Below are positions 1-64,000 of a stretch of DNA of 64,000 nucleotides, in pieces. Each line of letters starts with the position of its first letter. The first letter of the stretch is position 1. The notes under the pieces are model-generated. The model was given only the letters and a program-made list of their open reading frames with translations. It was not told where the DNA came from and did not search any database. The DNA lies in NCBI GenBank assembly GCA_012838545.1, contig DUPC01000017.1, forward strand, positions 9,202 to 73,201. Reading direction: 5' to 3'. A program made the translations under genes and the position numbers. Source of the stretch: Acholeplasmataceae bacterium (GTDB taxonomy: Bacteria > Bacillota_I > Bacilli_A > ML615J-28 > CAG-313).

Positions 1-2133
1 ATAATCAGCAAACCGAACAATATAATCATAAATCTCTTCCGCTACCGTTTTTTTATAACCCCGGTTGACAGCCGCATTCACAAACGGATGCCGTTCTTTT
101 TCCAAAACGTCGCGGTTTTTTTTGGCTACCGCTCGACGCAGAACATCGGCTTGTCCCAAAGTATAGCCGGCAAATTTTCTGGCAATCAATAGGATTTGTT
201 CTTGATACACCAGCGTTCCGTAGGTTTCTTTCAGAATCGGTTCCAAATCAGGATGTAGATAATTGATTGGCTCTTTTCCTTTTTTCCTTGCCACTACCTG
301 CGGAACCATTTCCAGCGGACCAGGCCGGTACAAAGCCAAGGCAAGCGTTAAATCCGAGAAATGATTAACGGTTAAATCTATCAACATTTTTCTCATGCCT
401 TGGGATTCCAATTGGAACACTCCCGTGGTCAACCCGTTGGAAAGCATCCTGAACGTTTTGGCATCCCGAAAATCATTAGGCAGGGAAAACCCCGGAAAGT
501 CGTTTTGGATTAAATCGATAGTCTTCTTGATGTTGGAAAGGTTCTTTAAACTCAAAAAATCCATTTTCAAGAGCCCTAAAACTTCCAAATCGCTTGCTTC
601 ATATTGAGTTTGGTAAATCCCGTTCATCCCCTTATCAAGAGGAGTATGGTAAAGCAAATTATCCTTGGTAATCACAATCCCCGCCGCATGCGTCGAGGTG
701 TTGCGCGGCAAACCTTCGAGTTTTGAAGCTAAGGTTATTACTTGCTTTATATCGGGGTATAATTCGACCAGATTCTTTAACCTAGCATTTTTTGCTAAAA
801 TGGTTTCTAAGGATTCGTCGCTGCTACCAATAATTTTTAGTAATTCATTCAACCTGGTTTCCGGCAATTTGACGATTTTGGCTACTTCCCTAATCGACGA
901 TCTTAACTGAAAAGTGCCAAAAGTACATATATGCGCAACGCGGTTTTGGCCATACTTTTCTCCGACATATTTTATTACCGTATCGCGAGCATCATCCGGA
1001 AAATCGATGTCAATATCGGGCATCGTAATCCTTTCCGGATTCAAAAATCGTTCAAACAACAATCCATAATCAAGCGGATCGATTTGGGTAATCCCCAAAC
1101 AGTAACTGACAAGGCTGGCGGGGGCGGAACCACGTCCGGGTCCGACATATATCCCTTCGTTTTTAGCATATTTAATAAAATCCCAAACAATTAAAAAATA
1201 ATCGGAATAGCCCATTATTTTGATTGTGGCCAGCTCATGCATCAGGCGTTCGTAATAAGTTTCATGTAAGTGTTCTTTTTTCGTTAAACTCAAGCGTTTC
1301 GCCAAACCCTTGACGCATAAGGAATGTAAATATGAGTCGCTATCAATATCGGAAGCAAACTCGGGCATGTGGAAGGAAGAAAAATCGATTTCCACACGGC
1401 AAAGCCCTGCTACTTTTTGGGTATTTTGAAGTAATTCTTCGCAACCCGAAAACCGCTGAAGGTAATCGTCTTGGGAAAAAAAGAATAAATCGGTTTCGCT
1501 GGGAGGTAAAGGCGCTAAAGTACCGCTTTTAATAGCCTTAAGCATTTGGTATAATTCCCTGTCGTCTGGGTTCAGGTAACGAGCCCCATGAAGCGCAATC
1601 AAAGGAAGATTAAGGTTTGAAATAGCCTGTTGCAAACTTTCCAACAAAGTTGTTTCGGTTTCGTTTAAACTTAAGCCCATATAAAGGTGTTGGAAATATT
1701 GTTTTAAATCTTCCGTTTTTTTATATTTTCGGTTAATCAATTCATAAAAAAGCTTGGATTCTGCTCCGGGAACAATCGCAATCAAATCGCGACAACCGGC
1801 AAACAATTGTTCCCCTTCCACAAAACCATCGTTTATTTTGGCTAAACTTGCCAGTTGCATAAGGTTAAAATACCCGGAATTGTTCATCGCATAAAGCAAT
1901 AAATAATCAAATTCCTGTTCATAACGATATTTCAGTTTTAACCCGATGATTGGCTCAATGTTCGTTTTTTTGCATACCTGATAAAATTTTAAAACACCAT
2001 GCATATTGCCTTCATCAGTGATGGCAAGGTGGGTAAAGTGATTGTTGTGGGCTTCTTCGACTAATTGGGCGATTCTACAACAGGACTGAAACATTGAGTA
2101 TTCCGTCATGACATACAACGGTACGACCCTCAT
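1..2133 (-). CDS. dnaE: DNA polymerase III alpha subunit (DnaE type), 5' part; runs off the left edge
   Basis: Manual translation, absent from the ORF track because no stop lies in the window. Starts MRVVPLYVMTEYSMF (PHP domain) and contains GPGRGSAPASLVSYCLGITQIDPLDYGLLFERFLNPERITMPDIDIDF. It ends ...YIVRFADY at base 1 in the same frame. RBS AAGGAAGTG precedes the ATG at 2133. Confidence 0.97.
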   Translation of the reverse strand, partial: MRVVPLYVMTEYSMFQSCCRIAQLVEEAHNNHFTHLAITDEGNMHGVLKFYQVCKKTNIEPIIGLKLKYRYEQEFDYLLLYAMNNSGYFNLMQLASLAKINDGFVEGEQLFAGCRDLIAIVPGAESKLFYELINRKYKKTEDLKQYFQHLYMGLSLNETETTLLESLQQAISNLNLPLIALHGARYLNPDDRELYQMLKAIKSGTLAPLPPSETDLFFFSQDDYLQRFSGCEELLQNTQKVAGLCRVEIDFSSFHMPEFASDIDSDSYLHSLCVKGLAKRLSLTKKEHLHETYYERLMHELATIKIMGYSDYFLIVWDFIKYAKNEGIYVGPGRGSAPASLVSYCLGITQIDPLDYGLLFERFLNPERITMPDIDIDFPDDARDTVIKYVGEKYGQNRVAHICTFGTFQLRSSIREVAKIVKLPETRLNELLKIIGSSDESLETILAKNARLKNLVELYPDIKQVITLASKLEGLPRNTSTHAAGIVITKDNLLYHTPLDKGMNGIYQTQYEASDLEVLGLLKMDFLSLKNLSNIKKTIDLIQNDFPGFSLPNDFRDAKTFRMLSNGLTTGVFQLESQGMRKMLIDLTVNHFSDLTLALALYRPGPLEMVPQVVARKKGKEPINYLHPDLEPILKETYGTLVYQEQILLIARKFAGYTLGQADVLRRAVAKKNRDVLEKERHPFVNAAVNRGYKKTVAEEIYDYIVRFADY

Positions 2134-2158
2134 TGGCAATCACTTCCTTTTTTATTTT

Positions 2159-2187
2159 AGTATATCATAATCATTTTTCCTTTTCAA
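2159..2187 (-). promoter_or_regulatory. SigA-type promoter of dnaE
   Basis: TTGAAA-N17-TATACT with TG just upstream of the -10, about 25 nt before the dnaE start. Confidence 0.65.
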
Positions 2188-2198
2188 GTAGATAAAAG

Positions 2199-2227
2199 AA
2201 AAAACCAGATTTCTTCGCGAAATCTGG
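2199..2227 (-). terminator. Rho-independent terminator after the two surface-protein genes
   Basis: Perfect 9-bp stem CCAGATTTC/GAAATCTGG followed by a T-run on the minus strand. Confidence 0.75.
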
Positions 2228-2234
2228 CCTTTTT

Positions 2235-4463
2235 TTAGTCATTTTCCCTAAATTTGTCGCGTCTCTTTTTTAAGAGATTTACCCCAAAAAGCACAACAAT
2301 CAGAGCGGTAAGCCCCAGGGAAATTGTCAAAGTAAAATAATTGCTTTTCTTCTGATAACGGGAAGTGATGTTTTGAGAAAGAACTGTTATTTCCTGAGGG
2401 TTTATGGATTTACTTGTGGTATCTACTTCCAAGATAACCTCTTCAATTAACCTTCCGGATCGGTTAAAGGTAATATTGGCGAAAGAAACTTTCGTTTTGG
2501 CAAAATAACCTTGATAGATAAACAGCTGTTTTCTTTGCATGATTCCGTTGCCCCGTTCCACCAAGGAATTGATTTCTATTCGGTATATACCTTTTTCTGG
2601 TAAATTTAAATCCAATTTCTCATTTACCAAAAAAATTTGCTTGGTAACAATTGCCTGGTTATTTTTATATACTACTAATTCCAGTGCCGCCAAACTATTA
2701 TCCGGATCTCTTACGTCAAAAGTAAGTTTTAAAGCATCGGTCGCTTCTTCCTTGACGATAATCTCCGGTGCTTTTCTTAAGACCGCTGTCCTAAGGGTTT
2801 TATTGATCGGAATGACTTGACCTTGATTGCTTATAGCTTGCGTGATTTCAAAAGCAGTAACTCCTTCCTCGTTGGGGAAAAGTTCCAACATTAAAGTCTT
2901 ATCGTTTTTCGTAAATGGATGCGAAGAACCGTTAACAATTATTTGCGATATTTCCACAAAAAAAGCCAATTCCACTTGAACCGAAACACTTTTACCTTTT
3001 TCAACATAATAATCCGCTAAGATGTGACCACCTTTTCGAGGATAATTGTCAACAACATAAAACAGGAAAGTTTCTTCAAACCCATATCCGTCTAAAATTA
3101 CCAATTCGTATTCACCGGGAGTTTCGATGGTATATCCGCTCAGAATGCGTTCGCCATTTAAATGGCCTTTGCCAAAAAAAGCCAAAGTAAAAGGAATCCC
3201 GTATACACCTTGATTGATGACGTTGACATACGGTAAAACAATCACCTTTTGCGTAAGTTCGATGGTTTTTTTGTTTAAACGGTTGACTACGTAGGTTGCT
3301 AAATACTCACCCGGCAGGGTCTTCACAAAAAAAGGATCAACTTCCTTAACCTTGACAGTTAAAGGTTCAAAATAAGATTCAACATCGATATTTTTCGTTA
3401 GGTCTTCTTCATCCAGATAGGAAAGAAAAAGCGGTTCATTTTGGTTGATGTGATATTCCTCAATTGTTTTTTTGATTATTTCTTCGCCGTTTTTCAAATA
3501 AGCGACCAAACAGCCCTCCTCAATACCGAAGTCGATTAATTGGCCCTTAGCTATCGTTTTGTCATCTTCAACCATTTGATTAGCCACATCCCAAAAAACA
3601 CCTTCGGTTGTTTCCTTTAACAAAACAAAAAAACCACTCGGGGATAATATTCCCCGTATTTTTTCCAAATCATTCCACAGTATATGTTCCGTACAAGTTA
3701 AATCTAAAGCTAATCGATAATAATGATAGGCGCTTTTGGTTTGTAAGAGGAAGTAGATTCCGGTTGCGTTTATATAGGCATCGAAAGAGTGTTCGCTTCC
3801 TGCTTCATGGTTAAAGTAAACCGATTGCTCGATTTGGAAATCCCTATTTAACCGACAAACAAAAGGTTTTCTTTCCCCTTGGCTTCCGACATTGGCAAAA
3901 GGGCCATTCAAACTATGAGCATCCTTCTGACCTATGACATAAGGTATATCGTTTAACCATAACAAATGGGTAAATTGTTCAAATGCTTCCCCTCCAAAAG
4001 AGTAAGTCTTGAGTTCCGCAAAAGCATAGTTCATTTTAACAATTAAAGCATCGTTATCCTTTTCGCCCACCAGCCAAAGGTTTGCATCATGTATCTGCAT
4101 TTGATTGATTGTACCGTATGAATGCGCTTCTTTTTCCGCTTGAAAACTATTCAAACTTATTTTGTAAAGATAATCGGCTGTAGCCAGCCACAAATAGTCT
4201 TTCTCCCAAGCATGTGCTTGATAAATTCCCTCTATCGTTAAAACAAGGCTCTTATTATAGTAAAGTTTAATCAAGTTTTTTCCTTGGTTTGTTGATAACG
4301 TTAGAAAATAATCGCCCCAAATTTCCCTAATTTGTTCTTCGGTAAAAACTTTGTCCAAGAAAACTTCTTCCGTAACTTCGCTATACGCCCAAGGATTTAA
4401 AAGCGGTAGTTTTAAAAACAAAAAACAAATGAATGGGATTAACAATAAACGATATTTTTTCAT
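2235..4463 (-). CDS. Secreted, C-terminally membrane-anchored hypothetical protein (probable beta-propeller plus Ig-like domains)
   Basis: ORF 2235..4538; likely start MKKYR at 4463 with RBS AAGGTGA. Has a signal-peptide-like N-terminus, beta-rich repeats and a C-terminal TM helix with basic tail (LLKKRRDK). Shares a module with the upstream gene. Confidence 0.75.
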   Translation of the reverse strand: MKKYRLLLIPFICFLFLKLPLLNPWAYSEVTEEVFLDKVFTEEQIREIWGDYFLTLSTNQGKNLIKLYYNKSLVLTIEGIYQAHAWEKDYLWLATADYLYKISLNSFQAEKEAHSYGTINQMQIHDANLWLVGEKDNDALIVKMNYAFAELKTYSFGGEAFEQFTHLLWLNDIPYVIGQKDAHSLNGPFANVGSQGERKPFVCRLNRDFQIEQSVYFNHEAGSEHSFDAYINATGIYFLLQTKSAYHYYRLALDLTCTEHILWNDLEKIRGILSPSGFFVLLKETTEGVFWDVANQMVEDDKTIAKGQLIDFGIEEGCLVAYLKNGEEIIKKTIEEYHINQNEPLFLSYLDEEDLTKNIDVESYFEPLTVKVKEVDPFFVKTLPGEYLATYVVNRLNKKTIELTQKVIVLPYVNVINQGVYGIPFTLAFFGKGHLNGERILSGYTIETPGEYELVILDGYGFEETFLFYVVDNYPRKGGHILADYYVEKGKSVSVQVELAFFVEISQIIVNGSSHPFTKNDKTLMLELFPNEEGVTAFEITQAISNQGQVIPINKTLRTAVLRKAPEIIVKEEATDALKLTFDVRDPDNSLAALELVVYKNNQAIVTKQIFLVNEKLDLNLPEKGIYRIEINSLVERGNGIMQRKQLFIYQGYFAKTKVSFANITFNRSGRLIEEVILEVDTTSKSINPQEITVLSQNITSRYQKKSNYFTLTISLGLTALIVVLFGVNLLKKRRDKFREND

Positions 4464-4468
4464 CGTTA

Positions 4469-6439
4469 TCACCTTTTCATGCGGGCCACAAAAACCGCCC
4501 CGGCTATCAAAGCGCTTAGAGGAAGCAGCCACACCCAATCGCTTTCGGAAGTAGTTAAGAAGTTGCCGGCGTTATCAACGTTTTTTATAAAATCAAAACG
4601 GGCTTCTTCGGTATCCGTTTCTGCAACGGTTACTTTCGTGTCTGGCTTTTCTTGGGGTTCGCTAATTCCTGCTTGGAGCGAGATTTGCGCAACAGTAAAC
4701 TTTTTCGAAATGACTTGGCCGTCTTTTCCGGTTAATTCCAAAATGTAGTCACCGGTTTGATTTAGGCGAATACCGCTCACGGTTTCTTCTCCGTTAAGTT
4801 TTCCCAAACCGTTAAATTCGATTTTTACCCCCACGTCATAAACTTGATTGTTCTCCACGCTCACCGAAGGCAATACAACCCAATTTCGTCCCACAACCAG
4901 TTGAACCATGTCATGGGTAAAAACATAATAACCCGGATAGGTTCCAAACAAAGCCAAAGATTCAGGCAATTTAGATTGTGTTTCATCATGGCAAATCGTT
5001 TCGAGATTCAACATCGCTTGGTAATCGTGTTTGGGTCCTCTTTCCGTTACTTCTTCGCAACCCCAGGAATCGATTTTCAAATAATCGATTTGGACCACCG
5101 CTGTTTGTAGAATTTCCGGATTGTTTGCGATGATATAACGATAACCGCCGTTTACAAACTGCGGGTTTCGAATATTTTCGGTTTTTAATTGATAACAGGT
5201 TAAATCTGTTTCTTGTCCAAGTTGTTTATAATGGATAAACGGTTGGTTGTTATTTATCGTTAAATAACCTAAGAAACCGTTGTCCGTAACATATATATCC
5301 ACAACATTCTTTTCGAGATTTTTAAAACCATCCGCTACCTCAAAAGTTAAATCGGCTTCGACTTGATATAAGGTTTCTTTAAAACTTTGGTTGGCATAGT
5401 GGAAATAACGGACAAGCAAATAGATTTTATCGCCGGTTTTTAGAAAGTTTAAGGGAATTGACTGATAGGGATGTTGATATTTTATTTCTGAAATAATATT
5501 ACCCAAAAAATCGATTTTGACAGTTTTAAATTGGGCATAGGTTCCGTCCGGAAACGGATTGTAATTTTGCGTAAGATATAAAAAATTATCTTTCAGAACC
5601 ACATGGGAAAATAAATCGTCGCCTTCGAGAGGATAGGTTTTGACCATTTTTAAGGAAAGCGAAGATTTGTCGACTTGCGCCAAAAAGGCATCTTTGCCTT
5701 TGCGTCCTAGGTCGAACGGAGTTTCATTGGAAGTCGTCCAACCTGCCAAAAAGTACGAATTATTGCTTGCCACAAGATCCATTCCCTTTACTTCACCTTT
5801 AGTTGACAATTCAATCCGATCGATTTTTCGTGTTTCCAAATTAACCCGAAACATCCAAAGAACCCATTCGCCTTTGATGGTACGATAACGGCCTGTTCCT
5901 ACCAAGAAACCCGAATCATAGATCATCTGGGTTACTTCGGTAAAGGTGTTGTAATATAAAAGCAACGAATATTTGAGGGTATTTTCCTCCATAATGTTAA
6001 TAAAAACATTGTGAGGAGGAAATTGAGGATTACGTTCATGGTATTTGTAAGCATATGCATAGGTTTTTTCGTCAATCATGCAACTGGCATACAGTTCATC
6101 ATAATAGGTGGGATTTTCTTCGGGTACAAAAGCATTTTCCAAAAAGTATTCATTTTTATCCTTAGGGAAAACCGTTACTGGTTTTTTCACCAAAGTGCCG
6201 TCAACTGCTTGATAGGTAACCAAGTAATCACCCGGTTGGCCAAGGTTAACGTTACTATTTACAATTTGGTACCCCGAATAGGTTAATTGTTCGTAAGCGT
6301 CTACGCCTTCCACCGCCCAAAGGGGTTTTTTTACTTCTTCTATACTTACAGAATCTTCCCCAAACACAAGCATTGGAATACTTATGGACCAAATTAAGGT
6401 AAGTGTAACAATCAAAATAATGATTACGGTCTGTTTCAT
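4469..6439 (-). CDS. Secreted, C-terminally membrane-anchored hypothetical protein (N-terminal Ig-like domain, probable beta-propeller)
   Basis: ORF 4469..6457; likely start MKQTV at 6439 after RBS GAGGTG. Has a signal peptide, an Ig-like NVNLGQPGDYLVTY motif and a C-terminal TM helix. Confidence 0.75.
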   Translation of the reverse strand: MKQTVIIILIVTLTLIWSISIPMLVFGEDSVSIEEVKKPLWAVEGVDAYEQLTYSGYQIVNSNVNLGQPGDYLVTYQAVDGTLVKKPVTVFPKDKNEYFLENAFVPEENPTYYDELYASCMIDEKTYAYAYKYHERNPQFPPHNVFINIMEENTLKYSLLLYYNTFTEVTQMIYDSGFLVGTGRYRTIKGEWVLWMFRVNLETRKIDRIELSTKGEVKGMDLVASNNSYFLAGWTTSNETPFDLGRKGKDAFLAQVDKSSLSLKMVKTYPLEGDDLFSHVVLKDNFLYLTQNYNPFPDGTYAQFKTVKIDFLGNIISEIKYQHPYQSIPLNFLKTGDKIYLLVRYFHYANQSFKETLYQVEADLTFEVADGFKNLEKNVVDIYVTDNGFLGYLTINNNQPFIHYKQLGQETDLTCYQLKTENIRNPQFVNGGYRYIIANNPEILQTAVVQIDYLKIDSWGCEEVTERGPKHDYQAMLNLETICHDETQSKLPESLALFGTYPGYYVFTHDMVQLVVGRNWVVLPSVSVENNQVYDVGVKIEFNGLGKLNGEETVSGIRLNQTGDYILELTGKDGQVISKKFTVAQISLQAGISEPQEKPDTKVTVAETDTEEARFDFIKNVDNAGNFLTTSESDWVWLLPLSALIAGAVFVARMKR

Positions 6440-6515
6440 TTCTTCACCTCTTTTCATACCGATAATACGTATTTCGAGGGTGCATTCTTTCTTGAAACAA
6501 TTAGGGTCCTAAAAT

Positions 6516-6543
6516 AAGAAAAACCCCTTTTCGGGGTTTTGAT
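6516..6543 (-). terminator. Rho-independent terminator of the ackA operon
   Basis: AAAAACCCC-loop-GGGGTTTTT hairpin just downstream of the ackA stop. Confidence 0.7.
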
Positions 6544-6557
6544 AACTTATATCTTTC

Positions 6558-7796
6558 TTAAATTTGAGTTTGACCGTATCCCAAACGCATGACGTCTAAA
6601 GCTATCATCAATTCTTCATTGGTTGGAATGACCAAAACTTTGACTTTGGAATGAGGGAGCGACAAATCCAAGAATTCGCCTTTGATTTTGTTTAATTCTT
6701 TATCGATATAAACCCCGAAGGCTTCCGACAAGCGGTCGCATATTTCTTCTCGGGTTTGAGGGGATTTTTCACCGATTCCGGCAGTAAAGATTATCGCATC
6801 AAGTCCGCCCATGTAACCATAATAGCTGGAAATAAAATCGCAGATGCTCTTGTTTTGCATGTTAATAACTAAATCGGCAAGTTGGTTGCCTGCTTCCTGG
6901 GCATCCCGCAAATCCCGGGCATCGCTTGATTCTTTGTAAATGCCGATGTAACCGGATTTCTTATTGAGAATACTGGTTATTTCATGAATATCCAAGTTTT
7001 CTTTTTTGGCGATAAATTCAATGATTGCCGGGTCAATCGAACCGGAACGCGTGCCCATCGGAATTCCCGCCAAAGGAGTAAAGCCCATCGAAGTATCGAC
7101 ACATTTGCCCTGCTTTATAGCCGCAAGCGATCCTCCGTTGCCGATATGAGCAGTAATAAGTTTTAATTCTTCCAATGGTCTTTTTAAGTATTTAGCCGCT
7201 TGCATAGCAACATATTTGTGGGAAGTACCGTGGAAACCGTACTTTCTAACGCCGTATTTTTCATACCATTCATATGGCACCGCATACATATAAGATTCCG
7301 CCGGCATGGTTTGATGGAATGAAGTGTCAAACACGACTACTTGCACAACATTCGGCAAAATTTTTCTGAATGCTTTAATGCCGATTAAGTTGGCAGGGTT
7401 ATGAAGCGGGGCAAGATCGGAGATTCTTTCGATTTCCTTTATTACTGCTTCATCGATAATGGCGGAGTCTTTGAAGTTTTCCCCACCGTGAACGACCCGG
7501 TGACCGACACCGTCGATTTCGTCGATGCTTGAAACAATGCCTTTGGCAATCAAAGTCTCAATTAAGATTTTTACCGCCGTCGCATGATCCCGCAAATCCA
7601 CTCTTTTGGTTTCTTTGACTAAATTGATTCCGTCCGGTTTAAATTTAATCGTAATTTGAGCATAATCTAACCCAATTCGTTCGAATAATCCTTCAATTAA
7701 AACTTCTTCCTCTTTCCCCTCACCCTTCATAGGCATATTTAGTAATTGGAATTTTAGCGAGCTACTCCCCGCATTCACAGCCATTATTTTTTTCAT
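6558..7796 (-). CDS. ackA: Acetate kinase
   Basis: Motifs VNAGSSSLKFQL, GHRVVHGG, LAPLHNPAN, FDTSFHQT, YGFHGTSH, HIGNGGS, DTSMGFTPLAG, FTAGIGE and PTNEEL. Confidence 0.98.
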   Translation of the reverse strand: MKKIMAVNAGSSSLKFQLLNMPMKGEGKEEEVLIEGLFERIGLDYAQITIKFKPDGINLVKETKRVDLRDHATAVKILIETLIAKGIVSSIDEIDGVGHRVVHGGENFKDSAIIDEAVIKEIERISDLAPLHNPANLIGIKAFRKILPNVVQVVVFDTSFHQTMPAESYMYAVPYEWYEKYGVRKYGFHGTSHKYVAMQAAKYLKRPLEELKLITAHIGNGGSLAAIKQGKCVDTSMGFTPLAGIPMGTRSGSIDPAIIEFIAKKENLDIHEITSILNKKSGYIGIYKESSDARDLRDAQEAGNQLADLVINMQNKSICDFISSYYGYMGGLDAIIFTAGIGEKSPQTREEICDRLSEAFGVYIDKELNKIKGEFLDLSLPHSKVKVLVIPTNEELMIALDVMRLGYGQTQI

Positions 7797-7803
7797 ATTT
7801 CAT

Positions 7804-8709
7804 TCACTCCTTAATGTATGCTCTGATGTCCGATAATGTCTTTTGTAAAAATTGGGAGTCATTGATGTTCGGCAAAGCAAAGACGCCCATTTCGGTTATT
7901 TTTTTTGTTTTGGTAAGAATTAAGAATGCTTTTTTGACGCGTTCGTTTTGGAAGAAAGCATCGGGCAAAAGCACAAACGCCGCAAGTTGGCTAACCTTGT
8001 TGATTTGTTCTTTGAAATAGCTTATTCCCGGACCCTTAAAAAACGAAGCATCGACCAAATACAAACTTGCTTCCGCATTCGTTAAACTTTCCAGTTCAAT
8101 AATCGTTTGAAAGGGATTTAACACGACTTCGCTACGGATATCGCCGATAACCAAATCGCTATAGTCATTTAGCTTTTTCCAATCGGTTATTTTTTTGACT
8201 TCCAAAGGCTGATTCAATAACAAGGCTTTTTCGGTTAAATACCGACCAATCAATTCATCATTTTCGATTGCTTGAAAGATTAGATTAGGATGCTTCCATA
8301 TCAAAGATTGGTTAAAGAAAAAGTGACCGACGCCAAAATTAACACCCACCACGGTTTGTGGGTTTTCGTAATCAAGGAATGGCGCCAAAATGAATCCGGA
8401 CAATAGAGAAATACCGTCCGGAACCAAACAATCCAAAACATAGTTTTGGTGTTTTAGACCCTTTACTTCAACAAAAAAGAGAGCTTGTTGAATTATATCA
8501 AGCGAACCTCTTTTCAGTAAAGCGATAAAATCATGGGAATCCTCTTGCGTATTGATCCATTCATCTTCGGTACGCAAAAATTCCAACACTTTTGTGAGGG
8601 CTTCGAAATAGTAAAGACGGCGTTTTTGACTATGTTCGTCATAATAAGCCATTGCCAGCGAATCAATTAAATCGGCGATTTGGTTAATGGTTTGATTAAT
8701 CTCTTTCAT
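7804..8709 (-). CDS. YtxK-like class I SAM-dependent methyltransferase homologue with degenerate motifs
   Basis: Sits directly upstream of ackA, as ytxK does in Bacillus. Residual similarity in LVPDGISLL, IENDELI and FVLLPDAFFQNERVKKAFLILTK; the SAM motif is eroded. Confidence 0.6.
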   Translation of the reverse strand: MKEINQTINQIADLIDSLAMAYYDEHSQKRRLYYFEALTKVLEFLRTEDEWINTQEDSHDFIALLKRGSLDIIQQALFFVEVKGLKHQNYVLDCLVPDGISLLSGFILAPFLDYENPQTVVGVNFGVGHFFFNQSLIWKHPNLIFQAIENDELIGRYLTEKALLLNQPLEVKKITDWKKLNDYSDLVIGDIRSEVVLNPFQTIIELESLTNAEASLYLVDASFFKGPGISYFKEQINKVSQLAAFVLLPDAFFQNERVKKAFLILTKTKKITEMGVFALPNINDSQFLQKTLSDIRAYIKE

Positions 8710-8715
8710 AACATT

Positions 8716-9981
8716 CTACGCATTATCGATTATTCTTTTGGCAATGGCATTTCCGACGACATAACCGCTGGACCAAGCCCATTGGAGGTTAAATCCGCCA
8801 CATTCCCCGTCAACATTCAATACTTCCCCACAAACATAAAGGCGCGAAACTTTCCTAGCTTCGAGGGTTTCTTGCACCACTTCCTTGACGTCCAAACCGC
8901 CAACCGTAACTTGCGCACGATCAAAATCGTAATAGCCCTTAACGTCAAAATCAAATTCTTTGATGGCGCTGGCAATTTTGTTTAAATCTTTTTTCGTCAA
9001 ATCTTTGGTATAGCCGTCTAATTGGATTTTGCAGCGTTGTTTGAGGATATTGCGAACCAACATCTTATGGAACATTCCGGTTAGGAAGTTTTCCACTTCT
9101 TCATTGCCGATATGGGCTAAACGCCGTTCAAGATGGTCGACTATTTCTTCTTCGGTCATGTGCGGAATCAAATCCAAAGATATTTTGACTTCTTTTGGTG
9201 AATATTTTCGCGCGATTTGGCTTTGGAGTTGCATGACGACAATGCCGGATAAACCTTTTTCTTTAAATTGTACTTCCCCGTCTTCGGTCCAAATTGCTTC
9301 TTTTTTATCCTTTTTAAAAGTCTTTTTAAGGTATAAATTGACCTTTGCTTTCATTCGTAAACCGCTTAAGCCTTTGACTTGGCCTTCGTCAACAATTACC
9401 CCGGTCAAGCCGGGAAAACAATCGGTTATTTTCATCTTCTGTTTTTTAAGCAAATTGAAGCCTGAACCGTTGGAACCGTGAACCGGTACGGCTTTCCCGC
9501 CGGCGGCTACAACCACATAATCGGCTTCTTGAACTAAACGGTTTTTGCTTTCAATCGCGAAACGGTCGTTATTTTTGTAAATCCTATTTACGTCGAAATT
9601 TACCCTTTCCACAATTCCTAAGCGTTTTGCTTCATTCCGCAAAACATCTAAGACAGAATTGGCATTTTCGGAAAGGGGATAGTAGCGACCCGCCTCATCC
9701 ATTCGATATAATAGACCGATCGAATTAAAGAATTCGAGCGTTTTGGAAACATTAAACTGTTTCAAAATCGGTTTGACAAAACTGGGGTTATTATATTTGT
9801 TTTCCGATACATGCTTGTTAGTGAAATTGCATCGGCCGTTTCCGGTAACAAGAATCTTTTTACCCACTTTTTCCAGACGCTCTAAAATGGTGACATTTGC
9901 CTGGTCTTGGACTTTGCTTTTAACGATAATAGCCGCCATTAAACCCGATGCTCCACCACCAATGATAACTACATCTTTCAT
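8716..9981 (-). CDS. NAD(P)/FAD-dependent oxidoreductase, HI0933/BaiN/YtfP family
   Basis: GGGASG Rossmann motif, GKKILVTGNGRCNFTN, AQVTVGGL and GEVLNVDGECGGFNLQWAWSSG. Confidence 0.93.
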   Translation of the reverse strand: MKDVVIIGGGASGLMAAIIVKSKVQDQANVTILERLEKVGKKILVTGNGRCNFTNKHVSENKYNNPSFVKPILKQFNVSKTLEFFNSIGLLYRMDEAGRYYPLSENANSVLDVLRNEAKRLGIVERVNFDVNRIYKNNDRFAIESKNRLVQEADYVVVAAGGKAVPVHGSNGSGFNLLKKQKMKITDCFPGLTGVIVDEGQVKGLSGLRMKAKVNLYLKKTFKKDKKEAIWTEDGEVQFKEKGLSGIVVMQLQSQIARKYSPKEVKISLDLIPHMTEEEIVDHLERRLAHIGNEEVENFLTGMFHKMLVRNILKQRCKIQLDGYTKDLTKKDLNKIASAIKEFDFDVKGYYDFDRAQVTVGGLDVKEVVQETLEARKVSRLYVCGEVLNVDGECGGFNLQWAWSSGYVVGNAIAKRIIDNA

Positions 9982-10124
9982 GGATCACCTCTATCGTACT
10001 TTTTCAATTTATTATACCACATTTTACTTTTTTTTGCCTTAGATTGCATAAGCAAAAAATGTTACCTTTTTCGTCCTATTTTACCGGGATTATTGGTATA
10101 ATGCATTAAAAAGCAGAAAAGAAA

Positions 10125-10505
10125 GTGGGGGAGATTGTGGCAAAAACCAGCAACCGTTTTAAAATCGATACGCTCGACATCGAATCGCAAGGCTACACCG
10201 TGGAGGAAGCGATGAGAGAGTTAAAGTTTTTCATTGACGAAATGAAAACAAGAAACAAAATTATTGCCAAAGTAATCCATGGTTACGGTTCAACCGGAAC
10301 GGGCGGTGTGATTAAAAGAAACGTAGAAAGCTATTTAAGAACTTTGCAGAGGCAAAAACAAATCAAAGCATTTATTCCGGGAAATGTTTACTTTGTAACC
10401 GGATATATCGATATTAGAAATAAATTTGCAAAGTTTTTAAAGGCCGACGGCGCCAACAAGTACAACAACGAGGGCATAACATATATATGTTTTCGGGAAC
10501 CTTAA
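10125..10505 (+). CDS. Stand-alone Smr (small MutS-related) domain protein
   Basis: TLDIESQGYTVEEAMREL...VIHGYGSTGTGGVIK matches the Smr HGxG motif. Start may be the GTG at 10137. Confidence 0.8.
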   Translation: MGEIVAKTSNRFKIDTLDIESQGYTVEEAMRELKFFIDEMKTRNKIIAKVIHGYGSTGTGGVIKRNVESYLRTLQRQKQIKAFIPGNVYFVTGYIDIRNKFAKFLKADGANKYNNEGITYICFREP

Positions 10506-10565
10506 AAAAAATTGCCATAAGCACATTGAACCAAACGGGTTCTGTTTGCTTTATGGCAATCTTTT
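10504..10565. terminator. Bidirectional terminator between the convergent smr and gerW genes
   Basis: Inverted repeat ATTGCCATAA (10511-10520) / TTATGGCAAT (10551-10560) flanked by A and T runs. Confidence 0.7.
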
Positions 10566-10971
10566 ATTTTTCCACTTGATAAATTTCCGGTTCTTTGGTT
10601 TGTTCTGCCCTTTTAGTAAAGGCTTTTTCAATCATCCTGCTAATCGTATCGATTATTCGGTCAAATTGATGGGACGATTCGTTTAAATGCAAAACTTTGA
10701 CTTCCTTTTCTTGGCAAACCAAAAAGGCTACCGGCGTAATCAGAATGGTTCCCCCGGCTCCTCCGCCAAATGGGTAGGCATCGTCGCCATCCAAACGGTT
10801 TTTCTTTTGGTCAAATCCGCCGCTAATGAACCCACAACGAACTTTCGATACCGGAATGATAATCGACTCATGCGAGGTAATCGCATCGCCAACCACCAAA
10901 TTGACATCAACCATGGTTCCCATTTTATTGATGACGCTTTGAAGTAATTCGCTAATCGGATGTTCTTTCAT
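10564..10971 (-). CDS. gerW: GerW/YtfJ family sporulation/germination protein
   Basis: MVDVNLVVGDAIT...IIPVSKVRCGFISGG...FGGGAGG...ITPVAFLV is the YtfJ signature. Confidence 0.9.
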   Translation of the reverse strand: MKEHPISELLQSVINKMGTMVDVNLVVGDAITSHESIIIPVSKVRCGFISGGFDQKKNRLDGDDAYPFGGGAGGTILITPVAFLVCQEKEVKVLHLNESSHQFDRIIDTISRMIEKAFTKRAEQTKEPEIYQVEK

Positions 10972-11519
10972 GAAACACGCTCCTTCCTTCTAAATAGCAC
11001 TTTCGATGTGCTTTTGGGGTACTTAACCAATAAATAAAGAATATAAAAAATTCTTGTTTCAATTTCGATTTCCAAAACAATTCGTTCATTGCTTTCTTTT
11101 TCCCTATAAACAACCTGATAATAACGGTTTTTTTGAAAAACGAAATAACGGTCAATCAAAACATGAATTAAACTTAAAAATTGCCACTGTAAAAAAAGCC
11201 AATAAACATTCAATACAGGGTCATCAATATTGCGCCTTTGAATCACCGTAACTTTATTGACCCAAGATCTTCTGGCCAAGGCCTTTAAAAAATCCCTCTC
11301 TTCCCAATAAAACAAAAACTGTTTGATTGATTCTTTCAAACTTTGTTTGGAGGAATCGTTGTTTGGCGAATCATTTTCATCCAAATCGATGCGAATGTTA
11401 AAGATTCGGCTTAAAATCAAATCAACATTGAAGTCATCGCGTTTGACAATTCGTAAGCGCACCTTGATAAGTAGAAAAAATATTTGCAAAGCAATCATGC
11501 TTAAAACCAGGTAAATCAT
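10968..11519 (-). CDS. YtfI-like (DUF2953) membrane protein
   Basis: N-terminal TM helix; overlaps the gerW start (ATGA coupling), as in the ytfI-ytfJ pair. Assignment rests mainly on synteny. Confidence 0.6.
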   Translation of the reverse strand: MIYLVLSMIALQIFFLLIKVRLRIVKRDDFNVDLILSRIFNIRIDLDENDSPNNDSSKQSLKESIKQFLFYWEERDFLKALARRSWVNKVTVIQRRNIDDPVLNVYWLFLQWQFLSLIHVLIDRYFVFQKNRYYQVVYREKESNERIVLEIEIETRIFYILYLLVKYPKSTSKVLFRRKERVS

Positions 11520-11540
11520 TTCGTTTTATTCTTTCCCCAT

Positions 11541-11570
11541 ATTATACTTTTTAATCATTTTAAAACGCAA
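11541..11570 (-). promoter_or_regulatory. Promoter of ytfI-gerW (SigA-like; a SigG reading is not excluded)
   Basis: TTGCGT-N18-TATAAT. Confidence 0.45.
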
Positions 11571-11579
11571 TTTTTGGCA

Positions 11580-11620
11580 AAAATAAAAGGCGAGCAATTG
11601 ACCTTTAGCCAACAGCTCGC
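11580..11620 (-). terminator. Terminator of the lipoprotein pseudogene transcript
   Basis: GCGAGC-TGTTGGC-loop-GTCAATT-GCTCGC hairpin followed by CTTTTATTTT on the minus strand. Confidence 0.6.
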
Positions 11621-11684
11621 AATAAAGCATTTTTTTATATTCCTTTTTCTTTAAAAATCGTTTTGTTTATTCAATTTTAACCGC

Positions 11685-12110
11685 CTAATATAAAAATTCT
11701 ATAAGGTCGCGATGTGTTTTGTCCGGGTCAAAATAACGATTATTGTATGGCCTTAACCCCAAATCCCCTTTTCACATTTTTTCGCTTTCATCGTAAAGAA
11801 TTAGATAACGGAAAATCGGCGATGGGTCGATTGCAACGTCCTTCTGAATGCTTTGTATGTTACCTAAAAAAAGCTTGTCGACGACTTCCGGGATTTTTTC
11901 CTTTGGCACCGCGTATTCGATTGGTTCGCGGTATAAAAACCGTTTCCTCATTGAAAGTAAGAAAATTAATGCCCAAAACAATTCGAACCGGATTCTTGGG
12001 CAAATCACTCAGTCCTGCAAAATCGGTTATTTTCATACTTGACTGGCAACCAAGCATTAGTCCCAAACTAAATAAAAGATAATACCGATAAAAATCCATT
12101 TTTTTATCAT
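11685..12110 (-). pseudogene. Disrupted lipoprotein gene (about 140 aa when repaired)
   Basis: RBS GGAGG and ATG at 12110. Joining frames at T-tracts near 12075 and 11937 and reading through a TGA at 11772-11774 gives MIKKWIFIGIIFLFSLGLMLGC (lipobox) QSSMKITDF...LYREPIEY...DLIEFLY*. Confidence 0.7.
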
Positions 12111-12327
12111 ATTACTCAACCTCCAATTACTTTAAAAAAAAGGGGTAACTGTTCCTTTGACTTTATATATTGTAAAAAAATTTCCTTAAACCAAAATAAA
12201 ACGATTAATTGGGGTTTGAACCTTAATTAAACCATACCAAGATTTTTTTATAAAGTAACATTTTTTGTGAAAAAACAATGTTCCCCTTAAAAATATAGTA
12301 TAATTAACCGTGAAGGAGTTGCTTTTT

Positions 12328-13677
12328 ATGTCAAAGCCAAACCGACTAAACCGACAAGCAATTAAATTAATCCAATCATACCAAAAGACCAAATCCCCGA
12401 TTGGCAGCGGACATTGCAAATATTATCCGACTTGTTCCCAATATGGGCTTGACGCATATACCAAGTTTTCCTTTATCAAGGCTTCTTTATTAACCTTGTG
12501 GCGGATACTCCGTTGCAACCCGTTTTCCAAAGGCGGTTTTGATCCCGTACCTTTTACCAAGAAAGAAAAAGAACTTCAAAACAAATTTCAAAAACTATTA
12601 TCCTCACCCATTGGTGAATTAGTTTCCAATTTAATTTACCATTATCAATTATATCCCGAATCCAGAAAAACCGACCTTTTAAAAATGCTCTATCAAGCCT
12701 ATTACGGACCAAAACATTTTTTTACCGAATCCGCTTTGGACAGCATTATCCAAAACATTAAACAAGAAACCAGCGCTATAAACCGTCCTCGCCAACCCTA
12801 TACAATATTGGGAAACGGACTGATGAGAATTGATTTGGGGCAGCGTTCCAAACAGGAAATAAAAGACATTGCAAAGGGGTTTTGGGAAACTGCCAAAATG
12901 AGGTTCATCCATGATTATTCTTTTGAAGAATGTTTGGAAATGTTTCAAGAACTGATAAACTTAAAAATCATTGACATTCCCAGTCTATTTGAAGAAAACT
13001 TAACCCCTCCGTATTCCCATAGTAAAGAATTCAAAACTCTTTACGACCCCCATTATCGCTTGCTTCATGTCTCAACCGTTCCCCCTTATTTAATCGTTAA
13101 CGATCTCAAAACAAAAATAGCGGAACTCCTTCAAACGCAAGATCAAGTCATCCTTGCGATTGAGGGTCCCGCAGCCAGCGGCAAGTCCACTCTTGCCCAA
13201 TATTTAGCCGCCCATTTAAAGGCGACAGTCATTTCCACTGATGATTTCTTTTTGCCCCCGAAGTTACGCACCAAAAAGCGTTTGAAGAACCCCGCAGGAA
13301 ATATCCACTACGAACGTTTGCTTAAAGAAGTGCTAGTTCCCTTAAAACAAGGAAAATTAACCACGTACAAACGTTTCGATTGCACGGAAAACTCCTTTAA
13401 AGAAGTCAATGTTACCCCCAACAAGATTTATATTATTGAAGGAGTGTACAGTTTTCATCCCGTCTTTCAGCCTTTCATCGATTTATTGGCTTATTGCGAA
13501 GTGGATGAAGAAACGCAAAAGGAGCGCTTAAAAGCAAGGTCGACCCCAGAAATTTATGAAGCCTTTTTGACTAAATGGCTTCCCTTGGAAAAAAGATATT
13601 TCCCAAGCCAAACCTTTAAGTTTCCGGGCGCCTTTATCATCCCCCAAGGTTTTAAAGTCCCTGATTTTACTGATTAG
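12328..13677 (+). CDS. Fusion protein: YidD (membrane protein insertion efficiency factor) + unknown domain + uridine-kinase-like P-loop domain
   Basis: N-terminal CKYYPTCSQYG...RILRCNPFSKGGFDPVP is YidD. The middle domain includes LKMLYQAYYGPKH and HSKEFKTLYDPHYRL. The C-terminus has IEGPAASGKST, STDDFF and IIEGVYS. One continuous ORF; start MSKPN at 12328 after AAGGAG. Confidence 0.85.
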   Translation: MSKPNRLNRQAIKLIQSYQKTKSPIGSGHCKYYPTCSQYGLDAYTKFSFIKASLLTLWRILRCNPFSKGGFDPVPFTKKEKELQNKFQKLLSSPIGELVSNLIYHYQLYPESRKTDLLKMLYQAYYGPKHFFTESALDSIIQNIKQETSAINRPRQPYTILGNGLMRIDLGQRSKQEIKDIAKGFWETAKMRFIHDYSFEECLEMFQELINLKIIDIPSLFEENLTPPYSHSKEFKTLYDPHYRLLHVSTVPPYLIVNDLKTKIAELLQTQDQVILAIEGPAASGKSTLAQYLAAHLKATVISTDDFFLPPKLRTKKRLKNPAGNIHYERLLKEVLVPLKQGKLTTYKRFDCTENSFKEVNVTPNKIYIIEGVYSFHPVFQPFIDLLAYCEVDEETQKERLKARSTPEIYEAFLTKWLPLEKRYFPSQTFKFPGAFIIPQGFKVPDFTD

Positions 13678-14836
13678 GGGCTTTTTCTATTTTCTTAATC
13701 GCTTTGATGAGTATATCTATTCCTTGCCCGAGCTGACGAAAACTGCAAGCCAGGTTAAACCGGATAAAGCCTTGATAGTCCGCTCCAAAAGTGCTGCCGT
13801 CGTTAACGGTTATGCCTTCTTGAGATAAGCAGTTTACCAGTTCCTGACTGGTGCGGTTTAGATAAGTTAAATTAATCCAAGCAAGGTATGTGCCTTCTAA
13901 ACTTGCCACTTGGGCTTGAGGAAGGTCTTTACTTAGTTTTTTCCTTAAATAATTATAGTTGGTCCAAAGGTGTTTGTTTTGGGCAATCACCCATTTTTCT
14001 CCTTTAGTGTAAGCCGTTTGCGTTCCCAAAATTCCATAAACATTTAGCCCCGGCAAAAAAGCGGAAGTTAAATGTTCTTGGTATTTGTTGCGTAGTTGGG
14101 GGTTTTTGATGATAACATAAGCGCTCTTTAGCCCCGCCAGGTTGAAGGTTTTGCTGGGGGCTGTACTCACCATGACCAAATGTTCCTCCTTCGTCAAACT
14201 GTTCATGGAAACAAAGCGGTATTTTGGCATGATGATATCGCCATGGATTTCATCGCTGATTAAAAGGACTTGATATTTTTGACATAAAGTTAGAACTTGT
14301 TCAAGTTCTTCTTTTTGCCACACCCGACCAACCGGATTATGAGGGCTACAAAGCACCATCATTTTGACGCCATTTTTGAACTTCTCTTCCAAATCCTCAA
14401 AATCCATTTCGTACCGATTGTTTTCAATTCGCAACTTGTTTTCCACAAGAATTCTTTTCGACAAAGTAACGACCCGCTGAAATTGAAAATACACCGGGGT
14501 CTGGATTAAGACTTTGTCGCCGGGGTTTGTCCAAAGTTCAAGCGCTTGTTTTATGGAGGCAACTACCCCGGGAATAGGAATTATCCATTCTTTGGCAATT
14601 TTGGTTTCGTACCTTTTTTGATGCCAACCGATGATAGCTTGATAATAATCGTCCTGTAACATCTGGTAGCCAAAATGCCCTTGCTCACTGCGCTGTATAA
14701 AGGCTTTCACAATTTCCGGAGCAGTTTCATAATCTGAATCCGCCACCCAAAAAGGAAGAGCGTTCGGATTTTTTTGTCCATCCCATTTGTAAGTTCCGGT
14801 ATTTTTCCGCTTATGGCCTTCCAAAAAATAATTCAC
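13667..14836 (-). CDS. patB: MalY/PatB family PLP-dependent C-S lyase (cystathionine beta-lyase-like)
   Basis: PFWVADSD, LCSPHNPVGRVW, ISDEIHGD, PLP lysine in APSKTFNLAGL, EGTYLAW and FIRFNLAC. Confidence 0.93.
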   Translation of the reverse strand: MNYFLEGHKRKNTGTYKWDGQKNPNALPFWVADSDYETAPEIVKAFIQRSEQGHFGYQMLQDDYYQAIIGWHQKRYETKIAKEWIIPIPGVVASIKQALELWTNPGDKVLIQTPVYFQFQRVVTLSKRILVENKLRIENNRYEMDFEDLEEKFKNGVKMMVLCSPHNPVGRVWQKEELEQVLTLCQKYQVLLISDEIHGDIIMPKYRFVSMNSLTKEEHLVMVSTAPSKTFNLAGLKSAYVIIKNPQLRNKYQEHLTSAFLPGLNVYGILGTQTAYTKGEKWVIAQNKHLWTNYNYLRKKLSKDLPQAQVASLEGTYLAWINLTYLNRTSQELVNCLSQEGITVNDGSTFGADYQGFIRFNLACSFRQLGQGIDILIKAIKKIEKAPNQ

Positions 14837-14872
14837 TGTATCAACCTCTTTTTCCTATTTTTTGATAGTTAC

Positions 14873-14901
14873 ATTATAGTTTAATCAAGAGGGTTTGTCA
14901 A
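14873..14901 (-). promoter_or_regulatory. Consensus SigA promoter of patB
   Basis: Exact TTGACA-N17-TATAAT. Confidence 0.8.
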
Positions 14902-14913
14902 ACATAACAAAAA

Positions 14914-15228
14914 TTAATATTCGGTCGCAAAAAGCATGGTGGCATACTCGATATCATCGATAATATAAATTTTTCGGTTCTCCAACCGTCTTCCCACCGC
15001 AGTAGGAACCTTGATTAAGTGTTCGGCGTAAAACTCAGGTTCTTCTTGGGTATGAATTAAAGTGAGCGTTTCGTTTTGAGGATTAAACGCTTGAAAGGAA
15101 AAGACTTGTAAGTAATCGAGTTCCGTGAATTTTCCCAATTCAAAAATTAAACGCCACATTAATTGTTGAAGAGAAAAAGGGACTTCTTCGCTTACTTGCC
15201 TGGTCATATAACAATTATTAGGAAACAT
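14914..15228 (-). CDS. DUF960 family protein
   Basis: YMTRQVSEEVPFSLQQLMW, LDYLQVF, IHTQEEPE and KIYIIDDIEYATMLFATEY follow the DUF960 pattern. Confidence 0.75.
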   Translation of the reverse strand: MFPNNCYMTRQVSEEVPFSLQQLMWRLIFELGKFTELDYLQVFSFQAFNPQNETLTLIHTQEEPEFYAEHLIKVPTAVGRRLENRKIYIIDDIEYATMLFATEY

Positions 15229-15302
15229 GATTTCACCGCCATTCCGTTAAGATATTGCGCATTCCCCCTTTGTTTTTCTTTACAAAAAACTTTCGAAAAA
15301 GC

Positions 15303-15335
15303 AAAAAAGAAGCCTTTAAATTTAGGCTTCTTTTT
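15303..15335 (-). terminator. Rho-independent terminator after the nuclease gene
   Basis: AAAAAAGAAGCCT / AGGCTTCTTTTT inverted repeat. Confidence 0.75.
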
Positions 15336-15353
15336 GAGAAACAATTCAATCAC

Positions 15354-17174
15354 TTAACCCCAAATCTGGTCGGCTAAAAAACTATAGTCGATAAACGGAT
15401 TTCGGTTACCTTGGATTTCCCAAGTGCGGTCGTTGCGTCGGGCTTCGAAAGTATCGACTGGATCAAGTTCGTTCCATTCCAACAATAGTTCCAAACTATA
15501 AGCCACGCTGGTGAAAGTGTAAGAATCGCTTTCCGGATATCTGGTCATTAAGTAAAAGATAATGCGTGCGACATCTCCTTTGACTTCGTCCGCCGGCTCG
15601 AAGTATGATCCTTCGTAATAACCGTCGATTACCCCTCCGCCGTTTTTTTTGCTTAATTTTAATTGGGTGCCATTATTGACGTTACCGAACTTTCGGTTGC
15701 TGATGGCGGAATTGACTGATGGGTCGGTTGGTCGGATGTGATGAAGATCAGAACCCGCTCCCGACTCGGTAAACCAACCTAAATTTTGGGCCCAGACATG
15801 TTCGCGGTTATAAGTTAGCCCTTGGTCCCAAGTTTTGTCAACTTCAATTCTTGAGTAAAACAAGAGGATTTTACCGTCATCGGTTAAAGATGCATCGGTA
15901 TATTGCATATGCTGACGCAAACTGGCATAGGACGTTTTGGTGGTGTGGGTTACGGTCAACAACTCCCTCAGAGCCATTTTCAAAGCATTCCCAACCAAAT
16001 CAAAGTCAAGTTCTTGGTAGTATGTTTCTACGTGAGCAGGAACATGATTATAAGTGATATCGACGATTAAGCTTGGGGCAAAATCGCCAAAAGCATTGGT
16101 TTGAATTCCGATTGTAAAACGGCCCTTTAAAGGAATTAGGGTATCCAAAGCAACGGAAGGGGTATCGACAACTGTAATAAGTGCGCCGTCAACATAAAGC
16201 GAATAGCTTTCGGCACCTTCCACTCCCGTCCAGGATAAAATGTTTCCTTCAATGGAAGGATTGGTAATAGCAGGAGCAGCGGTAACGCCTTTCTTGACAG
16301 TCACTGTAATATCGTCAAAGTGACTGTAACTGCGGTTTTGGTAATGTATCGCAAAGGATAATGTTACCGTTGTGTCGGTTTCCGGAGACAGCACCTGCAC
16401 GGTTTGCAATTGATTGTTAATGACAATGATGTCTGGATGGCTGCTGAACCATTCGATTTTTAAGCCGCTTATTTCGCCCCCATTAAAAGGCAAAGCCAAA
16501 GTATTTTCGATTTGTTGTGGTAATTCTAAACTCAAAGCCACGCTTTCGATTTGTTCATCGATTGCGTCTTTTGCCCGTTTGGGAACAACCGTATTAAAGG
16601 TATGATTTAGCGTTTTTCCAAAATATTCCAAGGTGGCTTGAAGCGATACTTCAACATCTTCTTCAAAGTAAAGCGGTCTGGTTAAAGAAACCGTACCGCC
16701 GGTCGAAATGGTAATGGCGGGGCTGTCTACAGTCCAAGTGATGGTACTGCCGTATGAACCGTTTAACGGTAGAGGAAAAAGATTCGTCATAACCGCAGGA
16801 ATCGTAATTTCCGCTAAATCGTTTTGCAATACCTCGTTGATTTCTTCCTCGCTTGGCGCATTTATCGTAATGGTAACTTTGGTTGTGAGATTTCGGTAGT
16901 TGATTGCAATTTCATGCGTGCCTACGGTGTTCAATTTAGCATTATCGGTGGCACTGATCATCGAAATCGTTACCGGTATGGTTTCGGTATCGTAATTGCC
17001 TTTGGTAACAATTAATTTTAAATCCGTTATGTCAAAGGTACCAATGGTAATGTGTTCCGGGATGCTTGTTTCATCGATGGCAATATCTAAAACCTTATCG
17101 GTACAGGAAATCAAAATCAAGGAAAAAAAAGTGAAAATTAAAATGGTCATCAAATGCTTGATAGTCTTACGCAT
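15354..17174 (-). CDS. Lipoprotein extracellular nuclease: Ig-like stalk domains + C-terminal endonuclease I (EndA/Bsn family) domain
   Basis: Lipobox LISC. Catalytic region has YNREHVWAQN, SDLHHIRPTDPSVNSAISNRKFG, FEPADEVKGDVARIIFY and RRNDRTWEIQGNRNPFID. Confidence 0.9.
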   Translation of the reverse strand: MRKTIKHLMTILIFTFFSLILISCTDKVLDIAIDETSIPEHITIGTFDITDLKLIVTKGNYDTETIPVTISMISATDNAKLNTVGTHEIAINYRNLTTKVTITINAPSEEEINEVLQNDLAEITIPAVMTNLFPLPLNGSYGSTITWTVDSPAITISTGGTVSLTRPLYFEEDVEVSLQATLEYFGKTLNHTFNTVVPKRAKDAIDEQIESVALSLELPQQIENTLALPFNGGEISGLKIEWFSSHPDIIVINNQLQTVQVLSPETDTTVTLSFAIHYQNRSYSHFDDITVTVKKGVTAAPAITNPSIEGNILSWTGVEGAESYSLYVDGALITVVDTPSVALDTLIPLKGRFTIGIQTNAFGDFAPSLIVDITYNHVPAHVETYYQELDFDLVGNALKMALRELLTVTHTTKTSYASLRQHMQYTDASLTDDGKILLFYSRIEVDKTWDQGLTYNREHVWAQNLGWFTESGAGSDLHHIRPTDPSVNSAISNRKFGNVNNGTQLKLSKKNGGGVIDGYYEGSYFEPADEVKGDVARIIFYLMTRYPESDSYTFTSVAYSLELLLEWNELDPVDTFEARRNDRTWEIQGNRNPFIDYSFLADQIWG

Positions 17175-17202
17175 GAATTAATCCTCCTAGTATATCGATA
17201 CT

Positions 17203-17231
17203 ATTATACTTGATTTTGCATTTTTTTGCAA
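17203..17231 (-). promoter_or_regulatory. SigA-type promoter of the nuclease gene
   Basis: TTGCAA-N17-TATAAT. Confidence 0.65.
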
Positions 17232-17331
17232 AAAATAGGCACATTTAAAAAAATATCATTTTCAATTCTCAGGCATTTTTGCAAAAATATGCTATACTAA
17301 AGATGAAGATTATTGACTTGGGAGGTTGGGT

Positions 17332-18015
17332 ATGCAAACATTATGGATTGCGAATGGCGGTTATTCCGTAAAAGAAACCCCTAATTCTTATCGCGCGTTT
17401 TTGGCTGCGGCCAACCGTCCTTTCGATGGTTTATTGTTTTCCGCCCGTTTTACAAAGGACCATTATCCTATTTGCGCAGACAAACCCTACTTGGAACAAA
17501 AGGGAACAAACTATTATATCGACCAATATACTTTGGCGGATTTGAAACAATTGGGTTTTTTCAACTTTCCCAATGAATCTACCATCGAATTAACCGACTA
17601 TTTGGTTTTAGCTATTCGGTATCAAAAGCAAATCTTTGTCAAAATCAACCGAAATACGACTTTCAAAGAAATTGATTACTTAATCGAACAATTAAAAGCA
17701 CAAGAAATTCTTTACCAAACTACCTTGGTTTCAGCCAAAAAGGAATACTTGGTGTACCTAAGAAACCAAGATTTGGAATTGGAATTGTTGTGGGAGACAA
17801 ACGAATATTCCGACGAATTGTTTTTGGACTGTTGCAAGTATCACTTTGATTTATTGATGAAAGTGACTGGTTTCATGAAAAAAATGATTTATATTACCGG
17901 CTTATTCCATGAATATAAACTAAAGGTCGGCTGCATTGGCACGGATAACGCCAATAGCTTGGCCAAATACGCTTCAATCCCTGTTGACTACATCTTTACC
18001 GGAGGAACAGAATGA
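17332..18015 (+). CDS. Glycerophosphodiester phosphodiesterase-like protein lacking catalytic residues
   Basis: Aligns with the downstream GDPD, but AHRG is ANGG, IECD is LLFS and SHD is CAD. Start ATG at 17332 after GGAGG. Confidence 0.7.
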   Translation: MQTLWIANGGYSVKETPNSYRAFLAAANRPFDGLLFSARFTKDHYPICADKPYLEQKGTNYYIDQYTLADLKQLGFFNFPNESTIELTDYLVLAIRYQKQIFVKINRNTTFKEIDYLIEQLKAQEILYQTTLVSAKKEYLVYLRNQDLELELLWETNEYSDELFLDCCKYHFDLLMKVTGFMKKMIYITGLFHEYKLKVGCIGTDNANSLAKYASIPVDYIFTGGTE

Positions 18016-18803
18016 AAAAGAATTTAATGTATGCGCTGTTGGCTACTTTCTCTTGTGCTGCTATTGTTCTATTGTTGGGGGTGTTCCTAACAAGCGATAA
18101 GACAAGCGACTTAATCAATAACCACGAAACATTCCTTATCGCGCATCGAGGATACTCTTCCCGACACGTCGAAAACTCTTTAAAAGCCTTTGAAGCAGCG
18201 GGTCAAAGCAATTTCGAAGGTATTGAATGCGACATTCAAGTAACCAAGGACGGCTCAATCGTCATTTCCCATGACGATAACTTAAAACGTTTGACCGGGG
18301 TCGATAAAGTAATTTCTGCAAGTACTTTTGAAGAAATAAAGGCTATTCCTTTTTTGGACGATTCTACCCAAACCACGGTGTCTTTAACCGATTATTTAAG
18401 CATCTGCCAAAAATATCAAAAGACAGCTATTATCGAAATCAAAGAAAACGTCAGAGTGGAAGATATAAAAGCAATATATGAAACAGTAAAAAATTCCGGA
18501 TTAACTTCTTTTCAATTCATTTCCTTTAACATCGGACACTTAATCAGTTTAAGAGCCATTGATAACTTTGTGGAACTTCAATATTTAACCCGAAAATATA
18601 GTCCAAATTACTTAAAAACCTGCTTGGATTATCGCTTAAACCCCAGCATAAATTACAAATCACTTACCAAACCCTTAATTGAACTTTTCCACAGCAACGG
18701 TTTAAAGATTGGGGTTTGGACGGTTGACGATGTGGAAATTGCCAATCGCTTAATCGAAGAAGACATCGATTATCTGACCACCAATAAGCTGGTTTCTGAA
18801 TAA
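18012..18803 (+). CDS. Glycerophosphodiester phosphodiesterase, N-terminally membrane anchored
   Basis: IAHRG, ENSLKAF, GIECDIQVTKDG, ISHD, IIEIK, VWTVDD and DYLTTN. Confidence 0.93.
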   Translation: MKKNLMYALLATFSCAAIVLLLGVFLTSDKTSDLINNHETFLIAHRGYSSRHVENSLKAFEAAGQSNFEGIECDIQVTKDGSIVISHDDNLKRLTGVDKVISASTFEEIKAIPFLDDSTQTTVSLTDYLSICQKYQKTAIIEIKENVRVEDIKAIYETVKNSGLTSFQFISFNIGHLISLRAIDNFVELQYLTRKYSPNYLKTCLDYRLNPSINYKSLTKPLIELFHSNGLKIGVWTVDDVEIANRLIEEDIDYLTTNKLVSE

Positions 18804-18831
18804 AAAAACTCAAAGCAGCAAAACTTAAGAA

Positions 18832-19548
18832 CTAAGCTTTCTCTTTGAGTTTTCCAAGATTAAATGTTTTGGTATCTTTTTTGATTTTGGGGGCGAATAG
18901 CCCTTTTTTTGGTTCATCAACAATTTTGTACAAGACTGTTTCTTTTTTAAATAGCACACAGCCTAAGACCTTACTTCCTTGGCGGATTTCTTCGTAGACC
19001 AAATCCCCGACCAAGTTGTTTAATAGAGTTAGGATTGCTGCATAAAGTTTTTCGGTGGGGAAATGTTCAAATCCCCGGGAATCGTATTTGGATAAATCAT
19101 CGAACATTTTGCTAAAGTAGAAGTTATACTTAACAAAAGTATCGATTAAGGAAACGTTTGCCTTATGGGCATCAAAAACGATTTTTATTTGATTGTTAAT
19201 ATTAATGACAATTTCTGCAGCTCCCTCATCAACTTGCACCCAACCGAACAGCCCTTTTAGGGGTTGTACCAGGTTGGACTGAAAAACAGAAGTTGTCACA
19301 TCATTTTTAATTTGCACAAAGCAACCGCTTTTTCGGGCTGCTTTTTGTCTTTTTATCCTTCGGCGATGGCGAAAACTAAGCAGTTTTAACCATAAAGGAG
19401 GTAAAAAGAACAGCAAAAGAAAAATTACCGAACTGCCGTGTTGAAAGTGAAAATTATTGATAAACCTAAAAACGATAAGAACAATTATCCACCAGATTAA
19501 GATCAGGTAATTGTGATAGAGGATAATTTTACTTTTTAAGTTCGACAT
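18832..19548 (-). CDS. Hypothetical membrane protein (two N-terminal TM helices)
   Basis: 238-aa ORF overlapping the psuG 3' end; hydrophobic segments followed by a basic patch. Confidence 0.6.
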   Translation of the reverse strand: MSNLKSKIILYHNYLILIWWIIVLIVFRFINNFHFQHGSSVIFLLLFFLPPLWLKLLSFRHRRRIKRQKAARKSGCFVQIKNDVTTSVFQSNLVQPLKGLFGWVQVDEGAAEIVININNQIKIVFDAHKANVSLIDTFVKYNFYFSKMFDDLSKYDSRGFEHFPTEKLYAAILTLLNNLVGDLVYEEIRQGSKVLGCVLFKKETVLYKIVDEPKKGLFAPKIKKDTKTFNLGKLKEKA

Positions 19549-20449
19549 ACTCTTTCGCGATTTGGGCAGCCAACAAGCAGTTGTTGTAAACTAATTGGAT
19601 ATTGGCTTTTAAGCTTTGACCTTGGGTTATTTCTTTTACGCTTTGAAGCAAATAAGGCGTTGTTTCCTTTCCCTTGATACCCAATTTTTCCATTTCCTCA
19701 ACCGCTTTATCGATAGCCTCATTCATCAGTTTTTCGTTCATTGAGTATTGATTAGGAATAGGATTGGCTACCACCGTTCCTCCTTGCAAGCCCAACTCTT
19801 CTTTCACTTTAACCAATGAAGCTATTTCTTTAGGCGAATCGGCTCTTAAGGTTAATTCATAAGGGCTTTTTCTGGTATAAAAGGCGGGAAAATAATTCGT
19901 TTGATAACCAATAACCGGAACGCCTTTGGTTTCTAAATACTCAAGCGTTTTTTCCAAATCCAAAATAGCTTTGGCTCCCGCGCAAATAACGCAAACATCG
20001 GTTTTGGCCAATTCTTCAAGATCGGCGGAAATATCAAAGGAGGATTCCGCTCCCCGGTGCACTCCCCCGATACCGCCAGTCGCAAAAAACTTTATCCCTG
20101 CTGAGTGGGCAATTATCATGGTAGCGCTGACGGTTGTTGCCCCATCTTTTTTTTGCGCTACGATGTAGGGTAAGTCCCGGCGCGAAGTTTTGATGACTTT
20201 TGCCCCTTTTCTTCCCAGTTCATCAATCTCTTCCACGGACAAACCCACAACCAACTCGCCGTTTAAAATGGCGATGGTAGCGGGAATGCAGCCAACTTCG
20301 CGGATAATGCGTTCGCACTCGAGTGCGGTTTGAACATTTTCAGGATAAGGCATCCCGTGGCTGATGATGGTCGATTCCAAAGCAACCACAGGCTTATTGT
20401 TTTTTAAAGCATCCACAATTTCCGGATTAAGCTTTAAATATTTATTCAC
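19529..20449 (-). CDS. psuG: Pseudouridine-5'-phosphate glycosidase
   Basis: VALESTIISHGMPYP, ATTVSAT, FATGGIGGVHRGAESSFDISADL, GAKAILD and GKETTPYLL. Confidence 0.97.
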   Translation of the reverse strand: MNKYLKLNPEIVDALKNNKPVVALESTIISHGMPYPENVQTALECERIIREVGCIPATIAILNGELVVGLSVEEIDELGRKGAKVIKTSRRDLPYIVAQKKDGATTVSATMIIAHSAGIKFFATGGIGGVHRGAESSFDISADLEELAKTDVCVICAGAKAILDLEKTLEYLETKGVPVIGYQTNYFPAFYTRKSPYELTLRADSPKEIASLVKVKEELGLQGGTVVANPIPNQYSMNEKLMNEAIDKAVEEMEKLGIKGKETTPYLLQSVKEITQGQSLKANIQLVYNNCLLAAQIAKEYVELKK

Positions 20450-22211
20450 TAATTGGTCCTCCTAGGATTAAGATTTGTTCTTTTTCAAAAGTGTAACTGC
20501 CTTTGGTTACACGAAGTTTAATGGTAACCGGAGTAGGTTCGTTTACGGCGATATTGAATAACAAGTCATTTCCGCCGAAAACAAACAAATCTTCGCGGTC
20601 AAAAGTCCATTCGACGCTTGCGTCTTTCAACAATTCCATAGCGATGTATTCGCGGTTAATCATATCCAAGAATTCGTTGTAACGATTGGTTCGAATCATA
20701 TAACTCGGACATTGTTTCTTATCCGGCGCAAAATCATAATGGCGTCTGACATTGGCAATCGTCATATTGTACTCATGAAGTAAATAAGCAATCAATTTAG
20801 CGTTGTTGTGCATGGCGCCTTCGTAATTGCCGTCTTGGTTGATACACATTTCGATACCGATACCGTTGCGATTTCCCCCTCCGGACGCTGAGACGTCGCT
20901 TGCATGCCAAGCCGGAAGGTGGTTAGGGATATGGTGATAGATTTCATAAGCATCAACCGAATAATGCCAAGAACTGTTTGCGGAATTATTAATCATTTTT
21001 TGATGCATAACCTGATTCAAAAGTTCCGCATCCTGTCCCTCACCCGGCATACCCGATTCGTGAACAACAATCCAAAGAATGTTTAAATTGTTCGGCATTT
21101 GGTACCCCGGATAGAACTCTTGATCGAGGAAACTTTGAGAAACATTGTTTCTTACACCAGAAGAAACTTTTCCGATATACGATTCATCGGTTGTGCCAAT
21201 TAGGCTTTCGATGATATCAGGAATTTGACCGTCAATTCGGTTAAAAACACCCCCGACATTGGTCCGTTCTTGGTATTTTAAGGCTAACCATTCGCCTTCT
21301 TGTTGAAGGTGGTTTTTGGATCCCAAAATTTTAGTTGGTAAAAGGGTTGGCAACCAAGCGTCGAGAATTTCGGCATCAGTGGAGCCGCCGGTAAAGTTTT
21401 CCATTGGGAAAGTCATCCGGAAATCGTCGCTGCCAAAAAAGATGTCTGAAACCAAGTAAAAATTCTGTGGTGCAGCTTTTTTAAGCACATGGCCTTCGAC
21501 GATTAAACAATCATTATTGGGGGATAACCAGCGGATACGCCCGCCAAATTCCGGATGAGTTACCGGTAAAGAGGCAATCTCGCCATTCTTGAAAGCTTCG
21601 ACTTGGGTTGGCACCCATTCTTTGATTAAATTGACTAAGGCGCTGTCGGAATATCTCGTAACTGTAACTTCTTTGGAATACATTTTTTCTAGACCTCGAT
21701 ATATCAAATAACAATTGATTGTTACGGTTTGATCATAGGTACGTTTCGTGACTTTCCCGTCACTCGTTATAATATCGGGATTGGTAGATTCATAACGGAT
21801 TTCGACCCCGCGATATGGTGTTTGAAGGAAAGAAATATCGCGTGTAATAGTCGAATTGATATTGGGGCGGAAATAATCCCAAGCTTGGATAAAGATACTT
21901 TCGTCAACCGCTTTTAAAGTCGTCGTGAACGTTTTGTTAACTTCTTTTCCGCCTTTTGTAGCTGTTAATTTTAAAGTAACCGGATAGTCTGTTTCAAAAG
22001 CTAAAAAGCCTCCGTCTTCACCCAATAAATGGCTGGGTTCAACTTCCCAAGTATAAACAGTATCGTTGTTTTCACTAATAGGCAAAAGATATCCGGGTTT
22101 TACCGATTCCGGAATCAATATTTGATTTACTTCGTTTTGTAAAGGATTATCAACGGTACAACCGACAATAAGAAAAATCCCAATCATACATATAAATAGG
22201 AACCGTTTCAT
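20442..22211 (-). CDS. Lipoprotein N-acetylmuramoyl-L-alanine amidase (Amidase_2) with Ig-like stalk domains
   Basis: Lipobox IVGC. Zinc-amidase motifs IVVHESG, SSWHYSVD, HAS, GIGIEMC and RRHYDF...KQCP. Confidence 0.88.
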   Translation of the reverse strand: MKRFLFICMIGIFLIVGCTVDNPLQNEVNQILIPESVKPGYLLPISENNDTVYTWEVEPSHLLGEDGGFLAFETDYPVTLKLTATKGGKEVNKTFTTTLKAVDESIFIQAWDYFRPNINSTITRDISFLQTPYRGVEIRYESTNPDIITSDGKVTKRTYDQTVTINCYLIYRGLEKMYSKEVTVTRYSDSALVNLIKEWVPTQVEAFKNGEIASLPVTHPEFGGRIRWLSPNNDCLIVEGHVLKKAAPQNFYLVSDIFFGSDDFRMTFPMENFTGGSTDAEILDAWLPTLLPTKILGSKNHLQQEGEWLALKYQERTNVGGVFNRIDGQIPDIIESLIGTTDESYIGKVSSGVRNNVSQSFLDQEFYPGYQMPNNLNILWIVVHESGMPGEGQDAELLNQVMHQKMINNSANSSWHYSVDAYEIYHHIPNHLPAWHASDVSASGGGNRNGIGIEMCINQDGNYEGAMHNNAKLIAYLLHEYNMTIANVRRHYDFAPDKKQCPSYMIRTNRYNEFLDMINREYIAMELLKDASVEWTFDREDLFVFGGNDLLFNIAVNEPTPVTIKLRVTKGSYTFEKEQILILGGPISE

Positions 22212-22239
22212 GTCTAAACCTCCTAGTATTCTTACAAGA

Positions 22240-22268
22240 ATTATACCATTTTATTCCCCTTTTCGCAA
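22240..22268 (-). promoter_or_regulatory. SigA-type promoter of the amidase-psuG operon
   Basis: TTGCGA-N17-TATAAT with TG just upstream of the -10. Confidence 0.6.
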
Positions 22269-22316
22269 ATTTAATCAAATACAACTTGAATTTTTTAAAA
22301 AGGATAAAGGAACCTC

Positions 22317-22712
22317 TTAAGTAAGGTTCCCGGAATTTTTGTTCATCCTTGGTTTGTAAATTTTATAATCTTTCATAATAACAGCTATCATAGGCAACAC
22401 GGATAAAACTATTAAAAAAAACCACAACATATCACTTGCAATTAAAGCAAAACCCAACCAAAGAAAACAGCTTGTGTAATATACAAATGACGGTAAAAAA
22501 ACGGTAATGTATTGAAGATAACTAATTAATCTGTTGCTTTTGCTTTTAAAAAGGAAAATATTTGCTAATTGGAAAACAAGGGGTACAATTAATAATAAAG
22601 GAAGAAATAATAATCTCCCTGAGGAAATATAAACCACAATCAAATTAAGCACCAGGATGATTACCCAAAAGACAAAATCAATCGTGTATTCTTTTAAAAA
22701 TTCTTTTTTCAT
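22317..22712 (-). CDS. Hypothetical integral membrane protein (about 4 TM)
   Basis: 131-aa, almost entirely hydrophobic ORF with RBS GGGGG. Confidence 0.65.
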   Translation of the reverse strand: MKKEFLKEYTIDFVFWVIILVLNLIVVYISSGRLLFLPLLLIVPLVFQLANIFLFKSKSNRLISYLQYITVFLPSFVYYTSCFLWLGFALIASDMLWFFLIVLSVLPMIAVIMKDYKIYKPRMNKNSGNLT

Positions 22713-22900
22713 ATTAGCCCCCCTACAATTATTTTATTTTTTTTTTATTTTCGGCTTTTTAATATTCCCAAAGTTATTCCTAAACTAAATAAACCTCAAG
22801 TCCGTAAAAGAATTTCTTAGCCGATCTTTATCAAAAAAAGAAGTGTTTGTTGTACGCACATTTCTTTAAAGACCTTTTATTCAGGTATTAGTTTCAACTA

Positions 22901-23869
22901 TTAACGTCTTGGATTAGTGTAACGCAAAAGCGCCCAAGCACAAATTATCGCAATAACCGCCGAAATCAAGACGGCGTACAAAAAGCCGAGTTTGCTATGT
23001 TCAAAAGGAAGAATTAAATTCATACCAAAGAAACTGGCAACAAGCGTCGGAATCGTTAACACAATTGTCACAACCGTCAAAGTCTTCATGACATGATTAA
23101 CATTGTTGTTGATGATGGAGGCAAAAGCATCCATGGTGCCATTAAGGATATCGCGATGCACGGAACACATCTCCATCGCTTGGCGATTTTCAATCATGGC
23201 ATCTTCCAATAACGCAATATCTTCTTCATACTTTTTGTAGATGTCCAAGCGTTTGAACCGTTCCAATACCAATTGATTGGCATTGATACCAGTAGACAAA
23301 TAGACCAAGGACTTGCCCAGATGCATCATTTCAAATAGTTCTTTGTTGCGCATCGATTGATGGAGTTTGTGTTCAATTGCTTCGGAGTCTTTATTAATCA
23401 TTTTCATGATATTGACAAACGCGATGGCGTTTTGGTATAACAATTGAATCGTCAGCCGCACATGCTTGCCGGTCGAGAAGTTTTTCATTCCCCGACTGGT
23501 GATTGCGCCTTCCACCATGTTTTCCTTTAAGCAAATCGTGACGAAATAGTCTTCATTGAAAAAGATACCAAACGGGGTTGTGAAGTATTTGCTTGATTCG
23601 TTATCGCTGTCGATAACCGGAGTATCGACTATTAACATGGTTACGCCATTCTCAAAGTCGATATGGGCGGTTTCTTCTTCATCCATGGAAATTCTCAACA
23701 TATCCTTGTTGATGCCCGTTTTCTTGGCCACTAAATCAAGTTCGTCTTCCGTCGGATTTTTTAAGTGAATCCATGATTTCCGTTCCAAAAATGGTTCAAT
23801 TGGAATATCACCGATATTTTTGTGAATAGTTAATTCCCTGGTTTCGGTTTTCAAATATACCGTAATCAT
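22901..23869 (-). CDS. corA: CorA family Mg2+/Co2+ transporter
   Basis: NNNVNHVMKTLT...SFFGMN signature with two C-terminal TM helices. Confidence 0.93.
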   Translation of the reverse strand: MITVYLKTETRELTIHKNIGDIPIEPFLERKSWIHLKNPTEDELDLVAKKTGINKDMLRISMDEEETAHIDFENGVTMLIVDTPVIDSDNESSKYFTTPFGIFFNEDYFVTICLKENMVEGAITSRGMKNFSTGKHVRLTIQLLYQNAIAFVNIMKMINKDSEAIEHKLHQSMRNKELFEMMHLGKSLVYLSTGINANQLVLERFKRLDIYKKYEEDIALLEDAMIENRQAMEMCSVHRDILNGTMDAFASIINNNVNHVMKTLTVVTIVLTIPTLVASFFGMNLILPFEHSKLGFLYAVLISAVIAIICAWALLRYTNPRR

Positions 23870-23943
23870 GTTATCACCCCTTTTACGACTATTATAAAAC
23901 TATTATAATAAATTTCTATCCAATTGGCGGTTATGAAACTAAT

Positions 23944-25392
23944 TTATTTTTTTCCGAGTTTCGCTTTTTGGCGCTTAATGCGCATTTGTTTCGATTGACG
24001 GTTGATAATTACCACCGCGGCGATTCCAACTGCTACTCCCCCGGCCACAATATATACCCAAACCGGTACTATATTGGATTTAACTCTTTGCCACATGGCA
24101 AGGAGTTTTTCGTTTTGGTCGCCAAAATCTTCCATGATGCCGCAGCGGGCAATGATATCGATGGTTGGATATTGGGCCAATAGCACATTATAAGTTGCAA
24201 GATCGGTTTCGATTTTCAGCGATTTTTCTGCCGAAACCGTACCTTCAAAGAAATAACTTAAATCAACTTCCAAACCCCCGTCCTCGACTGCGTACCATTC
24301 GTTGACCAAATCAAGCATGGCGTCCCCCGCAATCGCACTGGTATAACCGATAAATTCCATGTTGCGAGCGGCTACTTCCGGGTCGCATAGATAGTTTAAG
24401 AATTCATGGGCGAGTTCTTTGTTGGCGCCTTTAGGCATAACCCAAGCGTCAAACCAGATGTTGCTGCCTTCGAACGGAATGATGTATTGAAGTTCCATAT
24501 CGGATTCTTCCAAAGCGGTTTGGATACTGTAGATGGCATCGCCACTCCAAGCGAAGTTAACATCAATTTTGCCAGTTCTGATATCGTTTTTACCGCTGTC
24601 GACCTCAAACCCCGCAATATTTCTCTTTAAATCCTTTAAAGCTGCTTCGACTTGGGCCAAAGTTTCATCGTCGCGGCGATTGATGATTTTGGTAACTTCC
24701 GCACTGTATTGGGCTTCATCGATTTGTTGCGTTTGGTACTTAACCGCAAGCTCTTTCAATTCCTCTTGATAAACATAGCATACGCCTATAATATATGTAT
24801 CGCGAACGGAGTCTTTGATGGTTACGCGGTTTTTATATTTGGAATCCCACAAAATGTTCCAGGAAGTAATGTCGTCGTAATCCACTTTGTCAGGGTTAAA
24901 CAAAAAGCCGAGCGTACCCCACATATAGTTGACGGCGTAATTTTCCCAACCGTATTTTTCGAAAATTTCGATTAAGTACGGCGAGGCAAATTGTTGATAA
25001 TTCGGAAGCATGCTCAAATCGATTTCCTCAAGCATTTCTTCGCGCACCATTTTTTGAATTACGTAGTCGCTTGGGCAAACAAGATCATAGGTGATATTGC
25101 CGGTTTTTAAAGAATTGAGCATTACTTCGTTGGTTTCATAAGTTGTATAAATAACTTCCACGGTTTTACCGGTTTTTTGATGGTAATATTCTTCAAAGTC
25201 GTCGATGACGCTGGAAACCGGATTGCCAAATTCGTCGATCCGGGGATTGCCGTTTTCGTCTTTCCCTTCATCGATATAGTCTTGCCAATTGTAAACCCGA
25301 AGCACATAGTCGGCTGCTTGTACTTCCAGCCTTACAGAACCGAAGGATACAAAACCAAAAACCACAAGGAATAAAGCAATTACTTTTTTCAT
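23944..25392 (-). CDS. potD: Spermidine/putrescine ABC transporter substrate-binding protein with C-terminal TM anchor
   Basis: LRVYNWQDYID, YETNEVM, VCPSDYVI, YMWGTLG, WSGDA and EGSNIWFDAWVMPK. Confidence 0.92.
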   Translation of the reverse strand: MKKVIALFLVVFGFVSFGSVRLEVQAADYVLRVYNWQDYIDEGKDENGNPRIDEFGNPVSSVIDDFEEYYHQKTGKTVEVIYTTYETNEVMLNSLKTGNITYDLVCPSDYVIQKMVREEMLEEIDLSMLPNYQQFASPYLIEIFEKYGWENYAVNYMWGTLGFLFNPDKVDYDDITSWNILWDSKYKNRVTIKDSVRDTYIIGVCYVYQEELKELAVKYQTQQIDEAQYSAEVTKIINRRDDETLAQVEAALKDLKRNIAGFEVDSGKNDIRTGKIDVNFAWSGDAIYSIQTALEESDMELQYIIPFEGSNIWFDAWVMPKGANKELAHEFLNYLCDPEVAARNMEFIGYTSAIAGDAMLDLVNEWYAVEDGGLEVDLSYFFEGTVSAEKSLKIETDLATYNVLLAQYPTIDIIARCGIMEDFGDQNEKLLAMWQRVKSNIVPVWVYIVAGGVAVGIAAVVIINRQSKQMRIKRQKAKLGKK

Positions 25393-25394
25393 CG

Positions 25395-26189
25395 TTATAA
25401 TTTCCTTTCTAATTTAGCTTTTTTCTTACCTGCCATTATGTTCATGGTAATCAAGATTCCCAAAACGGCGAGGAAAATCAAGGTTGTCAAAGCCCGGTAA
25501 GCGTTCGATAATCCTCTGATTCTTACCGCGCCTTCCACAATCGTACTGATGGTGGAAAAAGAATCGCTTCTGGTGTAAGCCGTAATAATATAGTCGTCAA
25601 GCGATAGAGTTAGAGCCAAGATAAATCCCGCTATAATCCCGGGGGCAATCTGCGGAATCAAAACACTCCACAAGGCCCTTGATGGCGTTGCCCCAAGATC
25701 CAGTGCGGCTTCGTAAACATTATTGTCCATTTGTTGAAGTTTCGGCAAAATGCTTAAAACAACAAACGGTACCGTTAAGACAACATGACCGATTAATAGG
25801 GTTAAAAAACTTAGTTTAATGTTGAAAAAGGCAAACAAAATTCTTAAAGATAAAGCTGTTACGATTTCGGCATTGACCACCGGTATTTGCGACATCGCGT
25901 TGATGGCGGTTTTGGAGCGGCGGGAACTGTAGAATATTCCAATGGCGCCCACGGTGCCTAAGATTGTTGAAGCCACACCGGCGGTTAAAGCCAAAATAAC
26001 GGTATTTTTTAAAGCCGTCATGATGTCTTTGTTGCCGAAAAGGTTTTGGTACGGTTTGAAAGAAAAACCGTTCCAAGTACCGATGGTGGTTGTATCGGTA
26101 AAACTGAAAAATACAAGTAACAATATCGGAGCGTACAATAACAACAGAATCAACCAAAGATAGGATTTGGCCAAAATTTTCTTTACCAT
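25395..26189 (-). CDS. potC: Spermidine/putrescine ABC permease
   Basis: LYAPILLLVFFSF, EAALDLGATP and LSLDDYIIT. Confidence 0.93.
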   Translation of the reverse strand: MVKKILAKSYLWLILLLLYAPILLLVFFSFTDTTTIGTWNGFSFKPYQNLFGNKDIMTALKNTVILALTAGVASTILGTVGAIGIFYSSRRSKTAINAMSQIPVVNAEIVTALSLRILFAFFNIKLSFLTLLIGHVVLTVPFVVLSILPKLQQMDNNVYEAALDLGATPSRALWSVLIPQIAPGIIAGFILALTLSLDDYIITAYTRSDSFSTISTIVEGAVRIRGLSNAYRALTTLIFLAVLGILITMNIMAGKKKAKLERKL

Positions 26190-26977
26190 AAACTACCCCG
26201 CCCTTCTTCTTTATTGACATTTTTGGTTAAGAGGAAGGTAAGGCCAATCAATAGTAACATGATGATGGCCATAAATGATCCGTCTCCCCAACGGGAATAG
26301 TTAAAGGATGTGTTGATGTTATTGCCGATTAGGTTTACTTTGGCTCCGCCCAAAGCATTGCTGATGACGAAGGAGGACATTGTCGGAACAAAAACCATCA
26401 AAATGGCACTCACAATTCCCGGCATTGTCATCGGTATAATTAATTTTATAAAGGTTTGTACCGGGTTGGCTCCCAAATCGCGGGCAGCTTCCACTTGGCT
26501 TTGGTCCATTTTTTGCATTGTAGCATATAGCGGCAAAATAACAAACGGCAAGTAGTTGTAAACCATACCGATTAAGGTCGCGGCGTAAGGACGGTTGTTC
26601 CCGCTAATACCGATCCAATAAAGCAAATCCTTGGTTGCACCAGTTCTTAGGACAAAGTTAATCCACATTGGCATGACATATAGAAGCAACATCATTTTGC
26701 TTTTGTTGTATTTGGGATTGGCCAGTAGATATGCAACCGGATAACCGATTAATAAGCAAAGAAGCGTATTGGCCGCGCCGATTAAAATACTTACCAATAA
26801 ATCGTTCAGTGAGGAAGAATCGGAGAAAAAGCCGACCACGCGGTGAAATGTGATTTGCCCCGCATCATTGGTGAACGCATAATAGAAAATCAGCAAGAGG
26901 GGGGCTACCACAAAAACGATTAAGAAGACAGTGTAAAAAATCGCTAAGTTTTTTCGGCGAAACTTAAGCTTTGACAT
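26183..26977 (-). CDS. potB: Spermidine/putrescine ABC permease
   Basis: GYPVAY, PMWINFVLR, GMVYNYLPF and EAARDLGAN. Start MSKLKF at 26977. Confidence 0.93.
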   Translation of the reverse strand: MSKLKFRRKNLAIFYTVFLIVFVVAPLLLIFYYAFTNDAGQITFHRVVGFFSDSSSLNDLLVSILIGAANTLLCLLIGYPVAYLLANPKYNKSKMMLLLYVMPMWINFVLRTGATKDLLYWIGISGNNRPYAATLIGMVYNYLPFVILPLYATMQKMDQSQVEAARDLGANPVQTFIKLIIPMTMPGIVSAILMVFVPTMSSFVISNALGGAKVNLIGNNINTSFNYSRWGDGSFMAIIMLLLIGLTFLLTKNVNKEEGRGSLW

Positions 26978-28532
26978 ATTGCTTTGCCTCACCCTTCAAG
27001 CGGAGTTTGATAGCGGAAGGAGCAATTTTCACGCTAACCAAGTCTTCTTCATTCCACATGTATTCCGTGTCAACCACAAAATCTTCGTCGTCCGCAGTTC
27101 TGACAATAACTTGATAGTGGTCACCGATATAAATAAAGGAAACAATTTCCCCGGAAACGATGCCTTCATCTACATTGTCGGTGATTTCGATATCGCTTAA
27201 ACCCACTTCCACCACAACGTCCGCATCCGTCAAATCGTATCTCGTGCCGTTTTTATCAACCAAATAACCGTCTTCGTCCAAAAGGGTGCTCGGGATTAAT
27301 TGAGTGACGTCGCACTCAAATTCGCCCCCCGCAAACCACACCAAATTGTTCTTGGTGATGTAGCCGTCGTAGATATTGCTGACAAATTCTTTTTTCATGA
27401 TATGAATGTTTTCCGGTTCGATGGTGATGCTGGCCATCCGGTTAATCGGAAGATTGCGCGTATCCTGAATGATGACTTCGTTTTTACCGATCATCATCGT
27501 GTATTCGTAGTGAATGCCTTTAAAAATTTTACTTACCAAGAAGCCGTCGGCACTACCCTTGCCGGGTCCGTTTAAAAGGATATCTTCGGGACGCACCACA
27601 ACGTCGACTTTTTCGTTCTTTTGAAACTCGTCGACGCAGTCGAACACATGGTAGAGGAAGCGTACCTTTTTGTCGCCCAAATAGGTGCCGTTATAAATAT
27701 TGCTTTCGCCGATAAAGTCGGCGACAAAGGCGCTTTTCGGTTCATTGTAAATCATGGTCGGGGTTCCGATTTGTTGAATCCGTCCGTCTTTCATGACCAC
27801 AATCGTATCGGACATCGTTAGCGCTTCTTCTTGGTCGTGCGTTACATAGATGAACGTAATGCCAAGTTTTTTATGCATGGCTTTTAGTTCCAGCTGCATT
27901 TCTTTGCGCATCTTTAAGTCCAAAGCACCAAGCGGTTCGTCCAAAAGCAAGATTTCCGGTTCGTTGACAAGGGCTCTTGCGATGGCGATACGTTGTTGTT
28001 GACCGCCCGACAAGGTGTTGATTTGGCGCCATTCGAATTCTTCCAAATCGACCAGTTTCAGAATACTCGTAACTTTCTCGTCAATCTCTTCTTTGGTTAG
28101 TTTTCTTAGGATTGTCTTTTCGTTGCCGTTTTTGTCAATCACGGTTTCTTCGATGCGTTTAAAACGAAGCCCAAAGGCGACGTTATCGTATACGTCTAAA
28201 TGGGGAAAGAGCGCATACTTTTGAAACACCGTGTTGACGGGACGTTTGTGGGGCGGCAAATGGGTAATATCCAGACCGTTTAGGAGAATTTTTCCTCTGG
28301 TGGGCAACTCAAACCCCGCAATCATCCTAAGCGTTGTCGTTTTTCCACATCCCGATGGTCCCAAAAAGGTGATAAATTCGCCTTTCTTGACATAAAGGTT
28401 AAAATCTTCCACCACATATGTTCCATCATATTCTTTCGCGACATCGATTAATTCGATAATGATGTTCTCGCGTTCTTTTTCTTTGTTTTTTCCGTTTCCG
28501 TTTGTTAGGTTGTTGCCATTTTCCTTCTGCAT
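26964..28532 (-). CDS. potA: Spermidine/putrescine ABC ATPase with a duplicated C-terminal OB/TOBE region
   Basis: GPSGCGKTT, NTVFQKYALFPHL, LSGGQQQR, LLDEPLGALD and VADFIGESN. Confidence 0.95.
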   Translation of the reverse strand: MQKENGNNLTNGNGKNKEKERENIIIELIDVAKEYDGTYVVEDFNLYVKKGEFITFLGPSGCGKTTTLRMIAGFELPTRGKILLNGLDITHLPPHKRPVNTVFQKYALFPHLDVYDNVAFGLRFKRIEETVIDKNGNEKTILRKLTKEEIDEKVTSILKLVDLEEFEWRQINTLSGGQQQRIAIARALVNEPEILLLDEPLGALDLKMRKEMQLELKAMHKKLGITFIYVTHDQEEALTMSDTIVVMKDGRIQQIGTPTMIYNEPKSAFVADFIGESNIYNGTYLGDKKVRFLYHVFDCVDEFQKNEKVDVVVRPEDILLNGPGKGSADGFLVSKIFKGIHYEYTMMIGKNEVIIQDTRNLPINRMASITIEPENIHIMKKEFVSNIYDGYITKNNLVWFAGGEFECDVTQLIPSTLLDEDGYLVDKNGTRYDLTDADVVVEVGLSDIEITDNVDEGIVSGEIVSFIYIGDHYQVIVRTADDEDFVVDTEYMWNEEDLVSVKIAPSAIKLRLKGEAKQYVKA

Positions 28533-28570
28533 CCCAAATCACCTCAAGAGTAAATTTTTTTTACGTCTAT

Positions 28571-29107
28571 TTAAAAGTTCGGCGGGCTCGTCACCCAAAT
28601 AATTTTGGCATCGGTTTTGCCGGGATTGATTAATTTATGGGGTTTGTCAGTCGTATAATAGAAGGTTTCCCCTCTTCTGCAGGCAAAACGTTTGTTACCG
28701 TGGCTGATTTGAATCGTTCCTTCCAAAACAAACCCAAATTCCTGACCTTCGTGCGGAAGGTCGACGATGGTTTCCTGACCGGCCTTAAGTGTAAAACAAA
28801 TTGGCTCCATGATGTTTTTTTGGCTGTTTGGAACAAGCCAGGTGATTTTCGACGATTCGTCTTCTTTGACAAAATAGTCGTCTTCGCCAAACACGATTTT
28901 TTCCTCTTGTTCGTACCCCGCAAAAAACGTTCTGATATCGGTTCCCAAAGCATCCAACAAATCCGTCAAAGTGGAAATGGACGGGCTGGTAAGATCGTTT
29001 TCGAGTTGCGAGATATAACCTTTGGTCAGTTCGCACCGGTCGGCCAGTTCTTCTTGGGTTAATCCACAAAGCGTTCGTAAATCTTTAATTCGTGCTCCAA
29101 TTTTCAT
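28571..29107 (-). CDS. XRE-family HTH + cupin transcriptional regulator (PuuR/PotR-like)
   Basis: GLTQEELADRCELTKGYISQLENDLTSPSI (HTH) and HEGQEFGFVLEG (cupin); first gene of the pot operon. Confidence 0.9.
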   Translation of the reverse strand: MKIGARIKDLRTLCGLTQEELADRCELTKGYISQLENDLTSPSISTLTDLLDALGTDIRTFFAGYEQEEKIVFGEDDYFVKEDESSKITWLVPNSQKNIMEPICFTLKAGQETIVDLPHEGQEFGFVLEGTIQISHGNKRFACRRGETFYYTTDKPHKLINPGKTDAKIIWVTSPPNF

Positions 29108-29169
29108 TTTTATTTTACCCTCATTATCCCTTACTATTTATTAAATTGCCTTTTATTGTAAAAGGAATT

Positions 29170-29208
29170 GTTAAATATGATTAAACATAAAGTTTAGTAT
29201 TATTAAAC
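29170..29208. promoter_or_regulatory. Two tandem palindromic candidate operators of the pot operon
   Basis: GTTAA-N7-TAAAC (29170-29186) and GTTTA-N7-TAAAC (29192-29208), 22 bp apart, immediately downstream of the -10 box. Confidence 0.55.
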
Positions 29209-29214
29209 ACGAGT

Positions 29215-29242
29215 ATTATACTTTTTTTTCGAAAATAGTCAA
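29215..29242 (-). promoter_or_regulatory. SigA-type promoter of the regulator-potABCD operon
   Basis: TTGACT-N16-TATAAT. Confidence 0.65.
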
Positions 29243-29324
29243 GTCAAATAGTAAAAAAATTTTCCTCCATAGCTCTTATGGTTTATTCTCGTTTTCCCGT
29301 ACCTTCGTCACTTTTTTAACAAAT

Positions 29325-29358
29325 AAAAAAGCGCCTGTTTCACTAAACAAAAGCGCTT
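29325..29358 (-). terminator. Terminator after the SpoIID-like gene
   Basis: AAGCGC-TGTTT/AAACA-GCGCTT hairpin followed by a T-run on the minus strand. Confidence 0.6.
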
Positions 29359-29385
29359 CATATTTAGGTATCAAACCGGTATATA

Positions 29386-31545
29386 TTAATTTGGAAATTG
29401 GTTAAATACTTCTTTGACGTTAATGGTTGGTTCCGTCGCCTTAACCCAATCTACAAACTCAAAGTTATTGTAATAGAATGTTAGAATATCCGCGGAAGTT
29501 TTGCCGCGGTTGGCCATATTGTTGGCGCCATATTGGCTCATGCCGGTACCGTGGCCGTATCCGCCCCCGTATAGATGGATGGTATCCCCGACTATTTCAC
29601 AGGCAAAGTAGGCCGAAGGAAGGAAAGAAAAGCTGCGATTTGAATATTTGGTATCGGTGCCTTTGGCGGTGCCGATGGTGAGACTTCTAAAAAGCATCCG
29701 AATATTGTATTCTCCGTAAACGCGGAAGGTGTATTTGGTGGTGACGATTTCCAAACAAGTGATTAAACCGCCTTCGCCGCGGGAAACCGGAAGCAAATTG
29801 GTTACCGTTCCGATATCGGATGGGATTGGTTTGCTTTCAAACATATCCCCCACTTTCGTCAACACTTGATCTGGTTTGGCGAAATAGCGGGAAGGCAAGT
29901 TGTTTTTCAGTTGCGAAGTGATACCTGCTTTGGAATCGCTGTAATGCCATCTTTGATACGGCGAATCCATATCGTAAGAATCTACTTTGATGCGTTTATA
30001 AAAGGCCAACATCGAGCTTTCATCCGTGATATCAAAAGTCAGCGGATTGCCGTTTTCATCCAAAGCAAACAAGGTGCTGTGGTATGGACCGGTATTATCC
30101 GGTTTGGGGTTGGTTCCCTCAAACCAAGCATCGCCAGGCAGTCCGGTTGCGGCGCTTCCTGTGGAAAAGAAGACGGCGCTGATGACATTACCGTTATATT
30201 GCATCACAAGGCCTTGGGTTTCCAAAATGGCTTGGTTGCTTCGCGCATTTTCCCCCGCATTATTGTAAACTTGGCTCATGACACTGTCGTCAACATGATA
30301 GCCGTTTGCGGAATATCTTTGGTTAAGCATGTCGGCTAAAGCATAGGTTCTGGCACAAATTGCCTGCGCCTTTAAGGCTTCCAAGTTCCAACTCGTTGGC
30401 ATTTCGCTTGGAACAACGGTTTTTAAGTAGTCTTCCAAGTTTACGTTATTGACAAGTTGCAAACTGCCATTGACGCAAGTGATTTCGAACCGGCCGTAAT
30501 AACTTGGAGTCCCTTGACTGCGGCTGATGGAAGTAACGGTAATTTTATCGGTAATCGGTTCCACAATTACCATTTCCGCTTCAAGTTTTTTTAAACCGCT
30601 TTGATAAACGGTAACTTTTCCTTGTTCGTTATGAATCGCAATGCTGGAAAAAGCGTCAATTTTTTCGGTTTCTTTGGCGTTTCCGCTGCGGATAAGCATG
30701 CCGCCGCTCGAAGTTAAAGTAATCGAAGCATGATAGCGGTCATTATCACCAGCAATCGATGTCGAACGGTTTATAAACACCTTTATCGCATCATGCTTAA
30801 TGTCGCCGTTGATAACGATATAATCGATTTGGCTCGTATTTCGGTTTATGTAAAAGTAAAGGTTTTTCATCCCTAAGTATAAATCGTCGATCGATTTCTC
30901 CTCAAGACTTCCGTTAACCCATTGAAAAACTTTCGTATTGCTGGTATAAGGTAAGTAACCGACATAGTCCACAAAAAGCATTTTTTGATTTGAAGCATGA
31001 GTCAATATTTCGCCCTTAACCGCTTGGTAGTCATCGTTGATAATTATTACGTCGTTCATTTCATCGATTATCTGCGGAATTTGATCCACTTCGTTTTTGA
31101 ACTCAGTTACCAAGGTTTCAATTGCCTGAGCGGTATTTGCTTTAATTATCAAGGCTATGTACGATTTCAAGATATCCGTGACTAATTCTTGATTATCATG
31201 GGAATAGATTTTGCTTTCAATATATTGATTAAGGACGCCAATGGCATGGTTTTGGTATTCAGCTAGTGCCTTCTTGGTTAAGAATTTTTGAATTTTTGTT
31301 TTGGCGTCGCTAACGATTTGGTTAATATTGTCTTTGGTATCAGTTTCGTTGATATCATCGGTTGCATCATCAATAATGGCTTGAATCAGGGGTTGAGTGT
31401 TTTCCGGATAATCAGCCAAGTTGACATACGAGGATAAATCTTGAATAGCTTGGGTTTTAGCTTGTTCAAGCGTTTCTTTTTCGCAACCGCCTAACACAAA
31501 AAGCATTAGGATAAAAAACATGATCGAAATTAAGCGTTTGGTCAT
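29386..31545 (-). CDS. Lipoprotein with helical N-terminal repeats and a SpoIID/LytB lytic transglycosylase domain
   Basis: Lipobox LGGC. Contains LEDYLKTVVPSEM...EALKAQAICARTYA, VDDSVMSQVY and GGGYGHGTGMSQYGANNMA. Confidence 0.9.
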   Translation of the reverse strand: MTKRLISIMFFILMLFVLGGCEKETLEQAKTQAIQDLSSYVNLADYPENTQPLIQAIIDDATDDINETDTKDNINQIVSDAKTKIQKFLTKKALAEYQNHAIGVLNQYIESKIYSHDNQELVTDILKSYIALIIKANTAQAIETLVTEFKNEVDQIPQIIDEMNDVIIINDDYQAVKGEILTHASNQKMLFVDYVGYLPYTSNTKVFQWVNGSLEEKSIDDLYLGMKNLYFYINRNTSQIDYIVINGDIKHDAIKVFINRSTSIAGDNDRYHASITLTSSGGMLIRSGNAKETEKIDAFSSIAIHNEQGKVTVYQSGLKKLEAEMVIVEPITDKITVTSISRSQGTPSYYGRFEITCVNGSLQLVNNVNLEDYLKTVVPSEMPTSWNLEALKAQAICARTYALADMLNQRYSANGYHVDDSVMSQVYNNAGENARSNQAILETQGLVMQYNGNVISAVFFSTGSAATGLPGDAWFEGTNPKPDNTGPYHSTLFALDENGNPLTFDITDESSMLAFYKRIKVDSYDMDSPYQRWHYSDSKAGITSQLKNNLPSRYFAKPDQVLTKVGDMFESKPIPSDIGTVTNLLPVSRGEGGLITCLEIVTTKYTFRVYGEYNIRMLFRSLTIGTAKGTDTKYSNRSFSFLPSAYFACEIVGDTIHLYGGGYGHGTGMSQYGANNMANRGKTSADILTFYYNNFEFVDWVKATEPTINVKEVFNQFPN

Positions 31546-31574
31546 TTTTAGGCACCTCCTATCGATGCTAATTA

Positions 31575-31603
31575 ATTATACGTTAAATAAGGGGATTTTG
31601 CAA
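31575..31603 (-). promoter_or_regulatory. SigA-type promoter of the SpoIID-like gene
   Basis: TTGCAA-N17-TATAAT. Confidence 0.65.
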
Positions 31604-31650
31604 GTTATATAAGTGGATAAAATTTTGGGTTCATTTCTTTTTTGGTTTAA

Positions 31651-31679
31651 TTGAAAACAATGATTTTTCATGATATAAT
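31651..31679 (+). promoter_or_regulatory. SigA-type promoter of the lplA-gcv operon
   Basis: TTGAAA-N17-TATAAT with TG just upstream of the -10, about 25 nt before the GTG start. Confidence 0.7.
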
Positions 31680-31705
31680 GGAGTCATAAAGGAAGGAACA
31701 AAACT

Positions 31706-32704
31706 GTGAAAGTCATCAATCTAAAAGCCTTGGGACAGAACCAAATATCGTTTTATTTAGCTTTGGAAGAATATTTGCTTGACAACTTAACCGAAGACAT
31801 TTTCTTTTTATGGGACATTCCTTCATCCATTGTCATCGGTCGCAATCAACTGTTGTACAGCGAAGTGAATTTGCAGTTTGCCAAAGCTAAGAACGTTCCC
31901 ATTTACCGGCGTCCTTCGGGGGGCGGGGCGATATTTGCGGATGAGAATTGTTTTATGTATTCATTCTTGTCTCAAGAATACAATCGCGATTTACTTTATC
32001 AAAAATTCTTAACCAAACTGTTTGAAGCCTTAAAAAACTTAGGCCTGGACATTACCTTCTCCGGACGAAACGATTTGCTTTTTTTAGGAAAGAAATTTTC
32101 CGGTACCGCGGTTTTGCAAACCTCAAAGGGTTCGGTATTGCACGGAACCTTCTTGTACGATACCGATATCGCGCTTCTTGTGGAGGCGTTAACCGTTGAC
32201 CCTGATAAAATTATTTCCAAAGGCATTAAAAGCGTAAGCGAACGGGTAATCAATTTAAAGCCTTATCTCAAACTTTCCAAGTACGAACTGATGGAATATT
32301 TGAATAACTTTTTCGCAACTTTTACGTACGAATTAACCTCGGAAGAAGTTCAGAAAGTAAAAACCCTCGAACAAAAATACTTGGATCCTGCTTGGATTGA
32401 AGGAAAAAACCCACCGTTTACCGTAAAAGTTTCCCAACGCTTTGCTTACGGGAAAGTGGAAACTTTTGTATATGTTAAGAAAAACGTCATCGAATCTTTG
32501 ACGATCACCGGAGACTTTTTTGAAAAAAGACCGATTCTAGAATTCTCTGAACAATTCAAAAATGTTCCTTTTTCCGAATCAGCTATTTCGGAAGTGCTTA
32601 ATAAGCATTCCTTTAGCGATTATATTGAAGGGGCAACCAATGATGACATTCGCTCATTACTGTTAGAAGGAGGAATTAACAGTGAAAAAAACAGTTCTAT
32701 ATGA
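31706..32704 (+). CDS. lplA: Lipoate-protein ligase A
   Basis: IVIGRNQ, RRPSGGGAIFAD, GRNDL, KKFSGTA, LHGTFLY, KGIKSV and ITGDFF. Confidence 0.93.
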   Translation: MKVINLKALGQNQISFYLALEEYLLDNLTEDIFFLWDIPSSIVIGRNQLLYSEVNLQFAKAKNVPIYRRPSGGGAIFADENCFMYSFLSQEYNRDLLYQKFLTKLFEALKNLGLDITFSGRNDLLFLGKKFSGTAVLQTSKGSVLHGTFLYDTDIALLVEALTVDPDKIISKGIKSVSERVINLKPYLKLSKYELMEYLNNFFATFTYELTSEEVQKVKTLEQKYLDPAWIEGKNPPFTVKVSQRFAYGKVETFVYVKKNVIESLTITGDFFEKRPILEFSEQFKNVPFSESAISEVLNKHSFSDYIEGATNDDIRSLLLEGGINSEKNSSI

Positions 32705-33752
32705 TGAGCACCTGAAACTCGGTGCCAAAATGGTCGAGTATGCCGGATATCTGATGCCGGTGGAATACTCAGGCCTTTCAAACGAACACCTGGCGGTTCG
32801 TACGACGTGTGGCGTCTTCGACGTATCCCATATGGGGGAAATTCTAATCGAAGGAAAAGAAGCCACAAAGTTTGCCAATTATCTGATTACCAGCAGCGTT
32901 CCCAAGCAAAACAAACGCATGATGTACGGCATGATGCTTTATGAAGACGGCAACATTGTCGACGATTTGATGATGTACCACTATCATCCGGATAAAATTC
33001 TCTTAGTCGTAAACGCCAGCAACCTCGAAAAAGACTTTGCTTGGATTAAGGAAAAAACCCATGGTTTCGATGTTACGGTTACCGATCTTTCGGAACAAAC
33101 ATCACAACTGGCCTTACAAGGCAGGGAAGCATGGAAAGTCTTGCAGGAACTAACCGCCTACGATTTAAGCAAAATGAAGATGTTTGATTTTGACAATATG
33201 GAAATCATAAACCGCTCCTTTTTGGTTTCGAGAAGCGGTTATACCGGCGAAGACGGATTTGAAATCTATGGCAACGGAAGCGATATCGCCAATCTCTTTG
33301 TAACTCTAATTGAAAAAGGAGTGGTTCCTTGCGGATTGGGCTGTCGCGACACTTTAAGATTTGAAGCCAATCTTCCGCTCTACGGTCACGAAATCGACTC
33401 CACGATTAACCCGCTGGAAGCGACTTTGGGGTTTGCGGTTGATAAGGAAAAAGCGTTTTTCGGCAAAGAAGCTTTGATTAATAAACCCTTAAAACGCAAA
33501 GTCGTGGGTTTAGAACTCTTGGAGCGCGGTATTGCCCGCCATCCTTACGACGTATTGAACGAACAAGGCGAAAAAGTCGGCTATATCACTACAGGGTATC
33601 TACTTCCCGGCAAAACCCAACCGGTTGCCCTTGCCATGCTGGATGAAGGTTACTGGGCACTAGGCACAACCGTTTACGTCCAAATCCGCAAAAATACCGT
33701 GAAAGCGGTCGTCCGTAATAAAAAGTTCTTAAATAAAACATATATAAAATAA
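32682..33752 (+). CDS. gcvT: Glycine cleavage T protein (aminomethyltransferase)
   Basis: GVFDVSHMGEI, SRSGYTGEDGFEI and GLGCRDTLRFEA. Confidence 0.96.
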   Translation: MKKTVLYDEHLKLGAKMVEYAGYLMPVEYSGLSNEHLAVRTTCGVFDVSHMGEILIEGKEATKFANYLITSSVPKQNKRMMYGMMLYEDGNIVDDLMMYHYHPDKILLVVNASNLEKDFAWIKEKTHGFDVTVTDLSEQTSQLALQGREAWKVLQELTAYDLSKMKMFDFDNMEIINRSFLVSRSGYTGEDGFEIYGNGSDIANLFVTLIEKGVVPCGLGCRDTLRFEANLPLYGHEIDSTINPLEATLGFAVDKEKAFFGKEALINKPLKRKVVGLELLERGIARHPYDVLNEQGEKVGYITTGYLLPGKTQPVALAMLDEGYWALGTTVYVQIRKNTVKAVVRNKKFLNKTYIK

Positions 33753-33767
33753 GGAGGAAAAGTAAAA

Positions 33768-34145
33768 ATGAGTAAAGTTTTACCTGATTTATTGTACACC
33801 CTAACCCATGAATGGGTTAGGGTTGAAGGAGATGTTGCGACAATCGGTATTTCCGATTATGCCCAACACAGTTTGGGTAGCATCGTCTATCTTGAAGCAA
33901 ACGAAGTTGGCGAAAGCGTAAAACAATTCCAACAATTCGGAGTTGTCGAAAGCGTTAAAGCCGCATCCGACCTCATGTCGCCGGTAAGCGGTGAAATTAT
34001 TGAAGTCAATCAAGAAGCCATTGATGACCCGGAAGTTATCAATTCCGACAGTTATGGCAATTGGATTATTAAGGTAAAATTAAGCAATCCACAAGAACTG
34101 GCTAATTTATTGGACCCAGAAACATATCAAGCGGAGTGCAAATAA
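33768..34145 (+). CDS. gcvH: Glycine cleavage H protein
   Basis: THEWVR, GISDYAQ and lipoyl lysine in VESVKAASD. Confidence 0.97.
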   Translation: MSKVLPDLLYTLTHEWVRVEGDVATIGISDYAQHSLGSIVYLEANEVGESVKQFQQFGVVESVKAASDLMSPVSGEIIEVNQEAIDDPEVINSDSYGNWIIKVKLSNPQELANLLDPETYQAECK

Positions 34146-35468
34146 ATGTTTAAATATTTTCCTCATACCGATTCCGACATTGAAGCAATGTTAAAGCGAA
34201 TTGGTTTGAAGGCTCTTGACGATTTGTTTTGCCAAGTCGACCCCTCGATAAGAAACAATCGTAATTACAATATCCCCAGCAGCCACAGCGAACTGGAACT
34301 AAAAAAAGCGGTTAAAGACCTAGCGGGTCAAAACAAGCCGCTTCTTAGTTTCTTAGGAGCAGGCACCTATGAGCCTTTCCAATTCAGCGTCAGTCAGGCG
34401 ATTACTTCGCGCCAAGAATTTTTAACCTCTTATACGCCATATCAACCGGAGATTTCCCAAGGAACGCTTCAGTATATTTTTGAATGGCAAAGCATGATTT
34501 GCGAACTAACCGGCATGGATGCGACCAACGCATCGATGTACGACGGTGCAACCGCTACCGCCGAAGCGATGTTTATGGCTTATGCCCAAAACAAGCGTCC
34601 AAAAGTATTGGTCAGTTCCACTCTCAACCCCAGAGTAATTGAGGTCGTAAAAACTTACGCCAAATACCGTGGCATCAGTGTTGAATTGATTGATGCGGTT
34701 GATTACGAAACTTCCACGGAAGACTTAAAAGCCAAACTTAACGAGGAAGTTACCGCGGTCATCGTTCAACAGCCAAACTTTTACGGAATTATCGAAGATT
34801 ACTCAGGTTTCAATGATTTAATTAATAACAATAATTCTTTATTTATTATGAATGTCGACCCAGCGACTCTTCCGGTCTTGAAAACACCGAGAGAATGGGG
34901 CGCGGACATAGCCTGCGGCGATGCGCAACCGCTCGGCATTTCCCCTAATTGGGGTGGTCCGTATGTCGGTTTCCTCGCTACAACCTCCAAATATCTGCGC
35001 CGCTTGCCCGGTCGGATTTGCGGCCAAACGAAGGATGTGGACGGTAAACGCGGTTTTGTCTTAACCTTGCAAGCAAGGGAACAACATATTCGCAGGGAAA
35101 AAGCCAATTCCAACATTTGTTCCAATCAATCCTTAATGGCTCTTCATGTTGTAACGTATTTAAGTTTATTGGGTAAACAAGGAATCAAAGAGGTAGCCTT
35201 AAGAGCTTATAACAATGCCCATTATTTGCGTGACCGTTTGCTTAAAACGGGTAAATTCGAATCCGTAACCAAAGCACCGTTCTTTAAGGAATTTGTGCTC
35301 AAATATCAAGGCGATGTCAACCAATTGCAAAGTTTCTTATTAGAAAAAGGCATATTGGGCGGTTACAAGGTAAGCGACCAAGAAATCTTGTTTTACGCCA
35401 GTGAAACAAGAACCGTTGAAGAACTCGACTTATTGGCAAGATTGGTAGGTGAATGCGATGTACGATAA
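34146..35468 (+). CDS. gcvPA: Glycine dehydrogenase subunit 1
   Basis: YTPYQPEISQGTLQ, NASMYDGATA and LQAREQHIRREKANSNICSNQ. Confidence 0.96.
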   Translation: MFKYFPHTDSDIEAMLKRIGLKALDDLFCQVDPSIRNNRNYNIPSSHSELELKKAVKDLAGQNKPLLSFLGAGTYEPFQFSVSQAITSRQEFLTSYTPYQPEISQGTLQYIFEWQSMICELTGMDATNASMYDGATATAEAMFMAYAQNKRPKVLVSSTLNPRVIEVVKTYAKYRGISVELIDAVDYETSTEDLKAKLNEEVTAVIVQQPNFYGIIEDYSGFNDLINNNNSLFIMNVDPATLPVLKTPREWGADIACGDAQPLGISPNWGGPYVGFLATTSKYLRRLPGRICGQTKDVDGKRGFVLTLQAREQHIRREKANSNICSNQSLMALHVVTYLSLLGKQGIKEVALRAYNNAHYLRDRLLKTGKFESVTKAPFFKEFVLKYQGDVNQLQSFLLEKGILGGYKVSDQEILFYASETRTVEELDLLARLVGECDVR

Positions 35469-36900
35469 ATTGATTTTTGAATTATCGGTTCCCGGACGTA
35501 TCGGCTATACGCTGCCGAAAGCGAAAGTTCCAAGTTACGAACTTCCGGAAGAACTAAAACGCAACAATGAGCCGATTTTACCGGAAGTCAGTGAAATCGA
35601 TGTCGTTCGCCATTACACCAATTTGTCGCTTAAAAACTACGGGGTTGACCAAGGTTTTTATCCGCTTGGTTCCTGTACGATGAAATACAATCCGAAAATT
35701 CACGAACAATTGGTAAATAACGATAGTTTTACCCAACTTCATCCATTGCAACCTGCTTCCACCGTCCAAGGCGCTTTGAAGGTTTACGACGAGTTATCGT
35801 ATTGGTTAAGCGAATTGACGGGTATGGCGAAATTCTCGTTTAATGGGTTTGCGGGGGCGCACGGGGAATTGATTGGTCTTATGATCATGAAAGAATACCA
35901 TTTGCGCCGGGGCGATACCAAAAGAACAAAAGTCATTGTTCCTTCTTCTGCCCATGGCACCAACCCGGCAAGTTCAAGCGTCGTCGGTTTTGAAGTGGTG
36001 GAAATTCCTACCAATTCGGAAGGTTGCGTCGATATTGATGCTTTAAAACAAGTTTTAACCGATGAGATTGCAGGCATAATGCTGACCAATCCCAATACTT
36101 TAGGCTTATATGAAAAAGATATTCTGTTGATTTCGAAATTGCTGCACGATAACGGCAGCTTGCTTTACTACGACGGAGCCAACCTCAACGCTTTATTGGG
36201 GGTAGTCCGTCCAGGAGATATGGGCTTTGACATTGTCCATTTAAATCTCCATAAAACTTTCTCCACTCCGCATGGGGGTGGAGGACCTGGATCCGGCCCA
36301 GTCGGCGTAAGAGAAGATTTGGTGGATTTACTGCCAAATCCTCAAGTTATTAAAGCAAGCGACGGAACTTATCAATTATTTGATAACCCAAAATCCATTG
36401 GCCGAGTAAGCGGTTTTTACGGCAACTTCTTGGTTGTCTTGAAAGCATATATGTATGTATTAACCTTAGGCCAAGAAAACGTTGGCAATATCGCCAAGTT
36501 ATCGGTTCTAAATGCCAATTACATTAAAGAAGCCTTGCGCGAACACTACTACTTGCCGATTGATTCAATCTGCATGCATGAAGTTGTTTTTGACGGTTTA
36601 ATCAGTAAAGCCGTTACAACCTTGGACGTTGCCAAACGCTTGCTTGATTACGGTTACCATCCGCCAACAATTTATTTTCCGCTTTTGTTCCATCAATCGC
36701 TCATGATTGAACCGACGGAAGGGGAATCGAAAGAAACGCTTGATGCGTTTATCGAAACCATGAAAAAGATTGCTGAAGAAGCCTTAGAAAATCCGGAACT
36801 TTTAAAAACCGCACCGCACAACACGGTTGTAAGACGCCTTGACGAAGTTCAAGCAGCCCGAAAACCGCTAATCAAATACCGAGATACTTTGAATGACTGA
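35458..36900 (+). CDS. gcvPB: Glycine dehydrogenase subunit 2
   Basis: YPLGSCTMKYNP, AHGTNPAS and PLP lysine in HLNLHKTFSTPHGGGGPG. Start ATG at 35458 after AGGTG. Confidence 0.96.
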   Translation: MYDKLIFELSVPGRIGYTLPKAKVPSYELPEELKRNNEPILPEVSEIDVVRHYTNLSLKNYGVDQGFYPLGSCTMKYNPKIHEQLVNNDSFTQLHPLQPASTVQGALKVYDELSYWLSELTGMAKFSFNGFAGAHGELIGLMIMKEYHLRRGDTKRTKVIVPSSAHGTNPASSSVVGFEVVEIPTNSEGCVDIDALKQVLTDEIAGIMLTNPNTLGLYEKDILLISKLLHDNGSLLYYDGANLNALLGVVRPGDMGFDIVHLNLHKTFSTPHGGGGPGSGPVGVREDLVDLLPNPQVIKASDGTYQLFDNPKSIGRVSGFYGNFLVVLKAYMYVLTLGQENVGNIAKLSVLNANYIKEALREHYYLPIDSICMHEVVFDGLISKAVTTLDVAKRLLDYGYHPPTIYFPLLFHQSLMIEPTEGESKETLDAFIETMKKIAEEALENPELLKTAPHNTVVRRLDEVQAARKPLIKYRDTLND

Positions 36901-38206
36901 TTTGATTGTAATCGGTGCGGGACCGGGGGGTTATGAACTTGCGCTAGAAGCAAGTCGCAACGGCTTATCGACAATCCTAATTGAAGGGAAAAAACTAGGC
37001 GGAACGTGTTTACAAGAAGGATGTATACCGACCAAAACTTACTATAAAAATGCAATTGTATTTAATACCTTAAAAGAAGCCAGTATTTATGGCATCAATA
37101 TCCCCAGCTATGACTTCGATTTTTCCAAGGTAGTGGAACGAAAAGAAAAGGTCGTTCAGGATTTGGAAAAAGGCATTTTGTTTTTGTTGAACAAAGCGGG
37201 TGTTGAAATCATTAAGGGTTTCGCGAAATTTTTGAGCCCTACCGAAGTCGAAGTAAACGGAACGGTTTATCAAGCCAAAAATATGGTAATTGCCACAGGC
37301 AGCGAGCCGATTAGTTTAGCGAATTTCCCGGATGCATTAACTTCCACTCACCTATTAAACTTAACCGAAATTCCGGAAAAATTAGTTGTAATCGGGGGAG
37401 GCGTCATCGGTATCGAAATGGCATCGATCTTTGCTTCTTTTGGCAGTAATGTAACCGTTGTGGAAGCAACCAATTCGATTATCGGTTTTGCTGATTCCGA
37501 CATTTCCAAACGTCTGCTTGCCTTTTTGAAAGCAAAAGGGATTAAATTTTATCTTAACGCCAAAGCCTTAAAACACGAAAATTCTCAGGTAACAATCGCC
37601 ACCGAAAAAGGCGAGATTGTGCTTGATGCCACGCATGTTTTAATGGCGGTCGGCCGAAGACCAAACCTAAATAATCTTGAATTGGAAAACGCTCATGTCG
37701 AATATACCAAAAAAGGCATTGTGACCAATGAATTCGGTCAAACAAGCAATCCGAATATCTACGCCATAGGTGATGTAACCGGAATTAATATGCTTGCCCA
37801 TTATGCCACTTACGACGGACTAAGAGTCCTAAATCACATTTTGGGAAAACCAAACAACATTCGTTTCGATTTGGTTCCTGCTTGCGTCTTTACTTTCCCG
37901 GAAGTGGCTTGGTGCGGCAAAACCGAACAGGAATTGGCAAGCGAAGGCATAAACTATCAAACCCATAAAGGCATGTTTCGAGCCAACGGAAAAGCCCTTG
38001 CCATGAACGAAACGGATGGTTTTGTCAAAATAATAACCGTTGACAACCTTATTGCCGGTGTTCATATCATCGGTTCCAGCGCTTCAACCTTGGTTCACGA
38101 ACTTTGTTCTTTGATGAACTTTGACATAACCAAGGATCGATTTCTTTCGATAATTCATGCGCATCCAACACTAAGCGAAATTTTTACCTCAACATTAAAA
38201 CAATAA
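36893..38206 (+). CDS. lpdA: Dihydrolipoamide dehydrogenase (L protein)
   Basis: GAGPGG, redox GGTCLQEGCIPTK, GGGVIG and HAHPTLSE. Confidence 0.95.
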   Translation: MTDLIVIGAGPGGYELALEASRNGLSTILIEGKKLGGTCLQEGCIPTKTYYKNAIVFNTLKEASIYGINIPSYDFDFSKVVERKEKVVQDLEKGILFLLNKAGVEIIKGFAKFLSPTEVEVNGTVYQAKNMVIATGSEPISLANFPDALTSTHLLNLTEIPEKLVVIGGGVIGIEMASIFASFGSNVTVVEATNSIIGFADSDISKRLLAFLKAKGIKFYLNAKALKHENSQVTIATEKGEIVLDATHVLMAVGRRPNLNNLELENAHVEYTKKGIVTNEFGQTSNPNIYAIGDVTGINMLAHYATYDGLRVLNHILGKPNNIRFDLVPACVFTFPEVAWCGKTEQELASEGINYQTHKGMFRANGKALAMNETDGFVKIITVDNLIAGVHIIGSSASTLVHELCSLMNFDITKDRFLSIIHAHPTLSEIFTSTLKQ

Positions 38207-38217
38207 GATCAAAAAGC

Positions 38218-38260
38218 AAAAAACCGGTTTTTACAAATGGAAATATAGCCGGTTTTTCTT
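38218..38260 (+). terminator. Terminator of the gcv operon
   Basis: AAAAAACCGG / CCGGTTTTT inverted repeat after lpdA. Confidence 0.65.
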
Positions 38261-38338
38261 TTTATATTATATTAATTTAAATTTTTAATTCCCGGTAAAA
38301 AAGAAACTATTATTAAGAAACCTTTTTTTAATTATCGA

Positions 38339-38767
38339 TCATGGAATAATGCTATAACCTCTGTGTCTTGCTAATCTAAATCCTAGATTGCCGAAAACGG
38401 AAGAAGGTGAAGCATTCTTTATTGTATCAATACTGACATGGGAATATGTTGACGCATAACTTCCTCCCCGGTGAATTCGGGTTCCCTTAGGATTAATATC
38501 AAAACACCATTCGCTGACATTGTCACACATATCATAAATTTGCAAAGCATTTGGATATTTGGTTTTTACAGGATATGTCGAATTATCCAAAAATTTGGCA
38601 AACCAACAAAAATCAAAAATATCTTTTTCATCGGTTACCCTATAAACGGACGTGCTGACATGGTCGGAAGCTGCTCAGCGCTTGAGATCGCAGATCTAAT
38701 CATCGGGGGAAACGGTTCTTGTGATAAACCGGGCCGCCATATTCCATTCGCCCGAAGTAGGCAAACA
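38339..38767 (-). pseudogene. 5'-truncated FGE-sulfatase/SUMF1 (C-type-lectin-fold) domain pseudogene
   Basis: A single frame reads CLPTSGEWNMAAR...*...*...PVKTKYPNALQIYDMCDNVSEWCFD...HRGGSY...NLGFRLAR. In-frame stops are TAG (38696-38698) and TGA (38675-38677); no start codon. Confidence 0.8.
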
Positions 38768-39086
38768 TTACATACTTTCTAAAAAAATTATAGCACCGAC
38801 ATAAAATTTGTGCCAAACAATTTTTTAAAAAAATAAAAAAAATCTTTTTTTAACTTTTTTTCTTTAAGCCGACACAAGAAATCCTAATTTCAAAAGCTAA
38901 TATAGGTTTTTTTTCTTTTTCTTGATTTCACCAAAAAGGGGACAATGTGATTTCCAACAAAACCATGTTTGAAGTTTTGATTCCATTATAGTTACATACC
39001 TTAAAGCCCCTAAAATCTATCCAAGAAAAAAAACGAAATAACCGGCAAACAGAAAGTCTACTCGATTTTTTCGTCTTTTTTGTTTT

Positions 39087-39791
39087 TTAGGCAATATTGT
39101 ACAACTTGTAGTTTTTGGTATAGGGTTGAGGAAGCAATCTGATTTTGGCAAAACCAGTCATTCGCGGTGCGGGATAGTTTGGATTATAACCAATCAAATT
39201 GACATACCGGATGATATCATCCTGTTCTTCGATCATGCTTGATAGGATATACACAAGACTCATGACATCGTCCAAAGCGCGATGGCTGTTCTTTACCACT
39301 TCTTCCAAATTATAAGCTGTTATGGCATTCGCCAAACGGTGCGGATACGGACGGCGATCCCTGAATACCGTTAAAGTGTCCAAACAATCGACTCTGTCGA
39401 TTACTTTTCGGTAGAGGGGATCGTAAAACAATTGATACAAAAAACCTAAATCAAAGAGGATATTATGGGCAATGATTAAAGTCTTTTCGTGTTTAGCCAT
39501 TATCTGATAAAGACTATTCCTGGCATCGCTTAACGGAATCCCCGATTCACTCAGCATCTTGGAAGTAATTCCGGTGATTTGCGTAATTTTGCTTGGGACG
39601 AAAGAGTGTTTGTTCAATTGAACAAGCGTGCTTAAAGTTACGGGCTCGTCATTGTCCTTTTCCAAACAAACTGCCCCAATTTCAATAATATCGTCCCTCC
39701 ACGGACTTAGTCCTGTAGTCTCAAAATCAAAAAAGACCAAAGCATCATAGTTGGCAAACAAGCTTTTTAGGTTTTCTTGATAATTTTCCAT
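39087..39791 (-). CDS. DEDDh 3'-5' exonuclease (DnaQ/PolC-exo-like, stand-alone)
   Basis: FDFETTG, AHNILFD and HRALDD. Confidence 0.9.
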   Translation of the reverse strand: MENYQENLKSLFANYDALVFFDFETTGLSPWRDDIIEIGAVCLEKDNDEPVTLSTLVQLNKHSFVPSKITQITGITSKMLSESGIPLSDARNSLYQIMAKHEKTLIIAHNILFDLGFLYQLFYDPLYRKVIDRVDCLDTLTVFRDRRPYPHRLANAITAYNLEEVVKNSHRALDDVMSLVYILSSMIEEQDDIIRYVNLIGYNPNYPAPRMTGFAKIRLLPQPYTKNYKLYNIA

Positions 39792-39884
39792 AAAATCCTC
39801 CTTTTGTTGGTTAGATAGCTGATAAAATCAAAAATAAGGCCGATTTTGGGCCGAAATCGGAAGTTTTTAGTCAAATTCGATAAA

Positions 39885-40322
39885 TTACCCGTTCCGGGTG
39901 GTAGATGTTGTTTTGGAATAGGTCATCAACGTGATTTTGTCCGTCCCGATTTCCTGCCTGAAGTAATTGATGACATTATAAGGGTATTCGGTAAAATGCT
40001 CAATCGAGGAACATACAATAATCGTGGTTGCCTTTAACGCTTTGGCAATCGGAACCGAAAAGCGAGCGTTTTGGGCGGTGGTTAAAGACTGATCTTCTTT
40101 AATCAAAATTTCGGGATTAATTTTCTTGGCCACCAAATACTCTTCCATCCTTTGAGCTTCGGATACATTGGCGACTGGGTTTGCCACCCCGCCGGAAAGA
40201 ATAATCTTATCCGGGTTTAAATCATTAATTAGTTCCAGGGTTAAATTTAACCTTTCTTCCATTTTTTGGGAAATGGTACCGTCATCATTGATACGGTTAC
40301 CTAAAATAATAGCAACTTTCAT
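39885..40322 (-). CDS. YdcF/DUF218 family protein
   Basis: IILGN, IILSGG, SEAQRM and EDQSLTTAQNA. Start MKVAI at 40322 after AAGGAG. Confidence 0.85.
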   Translation of the reverse strand: MKVAIILGNRINDDGTISQKMEERLNLTLELINDLNPDKIILSGGVANPVANVSEAQRMEEYLVAKKINPEILIKEDQSLTTAQNARFSVPIAKALKATTIIVCSSIEHFTEYPYNVINYFRQEIGTDKITLMTYSKTTSTTRNG

Positions 40323-40384
40323 ACTTACTCCTTTATCCATTCGGTCGGCATTTTTACTAAAAAAGTGAATAATTCGCTTGGCAA

Positions 40385-40413
40385 TTTATACCATCTTTTT
40401 TGATTTGTGTCAA
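40385..40413 (-). promoter_or_regulatory. SigA-type promoter of the ydcF-like/exonuclease genes
   Basis: TTGACA-N17-TATAAA. Confidence 0.65.
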
Positions 40414-40562
40414 TTTTAAGACTGCTGAGCCGCTTAAAAAACGACTGGAAAAGATTATTTCAAGTATCAAAAAGGTTTTTCTCAAAGTGCAATTTCCTGT
40501 AAATTATACCACGTTTCGACTTTTTTTGCTTTCATTTTATTTAAAATTTCTTTTGGAAATTT

Positions 40563-40592
40563 AAAAAAGAGACCCCATATTCATGAAGTCTC
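40563..40592 (-). terminator. Terminator at the 3' end of the mannan locus
   Basis: GAGAC/GTCTC stem followed by a T6 run on the minus strand, 25 nt after the manA stop. Confidence 0.55.
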
Positions 40593-40617
40593 GTTATTAA
40601 ACATTAATGTCTTAATA

Positions 40618-41547
40618 TTATGACGGTTTTATCAAAGCAATTTTTCCCATCCCTTTTATTTCTATTTTCTCGCAATTAGTGGTAATAATAAAGCTTTCGC
40701 CCCTTTTCACTTGGTTATCCAAGACATTTATTTGTCCATCGATAACCGTCACGATATGCATTTTTGCTTTCTTGTTTTGCATCGTTTTTTCATGTTTCAC
40801 ATTAATCAATTCTACCGTAAAATATGGATTATGATCCAAGACGATATCTTCCTCAAAACCCAAATAATCGGTATCGTCTTCTTTTATTTTTTTATCGAAT
40901 CTGATGACATCAAGTGCTTTTTCAATGTGAAGTTCTCTTTTTTGAAAGTTATTGTCCAAACGATTATAATCAAAAATGCGATAGGTCGTATCCGATGATT
41001 GTTGAATTTCTAAAATGACGATTCCCTTGCCCAGGGAATGAACAACTCCGGGACTGATAAAGCGATACATGCCTTTTTTAACCGGATAGTAGTTTAATAG
41101 TTCGGTAATTGTATTGTTTTTGATCGCTTCAAAAAACTCTTGCTTAGTTTTCGCTTTGTGTCCCAAAACTATTTTACTGTATGGTTCGGCTTCCAAAACC
41201 AGCCACCCTTCCGCTTTTCCTTGATCGGTTGAGTTTTTTACGTCTTCATCCGAGGGGTGAACTTGAATGCTTAAATCATCGCTGGTAGCGATAAATTTAA
41301 CCAACAAAGGAAAGGTAGGGTTTTGAATTCCAAATAAAGAGCGCTTTGTTTGATAAACTTCATTTAATGTTTTTCCTTGCCATGGTCCGTTTTTGATGAT
41401 AGCGGAGCCCTCAGGATGTCCCGAGGCACTCCACAATTCACCAATGAGGCTCGAACTGGTTGTTAGTCCCAATCTATCTTTAAAGTAGGTGCTTCCCCAA
41501 ATTTTCTCTTTGAGCACGCCACTTAAAAATAACACTTTTTCGTCCAT
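40618..41547 (-). CDS. manA: Mannose-6-phosphate isomerase, class I
   Basis: KEKIWG, GELW, FPLLVKFI, LSIQVHP, KAEGW, PGVVHSLG and EIQQSSDTTYRIFDY. Confidence 0.95.
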   Translation of the reverse strand: MDEKVLFLSGVLKEKIWGSTYFKDRLGLTTSSSLIGELWSASGHPEGSAIIKNGPWQGKTLNEVYQTKRSLFGIQNPTFPLLVKFIATSDDLSIQVHPSDEDVKNSTDQGKAEGWLVLEAEPYSKIVLGHKAKTKQEFFEAIKNNTITELLNYYPVKKGMYRFISPGVVHSLGKGIVILEIQQSSDTTYRIFDYNRLDNNFQKRELHIEKALDVIRFDKKIKEDDTDYLGFEEDIVLDHNPYFTVELINVKHEKTMQNKKAKMHIVTVIDGQINVLDNQVKRGESFIITTNCEKIEIKGMGKIALIKPS

Positions 41548-41579
41548 TCTTTAGGCCTCTGTTTTAAAGGAGAAAAACA

Positions 41580-44500
41580 TTAGTAAAATTTCTTTACAAG
41601 ACTGATGTTATCAAACTTTAAGATTCCTTGGGCATCCGGATTGACATTGAGTTGAAGCGACACTTCTACCGTATCGTCTTTGAGAGCGGAAACAGGTATA
41701 TATATATAGGTTCCTTCAACCAAATCATTGATGCTTCCGATAACCATCGAGGAAATCTCCGAAAATTGCGAGCCGCGATATTCGAAAGCTTGGAATTTGT
41801 TAACGTTCACCAGGTTATCGGCTTGTACCCAAATGGCAATGTATTTTGCGCCAAGCGGAATATCTTCTTTTTTGATTTTAAAGCGAATGCCGCTTACGCT
41901 TCCGTTTTGGAAAGAAAATTCTTGTTGAACGTATTTATTGTCATCTTCGACAACCAATTGTCCGTTTATTTTTACGAAAGAACCAGTACCGATTCTAAAG
42001 CCAACAACAGGGTCGTCTGTGGCAGCTTGGAAAGCTTCGTCGTTTTCAAAGCCTTCAAAATCTTCAATCATTTTGTATCCAAAAGAAGTTACCAATTCTT
42101 TTGAGAAGAGAATATCGTCAAAGTAAAGTTGGCCGCTGGCGCTTCCGCCGATATTGATGACAAGCGATAATTGAACGGTATCAGATTTGAGGGCGGTTAC
42201 CGGAATATGAACGTAGGTGCCTTCGACTAAATTACTGACACTGCCGATTAGGCTGCTGGAAATTTCGGTGTGATTTCCGTCACTATTGTAAACAAAGGCT
42301 TGGAACTTATTGATATATTCGGTAGTGGTTGCACGAACATAGAATACAAGATATTGAATGTTGGCAGGGACTGCGGCTGGGGACATTTTGATTCTGATTC
42401 CACAAGTGCTTCCGCCGACATATTGAATATTTTGTTCGATCAACTTGTTTCCGTCAACGCTAAGAAGTGTTCCATTTCCTTTAACAAAGTTTCCAGAACC
42501 GATTCTTAATCCTACAACTATGTCATCGGTTGCAGCTTGGAAAGCATCGTTATCTGCAAACCCTTCAAAATCTTCGAGGATTACGGTTTCCGGCAATTCT
42601 TCATCGCTGCTACCAAGCACACCCTCAGTAGAAATTAGTTTAAATTGTTTGAAGGTAATTTGTTGAGGAGCCGTTGCATTGACCAAACTTTCTTCCCAAC
42701 CAAAGTCAATTTCGAAGGTACAGCCATTTACGTTGGTATTTTCGATTGTAAAGATATATTCATAAACATGGCCCCCGCCGACAAGGCCGACTCGGTGTTT
42801 GTTATAATCGCTTTCACTATCAAAACCGGTAATCTTTTGGCCTTCGCCATCCACAAAGTAGATTAGGATATCGCGTGGAAGTTCCACATCCGCTTCGATA
42901 ATCAACTTGAAGGTTTCGCCCGCTACCAAGTTAATGTTTCCATCGCATTTGATATGAACAGCCGATGCCCACCAATTGGATGATGGCGAATAGTTAATAA
43001 CCGCTTGACCGTTTGGATAAGAAATTGTGCTCTCCGATCCGCCCGCTGATAACCAGGAAATCTTTTGGATGATATCAATATAGGCACCGTCATAGAAATC
43101 CGGAGCGGTTTCTTCCACGGTAAAGAGAACGGTTTTGGTTGTTTCGTTTCCGGCTTTATCGCTTACAGCATAAGTTACATTGAATTCGCCTACATTTACA
43201 ACTTTTCCGGTTGCATCCAAGAATTGTTCCAAACCACTGATGTTTTCCAGCTTTAAGTCAATGACGCCGTCGTAGTTGTCATAGGCTTTTACTCCTAATA
43301 ATGGATTGTAAGTATCGCCGACAAATAGTTTTTGATTTATTGCCCCCACCAGTTTTGGCGCAGATTCGTCGGAAACGGTAATAACAAGCGTTAGTACATT
43401 GGAATCGTTGCCCGAAGAATCTTTGGTACTAATCTTGACTGTATATTCTCCCGGTTGTGGATTTTGATAATTCAATCCGCCAAAGTCAATCATGCTTGGC
43501 GTAAACGGAATAACCCCATCCACATCGTCGGTTACAGTAATATACCCCGCAAGCAAAGTAATGAATTCGGTTAAATCGTAACCTTCTTTAACCGGCATCA
43601 TCGCCTCAATCATGGCAAGCGCTTCTGGAGAAATAGTGATGACCGGTCCAGTAGTATCGACTTGTTCAATGACGTTGATGGTAATGGTTTCGGTGGTTGT
43701 GGCACCGTGGCTATCGGTTACCGTAAAGGTGACTGGGTATTGACCAGGAACATTCATGTCTAGGTCGCCGATATTAATCATTTCGTCAGTTATTTCGAAT
43801 GCCCCGTCTTCTAAGTCGGTAGCCGTGAAGTAAGTTTTAAAGTCAGGTATTGGCGAACCCTTAATTAGCGTTGTTGGCTTGCCGCTAACCAAAGTGATGA
43901 CAGGTGCTTCGTTGTAGTTGGTTAATTTATAGAATTGAGCATTGTCAATCATGATTGTGTTGTCACTTTCGTTGGCATTGTAATCTATAGCACCCAAATG
44001 GATTTCAAATTTCACGTTTTTGCTTCCTACCGAAGATTGGCTGGCGTGGACATAGAAGATGTAGTAAATCGTCGTCCATTCGGTTCTGACCCAATATTTT
44101 GGTTCGCGGAAACCGAAGTCTTCAATCCAAGGCGATGCCCAAAGTTCCAATCCGGCGCGAATGGCAAGCCGACGTTCTTTGGTACCCTTGACATCCATTT
44201 TGAAGAGATACCAATGACCACCTTCCAGCTTGTCGGTGCTCAAACCGCTGATATATGGACTGTTGGCTGAACCCCAGTTACCGGCTTGTACAATTTCTGC
44301 CACCAATGCTCCATCGACAAACGACATATTGATGATACCGTCGCCACCGGTCGATTGAATGAATTGGGTATTGGTTTCGCCATCAAAATAAGGGTCCTTG
44401 ATAATTTCGGTTTCGTAACTCCTTGCAACAATTAAGGTTCTTTCCAGTTTTCCGTTATTGCCGAAAGAATCGGTAGCGGTAACATTAACGGTATAAGTAT

Positions 44501-45611
44501 CAGGAATGTCCAAATCAATTTCGCCAAAATCAACCGTTAATTTTGATGTAAGATTACCGTCAAGGTTGTCCATAGCGGTGACGCCGCGCAACAATTCCTC
44601 AAGCACCACTTCCAGCGGAGCTCCTACCGGAACACAAACCTCTTTGTTTTCTTCAATCTCAACCACAGGTGCTTCTTCATCCGCAAACCCCGCAAAATAC
44701 ATCTTTACGGTTTCAAACGTTACGGTTGCATCTCCTGGTTCAAAAGTAAAGGTTAATTCCGCTTCTTCCAAAGGTTCGGTGATTCTGAAGTATTTGACGT
44801 ATTCTTGCATTTCGGTAGTGATTTCAATTTCATCAGGTGAAGTTGTAGCCCCGGTTAAGCTTAATGCAACCTTTTTGTTGACGGTAGCCCCGGCTTTAAA
44901 GACAACTTTGACAAACGAGAAGTAATGTGGTTGGTTGACTTGACCGCCGTATAATTCCGGTATTCGGGACACGGTTGCGGTTTCGCCCACTTGAACCACT
45001 TTGCCATCAAAGACGCCTTCGATTTCATCAACCGGGATAAAGCTGAATTCGCCTAAGCTCACGGTAATGGTTCTGGTCTTTTCTGCAACATTACCCGCTT
45101 CATCGCTCACTTGGTAAGCAATCTGGTATTCCCCTTCTTCCCAAAGATTGACTTCGCCGGTGTAGGTGATGTTAGCGGTGACATCGCCGTCGATATTATC
45201 TTCAGCGCTGACGTTTATCATTGGGGTAAAGTTAGGGTCACCGATAAATACCTCTGCATCATTTACTCCAAAGAGCACCGGAGGAACGGTATCGGTATAA
45301 ACAACCGTGACTTTCCGTTTGACGGTTATGGTATTACCATAAGAGTCGGTAACCGAATAAGTCACAATGTATTCCCCAACGACATTGACATTTACTTTTG
45401 ATGCGTCAACGGTTACAGCCGAAACGTCGATGTCGCCGTCTTCTTTGTCTTTTACTGACACCCCATCAAGAGGAAGGAAAGGCGTGCCTTTTTCAATAAC
45501 AATATCCTCGACGCCGTAAAAGCGCGGTTTGCTATCTAATGTCAAATCACATGAGGTCAAAATTACAAGGATAAACATTAAAAATCCAAAAAACAACAGT
45601 TTCTTTCTCAT
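41580..45611 (-). CDS. 1343-aa surface lipoprotein: multiple DUF5011/HYR-like Ig domains, CBM-like jelly-roll domains, two tandem C-terminal repeats; no catalytic domain recognised
   Basis: Lipobox LTSC. About six Ig modules of the type GVxAxDxxDGDxT...G.Y.VTY.VxDxxGN. CBM4/9-like segment YWLFKMDVKGTKER-like (HWYLFKMDVKGTKERRLAIRAG). Two ~170-aa EDFEGF..AFQAATDD repeats. Confidence 0.8.
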   Translation of the reverse strand: MRKKLLFFGFLMFILVILTSCDLTLDSKPRFYGVEDIVIEKGTPFLPLDGVSVKDKEDGDIDVSAVTVDASKVNVNVVGEYIVTYSVTDSYGNTITVKRKVTVVYTDTVPPVLFGVNDAEVFIGDPNFTPMINVSAEDNIDGDVTANITYTGEVNLWEEGEYQIAYQVSDEAGNVAEKTRTITVSLGEFSFIPVDEIEGVFDGKVVQVGETATVSRIPELYGGQVNQPHYFSFVKVVFKAGATVNKKVALSLTGATTSPDEIEITTEMQEYVKYFRITEPLEEAELTFTFEPGDATVTFETVKMYFAGFADEEAPVVEIEENKEVCVPVGAPLEVVLEELLRGVTAMDNLDGNLTSKLTVDFGEIDLDIPDTYTVNVTATDSFGNNGKLERTLIVARSYETEIIKDPYFDGETNTQFIQSTGGDGIINMSFVDGALVAEIVQAGNWGSANSPYISGLSTDKLEGGHWYLFKMDVKGTKERRLAIRAGLELWASPWIEDFGFREPKYWVRTEWTTIYYIFYVHASQSSVGSKNVKFEIHLGAIDYNANESDNTIMIDNAQFYKLTNYNEAPVITLVSGKPTTLIKGSPIPDFKTYFTATDLEDGAFEITDEMINIGDLDMNVPGQYPVTFTVTDSHGATTTETITINVIEQVDTTGPVITISPEALAMIEAMMPVKEGYDLTEFITLLAGYITVTDDVDGVIPFTPSMIDFGGLNYQNPQPGEYTVKISTKDSSGNDSNVLTLVITVSDESAPKLVGAINQKLFVGDTYNPLLGVKAYDNYDGVIDLKLENISGLEQFLDATGKVVNVGEFNVTYAVSDKAGNETTKTVLFTVEETAPDFYDGAYIDIIQKISWLSAGGSESTISYPNGQAVINYSPSSNWWASAVHIKCDGNINLVAGETFKLIIEADVELPRDILIYFVDGEGQKITGFDSESDYNKHRVGLVGGGHVYEYIFTIENTNVNGCTFEIDFGWEESLVNATAPQQITFKQFKLISTEGVLGSSDEELPETVILEDFEGFADNDAFQAATDDIVVGLRIGSGNFVKGNGTLLSVDGNKLIEQNIQYVGGSTCGIRIKMSPAAVPANIQYLVFYVRATTTEYINKFQAFVYNSDGNHTEISSSLIGSVSNLVEGTYVHIPVTALKSDTVQLSLVINIGGSASGQLYFDDILFSKELVTSFGYKMIEDFEGFENDEAFQAATDDPVVGFRIGTGSFVKINGQLVVEDDNKYVQQEFSFQNGSVSGIRFKIKKEDIPLGAKYIAIWVQADNLVNVNKFQAFEYRGSQFSEISSMVIGSINDLVEGTYIYIPVSALKDDTVEVSLQLNVNPDAQGILKFDNISLVKKFY

Positions 45612-45668
45612 AATTTTTCCTTTCTGTTTAATTTTTTTTTCCTAGTTTTTAAAGTTGTATTAATTGGT

Positions 45669-46607
45669 TTATAAACCAGTAATACCTGAACGATCGGCGC
45701 TTTCGATAAACCACTTCTGACAAATGAAATACATAATCAAAAGCGGAAAAATCGAAAGCAATGTTCCTGCAAACAACACCCCTTGATTGAAGACATCGCT
45801 CGCCCCCGCAAGCCCCAAGTTCTCAGTTCGATACAAGGTTTCATAAAGTGTTTTAAAGTCAATGAGGGCCATCGGAAGGGTGGTGTATTTTGTTTGCAAA
45901 TACATTTTGGTTAAAGTTGTTTCATTCCAATACCAGACAAAGGAATAAAGAAAGCTGATTAAGAACGCTGGTATCGACATCGGAACCGCTATTTTGATAT
46001 AAACCTGAATCGAGGTTGCACCATCTATTTCGGCGGATTCCGTAAGTTCATGGGGAATTGCTTTGAAAAACTGATAAAAGAGAAGGATAAAGATAACTTG
46101 TCGCAACCCAAATCCCGTTAGGGCTGGGTAAATTAAAGACCATAAGGAATCGAGGATTCCCAGTTTTTGATAGGTCAAATAGGTTGGGATACTGATTAAA
46201 ACCGACGGTACCAAAAAAACTACCAGCAGTAGCGCCATCCACACGCTTTTGCCGGGGATTTGGTGACGGGCAAACCCGTAGCCGATGAAAGCGGAACTGA
46301 CAACCGCTATCAAACTAGGAATCGTTGCCACCAAAAAGGTATCCCAAAGACTTGGCCAAAACTTAAGCGTGGCAATGGCTTTTTGAAAATTGGTTACGGT
46401 TAATTTGGTAGGAATCCACAAAACCGTCGAATCAATCAAATCTTCCAAGCCCATCAAACTTTTAACTAACATTTGCAGTAGAGGATATAAGAAGATGAAA
46501 CTTATGCCAATCAATAAGCAGTAGGTAAAAACCATATTGACAATACCGCTTCGGTGATAATTGCCAAAAAGCATTACTTTAAGTTGTTTTTTGTTAATCT
46601 TTTTCAT
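45669..46607 (-). CDS. Carbohydrate ABC transporter permease (MalG-like)
   Basis: SAFIGYGFAR, ELTESAEIDGA and FLYSFVWYWNE. Confidence 0.93.
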   Translation of the reverse strand: MKKINKKQLKVMLFGNYHRSGIVNMVFTYCLLIGISFIFLYPLLQMLVKSLMGLEDLIDSTVLWIPTKLTVTNFQKAIATLKFWPSLWDTFLVATIPSLIAVVSSAFIGYGFARHQIPGKSVWMALLLVVFLVPSVLISIPTYLTYQKLGILDSLWSLIYPALTGFGLRQVIFILLFYQFFKAIPHELTESAEIDGATSIQVYIKIAVPMSIPAFLISFLYSFVWYWNETTLTKMYLQTKYTTLPMALIDFKTLYETLYRTENLGLAGASDVFNQGVLFAGTLLSIFPLLIMYFICQKWFIESADRSGITGL

Positions 46608-46616
46608 ATCTTTCTC

Positions 46617-47603
46617 CTACCGATACTTCCTAGAGGAAAGTCGAATAATTAAGGTATAAAACCCGATGACACCGACTTCGATAAAGAAGAGTATCCATGC
46701 CAGAGCCGAAGCATACGGACGGCCGTATAACGCAGGGGTTGCAACGCACTGATTGATTAAGGCAATCAATTGATTGTTGGAAAGATTGGCATAAAGGACC
46801 GTAGTGTAAATAATATTGATTATCATGATGGGGAAGACAGAAGGAAGGGTTACCTTCCAAAAAGTATCCCACCTCGAAGCGCCGTCAATTGAAGCAGCTT
46901 CGAGAATCGATTTATCGTTTTTTTGTAAAGCAATTAAGAAAATTAAGGTCTGAACACCGCTGAGCCAAAGAATGAGAATGATCTTGCCGAAAGCACCCAG
47001 GATTATCGCTGAAATGAATCTTGGGAAAAAGTAAGTAATCGTTTCGCTAATTTTACCGTAAGCGATACTCGGCATGGTTAATAGACCATAATCATTAAAG
47101 TAACCCAATAAGCTTCCGCTTAAAAGGATGACCGGAATAAAGAAGATTATTTTGAAAATACCGATGCCCTTTATTTTACGGTTTAACAATAGAGCCAAAA
47201 TTAAGGCAAAGATTACCACAAGCGGTACCACTAAGGCAATATCCGCCAAGGTGGAAAGGATGGTTTCCACATGAACGGGGTTGTTTTTAAAGATGGCAAT
47301 ATATTGTTTTAAACCAAACCCTTCGGTAACCATTCGTACTTCCGAAGTCTCTGGGTAAAAAACCGATCTGTGAGAATCTGCCATACTGAGCCTAAAGGAT
47401 TGCGCAACTTGATAAACCCCAAAAACGGCGAGTCCGACAATCCAAGGCAAAATGTAAAGATAGCCTTGCACCATTTTTTTCTTTTTATTGGGCAATTTTT
47501 GGTATCGTTCAATTAATAGGGATAGCATTTTTTTGAACCATTTAATTGGTGGTAAAATGATTTTTTTAGTGAATTCTTTAATTTTTTGCCAAACTTTCTT
47601 CAT
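46617..47603 (-). CDS. Carbohydrate ABC transporter permease (MalF-like)
   Basis: YLYILPWIVG, IFFIPVIL and EAASIDGASRWDTFWKVTLP. Confidence 0.93.
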   Translation of the reverse strand: MKKVWQKIKEFTKKIILPPIKWFKKMLSLLIERYQKLPNKKKKMVQGYLYILPWIVGLAVFGVYQVAQSFRLSMADSHRSVFYPETSEVRMVTEGFGLKQYIAIFKNNPVHVETILSTLADIALVVPLVVIFALILALLLNRKIKGIGIFKIIFFIPVILLSGSLLGYFNDYGLLTMPSIAYGKISETITYFFPRFISAIILGAFGKIILILWLSGVQTLIFLIALQKNDKSILEAASIDGASRWDTFWKVTLPSVFPIMIINIIYTTVLYANLSNNQLIALINQCVATPALYGRPYASALAWILFFIEVGVIGFYTLIIRLSSRKYR

Positions 47604-49894
47604 TAAGAATCACCTTCTATCACCAAATAATTAAACGGCGCAACCGTTTTGCCACCCACACTGAAAGGTTCATTGGTATAATTGACCACGATTTTGACAA
47701 GATTGTCATAGGTGACAACGGCTATACCCGGTTGAAGGTACTCGTGATTCATAAGGGTTGAACCCCTCACGTGTTTTAAGGCTTCATTGATATGTGTATA
47801 CAAATTCCCGATAATGTCGCGCCAAACAGCATATTCGCTGGTGTAAATATGTTCTGAATTGGTGTAGCGCAAGTAATAGCTTGGATTTTGCGAAAGAATA
47901 AAGGAAGGGTACAGATTGTACTCGACTAAACGCAAAGCAAAAATCTGCGAATCGCTGATGAAATTACTATATGGCGCAAATAAATTCACACCACCTCCTA
48001 AAACCAAAGATATAAGCGGAATCGAATCCGTTACAAAGGCATAACGACTCGATTCATAAGGTGTTGAATAAAAACTATTTATATAAGGGTACAAATAACT
48101 GTTGGGATTATTCATTCCCAGTTTGAATGTCGAAAGTTGTTTTATCTCTTCTTCGACGATTTTTAGCATTTGTTCTCGGTATACTTCTTTTCCTTTATAT
48201 AAATAAGAGTAACCTGCTTCTCCCACATAAGTTAAATTTAAATTATTGATTCCTAAGTTTCGGTAGTCATCTTTATATTTGAGGATATTATCCGCCAACA
48301 CCCCAGGGTTTAAGTGATAACCAGTTGTTTTTAAGGATGAATTAAATTGATAAACAAACGGTTGGAGATTGGTTCTTTTGATAATCGGACTGCTTAGAGG
48401 GCTTTTACTGGTGGCAAGAGGGTTTTGATAGGAATAAATTTCAATCCCTTTTTCCTCCAAGAAAACCATCAACTTGCTAAATTCTTTTTTGCCTCCCAGT
48501 TTTCGGGAAACTTTCGGTTTAAGCGGCAAATTGTCGTAGTAACCATTTTTGTTCCAACCGATATAGGTGATTTCCATATTTTTAACCTGTTGGCTGATTA
48601 AATCTGTAACAATATCTTTTAAATTACGGTAACTCGTCATCGCAATATACTTTTTGCCGAAGAGACCTGGTTTATAGTCTTGTGCAATAAAGTCGGTTTT
48701 TAACGGAATATCGCCTGGGGTTTGCTTTTTTAAAGCAAAGCTATCTCGATAAGCTTTTGCCATTCCGACGTAATTGGCTTGGTCTTTTGGCAAGAAGGTA
48801 TATTGCACTTCATAATCAGTTGGGTAAACCTCCGAATTGATTAAACTAATGGCGTTTTGGTCAGCTGTAGCCATGAAAACTAAAAAGCGGTCACGCGCCA
48901 AATATTTAAAGAAAGTGCGATTGAGATTTAAGTTATTGTACATGTAAGGATAAGCATGAAGTTCGCTGGAGCCGCTTCCCTTGGTAATTTGGGCGAGGAT
49001 TGCGGCTTGGTTATAACCATGGTTGATTCCGTATATCGGCATCGTCACCAAATGTTGATTGGATAAATGCGCGGATAATTGCGACCGTTCTTGAATGCCG
49101 TAGTCGCTTCCGTATATCCGTTTAATGTAAGCCGTTTGGTATTCTTCATCGGTATAGCGGATTAAGGCACCGCTTCCGTCTGGTATCATGGCATATGCGT
49201 TGATTTGATGATTGTCGGCACCCAGATACGGAAAAAAGGCAATGCTTTTTAGTTTATACTTTTTTTCGTAATTTGCGATTTGAATCGGTACTTCTTTTAA
49301 AGAATCTTTTAAAAAAGTAGTAACCAAATTGCGACCATCGAGGGCGATTTTTACCTGAAAACTGATGCCGATTTTATTAAAGTTCAGTCCGATTAAACAT
49401 CCGTCGGAATTCGTTTCGATTTCCACAGTTCGCTCCGAGACTTCCGAACTGTAACGCCCAATTTCAATCAATTCGGAACTGGTGGTTTCGAAACATTCAA
49501 TGTGAATTCCTGAAGCAATTTGGTTCTTGACCCCAGCGCTATAGGAAGCACTTTCATACTCCGGATAACTGGAATACCAATGATACTGCGCTTTTTTATC
49601 ATAGACGGCAATCCCCAAACTAATTGGATGCAGAAACAAAATCAAATCATCGTTTTCCGCCACCTTCTGATACGTTTTGTTTTGATAGGTTTTGCTTAAA
49701 GGTAAATCCGGATCAAGAGAAGGATTTACCGGGGTTTTATCCTCTGGTTGAGTAAAGAAGTTTGTGGTTGGGTCAATAGTTGTTTCCTCGATTATTAGAG
49801 GATTATGTACTGTTTTGGAATTGCTTATCAAACTCGGAACCATGACCAGCAAAATAGTAATTATTAAAACAAGGATAACAGAACGCCTAGTCAC
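47603..49894 (-). CDS. DUF5696-like secreted/membrane-anchored protein
   Basis: N-terminal TM/signal. Motifs FFPYLGA, YAMIPDGSGALI, IYGSDYG, MPIYG, GWNKNG and SIPLISLVLGG are recalled from DUF5696 proteins of NHL/YIP1 sugar-transport clusters. Confidence 0.7.
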   Translation of the reverse strand: MTRRSVILVLIITILLVMVPSLISNSKTVHNPLIIEETTIDPTTNFFTQPEDKTPVNPSLDPDLPLSKTYQNKTYQKVAENDDLILFLHPISLGIAVYDKKAQYHWYSSYPEYESASYSAGVKNQIASGIHIECFETTSSELIEIGRYSSEVSERTVEIETNSDGCLIGLNFNKIGISFQVKIALDGRNLVTTFLKDSLKEVPIQIANYEKKYKLKSIAFFPYLGADNHQINAYAMIPDGSGALIRYTDEEYQTAYIKRIYGSDYGIQERSQLSAHLSNQHLVTMPIYGINHGYNQAAILAQITKGSGSSELHAYPYMYNNLNLNRTFFKYLARDRFLVFMATADQNAISLINSEVYPTDYEVQYTFLPKDQANYVGMAKAYRDSFALKKQTPGDIPLKTDFIAQDYKPGLFGKKYIAMTSYRNLKDIVTDLISQQVKNMEITYIGWNKNGYYDNLPLKPKVSRKLGGKKEFSKLMVFLEEKGIEIYSYQNPLATSKSPLSSPIIKRTNLQPFVYQFNSSLKTTGYHLNPGVLADNILKYKDDYRNLGINNLNLTYVGEAGYSYLYKGKEVYREQMLKIVEEEIKQLSTFKLGMNNPNSYLYPYINSFYSTPYESSRYAFVTDSIPLISLVLGGGVNLFAPYSNFISDSQIFALRLVEYNLYPSFILSQNPSYYLRYTNSEHIYTSEYAVWRDIIGNLYTHINEALKHVRGSTLMNHEYLQPGIAVVTYDNLVKIVVNYTNEPFSVGGKTVAPFNYLVIEGDS

Positions 49895-51995
49895 GGAAAA
49901 TCACCTCTTTTACGATGTCGGAAACAAAACTTACGACTTGGGCGATAATCATATAGACTAAAATACAGGCAATGATTAACACCACCATCAACAAGAAAGT
50001 AACAAGGAAATTAAAGATATTGCGTTTGACGGAGTAGTTGTGAAGTTCCTTATTGGCAATAAACAATAGTACCGCACTCCAGGCAAACATAATGGTTAAG
50101 CCAAAGTAATAGATGAAACTTTCGTTGTATGTGAGAAAATTGGAGATGATGATTAAGAAAGGATAGATGATAATAATCGGTGTTAGTGAAGCCATGGTGG
50201 TTAGGAAAATACTTCTGAAGGTTCCTTCACCTTCAAGGAGCGAGGAAGTCAGATAGTTTGCTACCACAAAAGCCACCAAAGGAATGACAATTTTGAAAGC
50301 TTCCTTTAACAGAATGGTTCGTTCAATGATGACGTCATTGAATAAGAAACCCCTTCCTACCAAACCCCATAAATATAAAGCAAAAATCAAGACTAAATAA
50401 ACTACTCCGTTAAGGATATTTATTCTTTTATTGGTTTTGATTAAATAACCGGTATCAAGCGGTTTTTTGATAAACCGGAACATTAGGCTAAATTGATGAA
50501 CCCATGGCACTTGCTTTATTTTGGAAACGGTGTTTCCGACAAAAGCAAAGGCTTGGGTTTTTTTGTTCAATAGTTTTACAACATACCAGGCAACAACCAA
50601 AATCACTAAACCGGTTATAATCCCCCCGGCATGCATAGTCAAAAATTCGTTTCGAATTTCCCAATAAGCGTCGGAATACTCTTCCTTGGCATTGGCAATT
50701 TCAAATTTTTCCAAAGCTTTTTGGTATTCGTGTGCTTGGTAGTGGGCCAAACCGATGCCCTTGTGGGCAAAGTCAAACATCGAATTGTAACGAAAAACTT
50801 CTTCAAACAAAGCTTTGCTTTCAATGTATTGACCGTTGTTGTAGTATCCCAAGGCATGATGAACCAAATTAACAAACTGGGTCGGCTTAAAGATTTGGAT
50901 GCTGTTGTCGTTATCGTCCACCACAAAAAGCTGACCTTTGGAGTTTAGCGCAATGGCACTAGCACTATTAAACAAACCCAATCGATCGGTTCCCACCGCT
51001 TTTCCGGAAAAGATAAAGAGGAGATTGCCTTCTTTATCATACTCATAAATAAAGCCATTCTTCGTAACCCCAAATACATTTCCGACACTGCCTGGGATGG
51101 CGCTTACGAAATCGCTCGTCGCATACATTTCCACCGGAAAGTAGTTAATGCCGCCGATATTAACCTTTTTCAAGGTATCGCCCAAATTGTTTTTTACAAT
51201 CGTTTGGGTGACAGTAAAGATATATCCCGAATCGTCGATTACCACGTTAAACGGAGGCGGAGGAAGCGTTTTGCTGATAATCGCTTCTTCGTTATCTCCA
51301 TATAAGAATTTGATTATTTTGGTTTTTAGGGAAGTCGATACTTGGTTCGGTGCAAAGAAACTCATGAAACGGTTGGTATCATTTATCATGAGAATTCCGT
51401 TAAAGGAACCTTCCACCACGACATACATCGTTTTATTCATGTCGACCGCTATCTTCTCCGGCCTAAAGTAGAAGTTTTCGACCTTTAACAAAGGACTGTC
51501 GGGACAAGCACGTTCTTCTTTGAAAGTAACGGAATTATCAGTTTTATTGTATTGATATATATATATCCGACCGCTTTGGTTGTCTTCCAAAGCTCCATAA
51601 TCTGCTACATATACCAAATCATCCCGGACATACACTCCCCTTGGGGAGATGAGTTTACCGTCAGAAGCGCCAAAACTATTCACGTATTCATACCGGTCAT
51701 TTAAAATTACAATCCGTTTATTCTTGGTATCCGCAATATACAAGTAATCATCTTGGTCAATGAACAAATCTTTCGGGTTGCTCAAAGAATCAACCGCCCC
51801 TAGGGTATTGGGGAATTTCTTCAATTTCAAAATCGCTTCATAAGCATCGGGTGCGGGAACCAGTTCCCCGTAACGATTTAAAGTTTGGGTCACATAAGGG
51901 CTGGCAGCTTGGGTTTGGACTTCGCTAAAACATACAATTGATAAGGTCAGTAAAGCCAATATCAATAACCGCTTAAACACTGCTTTTTTATTCAT
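49887..51995 (-). CDS. NHL-repeat beta-propeller + TPR + YIP1-like multi-TM protein
   Basis: Signal peptide; NHL repeats (LSNPKDLFID, YIADTKNKRIV, SPRGVYV, RPEKIAVD); TPR segment (FAHKGIGLAHYQAHEYQKALEKF); about six C-terminal TM helices with GEGTFRSIF. Confidence 0.85.
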   Translation of the reverse strand: MNKKAVFKRLLILALLTLSIVCFSEVQTQAASPYVTQTLNRYGELVPAPDAYEAILKLKKFPNTLGAVDSLSNPKDLFIDQDDYLYIADTKNKRIVILNDRYEYVNSFGASDGKLISPRGVYVRDDLVYVADYGALEDNQSGRIYIYQYNKTDNSVTFKEERACPDSPLLKVENFYFRPEKIAVDMNKTMYVVVEGSFNGILMINDTNRFMSFFAPNQVSTSLKTKIIKFLYGDNEEAIISKTLPPPPFNVVIDDSGYIFTVTQTIVKNNLGDTLKKVNIGGINYFPVEMYATSDFVSAIPGSVGNVFGVTKNGFIYEYDKEGNLLFIFSGKAVGTDRLGLFNSASAIALNSKGQLFVVDDNDNSIQIFKPTQFVNLVHHALGYYNNGQYIESKALFEEVFRYNSMFDFAHKGIGLAHYQAHEYQKALEKFEIANAKEEYSDAYWEIRNEFLTMHAGGIITGLVILVVAWYVVKLLNKKTQAFAFVGNTVSKIKQVPWVHQFSLMFRFIKKPLDTGYLIKTNKRINILNGVVYLVLIFALYLWGLVGRGFLFNDVIIERTILLKEAFKIVIPLVAFVVANYLTSSLLEGEGTFRSIFLTTMASLTPIIIIYPFLIIISNFLTYNESFIYYFGLTIMFAWSAVLLFIANKELHNYSVKRNIFNFLVTFLLMVVLIIACILVYMIIAQVVSFVSDIVKEVIFRD

Positions 51996-52897
51996 CCTTT
52001 TAACCCCGAATGTGCCATGGTGCTCATGACATTGCTTTGCAAAATGATAAACACGATAATGTTTGGTAAAAAGATGATTAAGGAAGCTGCCGCGGCCATC
52101 CCTTGGGACGCAATCGAACTAAGTCCCATGGTTAGAGTGCCAAAGTAATAAGGAAGCGTTTTGAGGTTTTCATTGACCAAATAGAGTTGCGAAGATTCCA
52201 CATTATTCCACGATGCTTGGAAAGCGAGAATTGCCACGGTTGCCAGAGCGGGTTTTACCAAAGGCATAACGATATGCCAATAAAACTGCAATTTGTTGGC
52301 ACCATCCATCGCCGCTGCATCAATCAAGTCCCTAGGGATTTGATCCATAAATTGTTTTAACAAAAAGATTCCTACCGGCATCGCCAGAAGCGGTATGATA
52401 TGTGCCATAAAGGTATTGGTGATGCCTAAAAACGTTAATACCATGTATCTTGGTACCGCCACCGCTATCGGAACAAACATGATGGCAATTTGCGTAGCGG
52501 TAAAAAGCACTTTTTTGCCTTTAAATTTCAGGAAACTGAACGCATAAGCACCAAGACTGGAGATTGCCAAAGACAAAATAATTACTATAATACAAGCGAT
52601 GATACTGTTGAATAAGTATCGGGAAAACGGTACCTCGGTTTGCGTAGCTGCTTCAAAGAGGTTTTTGAAATTATCAAAAGTAATGCGCGAGGCAAAGATC
52701 TTGGGCGGATACGCATATAGTTCTTCTAAAGGTTTAAATGCATGAGAGATAATAAACAGAATAGGTACCAACATCACAAGTACAATCGGCAACAGTATCA
52801 GAATGAATTTAATTTGCGACCGGTGAAAGCGTGACGGATTAATCATCGTCCCTAAGAACGAAGCTCTTTTTCTTTTCTTAAAAAGTTTTTTCTTCAT
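51992..52897 (-). CDS. Carbohydrate ABC transporter permease (MalG-like)
   Basis: AFKPLEEL, LLKQFM, DAAAMDGA and FQASWNN. Confidence 0.93.
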   Translation of the reverse strand: MKKKLFKKRKRASFLGTMINPSRFHRSQIKFILILLPIVLVMLVPILFIISHAFKPLEELYAYPPKIFASRITFDNFKNLFEAATQTEVPFSRYLFNSIIACIIVIILSLAISSLGAYAFSFLKFKGKKVLFTATQIAIMFVPIAVAVPRYMVLTFLGITNTFMAHIIPLLAMPVGIFLLKQFMDQIPRDLIDAAAMDGANKLQFYWHIVMPLVKPALATVAILAFQASWNNVESSQLYLVNENLKTLPYYFGTLTMGLSSIASQGMAAAASLIIFLPNIIVFIILQSNVMSTMAHSGLKG

Positions 52898-53803
52898 TTA
52901 ATCACGCTCCTCGCTTCCAAACACGCGATATGACAAGCGGTTAAACACCAGACAGAAGAGTAAAAGAATTATCGATAAAGCCGAGGCATAGCCCATTTCA
53001 AGTTTGGTGAAGGCATAATCGTTCATGTGATCGACAATCAGCCATCCCGCATACTGTGGCGGCGGATATGCGCCTGTGATTGCGGAGGCGATACCGGAAG
53101 CATTGAAAGTTCCGACGATTGCCATCACTGCTCCAAAGAGCATTTGTGGTTTCATCGAAGGTATCGTAATATAAATGATTTCTTGAAACCGGTTTTTCAT
53201 TCCGTCGATATAAGCCGCTTCATACATTTCGCGGTTGATGTTGAGAATACCCGAAAGCATTGCCAAGAAACCGATGCCCATGCTGGACCAGAGCCCGACA
53301 AACACCATAATGCCAAAAACGATATTGACGTTTTGCAAAAATTGCAAAGGTTCATTGATTAAACCCATATTTAACAATAGATAATTCAAATATCCGCGGT
53401 TATCCCCGCTAAAGAGGACTCGCCACCCTACCGCCATTAAAGCCCCGCTGGTTAAGGCCGGTGAGTAGATGATTATCGCCAAAACCGTTCTTAAGCGTTT
53501 GGTGAGCTGAGCCAAACACCAAGCAAGGAAAAACGATAAAATATAACCACCCGGTCCGACAAGCAAGGCATATTTGATGGTAATCGGCAAAGCATATTGC
53601 ATAAATTCGCTGTCTTGAGTGAACAAGTTAACGTAATTTCGAAAGCCGATAAATTGCGGAAAATTGATGGTATCAAAATACGTTAACGATAAAAGCATCG
53701 ATATCGCGATTAGAATGACCACGAATGTCAAAAACATTAAAGCATATGGGAGGATAAAGAGATAAGAGGTGTTGAGCTTGCTTTTATTCTTCTTCATGTC
53801 CAT
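52898..53803 (-). CDS. Carbohydrate ABC transporter permease (MalF-like)
   Basis: YSPAL, LWSSMGIGFL, YEAAYIDG and MGYASA. Confidence 0.93.
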   Translation of the reverse strand: MDMKKNKSKLNTSYLFILPYALMFLTFVVILIAISMLLSLTYFDTINFPQFIGFRNYVNLFTQDSEFMQYALPITIKYALLVGPGGYILSFFLAWCLAQLTKRLRTVLAIIIYSPALTSGALMAVGWRVLFSGDNRGYLNYLLLNMGLINEPLQFLQNVNIVFGIMVFVGLWSSMGIGFLAMLSGILNINREMYEAAYIDGMKNRFQEIIYITIPSMKPQMLFGAVMAIVGTFNASGIASAITGAYPPPQYAGWLIVDHMNDYAFTKLEMGYASALSIILLLFCLVFNRLSYRVFGSEERD

Positions 53804-56756
53804 ACCCCTTTATCCATTGGTTTAGGTTGTCAAGTTTAGGTATAATATAAGGTTTAACAGGTTTTCCGTCTTTCAGGTAACCGAACTCTTCAAATTTTCT
53901 TTTGAGTTCACGGTTGATTTTAGGAATCGATTGATTGATGGCAACCCGCGTATTCATTTTGTCGATAACGACTTTGTTCCAGATATTGCTGATTTCCCTT
54001 TCAACAACGTAACTGCCCGGAATAATGGCGGGAATTCTGCTCCACTTGGCCTGGGATAGAACTTGCACCTTTATTTCTTCGTCCCAAGGCGAATCTGTCA
54101 AACTTTGCATATTGGCAGGAACAAACAAATACTTTTCGCCAAGAATCATCTTTACTTGATTTAAATACAGCGATTGAACTTCGGTGGAATGAAACCACTT
54201 CAAAAATTTCCAAGCTTGTTCTTTTTTATCGCTGTCTTTAAACATGATGCTGCACTTACCGTAGGTTGTGGTCCATCTGGCTACTTTCTGCAACTTTTCC
54301 GAATACATTCCCGGTATTGGCAAAACGCCCCATTGGCCGGTTAGCTCAGGGCAAGCATATTTAAGTTGCAAATAAAAGTCAATGGAAGCAAGTCCTGCCG
54401 GCAAGGTGCCTGAACGAAAGTGTTCAAAGAAGTTTGCGACTTGTTGAGGTAAATTATAAATGGTAAACAGACTGGTCATGAATTCGATGGCTTGGATTAC
54501 TTCCAAGGAATCCAAGTTGCTGAGGTAACCGGTATCGTCGTACATTTCCGCTCCCATCAAATAAAAGAATGGCGATGTTTGACCATACCCTTTATAAGCA
54601 CTTTCGTGTCCTAACGGATGGTAAAAGTTCATGGAATAACTTTGCAAGGTTGGCAAAATCTTAATAACATCCTCCCATGTATCCGGAAGGTTCAAACCTA
54701 GAAAGCTGAAGATATCTTTACGATAAAATAACAGTTGCATTCCTTGGGTTTCCGGGATACCATATACACCGGTATTATAGATCAAAGGAGTGAAGTTGCT
54801 GGCGACGATTTGCGAGGTAAGCTGGTCAAATTCCGGATACTGACTCAAATCCTCAAGCATCCCCCGGAGCGCAAACGTATAAGGTTCCCATGAATCAATC
54901 CCTAAAACCAAATCAGGATTAGTTTTGGTGGCATTGTTTAAGACTAATTTTTGACTGCTTGGCAGAATGTGAAGTTTGACTTTAATATTGGAATTGGGAG
55001 TAAACTCCGAATCGATGATATCTTGCAAGATATTGGTATATAAAGCGGATTGGGCAACCCAGATTTCCAAGGTTTCGTCATCCGGTTTGGAAACTATTTT
55101 CGTACGTTGGTCAAAGAACGAATAAATAAAGCTTTTCAAGCCAAACCAAAGCCGGGCAAAAAAGTTTCCGTTTGGTTTAGGCAGTTTATAACCTTCTCCG
55201 TGAAAGACCATAAAGTCGATGTCGAGCGGTTGGAGCGAAAGGGTGCCGATGGCGGTACCGATTAGTTGATAAGCCGATCCGCTTCCGTCGCATAGTTCGC
55301 CCAAGCGGTTTTGCACTTTGTTTGGATGTTTCGCCAAACGTTCAAGTTGTTTTGCGGCAATTTTTAGGGTCGATACCTCCGATGCCTGTTTGCTTTGAGG
55401 ATCCAAATCGTTTATTCTTTGATAACACTCATTCACGATTGCGGATAAATTAAGCAAATCTACTTTTAAAGTTGGAAGGTACTTTTCGATATTCCAATCG
55501 ATTTGGGTGTTTTGGGAATGCCCGGTAATGCTTTTAATGGTTAAACCCAATTGATTGATTTCATCCATGCAATAATAAAGCTTGTCAATAATGTCGGTTA
55601 CATGGTAAGTAACGGTTTCTAAAGCAAGGGAATGGTTTCCTTTTTCCAAATAGATTAGGAATGGTTCGGCGTCGCCCAAAGTATGGTTTACCCACTTTTT
55701 GGTGGAAGGGAAAAGGTATCCTTGCAATTCTTTAAACGGTATGGAACCGTCTATATATATATTTCTTGCGACCGAAAGGTCCGCCAAGGTATTTTGCTTG
55801 ATTTTAAGCGATAATTGATAAAAGCCGCTCTCTTCAACGGGAAATTGATAAGAAACAACCGTTCCGCCCCGGGATGTGGAATTACCGTCTAAAATATTCA
55901 ATATTTTTGTTTTATAGGCGCTTGGACTAGTGGCTACGCCCTTAAAATAGGAGGATTTAACTTCAATATTGTTTTTAGCTGTGTACTTCTCTGCTTCTAT
56001 TTGCACGCTTTGTTCTTTACCAATTATCGCTTGAGGGTAACTAACTAAATAATCTTGATATGACGGTATAGATTCTTGACTAGTTAAATAAACACCGCCA
56101 ATGCGCAAATCATCATTGAGACTTACGATTTTGATTTCATTAATTCCTTCTTTGAGAAGGATGTAGTAAGGATCTTTGTGGCCGCTCACTTCATCTTTAA
56201 GAAAAGCTTTCTGCCAATTATTAACGGCTTCCGACAGCGGCAACAATTCATCGCCATATTGGTTATAGCGTTTTGTCTCATCTCTTTCGACTTGCTTCCA
56301 ATATACTTCCAAATTGATATTGGTCAATTCATTGAAAAGCACTTCGTTATTAACTAAAAGTGATATTTTCGGACCTTTCGAAAAGTCCGTTTGATAACAA
56401 TAATTAAGGGCAAGGTTATACAAACCTTCCTGATTGATATCAACATTAAAAATTAAGGTATCGTTTTTCTTTAGTTCAAATACTTCGTTTTGATAATTTT
56501 CATCATATACAATATTTAAACTAGGATTCAACGCTTTTAATTCACTTGGAGAAACGGTGTACTCATTTTCTGTAATGACCGAAAAACTTTTTTGCCATTC
56601 GGATAAGACTCTCGTGTAAGTAGACGCACGAAAAGAGTCTACTGTCGGAAGTAGATTGTTGTTTTCAGCCGATGCAAAAACACTGTCAGGATTGAGCATG
56701 GCTAATGACATTAGAAGGATATTAATTAATAGAAACGCAAAGATTTTCTTAAACAT
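53784..56756 (-). CDS. Giant (~990 aa) extracellular solute-binding protein with N-terminal CBM-like domains
   Basis: Signal peptide without a lipobox; start MFKK at 56756 after AAGGAG. Two jelly-roll-like modules (IEAEKY; GLYNLALNY / GFYQLSLK), a helical linker, then a sugar SBP (YGIPETQGMQLLFYRKDIF, PDTWED, WGVLPIPG, AWKFLKW). Confidence 0.85.
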   Translation of the reverse strand: MFKKIFAFLLINILLMSLAMLNPDSVFASAENNNLLPTVDSFRASTYTRVLSEWQKSFSVITENEYTVSPSELKALNPSLNIVYDENYQNEVFELKKNDTLIFNVDINQEGLYNLALNYCYQTDFSKGPKISLLVNNEVLFNELTNINLEVYWKQVERDETKRYNQYGDELLPLSEAVNNWQKAFLKDEVSGHKDPYYILLKEGINEIKIVSLNDDLRIGGVYLTSQESIPSYQDYLVSYPQAIIGKEQSVQIEAEKYTAKNNIEVKSSYFKGVATSPSAYKTKILNILDGNSTSRGGTVVSYQFPVEESGFYQLSLKIKQNTLADLSVARNIYIDGSIPFKELQGYLFPSTKKWVNHTLGDAEPFLIYLEKGNHSLALETVTYHVTDIIDKLYYCMDEINQLGLTIKSITGHSQNTQIDWNIEKYLPTLKVDLLNLSAIVNECYQRINDLDPQSKQASEVSTLKIAAKQLERLAKHPNKVQNRLGELCDGSGSAYQLIGTAIGTLSLQPLDIDFMVFHGEGYKLPKPNGNFFARLWFGLKSFIYSFFDQRTKIVSKPDDETLEIWVAQSALYTNILQDIIDSEFTPNSNIKVKLHILPSSQKLVLNNATKTNPDLVLGIDSWEPYTFALRGMLEDLSQYPEFDQLTSQIVASNFTPLIYNTGVYGIPETQGMQLLFYRKDIFSFLGLNLPDTWEDVIKILPTLQSYSMNFYHPLGHESAYKGYGQTSPFFYLMGAEMYDDTGYLSNLDSLEVIQAIEFMTSLFTIYNLPQQVANFFEHFRSGTLPAGLASIDFYLQLKYACPELTGQWGVLPIPGMYSEKLQKVARWTTTYGKCSIMFKDSDKKEQAWKFLKWFHSTEVQSLYLNQVKMILGEKYLFVPANMQSLTDSPWDEEIKVQVLSQAKWSRIPAIIPGSYVVEREISNIWNKVVIDKMNTRVAINQSIPKINRELKRKFEEFGYLKDGKPVKPYIIPKLDNLNQWIKGYGHEEE

Positions 56757-56822
56757 AAGTACTCCTTCTTTCCTAGATATTAAAAGCGTTGAAAAAGATA
56801 TTACCATTTTTCGAAAAATTCT

Positions 56823-58313
56823 TTAATTGTTTAGGAATCCAAGTGCCGCCCGTGCTTGTTCAAGGGCTTTCTTCGAATCGTTTTCCATGGCTTCCCTAAC
56901 GGCCGCAAAAGTGGTTTGACCACTAAAGATTTGTTCCAAGTAATCTCCAACTGCAAAATCCGCCGCATCCCAGCCAATATATTCTTTGTTCATTTGGAAA
57001 GCACCGTTTCTCAAACCTTCCAAATATTCCGGTGTTACCAGACCCGGAGCCGTATTGCTATAAGGAATGCTTTCCCAAATCCGGTTTTTACCGGTGGAGT
57101 CAATTCCGTAATCAACAATCGGATATGGATAGTTGTTGCCTTGACGATATACAACATCACTGTATTCGCTGAATATTTCAAAACGTTTTAGAATGCCTTC
57201 TTCGCCATAGCTCATCCATTTAAGAAGTTGATAAGCAGCTTTTTTCTCTGCACATAGGCTGGAAATGCCGATAATGTCGGTGTTCCCCCCGGTTACTCCT
57301 CCCGGGCCGGGGTAGATATCCCATTCAAATTCCAAGATGTCTTTGACATCTTTGAACGACCAGGATTCTTCACGCCAAATGGAAACTTTTCCGTTAACGG
57401 TCGGACGATAATCTTCCGCACCGTAATATTCCAACTTTTCTTCGGCTGTTAAACCGATTTTGCACCAACCTTCGTTTAAAGCGGTGGTGAGTTTATTGAA
57501 AGCCGTGAGTTGCGCATCATCTAAATAGTTAAAGCTTTCGCCATCAAAACCTCTGGACGACCAGGTTGCTGCTACCGAAGAGTCTGATTTCAATTTGATA
57601 ACTTTTGGCAGTTCCGAAATATATCCCCTGGTTCCGCTTTCGACGCCATAACCGCCGTTAACCCCGTACAAACCAATAATCTTTTTGGTTTCGTTGTGGG
57701 TCATTTTTGCGGTTTGTTCCATCGCTTCCCAACTCCAGTTATAACTTGGAATCGGAACATTAGCTTCTTCAAGCAATGTTTTGTTGACAATCCAAAATTG
57801 TGGATAGATATATGTTGGCACCGCATACCGCTTATTTCCAAATGTTCCCGAAGCTTGCAAAGATGGGAAAATGTATTGGGTGTCAGGGTCATTTTTATAC
57901 ATTTCGGAAATATCGGCGAGCCACCCATAAGGCAAATCTGATTCCAAACGTCGTACTAAGAAAACATCGGGGAATTGCGGGTTCTCGGCTGTATGGGCTT
58001 CCGCCCGGGCAATCATATTGTCTTGCCATTCCCAATCGTGACCGATGCTAATCATTTCCACGGTGATGTTTGGGTATTTTTCCATAAAAGCATCAATCAT
58101 TAATGATTCCACGGTGATTTGTTCGAGTTCGGTGTGTTGCCAGGAAGCATAGGTTAGATTTATCGGTTTTTCCAACCAGTCCTCAATTCCGTTTCCGTCT
58201 TCATCCCAGAACGTTCCTTTTTTTTCTCCGCCGTTTCCGTTGCCATTACCACAACCTACGACAAAGGCCAAAAGGAACAACATACTAAAAAGCATTAAAA
58301 ATCTTTTTTTCAT
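56823..58313 (-). CDS. Carbohydrate ABC transporter substrate-binding lipoprotein
   Basis: Lipobox VVGC with a GNGNGNGG linker; FMEKYPNITVE, YAVPT, WSWEAM and AAYQLLKWM. Start MKKRF at 58313. Confidence 0.88.
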   Translation of the reverse strand: MKKRFLMLFSMLFLLAFVVGCGNGNGNGGEKKGTFWDEDGNGIEDWLEKPINLTYASWQHTELEQITVESLMIDAFMEKYPNITVEMISIGHDWEWQDNMIARAEAHTAENPQFPDVFLVRRLESDLPYGWLADISEMYKNDPDTQYIFPSLQASGTFGNKRYAVPTYIYPQFWIVNKTLLEEANVPIPSYNWSWEAMEQTAKMTHNETKKIIGLYGVNGGYGVESGTRGYISELPKVIKLKSDSSVAATWSSRGFDGESFNYLDDAQLTAFNKLTTALNEGWCKIGLTAEEKLEYYGAEDYRPTVNGKVSIWREESWSFKDVKDILEFEWDIYPGPGGVTGGNTDIIGISSLCAEKKAAYQLLKWMSYGEEGILKRFEIFSEYSDVVYRQGNNYPYPIVDYGIDSTGKNRIWESIPYSNTAPGLVTPEYLEGLRNGAFQMNKEYIGWDAADFAVGDYLEQIFSGQTTFAAVREAMENDSKKALEQARAALGFLNN

Positions 58314-58327
58314 CTTTTTCCTTCCCT

Positions 58328-59338
58328 TCATTTCTTATTCTTTAAATAATCTAAAATGGCACTGACTGAAGCGGTTGCCACATTGACAAAGCGATCCGCT
58401 CCGCCGTAATACATATATAAAGTGTCTCCCACAATCACATTTCCGGTTGGGAAGATACAACCGTTGTAAAAGCCCTCTGTTTCATAGGGCATCAATGGTT
58501 CCATCACAAAATTTTTGGTTCGGGCAATAATTTTACTTGGATCATTTAAGTCAAGCAACATTATTCCTACCCGGTACCAACCGTCGGTTTCGGATACCCC
58601 ATGGTAAATGGTAAGCCAACCCTCCTTGGTTTCCAAAGGGGGAGTTGAACCTCCCATTTTTTTCTTTTCCCAAGGTTCCATCGGAGTTGCCAATAGTTTG
58701 GGTTTAGGCCACTCCAACAAATTATCGGAAGAATTAATCCAAATGGATGGGACATTGCAACCATATTCTTTTCCCACCCATTCCATCGGGCGTTCCAAAC
58801 GATAGTATTTACCGTTTATTTTTCTTGGGAAAAGGATAACGTCGCGATTGTCGGTGTTATAATCGGTAATGCGTCCTAATTTTTTATAATGAATAAAATC
58901 TTTTGTTACTGCCAAAGCGGTATTGGTTAAGTTCCATTTTAAACCGTTTGGCAAATCCTCTTCCAGCGGAAAGTCCGGTTTAACAAACGGTTTACCTTCC
59001 CAGTACCTACCGGGCATAAAGGCGCGATAGGCATATGTGACATAGAACAAATTACCCATTTTGACCACTCTTGGGTCTTCGCAGCACCCTTCGTCGTTAT
59101 TATCTTTAGTTGGTATCAGCACCGGATTTTGGGAATAGCGTTCAAAATGGAAACCATCTTTGCTGGTCGCAAGACCTATTTGAATTTTATGTCCTTCATC
59201 GTTTCCCGCTCCCCGGTACAATAGATAAAAGATGCCGTTTTCGTACCAAGCAGCGGGGTTACAAACCGATAGACTTTCCCAATCGCTTTCTTTTACCGGC
59301 TGCAAAATCGGGTTTTTTTCAAATCTTTTAAATAACAT
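58328..59338 (-). CDS. GH130 family mannoside phosphorylase (subfamily uncertain)
   Basis: KNPIL, VCNPAA, catalytic EDPR, NRDVILFPRKING, KMGGS, IYHGV, CIFPTG and YYGGAD. Confidence 0.88.
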   Translation of the reverse strand: MLFKRFEKNPILQPVKESDWESLSVCNPAAWYENGIFYLLYRGAGNDEGHKIQIGLATSKDGFHFERYSQNPVLIPTKDNNDEGCCEDPRVVKMGNLFYVTYAYRAFMPGRYWEGKPFVKPDFPLEEDLPNGLKWNLTNTALAVTKDFIHYKKLGRITDYNTDNRDVILFPRKINGKYYRLERPMEWVGKEYGCNVPSIWINSSDNLLEWPKPKLLATPMEPWEKKKMGGSTPPLETKEGWLTIYHGVSETDGWYRVGIMLLDLNDPSKIIARTKNFVMEPLMPYETEGFYNGCIFPTGNVIVGDTLYMYYGGADRFVNVATASVSAILDYLKNKK

Positions 59339-59350
59339 AAACTACCTTCC

Positions 59351-61195
59351 TTATTCGATGATAAAGGCCATATCGTATTGGAACGACGGTGTAATAAATT
59401 CTACTTTTCCGCTATTTACGGTAAGCTCGTTTTGTTCAATTATGTTACCGTTTAAAGGATCAAAATAAGTTATCGTATATATACCGTTGGTAAACGGTAT
59501 TTCCATGATTAAACCATCTTTGGTTAAAATATTTTGGAAATTGCGATGAGTCCAACTGCCATCGTATAAATAGCCGTAGACTCGATTATTAAAGCGATAA
59601 CCTAGGTAACGGATATTGGCTTTATTGATATTGACCCCGCTAAGTTCGGTCAATTGCGTGTAGTCGCTTCCCGAAAGATTCATTTTTGAAGCAAAGGTTG
59701 CGGCGCCTTGATATAGGTAATAGAGATTATTTGGATGCACTTGACTATCCCACCACCAGTTCATGGCTCCTCCGGCTCCGCCGCCCATTATGCCTGCCCA
59801 TAGACCTTGGCGAATGGAGATGCCGTTAGGGTCGGCTCTATGGGAAGCTGCACCGTTTTGCCAATTGATTCCGAGTTCCGCCTGCAAAACCGGCTTATTG
59901 TATTGAGCAAACACATTGTTCAAAACTTGGGGTAAATTATTTAAAATCCCCTTTTCCGCATAATCATAGCTGTGCATCGTCGCAAAGTCGATTGAAGATA
60001 GATTGAATGCGGAACCGGTTGAACCCTTATAACTTGTTGTAACCATGTGTTGGTACGGATCATGGGCTTTTAGGAATTTAGCCATTTCATCGTGCCAGTT
60101 TTTTACCACCAAACTTCCGATAGCGGCACCGTCCACATAGTCCACTTCGTTGAATAGTTCCCAACAAAGAAGACTTTGCGTATAACTGTAGCGGGCAATT
60201 AAATACAATAATTGGTTTTTATAAACTCTCTTGGCCTCATCCGTGGTAAAGAATAGCAGCGGATGTTCCAAAATTCCCCCGTTAGCCACATTCCAAGGAT
60301 TTCTTTCCCATTCGGGGTTGACGATGCTGGAAAATTGTCCATGGTTCAATAACACCAGCATAATTTTGATGGCAAAGTTTTCCGCTAGTTCCACCACACG
60401 GTCAAGCCGTGCCATATGCGAATAACGGCTGGAAAAATTATCGTATCCGCCCCAATGCAAAGCAAAACCCCAAGTGGCCAGCCAAATCCTGGCGATATTC
60501 ATGCCGACATTTGCCATGTTGGCAAACCACACATCATAGTCAACGCTTCTTCTGGTTGACGAAGTGTACCAAGCAAGGTTTTGACCCACCGGAACAAACG
60601 AGTCGCCGTTTTCATAGACAAAGGTCCGTTTATTGGACTCATCGACTTTGATAACTCCTTGATAAGTATCTTCACTCGGACTAACATTAAAGTTTCCGCT
60701 TAAGGTTTCGGTCTGAGTATTGTTTTGGAAAATTTTAAGTTTATATGTCCAACTACCAGCTTCGGTAGGAAGAAGGCGGAAACGGTAATGCGGACTGCCA
60801 ACCGGAAAAACTACTTCTCTGCCTTGCGGTTCCTCCGGATTGGTTGATGCCACCCCGGATATTCCATAGGGCGGAGTTTGGTCCGCTTCATTTAAGTATA
60901 TGCTTGTATGTTGATACCAAAAGCCGGGAATGTTAATTACGCTTCCCGAAGGGGAAGTGAATTCGCCCATTACTTTGAAATAGTCGTAATCATAGGGATT
61001 GCCGTCTTGGGCAATCGTTTCTTCTTTTTCGTATAAAGCAATCTCTAACTTTTGAAATTGAGTGGGATTTTGGGTTACGACAAGGGGGTCTTTAAAGATA
61101 TCGGACTTTACCGGGTTTGTGCCATTACACCCGACAAGTACCGCGCTGCCAAATAAAACCAACATAAGCAGTATAAACCTACCCTTTTTCATCAC
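59351..61195 (-). CDS. Lipoprotein with DUF5060-like Ig domain + GH5-like (clan GH-A) catalytic domain; candidate endo-beta-mannanase
   Basis: Lipobox LVGC. Acid/base WELFNEV, DPYQHMVTTS, DFATMHSY, nucleophile KPVLQAELG and WWW. Substrate inferred from context. Confidence 0.75.
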   Translation of the reverse strand: MMKKGRFILLMLVLFGSAVLVGCNGTNPVKSDIFKDPLVVTQNPTQFQKLEIALYEKEETIAQDGNPYDYDYFKVMGEFTSPSGSVINIPGFWYQHTSIYLNEADQTPPYGISGVASTNPEEPQGREVVFPVGSPHYRFRLLPTEAGSWTYKLKIFQNNTQTETLSGNFNVSPSEDTYQGVIKVDESNKRTFVYENGDSFVPVGQNLAWYTSSTRRSVDYDVWFANMANVGMNIARIWLATWGFALHWGGYDNFSSRYSHMARLDRVVELAENFAIKIMLVLLNHGQFSSIVNPEWERNPWNVANGGILEHPLLFFTTDEAKRVYKNQLLYLIARYSYTQSLLCWELFNEVDYVDGAAIGSLVVKNWHDEMAKFLKAHDPYQHMVTTSYKGSTGSAFNLSSIDFATMHSYDYAEKGILNNLPQVLNNVFAQYNKPVLQAELGINWQNGAASHRADPNGISIRQGLWAGIMGGGAGGAMNWWWDSQVHPNNLYYLYQGAATFASKMNLSGSDYTQLTELSGVNINKANIRYLGYRFNNRVYGYLYDGSWTHRNFQNILTKDGLIMEIPFTNGIYTITYFDPLNGNIIEQNELTVNSGKVEFITPSFQYDMAFIIE

Positions 61196-62211
61196 CGGCC
61201 AAGCCCACCATCTCTCCCCACTGATTCGTGATTGTTTTTAATATACGTGATGACTTCATCGACCGTGGTGAAGGCGATGGCAACATACGTATCGGCAGCT
61301 CCGTAATAGATGCAAATTCGACCCGTTTCTGCATCCACCAAAGCAGCACAAGGGAATACAACATTAGGCACAAATCCGGTTTCCTCGTAAGAGAGTTCCG
61401 GAGTTAAAAGATAGTTTTTACAACGGTATTTGACAATCGACGGTTCATTAAGGTCCAAAATCGCTCCGCCGATACTGTAAACATAACCGTTGCAGGTATT
61501 GACGACACCGTGGTAAAAGGTGAGCCAACCTTCGCTTGTTTCAATTGGAGCTGGTCCGCCCCCAATCTTCAGGCTTTGCCACCATCCGCTGCCCCCTCGT
61601 TCCATCACATGACGGTGACGTCCCCAATAAACGAGATCGGGACTTTCGCTGATGAAGATATCGCCAAACGGAGTATGTCCATTATCCGAAGCTCGGCTTA
61701 AGATTTTAAATTTATTGTTAATTTTGCGTGGGAATAAAACACCGTTACGGTTATAAGGAATAAAAGGATTTTCCAAACGAGTAAAAGTTTTGAAATCGGT
61801 CGTTTTGGCAAGGCCAATGGAAGGACCGTAAAAGTCGGTACACCAAATGATATAGAAGACGCCGTCTACTTTTACCAAACGGGGATCATAGGCATAGTAC
61901 GGACGATAATCTTTTCCTTCCTCGTCCACAAACTTAATTTCTTCTTCATCAATAACCCAATTAATGCCGTCTTTGCTTCTTCCTAAGCGTAGGTGCGGCA
62001 AAGTCGCAACGGTTTCCGCCCGGAATACGCCAATATATTCGCGGTTATGGTAAACGACTGCGCTGTTGAAAACGCGAGCGATTCCTTCGATGGGATTGCG
62101 TTTAATGATTGGATTACCGCTATAACGCCATATCGGCCCCTTAAAACCTTGGGGTTTATCTTCCCACGGCAGATTTGGGATGTTTTGGGCAATTACATGA
62201 TACTTAGACAT
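61192..62211 (-). CDS. GH130_2-type beta-1,4-mannooligosaccharide phosphorylase
   Basis: N-terminal LPWEDKP...IWRYSGNPII, VFNSAVV, YAYDPR, NRNGVLFPRKIN, LSRASDNGHTPFGD, KIGGG and FYHGV. Confidence 0.9.
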   Translation of the reverse strand: MSKYHVIAQNIPNLPWEDKPQGFKGPIWRYSGNPIIKRNPIEGIARVFNSAVVYHNREYIGVFRAETVATLPHLRLGRSKDGINWVIDEEEIKFVDEEGKDYRPYYAYDPRLVKVDGVFYIIWCTDFYGPSIGLAKTTDFKTFTRLENPFIPYNRNGVLFPRKINNKFKILSRASDNGHTPFGDIFISESPDLVYWGRHRHVMERGGSGWWQSLKIGGGPAPIETSEGWLTFYHGVVNTCNGYVYSIGGAILDLNEPSIVKYRCKNYLLTPELSYEETGFVPNVVFPCAALVDAETGRICIYYGAADTYVAIAFTTVDEVITYIKNNHESVGRDGGLGR

Positions 62212-62229
62212 AAACTCCTCCTTATGGAT

Positions 62230-63237
62230 TTAATTTAGTTTTTTAATGGAATCGCGTTCAATGATAAAACTCTTTATCAAGATGCGATCATAAACTTTTG
62301 ATGGGTTGCTGATTTTTTTCATTATGACTTTGCATGCCACATTGATTTCTTCATCCACATTGTTATCCACCGTCGTTAAAGCAGGGGTAGAAAGGGTTGA
62401 ATAAATCGTGTTATCGAATGTGACAATCGAAACATCTTCAGGAACTCTGATTCCTTGTTCATTTAATGCTTGGACTAAGCGAAAGGCCACTTCGTCGTTG
62501 TTGCAAACATAGGCGGTCGGAAGTTTTTCCGGCAAAACCAAATCAATCAAATGTCCGTCATCGTTACGGTCGCTGATTAAATAATCGTAATTTACCGTTA
62601 ACCGATGTTCAAGCAGTGACCGATAAAACCCCAGGAAGCGGTCTTGAATGGAACTGGTGGTCATGATATTGCCCACAAAACCAATTTCTTTATGACCGTT
62701 GGCAACCAACAGGTTCGTCACCGCATACCCCGAATAAAAGTTATCGATGACGATGCTGGGAATATTGCCTTCGTTGACATAAAAGTCAAAGAAAATAACC
62801 GGAATATCGAAATCATGAAACAAACGCAAATATTCATTTTTTAATTGGCCAATAATGATTAAACCGTCAATTTTACGGTCGGTGTACATCATCGGCAGAA
62901 CCAGTTCATTTTCCATCTTATCTGTGAGTGTTTCCATGATGCTTGAATAATTTAATTCCGCAAGCCGTGCCACCATTTTTCCGCAGACCCCAAAATAATA
63001 GGAATTGGTTTTTCCCATATACCTTTCGGCGATTAGAAGTCCGATATTGTACATCTTATTGGTTCTTAGGCCCCTAGCTGCATTGTTAATCCGATATCCC
63101 ATTTCTTCAGCGGCTTTTTTGATTTGACTGCGTAATTCTTCGCTGACTCCTTCTTTATCATTTAGGGCTTTGGAAATTGTAACCTTGCTGACATTGAACA
63201 TTTTGGCAAGGCTACTCATACTTACTTTCTGCTGCAT
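62230..63237 (-). CDS. LacI-family transcriptional regulator
   Basis: SLAKMFNVSKVTISKALN...VSEELR HTH, IGFVG, CNNDEVA, VPEDVSIVTFD and LTTV. Confidence 0.93.
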   Translation of the reverse strand: MQQKVSMSSLAKMFNVSKVTISKALNDKEGVSEELRSQIKKAAEEMGYRINNAARGLRTNKMYNIGLLIAERYMGKTNSYYFGVCGKMVARLAELNYSSIMETLTDKMENELVLPMMYTDRKIDGLIIIGQLKNEYLRLFHDFDIPVIFFDFYVNEGNIPSIVIDNFYSGYAVTNLLVANGHKEIGFVGNIMTTSSIQDRFLGFYRSLLEHRLTVNYDYLISDRNDDGHLIDLVLPEKLPTAYVCNNDEVAFRLVQALNEQGIRVPEDVSIVTFDNTIYSTLSTPALTTVDNNVDEEINVACKVIMKKISNPSKVYDRILIKSFIIERDSIKKLN

Positions 63238-63260
63238 AATTCCTCCTTCTTTCTAGATAA

Positions 63261-64000
63261 TTAATCCCAATTGGTCATTTGTCTGATTTTTTCCGTAACC
63301 GCATCCGCAATAGCTGCATGCGAAACAGCGCTTGGGTGAGAGTTACTGCCTTTTCCGTCCCCGTTTACTTTTAGGATGTCGATTTTGACATCGGTTTTTA
63401 AGTTGTCGAAGATTTCTTCGGTGGCTTGATAAATGCTGGTTTCATTCATTAAGCCGTAAAGAATCAAGATATAAGCGTTAGGATAAAGCGTTCTTAAATA
63501 TTGAACAAACTCAACATAACTATTCATGAACTCATCCATTAGGGCGCTTTTTTCTACTTCGGTTGACGCGATATTGATATATGACCAGTCATTGGTGCCA
63601 AGGTTCACCACCACGACATCCGGAACAAAAGTCGAATGATCCCAATCGACGTTCGAAAAGAAATCAACTTTTCTATACGCCTGGGCTACACTCAAAGTAT
63701 TTGGACTGGTCCAACGGCTAAACTTTAGGCCCCAACCGCTAGCCGAGAATATATTGATTTCCGCGTTTAAGGCTTGGGCGCTTATGAAAGCGAAAGCTTT
63801 TAAAGCATCAGAGTTTGCGGTTGATTTGGGTTCGTTTGAGAGATTGCCATAACCCGTCGAAGACGATGCGGCAATCACTTCAATCTTTCTTTCTTTGTAT
63901 TCTACCCTTGGAATAAACTTGCCATTGGTTTCCAAACGTTTTAATCCAATATGCGAATCAATTGATTCTGTCCGTTTATAAACGGAAAGTTTATGTTCGG
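63261..64000 (-). CDS. SGNH/GDSL esterase, CE2-like (candidate acetylmannan esterase); 5' end beyond the right edge
   Basis: The frame stays open to the edge (EHKLSVYKRTES...). Contains KIEVIAASSSTGYGN, SASGWG, PDVVVVNLGTNDW and HPSAVSH. Confidence 0.8.
   Translation of the reverse strand, partial: EHKLSVYKRTESIDSHIGLKRLETNGKFIPRVEYKERKIEVIAASSSTGYGNLSNEPKSTANSDALKAFAFISAQALNAEINIFSASGWGLKFSRWTSPNTLSVAQAYRKVDFFSNVDWDHSTFVPDVVVVNLGTNDWSYINIASTEVEKSALMDEFMNSYVEFVQYLRTLYPNAYILILYGLMNETSIYQATEEIFDNLKTDVKIDILKVNGDGKGSNSHPSAVSHAAIADAVTEKIRQMTNWD

Follow-up and report, generated by a model that had tools for sequence, protein, structure and literature searches.

YidD is usually a free-standing protein of 70–130 amino acids, which in Proteobacteria is encoded in the cluster rnpA-yidD-yidC. 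It is a small peripheral protein of the inner membrane, implicated in the YidC-dependent insertion of membrane proteins; to our knowledge it is conserved across bacteria, and nothing more than a mild "insertion efficiency" effect is known of its function. One published account, citing Yu et al. 2011, counts YidD among the SecYEG/YidC-associated factors (PMC8082313). A literature search for YidD fusions returned no paper.

Several small importers of the S-component or PnuC type are encoded together with a kinase that phosphorylates the vitamin precursor taken up and thereby traps it; ThiW and ThiM, PdxU and PdxK, and PnuC and the NadR kinase domain are examples. A precedent for an importer working together with a trapping kinase is the CblT/CblS pair of α-ribazole salvage (PMC6167548, PMC6461909).

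In this work we have analyzed a gene in which YidD is joined to a middle domain (M) and a predicted P-loop kinase domain (K). It lies in the window, i.e. the whole 64,000-nucleotide stretch of DNA under study, which comes from a draft genome of 65 contigs (G000). The second species of the genus is designated G001.

Organization of the yidD fusion gene

The reading frame is open on the plus strand from 12310, or from the ATG at 12328, to 13677, with no stop codon and no frameshift inside (Table 1). The ATG at 12328, 9 nt downstream of a Shine-Dalgarno motif, is the likely start. A TATAAT-like hexamer at 12299-12304, recognized by eye only, could be the −10 box; the promoter scan revealed no full sigma-70 match on the plus strand, and Rfam models detected no riboswitch either in the window or in the 790-nt spacer upstream of the gene. 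No further in-frame Met codon occurs before residue 120, so M-K cannot be translated separately from YidD. At the 3′ end the gene overlaps by 11 nt a convergent aminotransferase gene (13667-14836, minus strand). The divergent gene pair upstream is conserved next to the fused yidD throughout the family, a feature of the context that does not imply a functional link.

Table 1 Features of the yidD fusion locus (window coordinates)
Feature	Position	Strand	Remarks
Divergent gene pair	10564..11519	−	183-aa membrane protein, 10968-11519; YtfJ-family protein, 10564-10971
Shine-Dalgarno GAAGGAG	12312..12318	+	9 nt before ATG 12328
YidD-M-K ORF	12328..13677	+	449 aa; coordinates include the stop codon; orthologs of the same architecture exist
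YidD domain	12355..12549	+	residues 10-74; three conserved Cys and GGFDP motif intact
Basic tail of YidD (PVPFTKKEKELQNKFQK...)	12550..12609	+	junction to M
M domain	12610..13113	+	residues ~95-262; α/β domain of ~170 aa, uncatalogued
K domain	13114..13674	+	residues 263-449, kinase similarity over ~263-440; P-loop kinase, uridine-kinase/PRK/NRK fold
Walker A GPAASGKS	~13165-13188	+	in K
DDFF	13240-13251	+	in K; followed by IIEGVYS strand
Terminator-like hairpin	13654..13684	+	covers the stop codon of the YidD-M-K ORF

The original prediction had divided the product into a complete YidD fused in frame to a middle domain and a P-loop kinase, and profile matches, the uninterrupted ORF and orthologs all bear this division out; the motifs quoted in its support (CNPFSKGGFDP, LKMLYQAYYGPKH, HSKEFKTLYDPHYR and EGVYS) are found in the ORF. 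The N-terminal part matches Pfam PF01809 between residues 10 and 74 (model positions 3-67 of 67, E 8e-25, 86.9 bits against a cut-off of 27) and NCBIfam TIGR00278 (66.7 bits, above the cut-off of 40). Like E. coli YidD, it is thus matched over its full length above both cut-offs and keeps the Cys residues and the GG-DP motif (GHCKYYPTCSQYG ... RCNPFSKGGFDPVP), which are retained in the alignment of all five fusion clusters; unlike E. coli YidD, it bears a C-terminal enzyme module of 375 aa and is not adjacent to yidC. A genome search for a second, free yidD, the existence of which had been raised, recovered only the fused copy, and the sole yidC of G000 sits on another contig. The segment PFTKKEKELQNKFQK, previously taken for a linker, is instead the native C-terminal tail of YidD, since similar tails (DPVPLTKEEK, LTKLEKK or LSRKEK) terminate the YidDs that stand alone in this order.

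Distribution and history of the fusion

The same unbroken three-domain ORF was found in G001 (67% identity) and in the metagenomic clusters P0002-P0005 (446-450 aa, 41-67% identity), among which P0005 occurs on eight contigs that stem from independent samples and share a conserved synteny. Compared part by part, the triple fusions share 57-82% identity in YidD, 33-55% in M and 42-74% in K. In a draft assembly of many contigs one might suspect that the contig is chimeric or that a sequencing error erased the stop codon between two genes. This explanation, to which we attach almost no weight, is effectively refuted by the recurrence of the continuous architecture, at 41-67% identity, in the genome of another species and in several metagenomes assembled independently; judged by its orthologs, the triple fusion is confirmed as real and not an accident of assembly. 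It is rare, being found in the window's genus and three metagenomic clusters at 41-67% identity. In the kinase-domain tree all the triple-fusion kinase domains lie on one side of a split supported at 98/88, which is consistent with one old origin.

No YidD fusion had been known to the original prediction. Sequence databases, as it turns out, hold about 90 clusters of YidD joined to M and five of YidD joined to M-K, besides a few fusions of YidD with YidC, Tim44(-like) proteins or ZnuA, all of them unnamed or labelled "insertion efficiency factor". YidD-M without K (the ~90 clusters) is the commonest YidD fusion. Within the window's family most genera carry YidD-M or a decayed remnant of it (17 of the 24 genomes, vs none of the 16 of the sister family). 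All 16 sister-family genomes encode a stand-alone YidD, and yidD and M-K are not neighbors there but lie on different contigs. The M-domain tree groups the M of the triple fusions with that of M-K proteins, and the M of YidD-M with stand-alone M; an AU test did not reject monophyly, i.e. a single origin of YidD-M (p 0.074). These trees suggest that YidD was joined to M either once or twice. In many genera the extension attached to YidD lacks the invariant M residues or is undetectable as M, and therefore the link between YidD and M can decay.

These observations bear on the view that the parts have no joint function, a rearrangement having set M or M-K behind yidD and a stop codon having been lost, so that the parts would act independently and their splitting would not be selected. 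The separation of yidD and M-K in the sister family, the degeneration of the extension behind YidD in many genera and the rare fusions of YidD to unrelated proteins (Tim44-like, ZnuA) would all agree with such a history. Against it, the triple fusion persists down to 41% identity with all domains and the M and K invariants intact, YidD in this order has been joined to M, once or twice, and to nothing else, and M is associated with membrane proteins elsewhere too. We hold the absence of any joint function to be unlikely.

The M domain, a large uncatalogued family

Clustering at 50% identity divides the M family into 3,535 clusters or more. Searches with 15 members gave nothing consistent in Pfam at E ≤ 10 (at most two of the 15 shared a family; best E 0.02), NCBIfam yielded no consistent match at E ≤ 1, and the best match of the M profile among PDB sequences had an E value of 0.12. 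The AlphaFold model of M is of high confidence (pLDDT 93), and a Foldseek search of the PDB with it found no fold match (best E 0.79); the model of the full-length protein matched PDB entries through the kinase only. A literature search on the function of DUF3842 found no paper.

Besides standing alone, M is found fused to K, YidD, a MerR helix-turn-helix (HTH) domain, an ion-channel membrane domain or a DUF2339 membrane protein, and further to DUF362, an aldo-keto reductase with Fe-S domains and a hydrolase. Among the named M proteins that stand alone, the nearest belong to Izemoplasmatales, Acholeplasmataceae and Bacilli MAGs. Alignments define the invariant residues D116, K119, Q123, H130, R167, H231, S232, P241, Y243 and R244, and D, K, Q, H, R, HS, Y and YR are retained in every architecture. 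M most likely forms a small-molecule binding site; the MerR DNA-binding domain and the ion channel among its partners are typical of ligand-binding modules.

The variety of these partners fits a general sensor better than a substrate domain specific to one pathway. M might thus be a small-molecule sensor, comparable in role to ACT, GAF or CBS domains, that on sensing a metabolite regulates YidD and through it YidC-assisted insertion, with K making or removing the ligand; the small S components would be among the membrane proteins whose insertion is regulated in this way. The identity of the invariant residues whether M is joined to a MerR HTH, an ion channel, DUF2339, YidD or unrelated enzymes speaks in favor of this idea, as do the prevalence of YidD-M without K and the YidD-YidC fusions, which support a real link between YidD and YidC. 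Regulation of YidD activity, however, has no known precedent in any organism, many genera have an intact YidD with a decayed M attached to it, and M and K are linked most strongly to an ECF S component, not to YidC. On balance we find a sensor of this kind rather improbable.

The K domain is a kinase distinct from the housekeeping enzymes

In a profile search of PDB sequences K matches 1rz3, a "possible uridine kinase" of Geobacillus (E 5e-16), and Foldseek aligns it with 1rz3, Thermus Udk, UCK2, PRK and NRK1 (E 1e-9 to 1e-6, target TM 0.6-0.7), with probability 1.0 for Udk, UCK2, PRK and NRK1. The matches to family models are weaker: AAA_33 and PRK (PF00485, 15.8 bits against a cut-off of 22), PRK06547 of NCBIfam (E 3e-14, 53 bits vs 173), and the Udk models TIGR00235 (E 1e-7, 31.4 vs 220.3 bits) and PRK05480 (27.9 vs 180). 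By its motifs and modelled fold, K belongs to the PRK/uridine-kinase-like superfamily of P-loop kinases and would be a catalytically intact small-molecule kinase. With Udk/UCK2, NRK1, PRK and 1rz3 it has in common the P-loop fold, the Walker A motif and the EG strand. A D-D-F-F strand is also present in NRK1. K differs from Udk, NRK1 and PRK in falling far under every equivalog cut-off, in invariants of its own (GGN-HYER and WIP-E-YF) and in being preceded by M. The earlier description of K as uridine-kinase-like therefore holds for the fold but not for the identity of the enzyme (31 vs 220 bits for Udk, and a separate canonical Udk in the genome).

Two housekeeping roles were considered. For uridine kinase, G000 encodes a canonical Udk of 211 aa (PF00485, 132 bits) beside hpt (G000:C12). 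For type I pantothenate kinase, K scores only 18-19 bits with TIGR00554 against a cut-off of 235, and G000, like 39 of 41 relatives, has a type III pantothenate kinase (PF03309), which makes K unnecessary as a source of this activity. Both roles are unlikely for K.

A pseudouridine substrate had also been proposed. K would then be a uridine or pseudouridine kinase feeding PsuG, the pseudouridine-5′-phosphate glycosidase encoded about 6 kb away (19529-20449). The fold and the DDFF motif do resemble uridine kinase and NRK; psuG has no adjacent PfkB kinase gene, its synteny with yidD extends over the whole family, and three genomes have PsuG and M-K with no clear PfkB kinase (G038, G040 and G016, the last with one weak PfkB match only). 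The synteny, however, reflects common descent, since unfused yidD shows it as well. Moreover, M-K is present in genomes that lack PsuG (G028, G031) and missing from many that have it, PsuG occurs in none of 80 clostridial M-K neighborhoods, and G000 already has the canonical Udk and two PfkB kinases. We regard a nucleoside kinase serving PsuG as very unlikely.

M-K is associated with an ECF S component in other bacteria

The last two domains had been said to occur together in clostridial proteins, and the pair was indeed retrieved from at least 595 genome loci and about 400 protein clusters. These proteins of about 350 aa, annotated as "AAA family ATPase", "uridine kinase" or hypothetical, are homologous to residues 95-440 of the window protein (30-37% identity) and share all invariant residues with it; they differ in having no YidD and in that their gene usually stands behind the gene of an ECF S component and a conserved leader.

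The S component (PF12822, E 1e-15 to 1e-21) is encoded immediately upstream of M-K at 35 of 80 genome loci, 31 of them with the two genes on the same strand and overlapping or separated by no more than about 40 nt; within three genes of M-K it is found at 45 of the 80. In Thermoclostridium stercorarium a stand-alone M gene overlaps an S gene of the same kind. Two relatives (G007 and G018) encode S and K in a single polypeptide of 376-379 aa, and in four others (G006, G034, G038, G040) S and K or M-K are divergent neighbors. This arrangement suggests that M-K, and also M alone, is translationally coupled to one subfamily of ECF S components. A conserved leader containing a terminator precedes the S-M-K and S-M operons; when its 14-nt core was searched for in 11 genomes, the full leader was found at S-M-K only. 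Rfam identified no riboswitch in 14 S-M-K loci.

The co-occurrence of S and K is not strict, S being found without K in G005, G008 and G012, and K without S in G013, G016, G017 and G024. The cognate S subfamily was detected in neither species of the window's genus, both of which have EcfT. The window protein is linked to a transporter by homology only, because its genome lacks an S component of this subfamily.

Salvage of the nickel-pincer cofactor was considered as a pathway for K and rejected for G000 and its relatives: LarA is absent from G000, and the association of LarA with K was weak in the genomes compared here. Of 41 relatives, 22 have LarA homologs; K accompanies LarA in 15 of them and occurs in 10 of the 19 LarA-negative genomes. 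The nickel insertase LarC was found in none of the 41.

A putative uptake-and-trap system

The coupling of M-K to the S component of a vitamin-type ECF importer in other bacteria points to an undescribed system of nutrient uptake and trapping. With about even confidence, we propose that K serves an uptake system as its trapping kinase, that M binds its substrate or an effector, and that YidD keeps M-K at the membrane. The S component would import a micronutrient, possibly a riboside-like one, and K would phosphorylate the imported compound at the membrane and thereby trap it, with M binding the substrate of K or an effector; the M-K unit would thus form the cytoplasmic half of a salvage system. 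In the window's family M would have become joined to YidD, and in a genus without the cognate S component YidD would hold M-K on the cytoplasmic side of the membrane, beside whatever carrier now supplies the substrate. That YidD acts, most plausibly, as a membrane tether is a reasonable inference, which is supported indirectly by the physical or genetic ties of M and K elsewhere to a subunit of a membrane transporter.

The S-M-K operons and the S::K fusions follow the same logic as CblT/CblS, in which the importer is encoded together with the kinase that phosphorylates the precursor. The likeness is one of gene layout; these importer-kinase pairs have no counterpart of M, and the window protein has YidD attached in place of an importer gene. 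The MerR-M-K variant in turn parallels the HTH-enzyme-kinase layout of NadR.

A bolder version of the proposal would make M a widespread but unrecognized membrane-acting ligand-binding domain, and S, M and K a physically coupled machine for import and phosphorylation. Such a machine is suggested by the existence of S::K single polypeptides; the ligand might be a novel precursor of a cofactor, obtained by salvage. We think it quite doubtful. If true, the fusion of M to the sole YidD in most genera of the family would mean that YidD, the role of which is barely understood, takes part in a metabolite pathway or is controlled by it.

Conclusions

The sole YidD of this lineage is obligatorily fused to an enzyme module, which gives a concrete handle on the site of action and the partners of YidD. 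The analysis also exposes a large uncharacterized domain family (at least 3,500 clusters at 50% identity) with invariant polar residues and no relative of solved structure. Together with the kinase and a dedicated ECF S component, M constitutes a salvage-type module that is common in gut and rumen Clostridia. Naming its substrate would assign a function to hundreds of proteins now annotated as "AAA family ATPase", "uridine kinase" or hypothetical, and would add a route of nutrient exchange to the models of cross-feeding in gut communities.

The YidD-M-K fusion and its conservation

The reading frame of the fusion is uninterrupted, and judged from sequence its translation is likely to start at ATG 12328, 9 nt past a GAAGGAG Shine-Dalgarno motif. 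The division of the product into three domains made in the original prediction was borne out: PF01809 (87 bits, cut-off 27, Pfam) and TIGR00278 (67 bits, cut-off 40, NCBIfam) recognized YidD, the C-terminal part is a P-loop kinase domain (K), and the segment between them (aa ~95-262, the middle domain M) gave no Pfam or NCBIfam match. After the start the first in-frame Met is aa 120, within M, so a separate M-K product is not expected. The check for a second yidD, suggested beforehand, found none in the window's genome (G000; 1.71-Mb draft, 65 contigs, 96% complete), whose single yidC lies on a different contig.

The suggested architecture search for YidD joined to a kinase recovered the full YidD-M-K arrangement in five protein clusters (P0001-P0005, 446-450 aa, 41-100% identity), and a second species of the genus (G001) encodes it at 67% identity. 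For P0005, represented by eight contigs of independent sample origin, the gene order matches that of the window (HI0933-like flavoprotein, YtfJ, small membrane protein, fusion, aminotransferase, DUF960, endonuclease I). Compared with the window protein, these homologues are 57-82% identical in YidD, 33-55% in M and 42-74% in K, thus all three parts are under constraint. One of the two main alternatives to the reading proposed below is a functionally neutral fusion. By such comparisons the triple fusion is real and old, and its orthologues support the continuity of the ORF. The C-terminal tails of unfused YidDs from this order read DPVPLTKEEKRLMQ..., DPVPLTKLEKKLKN... and DPVPLSRKEKQALKK..., hence PFTKKEKELQNKFQK, first taken for a linker, is YidD's own basic tail with M joined onto it.

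Other rare YidD fusions in public data (P0122-P0126) are YidD-YidC (260-418 aa), YidD with a Tim44-like domain and YidD with ZnuA. In the window the 3′ end of the fusion gene overlaps the convergent aminotransferase gene, and one hairpin is common to both 3′ ends. The spacer towards the divergent membrane-protein gene is unusually long and had no Rfam match; the ORF inside it begins with the lipobox-like LFSLGLMLGC and may be either the gene of a small lipoprotein or a remnant.

Features of the fusion locus and occurrence of M, K and the operon leader (positions without locus prefix refer to the window)
Feature	Location	Strand	Size	Remark
YidD-M-K frame	12310/12328..13677	+	455 or 449 aa	by start codon
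YidD domain	aa 10-74	+	complete	Pfam and NCBIfam
P-loop kinase K	aa ~263-440	+		Pfam and NCBIfam
Aminotransferase gene	13667-14836	-
Fusion/aminotransferase overlap	13667-13677		11 nt
Shared 3′ hairpin	13654-13684
Spacer	11520-12309		about 790 nt
Spacer ORF	11860-12099	-	79 aa
PsuG, pseudouridine-5′-phosphate glycosidase	19529-20449	-
M alone			160-190 aa	many
M-K			~350 aa	clostridial proteins
YidD-M			~250 aa	~90 clusters
YidD-M-K			~450 aa	window, P0002-P0005
MerR-M-K			486 aa	P0343
Ion-channel membrane domain-M			394 aa	P0380
M-alpha/beta hydrolase			423 aa	P0385
M-DUF2339 membrane protein			830 aa	P0346
M-DUF362	L143:340-1704		454 aa	G002
M-aldo-keto reductase-4Fe4S	L144:300-1949		549 aa	G008
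Solo M, AKR-4Fe-4S gene	L110:5001-6705			another organism
S::K polypeptide	L113:1944-3083; L115:1394-2524		376-379 aa	G007; G018
Leader	L031, L045, L053, L057, L061, L072, L078, L081, L089; L109:~4314-4470			variants L039, L091

The kinase domain

In a profile search of PDB sequences K matched best 1rz3, a Geobacillus "possible uridine kinase" (E 5e-16), followed by uridine kinases, phosphoribulokinases and NRK1, and the AlphaFold model of the whole fusion (pLDDT 86) superposes on the same proteins (Foldseek E 1e-9 to 1e-6, target TM 0.6-0.7). Invariant among 39 homologues are the Walker A lysine, DDFFL, a GGN-HYER segment, EG-Y(S), two lid arginines and W-P-E-Y. These motifs and the superposition, together with equivalog kinase models that all scored far under their cut-offs, point to an intact small-molecule kinase of an uncharacterised subfamily. 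The naming of K as uridine-kinase-like thus stands for the Udk/PRK/NRK1 superfamily and not for the activity; a housekeeping uridine kinase was rejected, as G000 has a canonical Udk.

A pantothenate kinase is likewise unlikely (the type III enzyme is present in 39/41 genomes, G000 included), as is a kinase feeding PsuG: M-K occurs in PsuG-less genomes, and in at least 13 family genomes PsuG and yidD are 0.8-6.6 kb apart whether YidD is fused or not. No PfkB kinase adjoins the window's PsuG; the two are directly adjacent only in G009 and G039. Genes of the LarA type (Lar_N, about 430 aa) were present in 22 of the 41 genomes of the order, with none found in G000 and a weak association with K across the 41, and LarC (PF01969), the nickel-pincer cofactor insertase, in 0/41. 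These LarC-less bacteria may depend on external cofactor supply or another maturation route.

The middle domain

Modelled by itself with 42 homologues as input, M folds into helices and a three-stranded sheet (pLDDT 93, pTM 0.88), for which Foldseek found nothing in the PDB (best E 0.79). Fifteen stand-alone M proteins gave no consistent match in Pfam at E<=10 or NCBIfam at E<=1, and stand-alone M proteins none among PDB sequences. When 1.84 billion cluster representatives were searched with a profile of M, at least 3,535 proteins were recovered at E<=1e-3 (2,433 at E<=1e-10). Ten residues invariant in a 39-sequence alignment (D116, K119, Q123, H130, R167, H231, S232, P241, Y243, R244) are also kept in the other architectures inspected. 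The range of partners is as expected for a ligand-binding module, a putative role for M. At one locus 2 nt separate a solo M gene from the AKR-4Fe-4S gene behind it; with the fusions of M to AKR-4Fe-4S and DUF362 this provides further 'Rosetta stone' links.

Association with an ECF S component

The statement in the original prediction that the last two domains are paired in clostridial proteins was right: at least 595 M-K genome loci were found, and neighbourhoods were counted in the best 80. Directly upstream of M-K in 35 of these lies a gene for a ~180-aa ECF-transporter S component (PF12822), overlapping M-K or within about 40 nt in 31 of the 35; in 45/80 S is at most three genes away. DUF3842, an uncharacterised ~135-aa protein that recurs in operons with S and M-K, is near M-K in 18/80 (e.g. 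L054, L064, L073, L082, L084, L094), often with a 4-nt overlap; the literature search gave no paper on what it does. Thermoclostridium stercorarium has a stand-alone M gene that overlaps an S gene of the same kind, so the link to S concerns M as well as K.

Among 40 relatives, S and K form a single polypeptide in two, where a DUF362 gene overlaps the 5′ side of the fused gene, and genes for a PnuC-like (PF04973) transporter and an FMN-reductase-like protein are divergent from it; S and K, or S and M-K, are divergent neighbours in four more. FolT-family and RibU models match S weakly, and searches gave neither a close characterised relative nor a PDB match. In the window's genus EcfT is present and no cognate S component was found.

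A conserved leader with two hairpins, which have AUGAAG loops, heads the S-M-K and S-M operons at eleven or more clostridial loci as well as in T. stercorarium. Its core ATACCATGAAGGTAT could pair alternatively with the downstream CATGGTAT and U-run terminator, and in a search of 11 genomes this core marked only S-M-K. The leader matched no Rfam family and is absent at the window gene.

Extended YidD proteins in the family

The YidD ORF is 178-457 aa long in 17/24 genomes of the window's family, and stand-alone (87-137 aa) in 16/16 of the sister family. Four states of the extension were told apart with HMMs: M-K in the window's genus, intact M (G005, G017, G024), degenerate M (G003, G015, G022), and in ten other genomes a sequence unrecognisable as M whose first helix still recalls D-x2-K-x3-Q. 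The other main alternative is a sensor role for M, by which it would regulate YidD. All extended genes share one site, divergent from the membrane-protein/YtfJ pair, so the YidD part is orthologous. A split with 98/88 support leaves the K domains of all triple fusions on the same side; the M domains of these fusions form a 100/99 clade grouping with M-K proteins, and M of YidD-M clusters with stand-alone M of MAGs labelled Izemoplasmatales or Acholeplasmataceae. A single origin of the YidD-M junction was not rejected (AU test, p 0.074).

Proposed role of the fusion

PnuC with NadR is analogous to the S/K uptake-and-trap system proposed here. So are CblT/CblS (PMC6167548, PMC6461909). As far as PMC8082313 describes it, YidD is known only as a putative insertion-efficiency factor with an association to SecYEG/YidC. 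We infer that it could act as a membrane tether of M-K, an idea to which the ties of M and K with the S component lend indirect support. The best-supported joint reading combines an ECF-linked trapping kinase, a ligand-binding M and membrane proximity supplied by YidD. K would trap a metabolite, possibly riboside-like, taken up by the ECF-linked system, M would bind this metabolite or an effector, and both would act at the membrane, proximity to which the YidD fusion would supply in a genus that has lost its dedicated S component.
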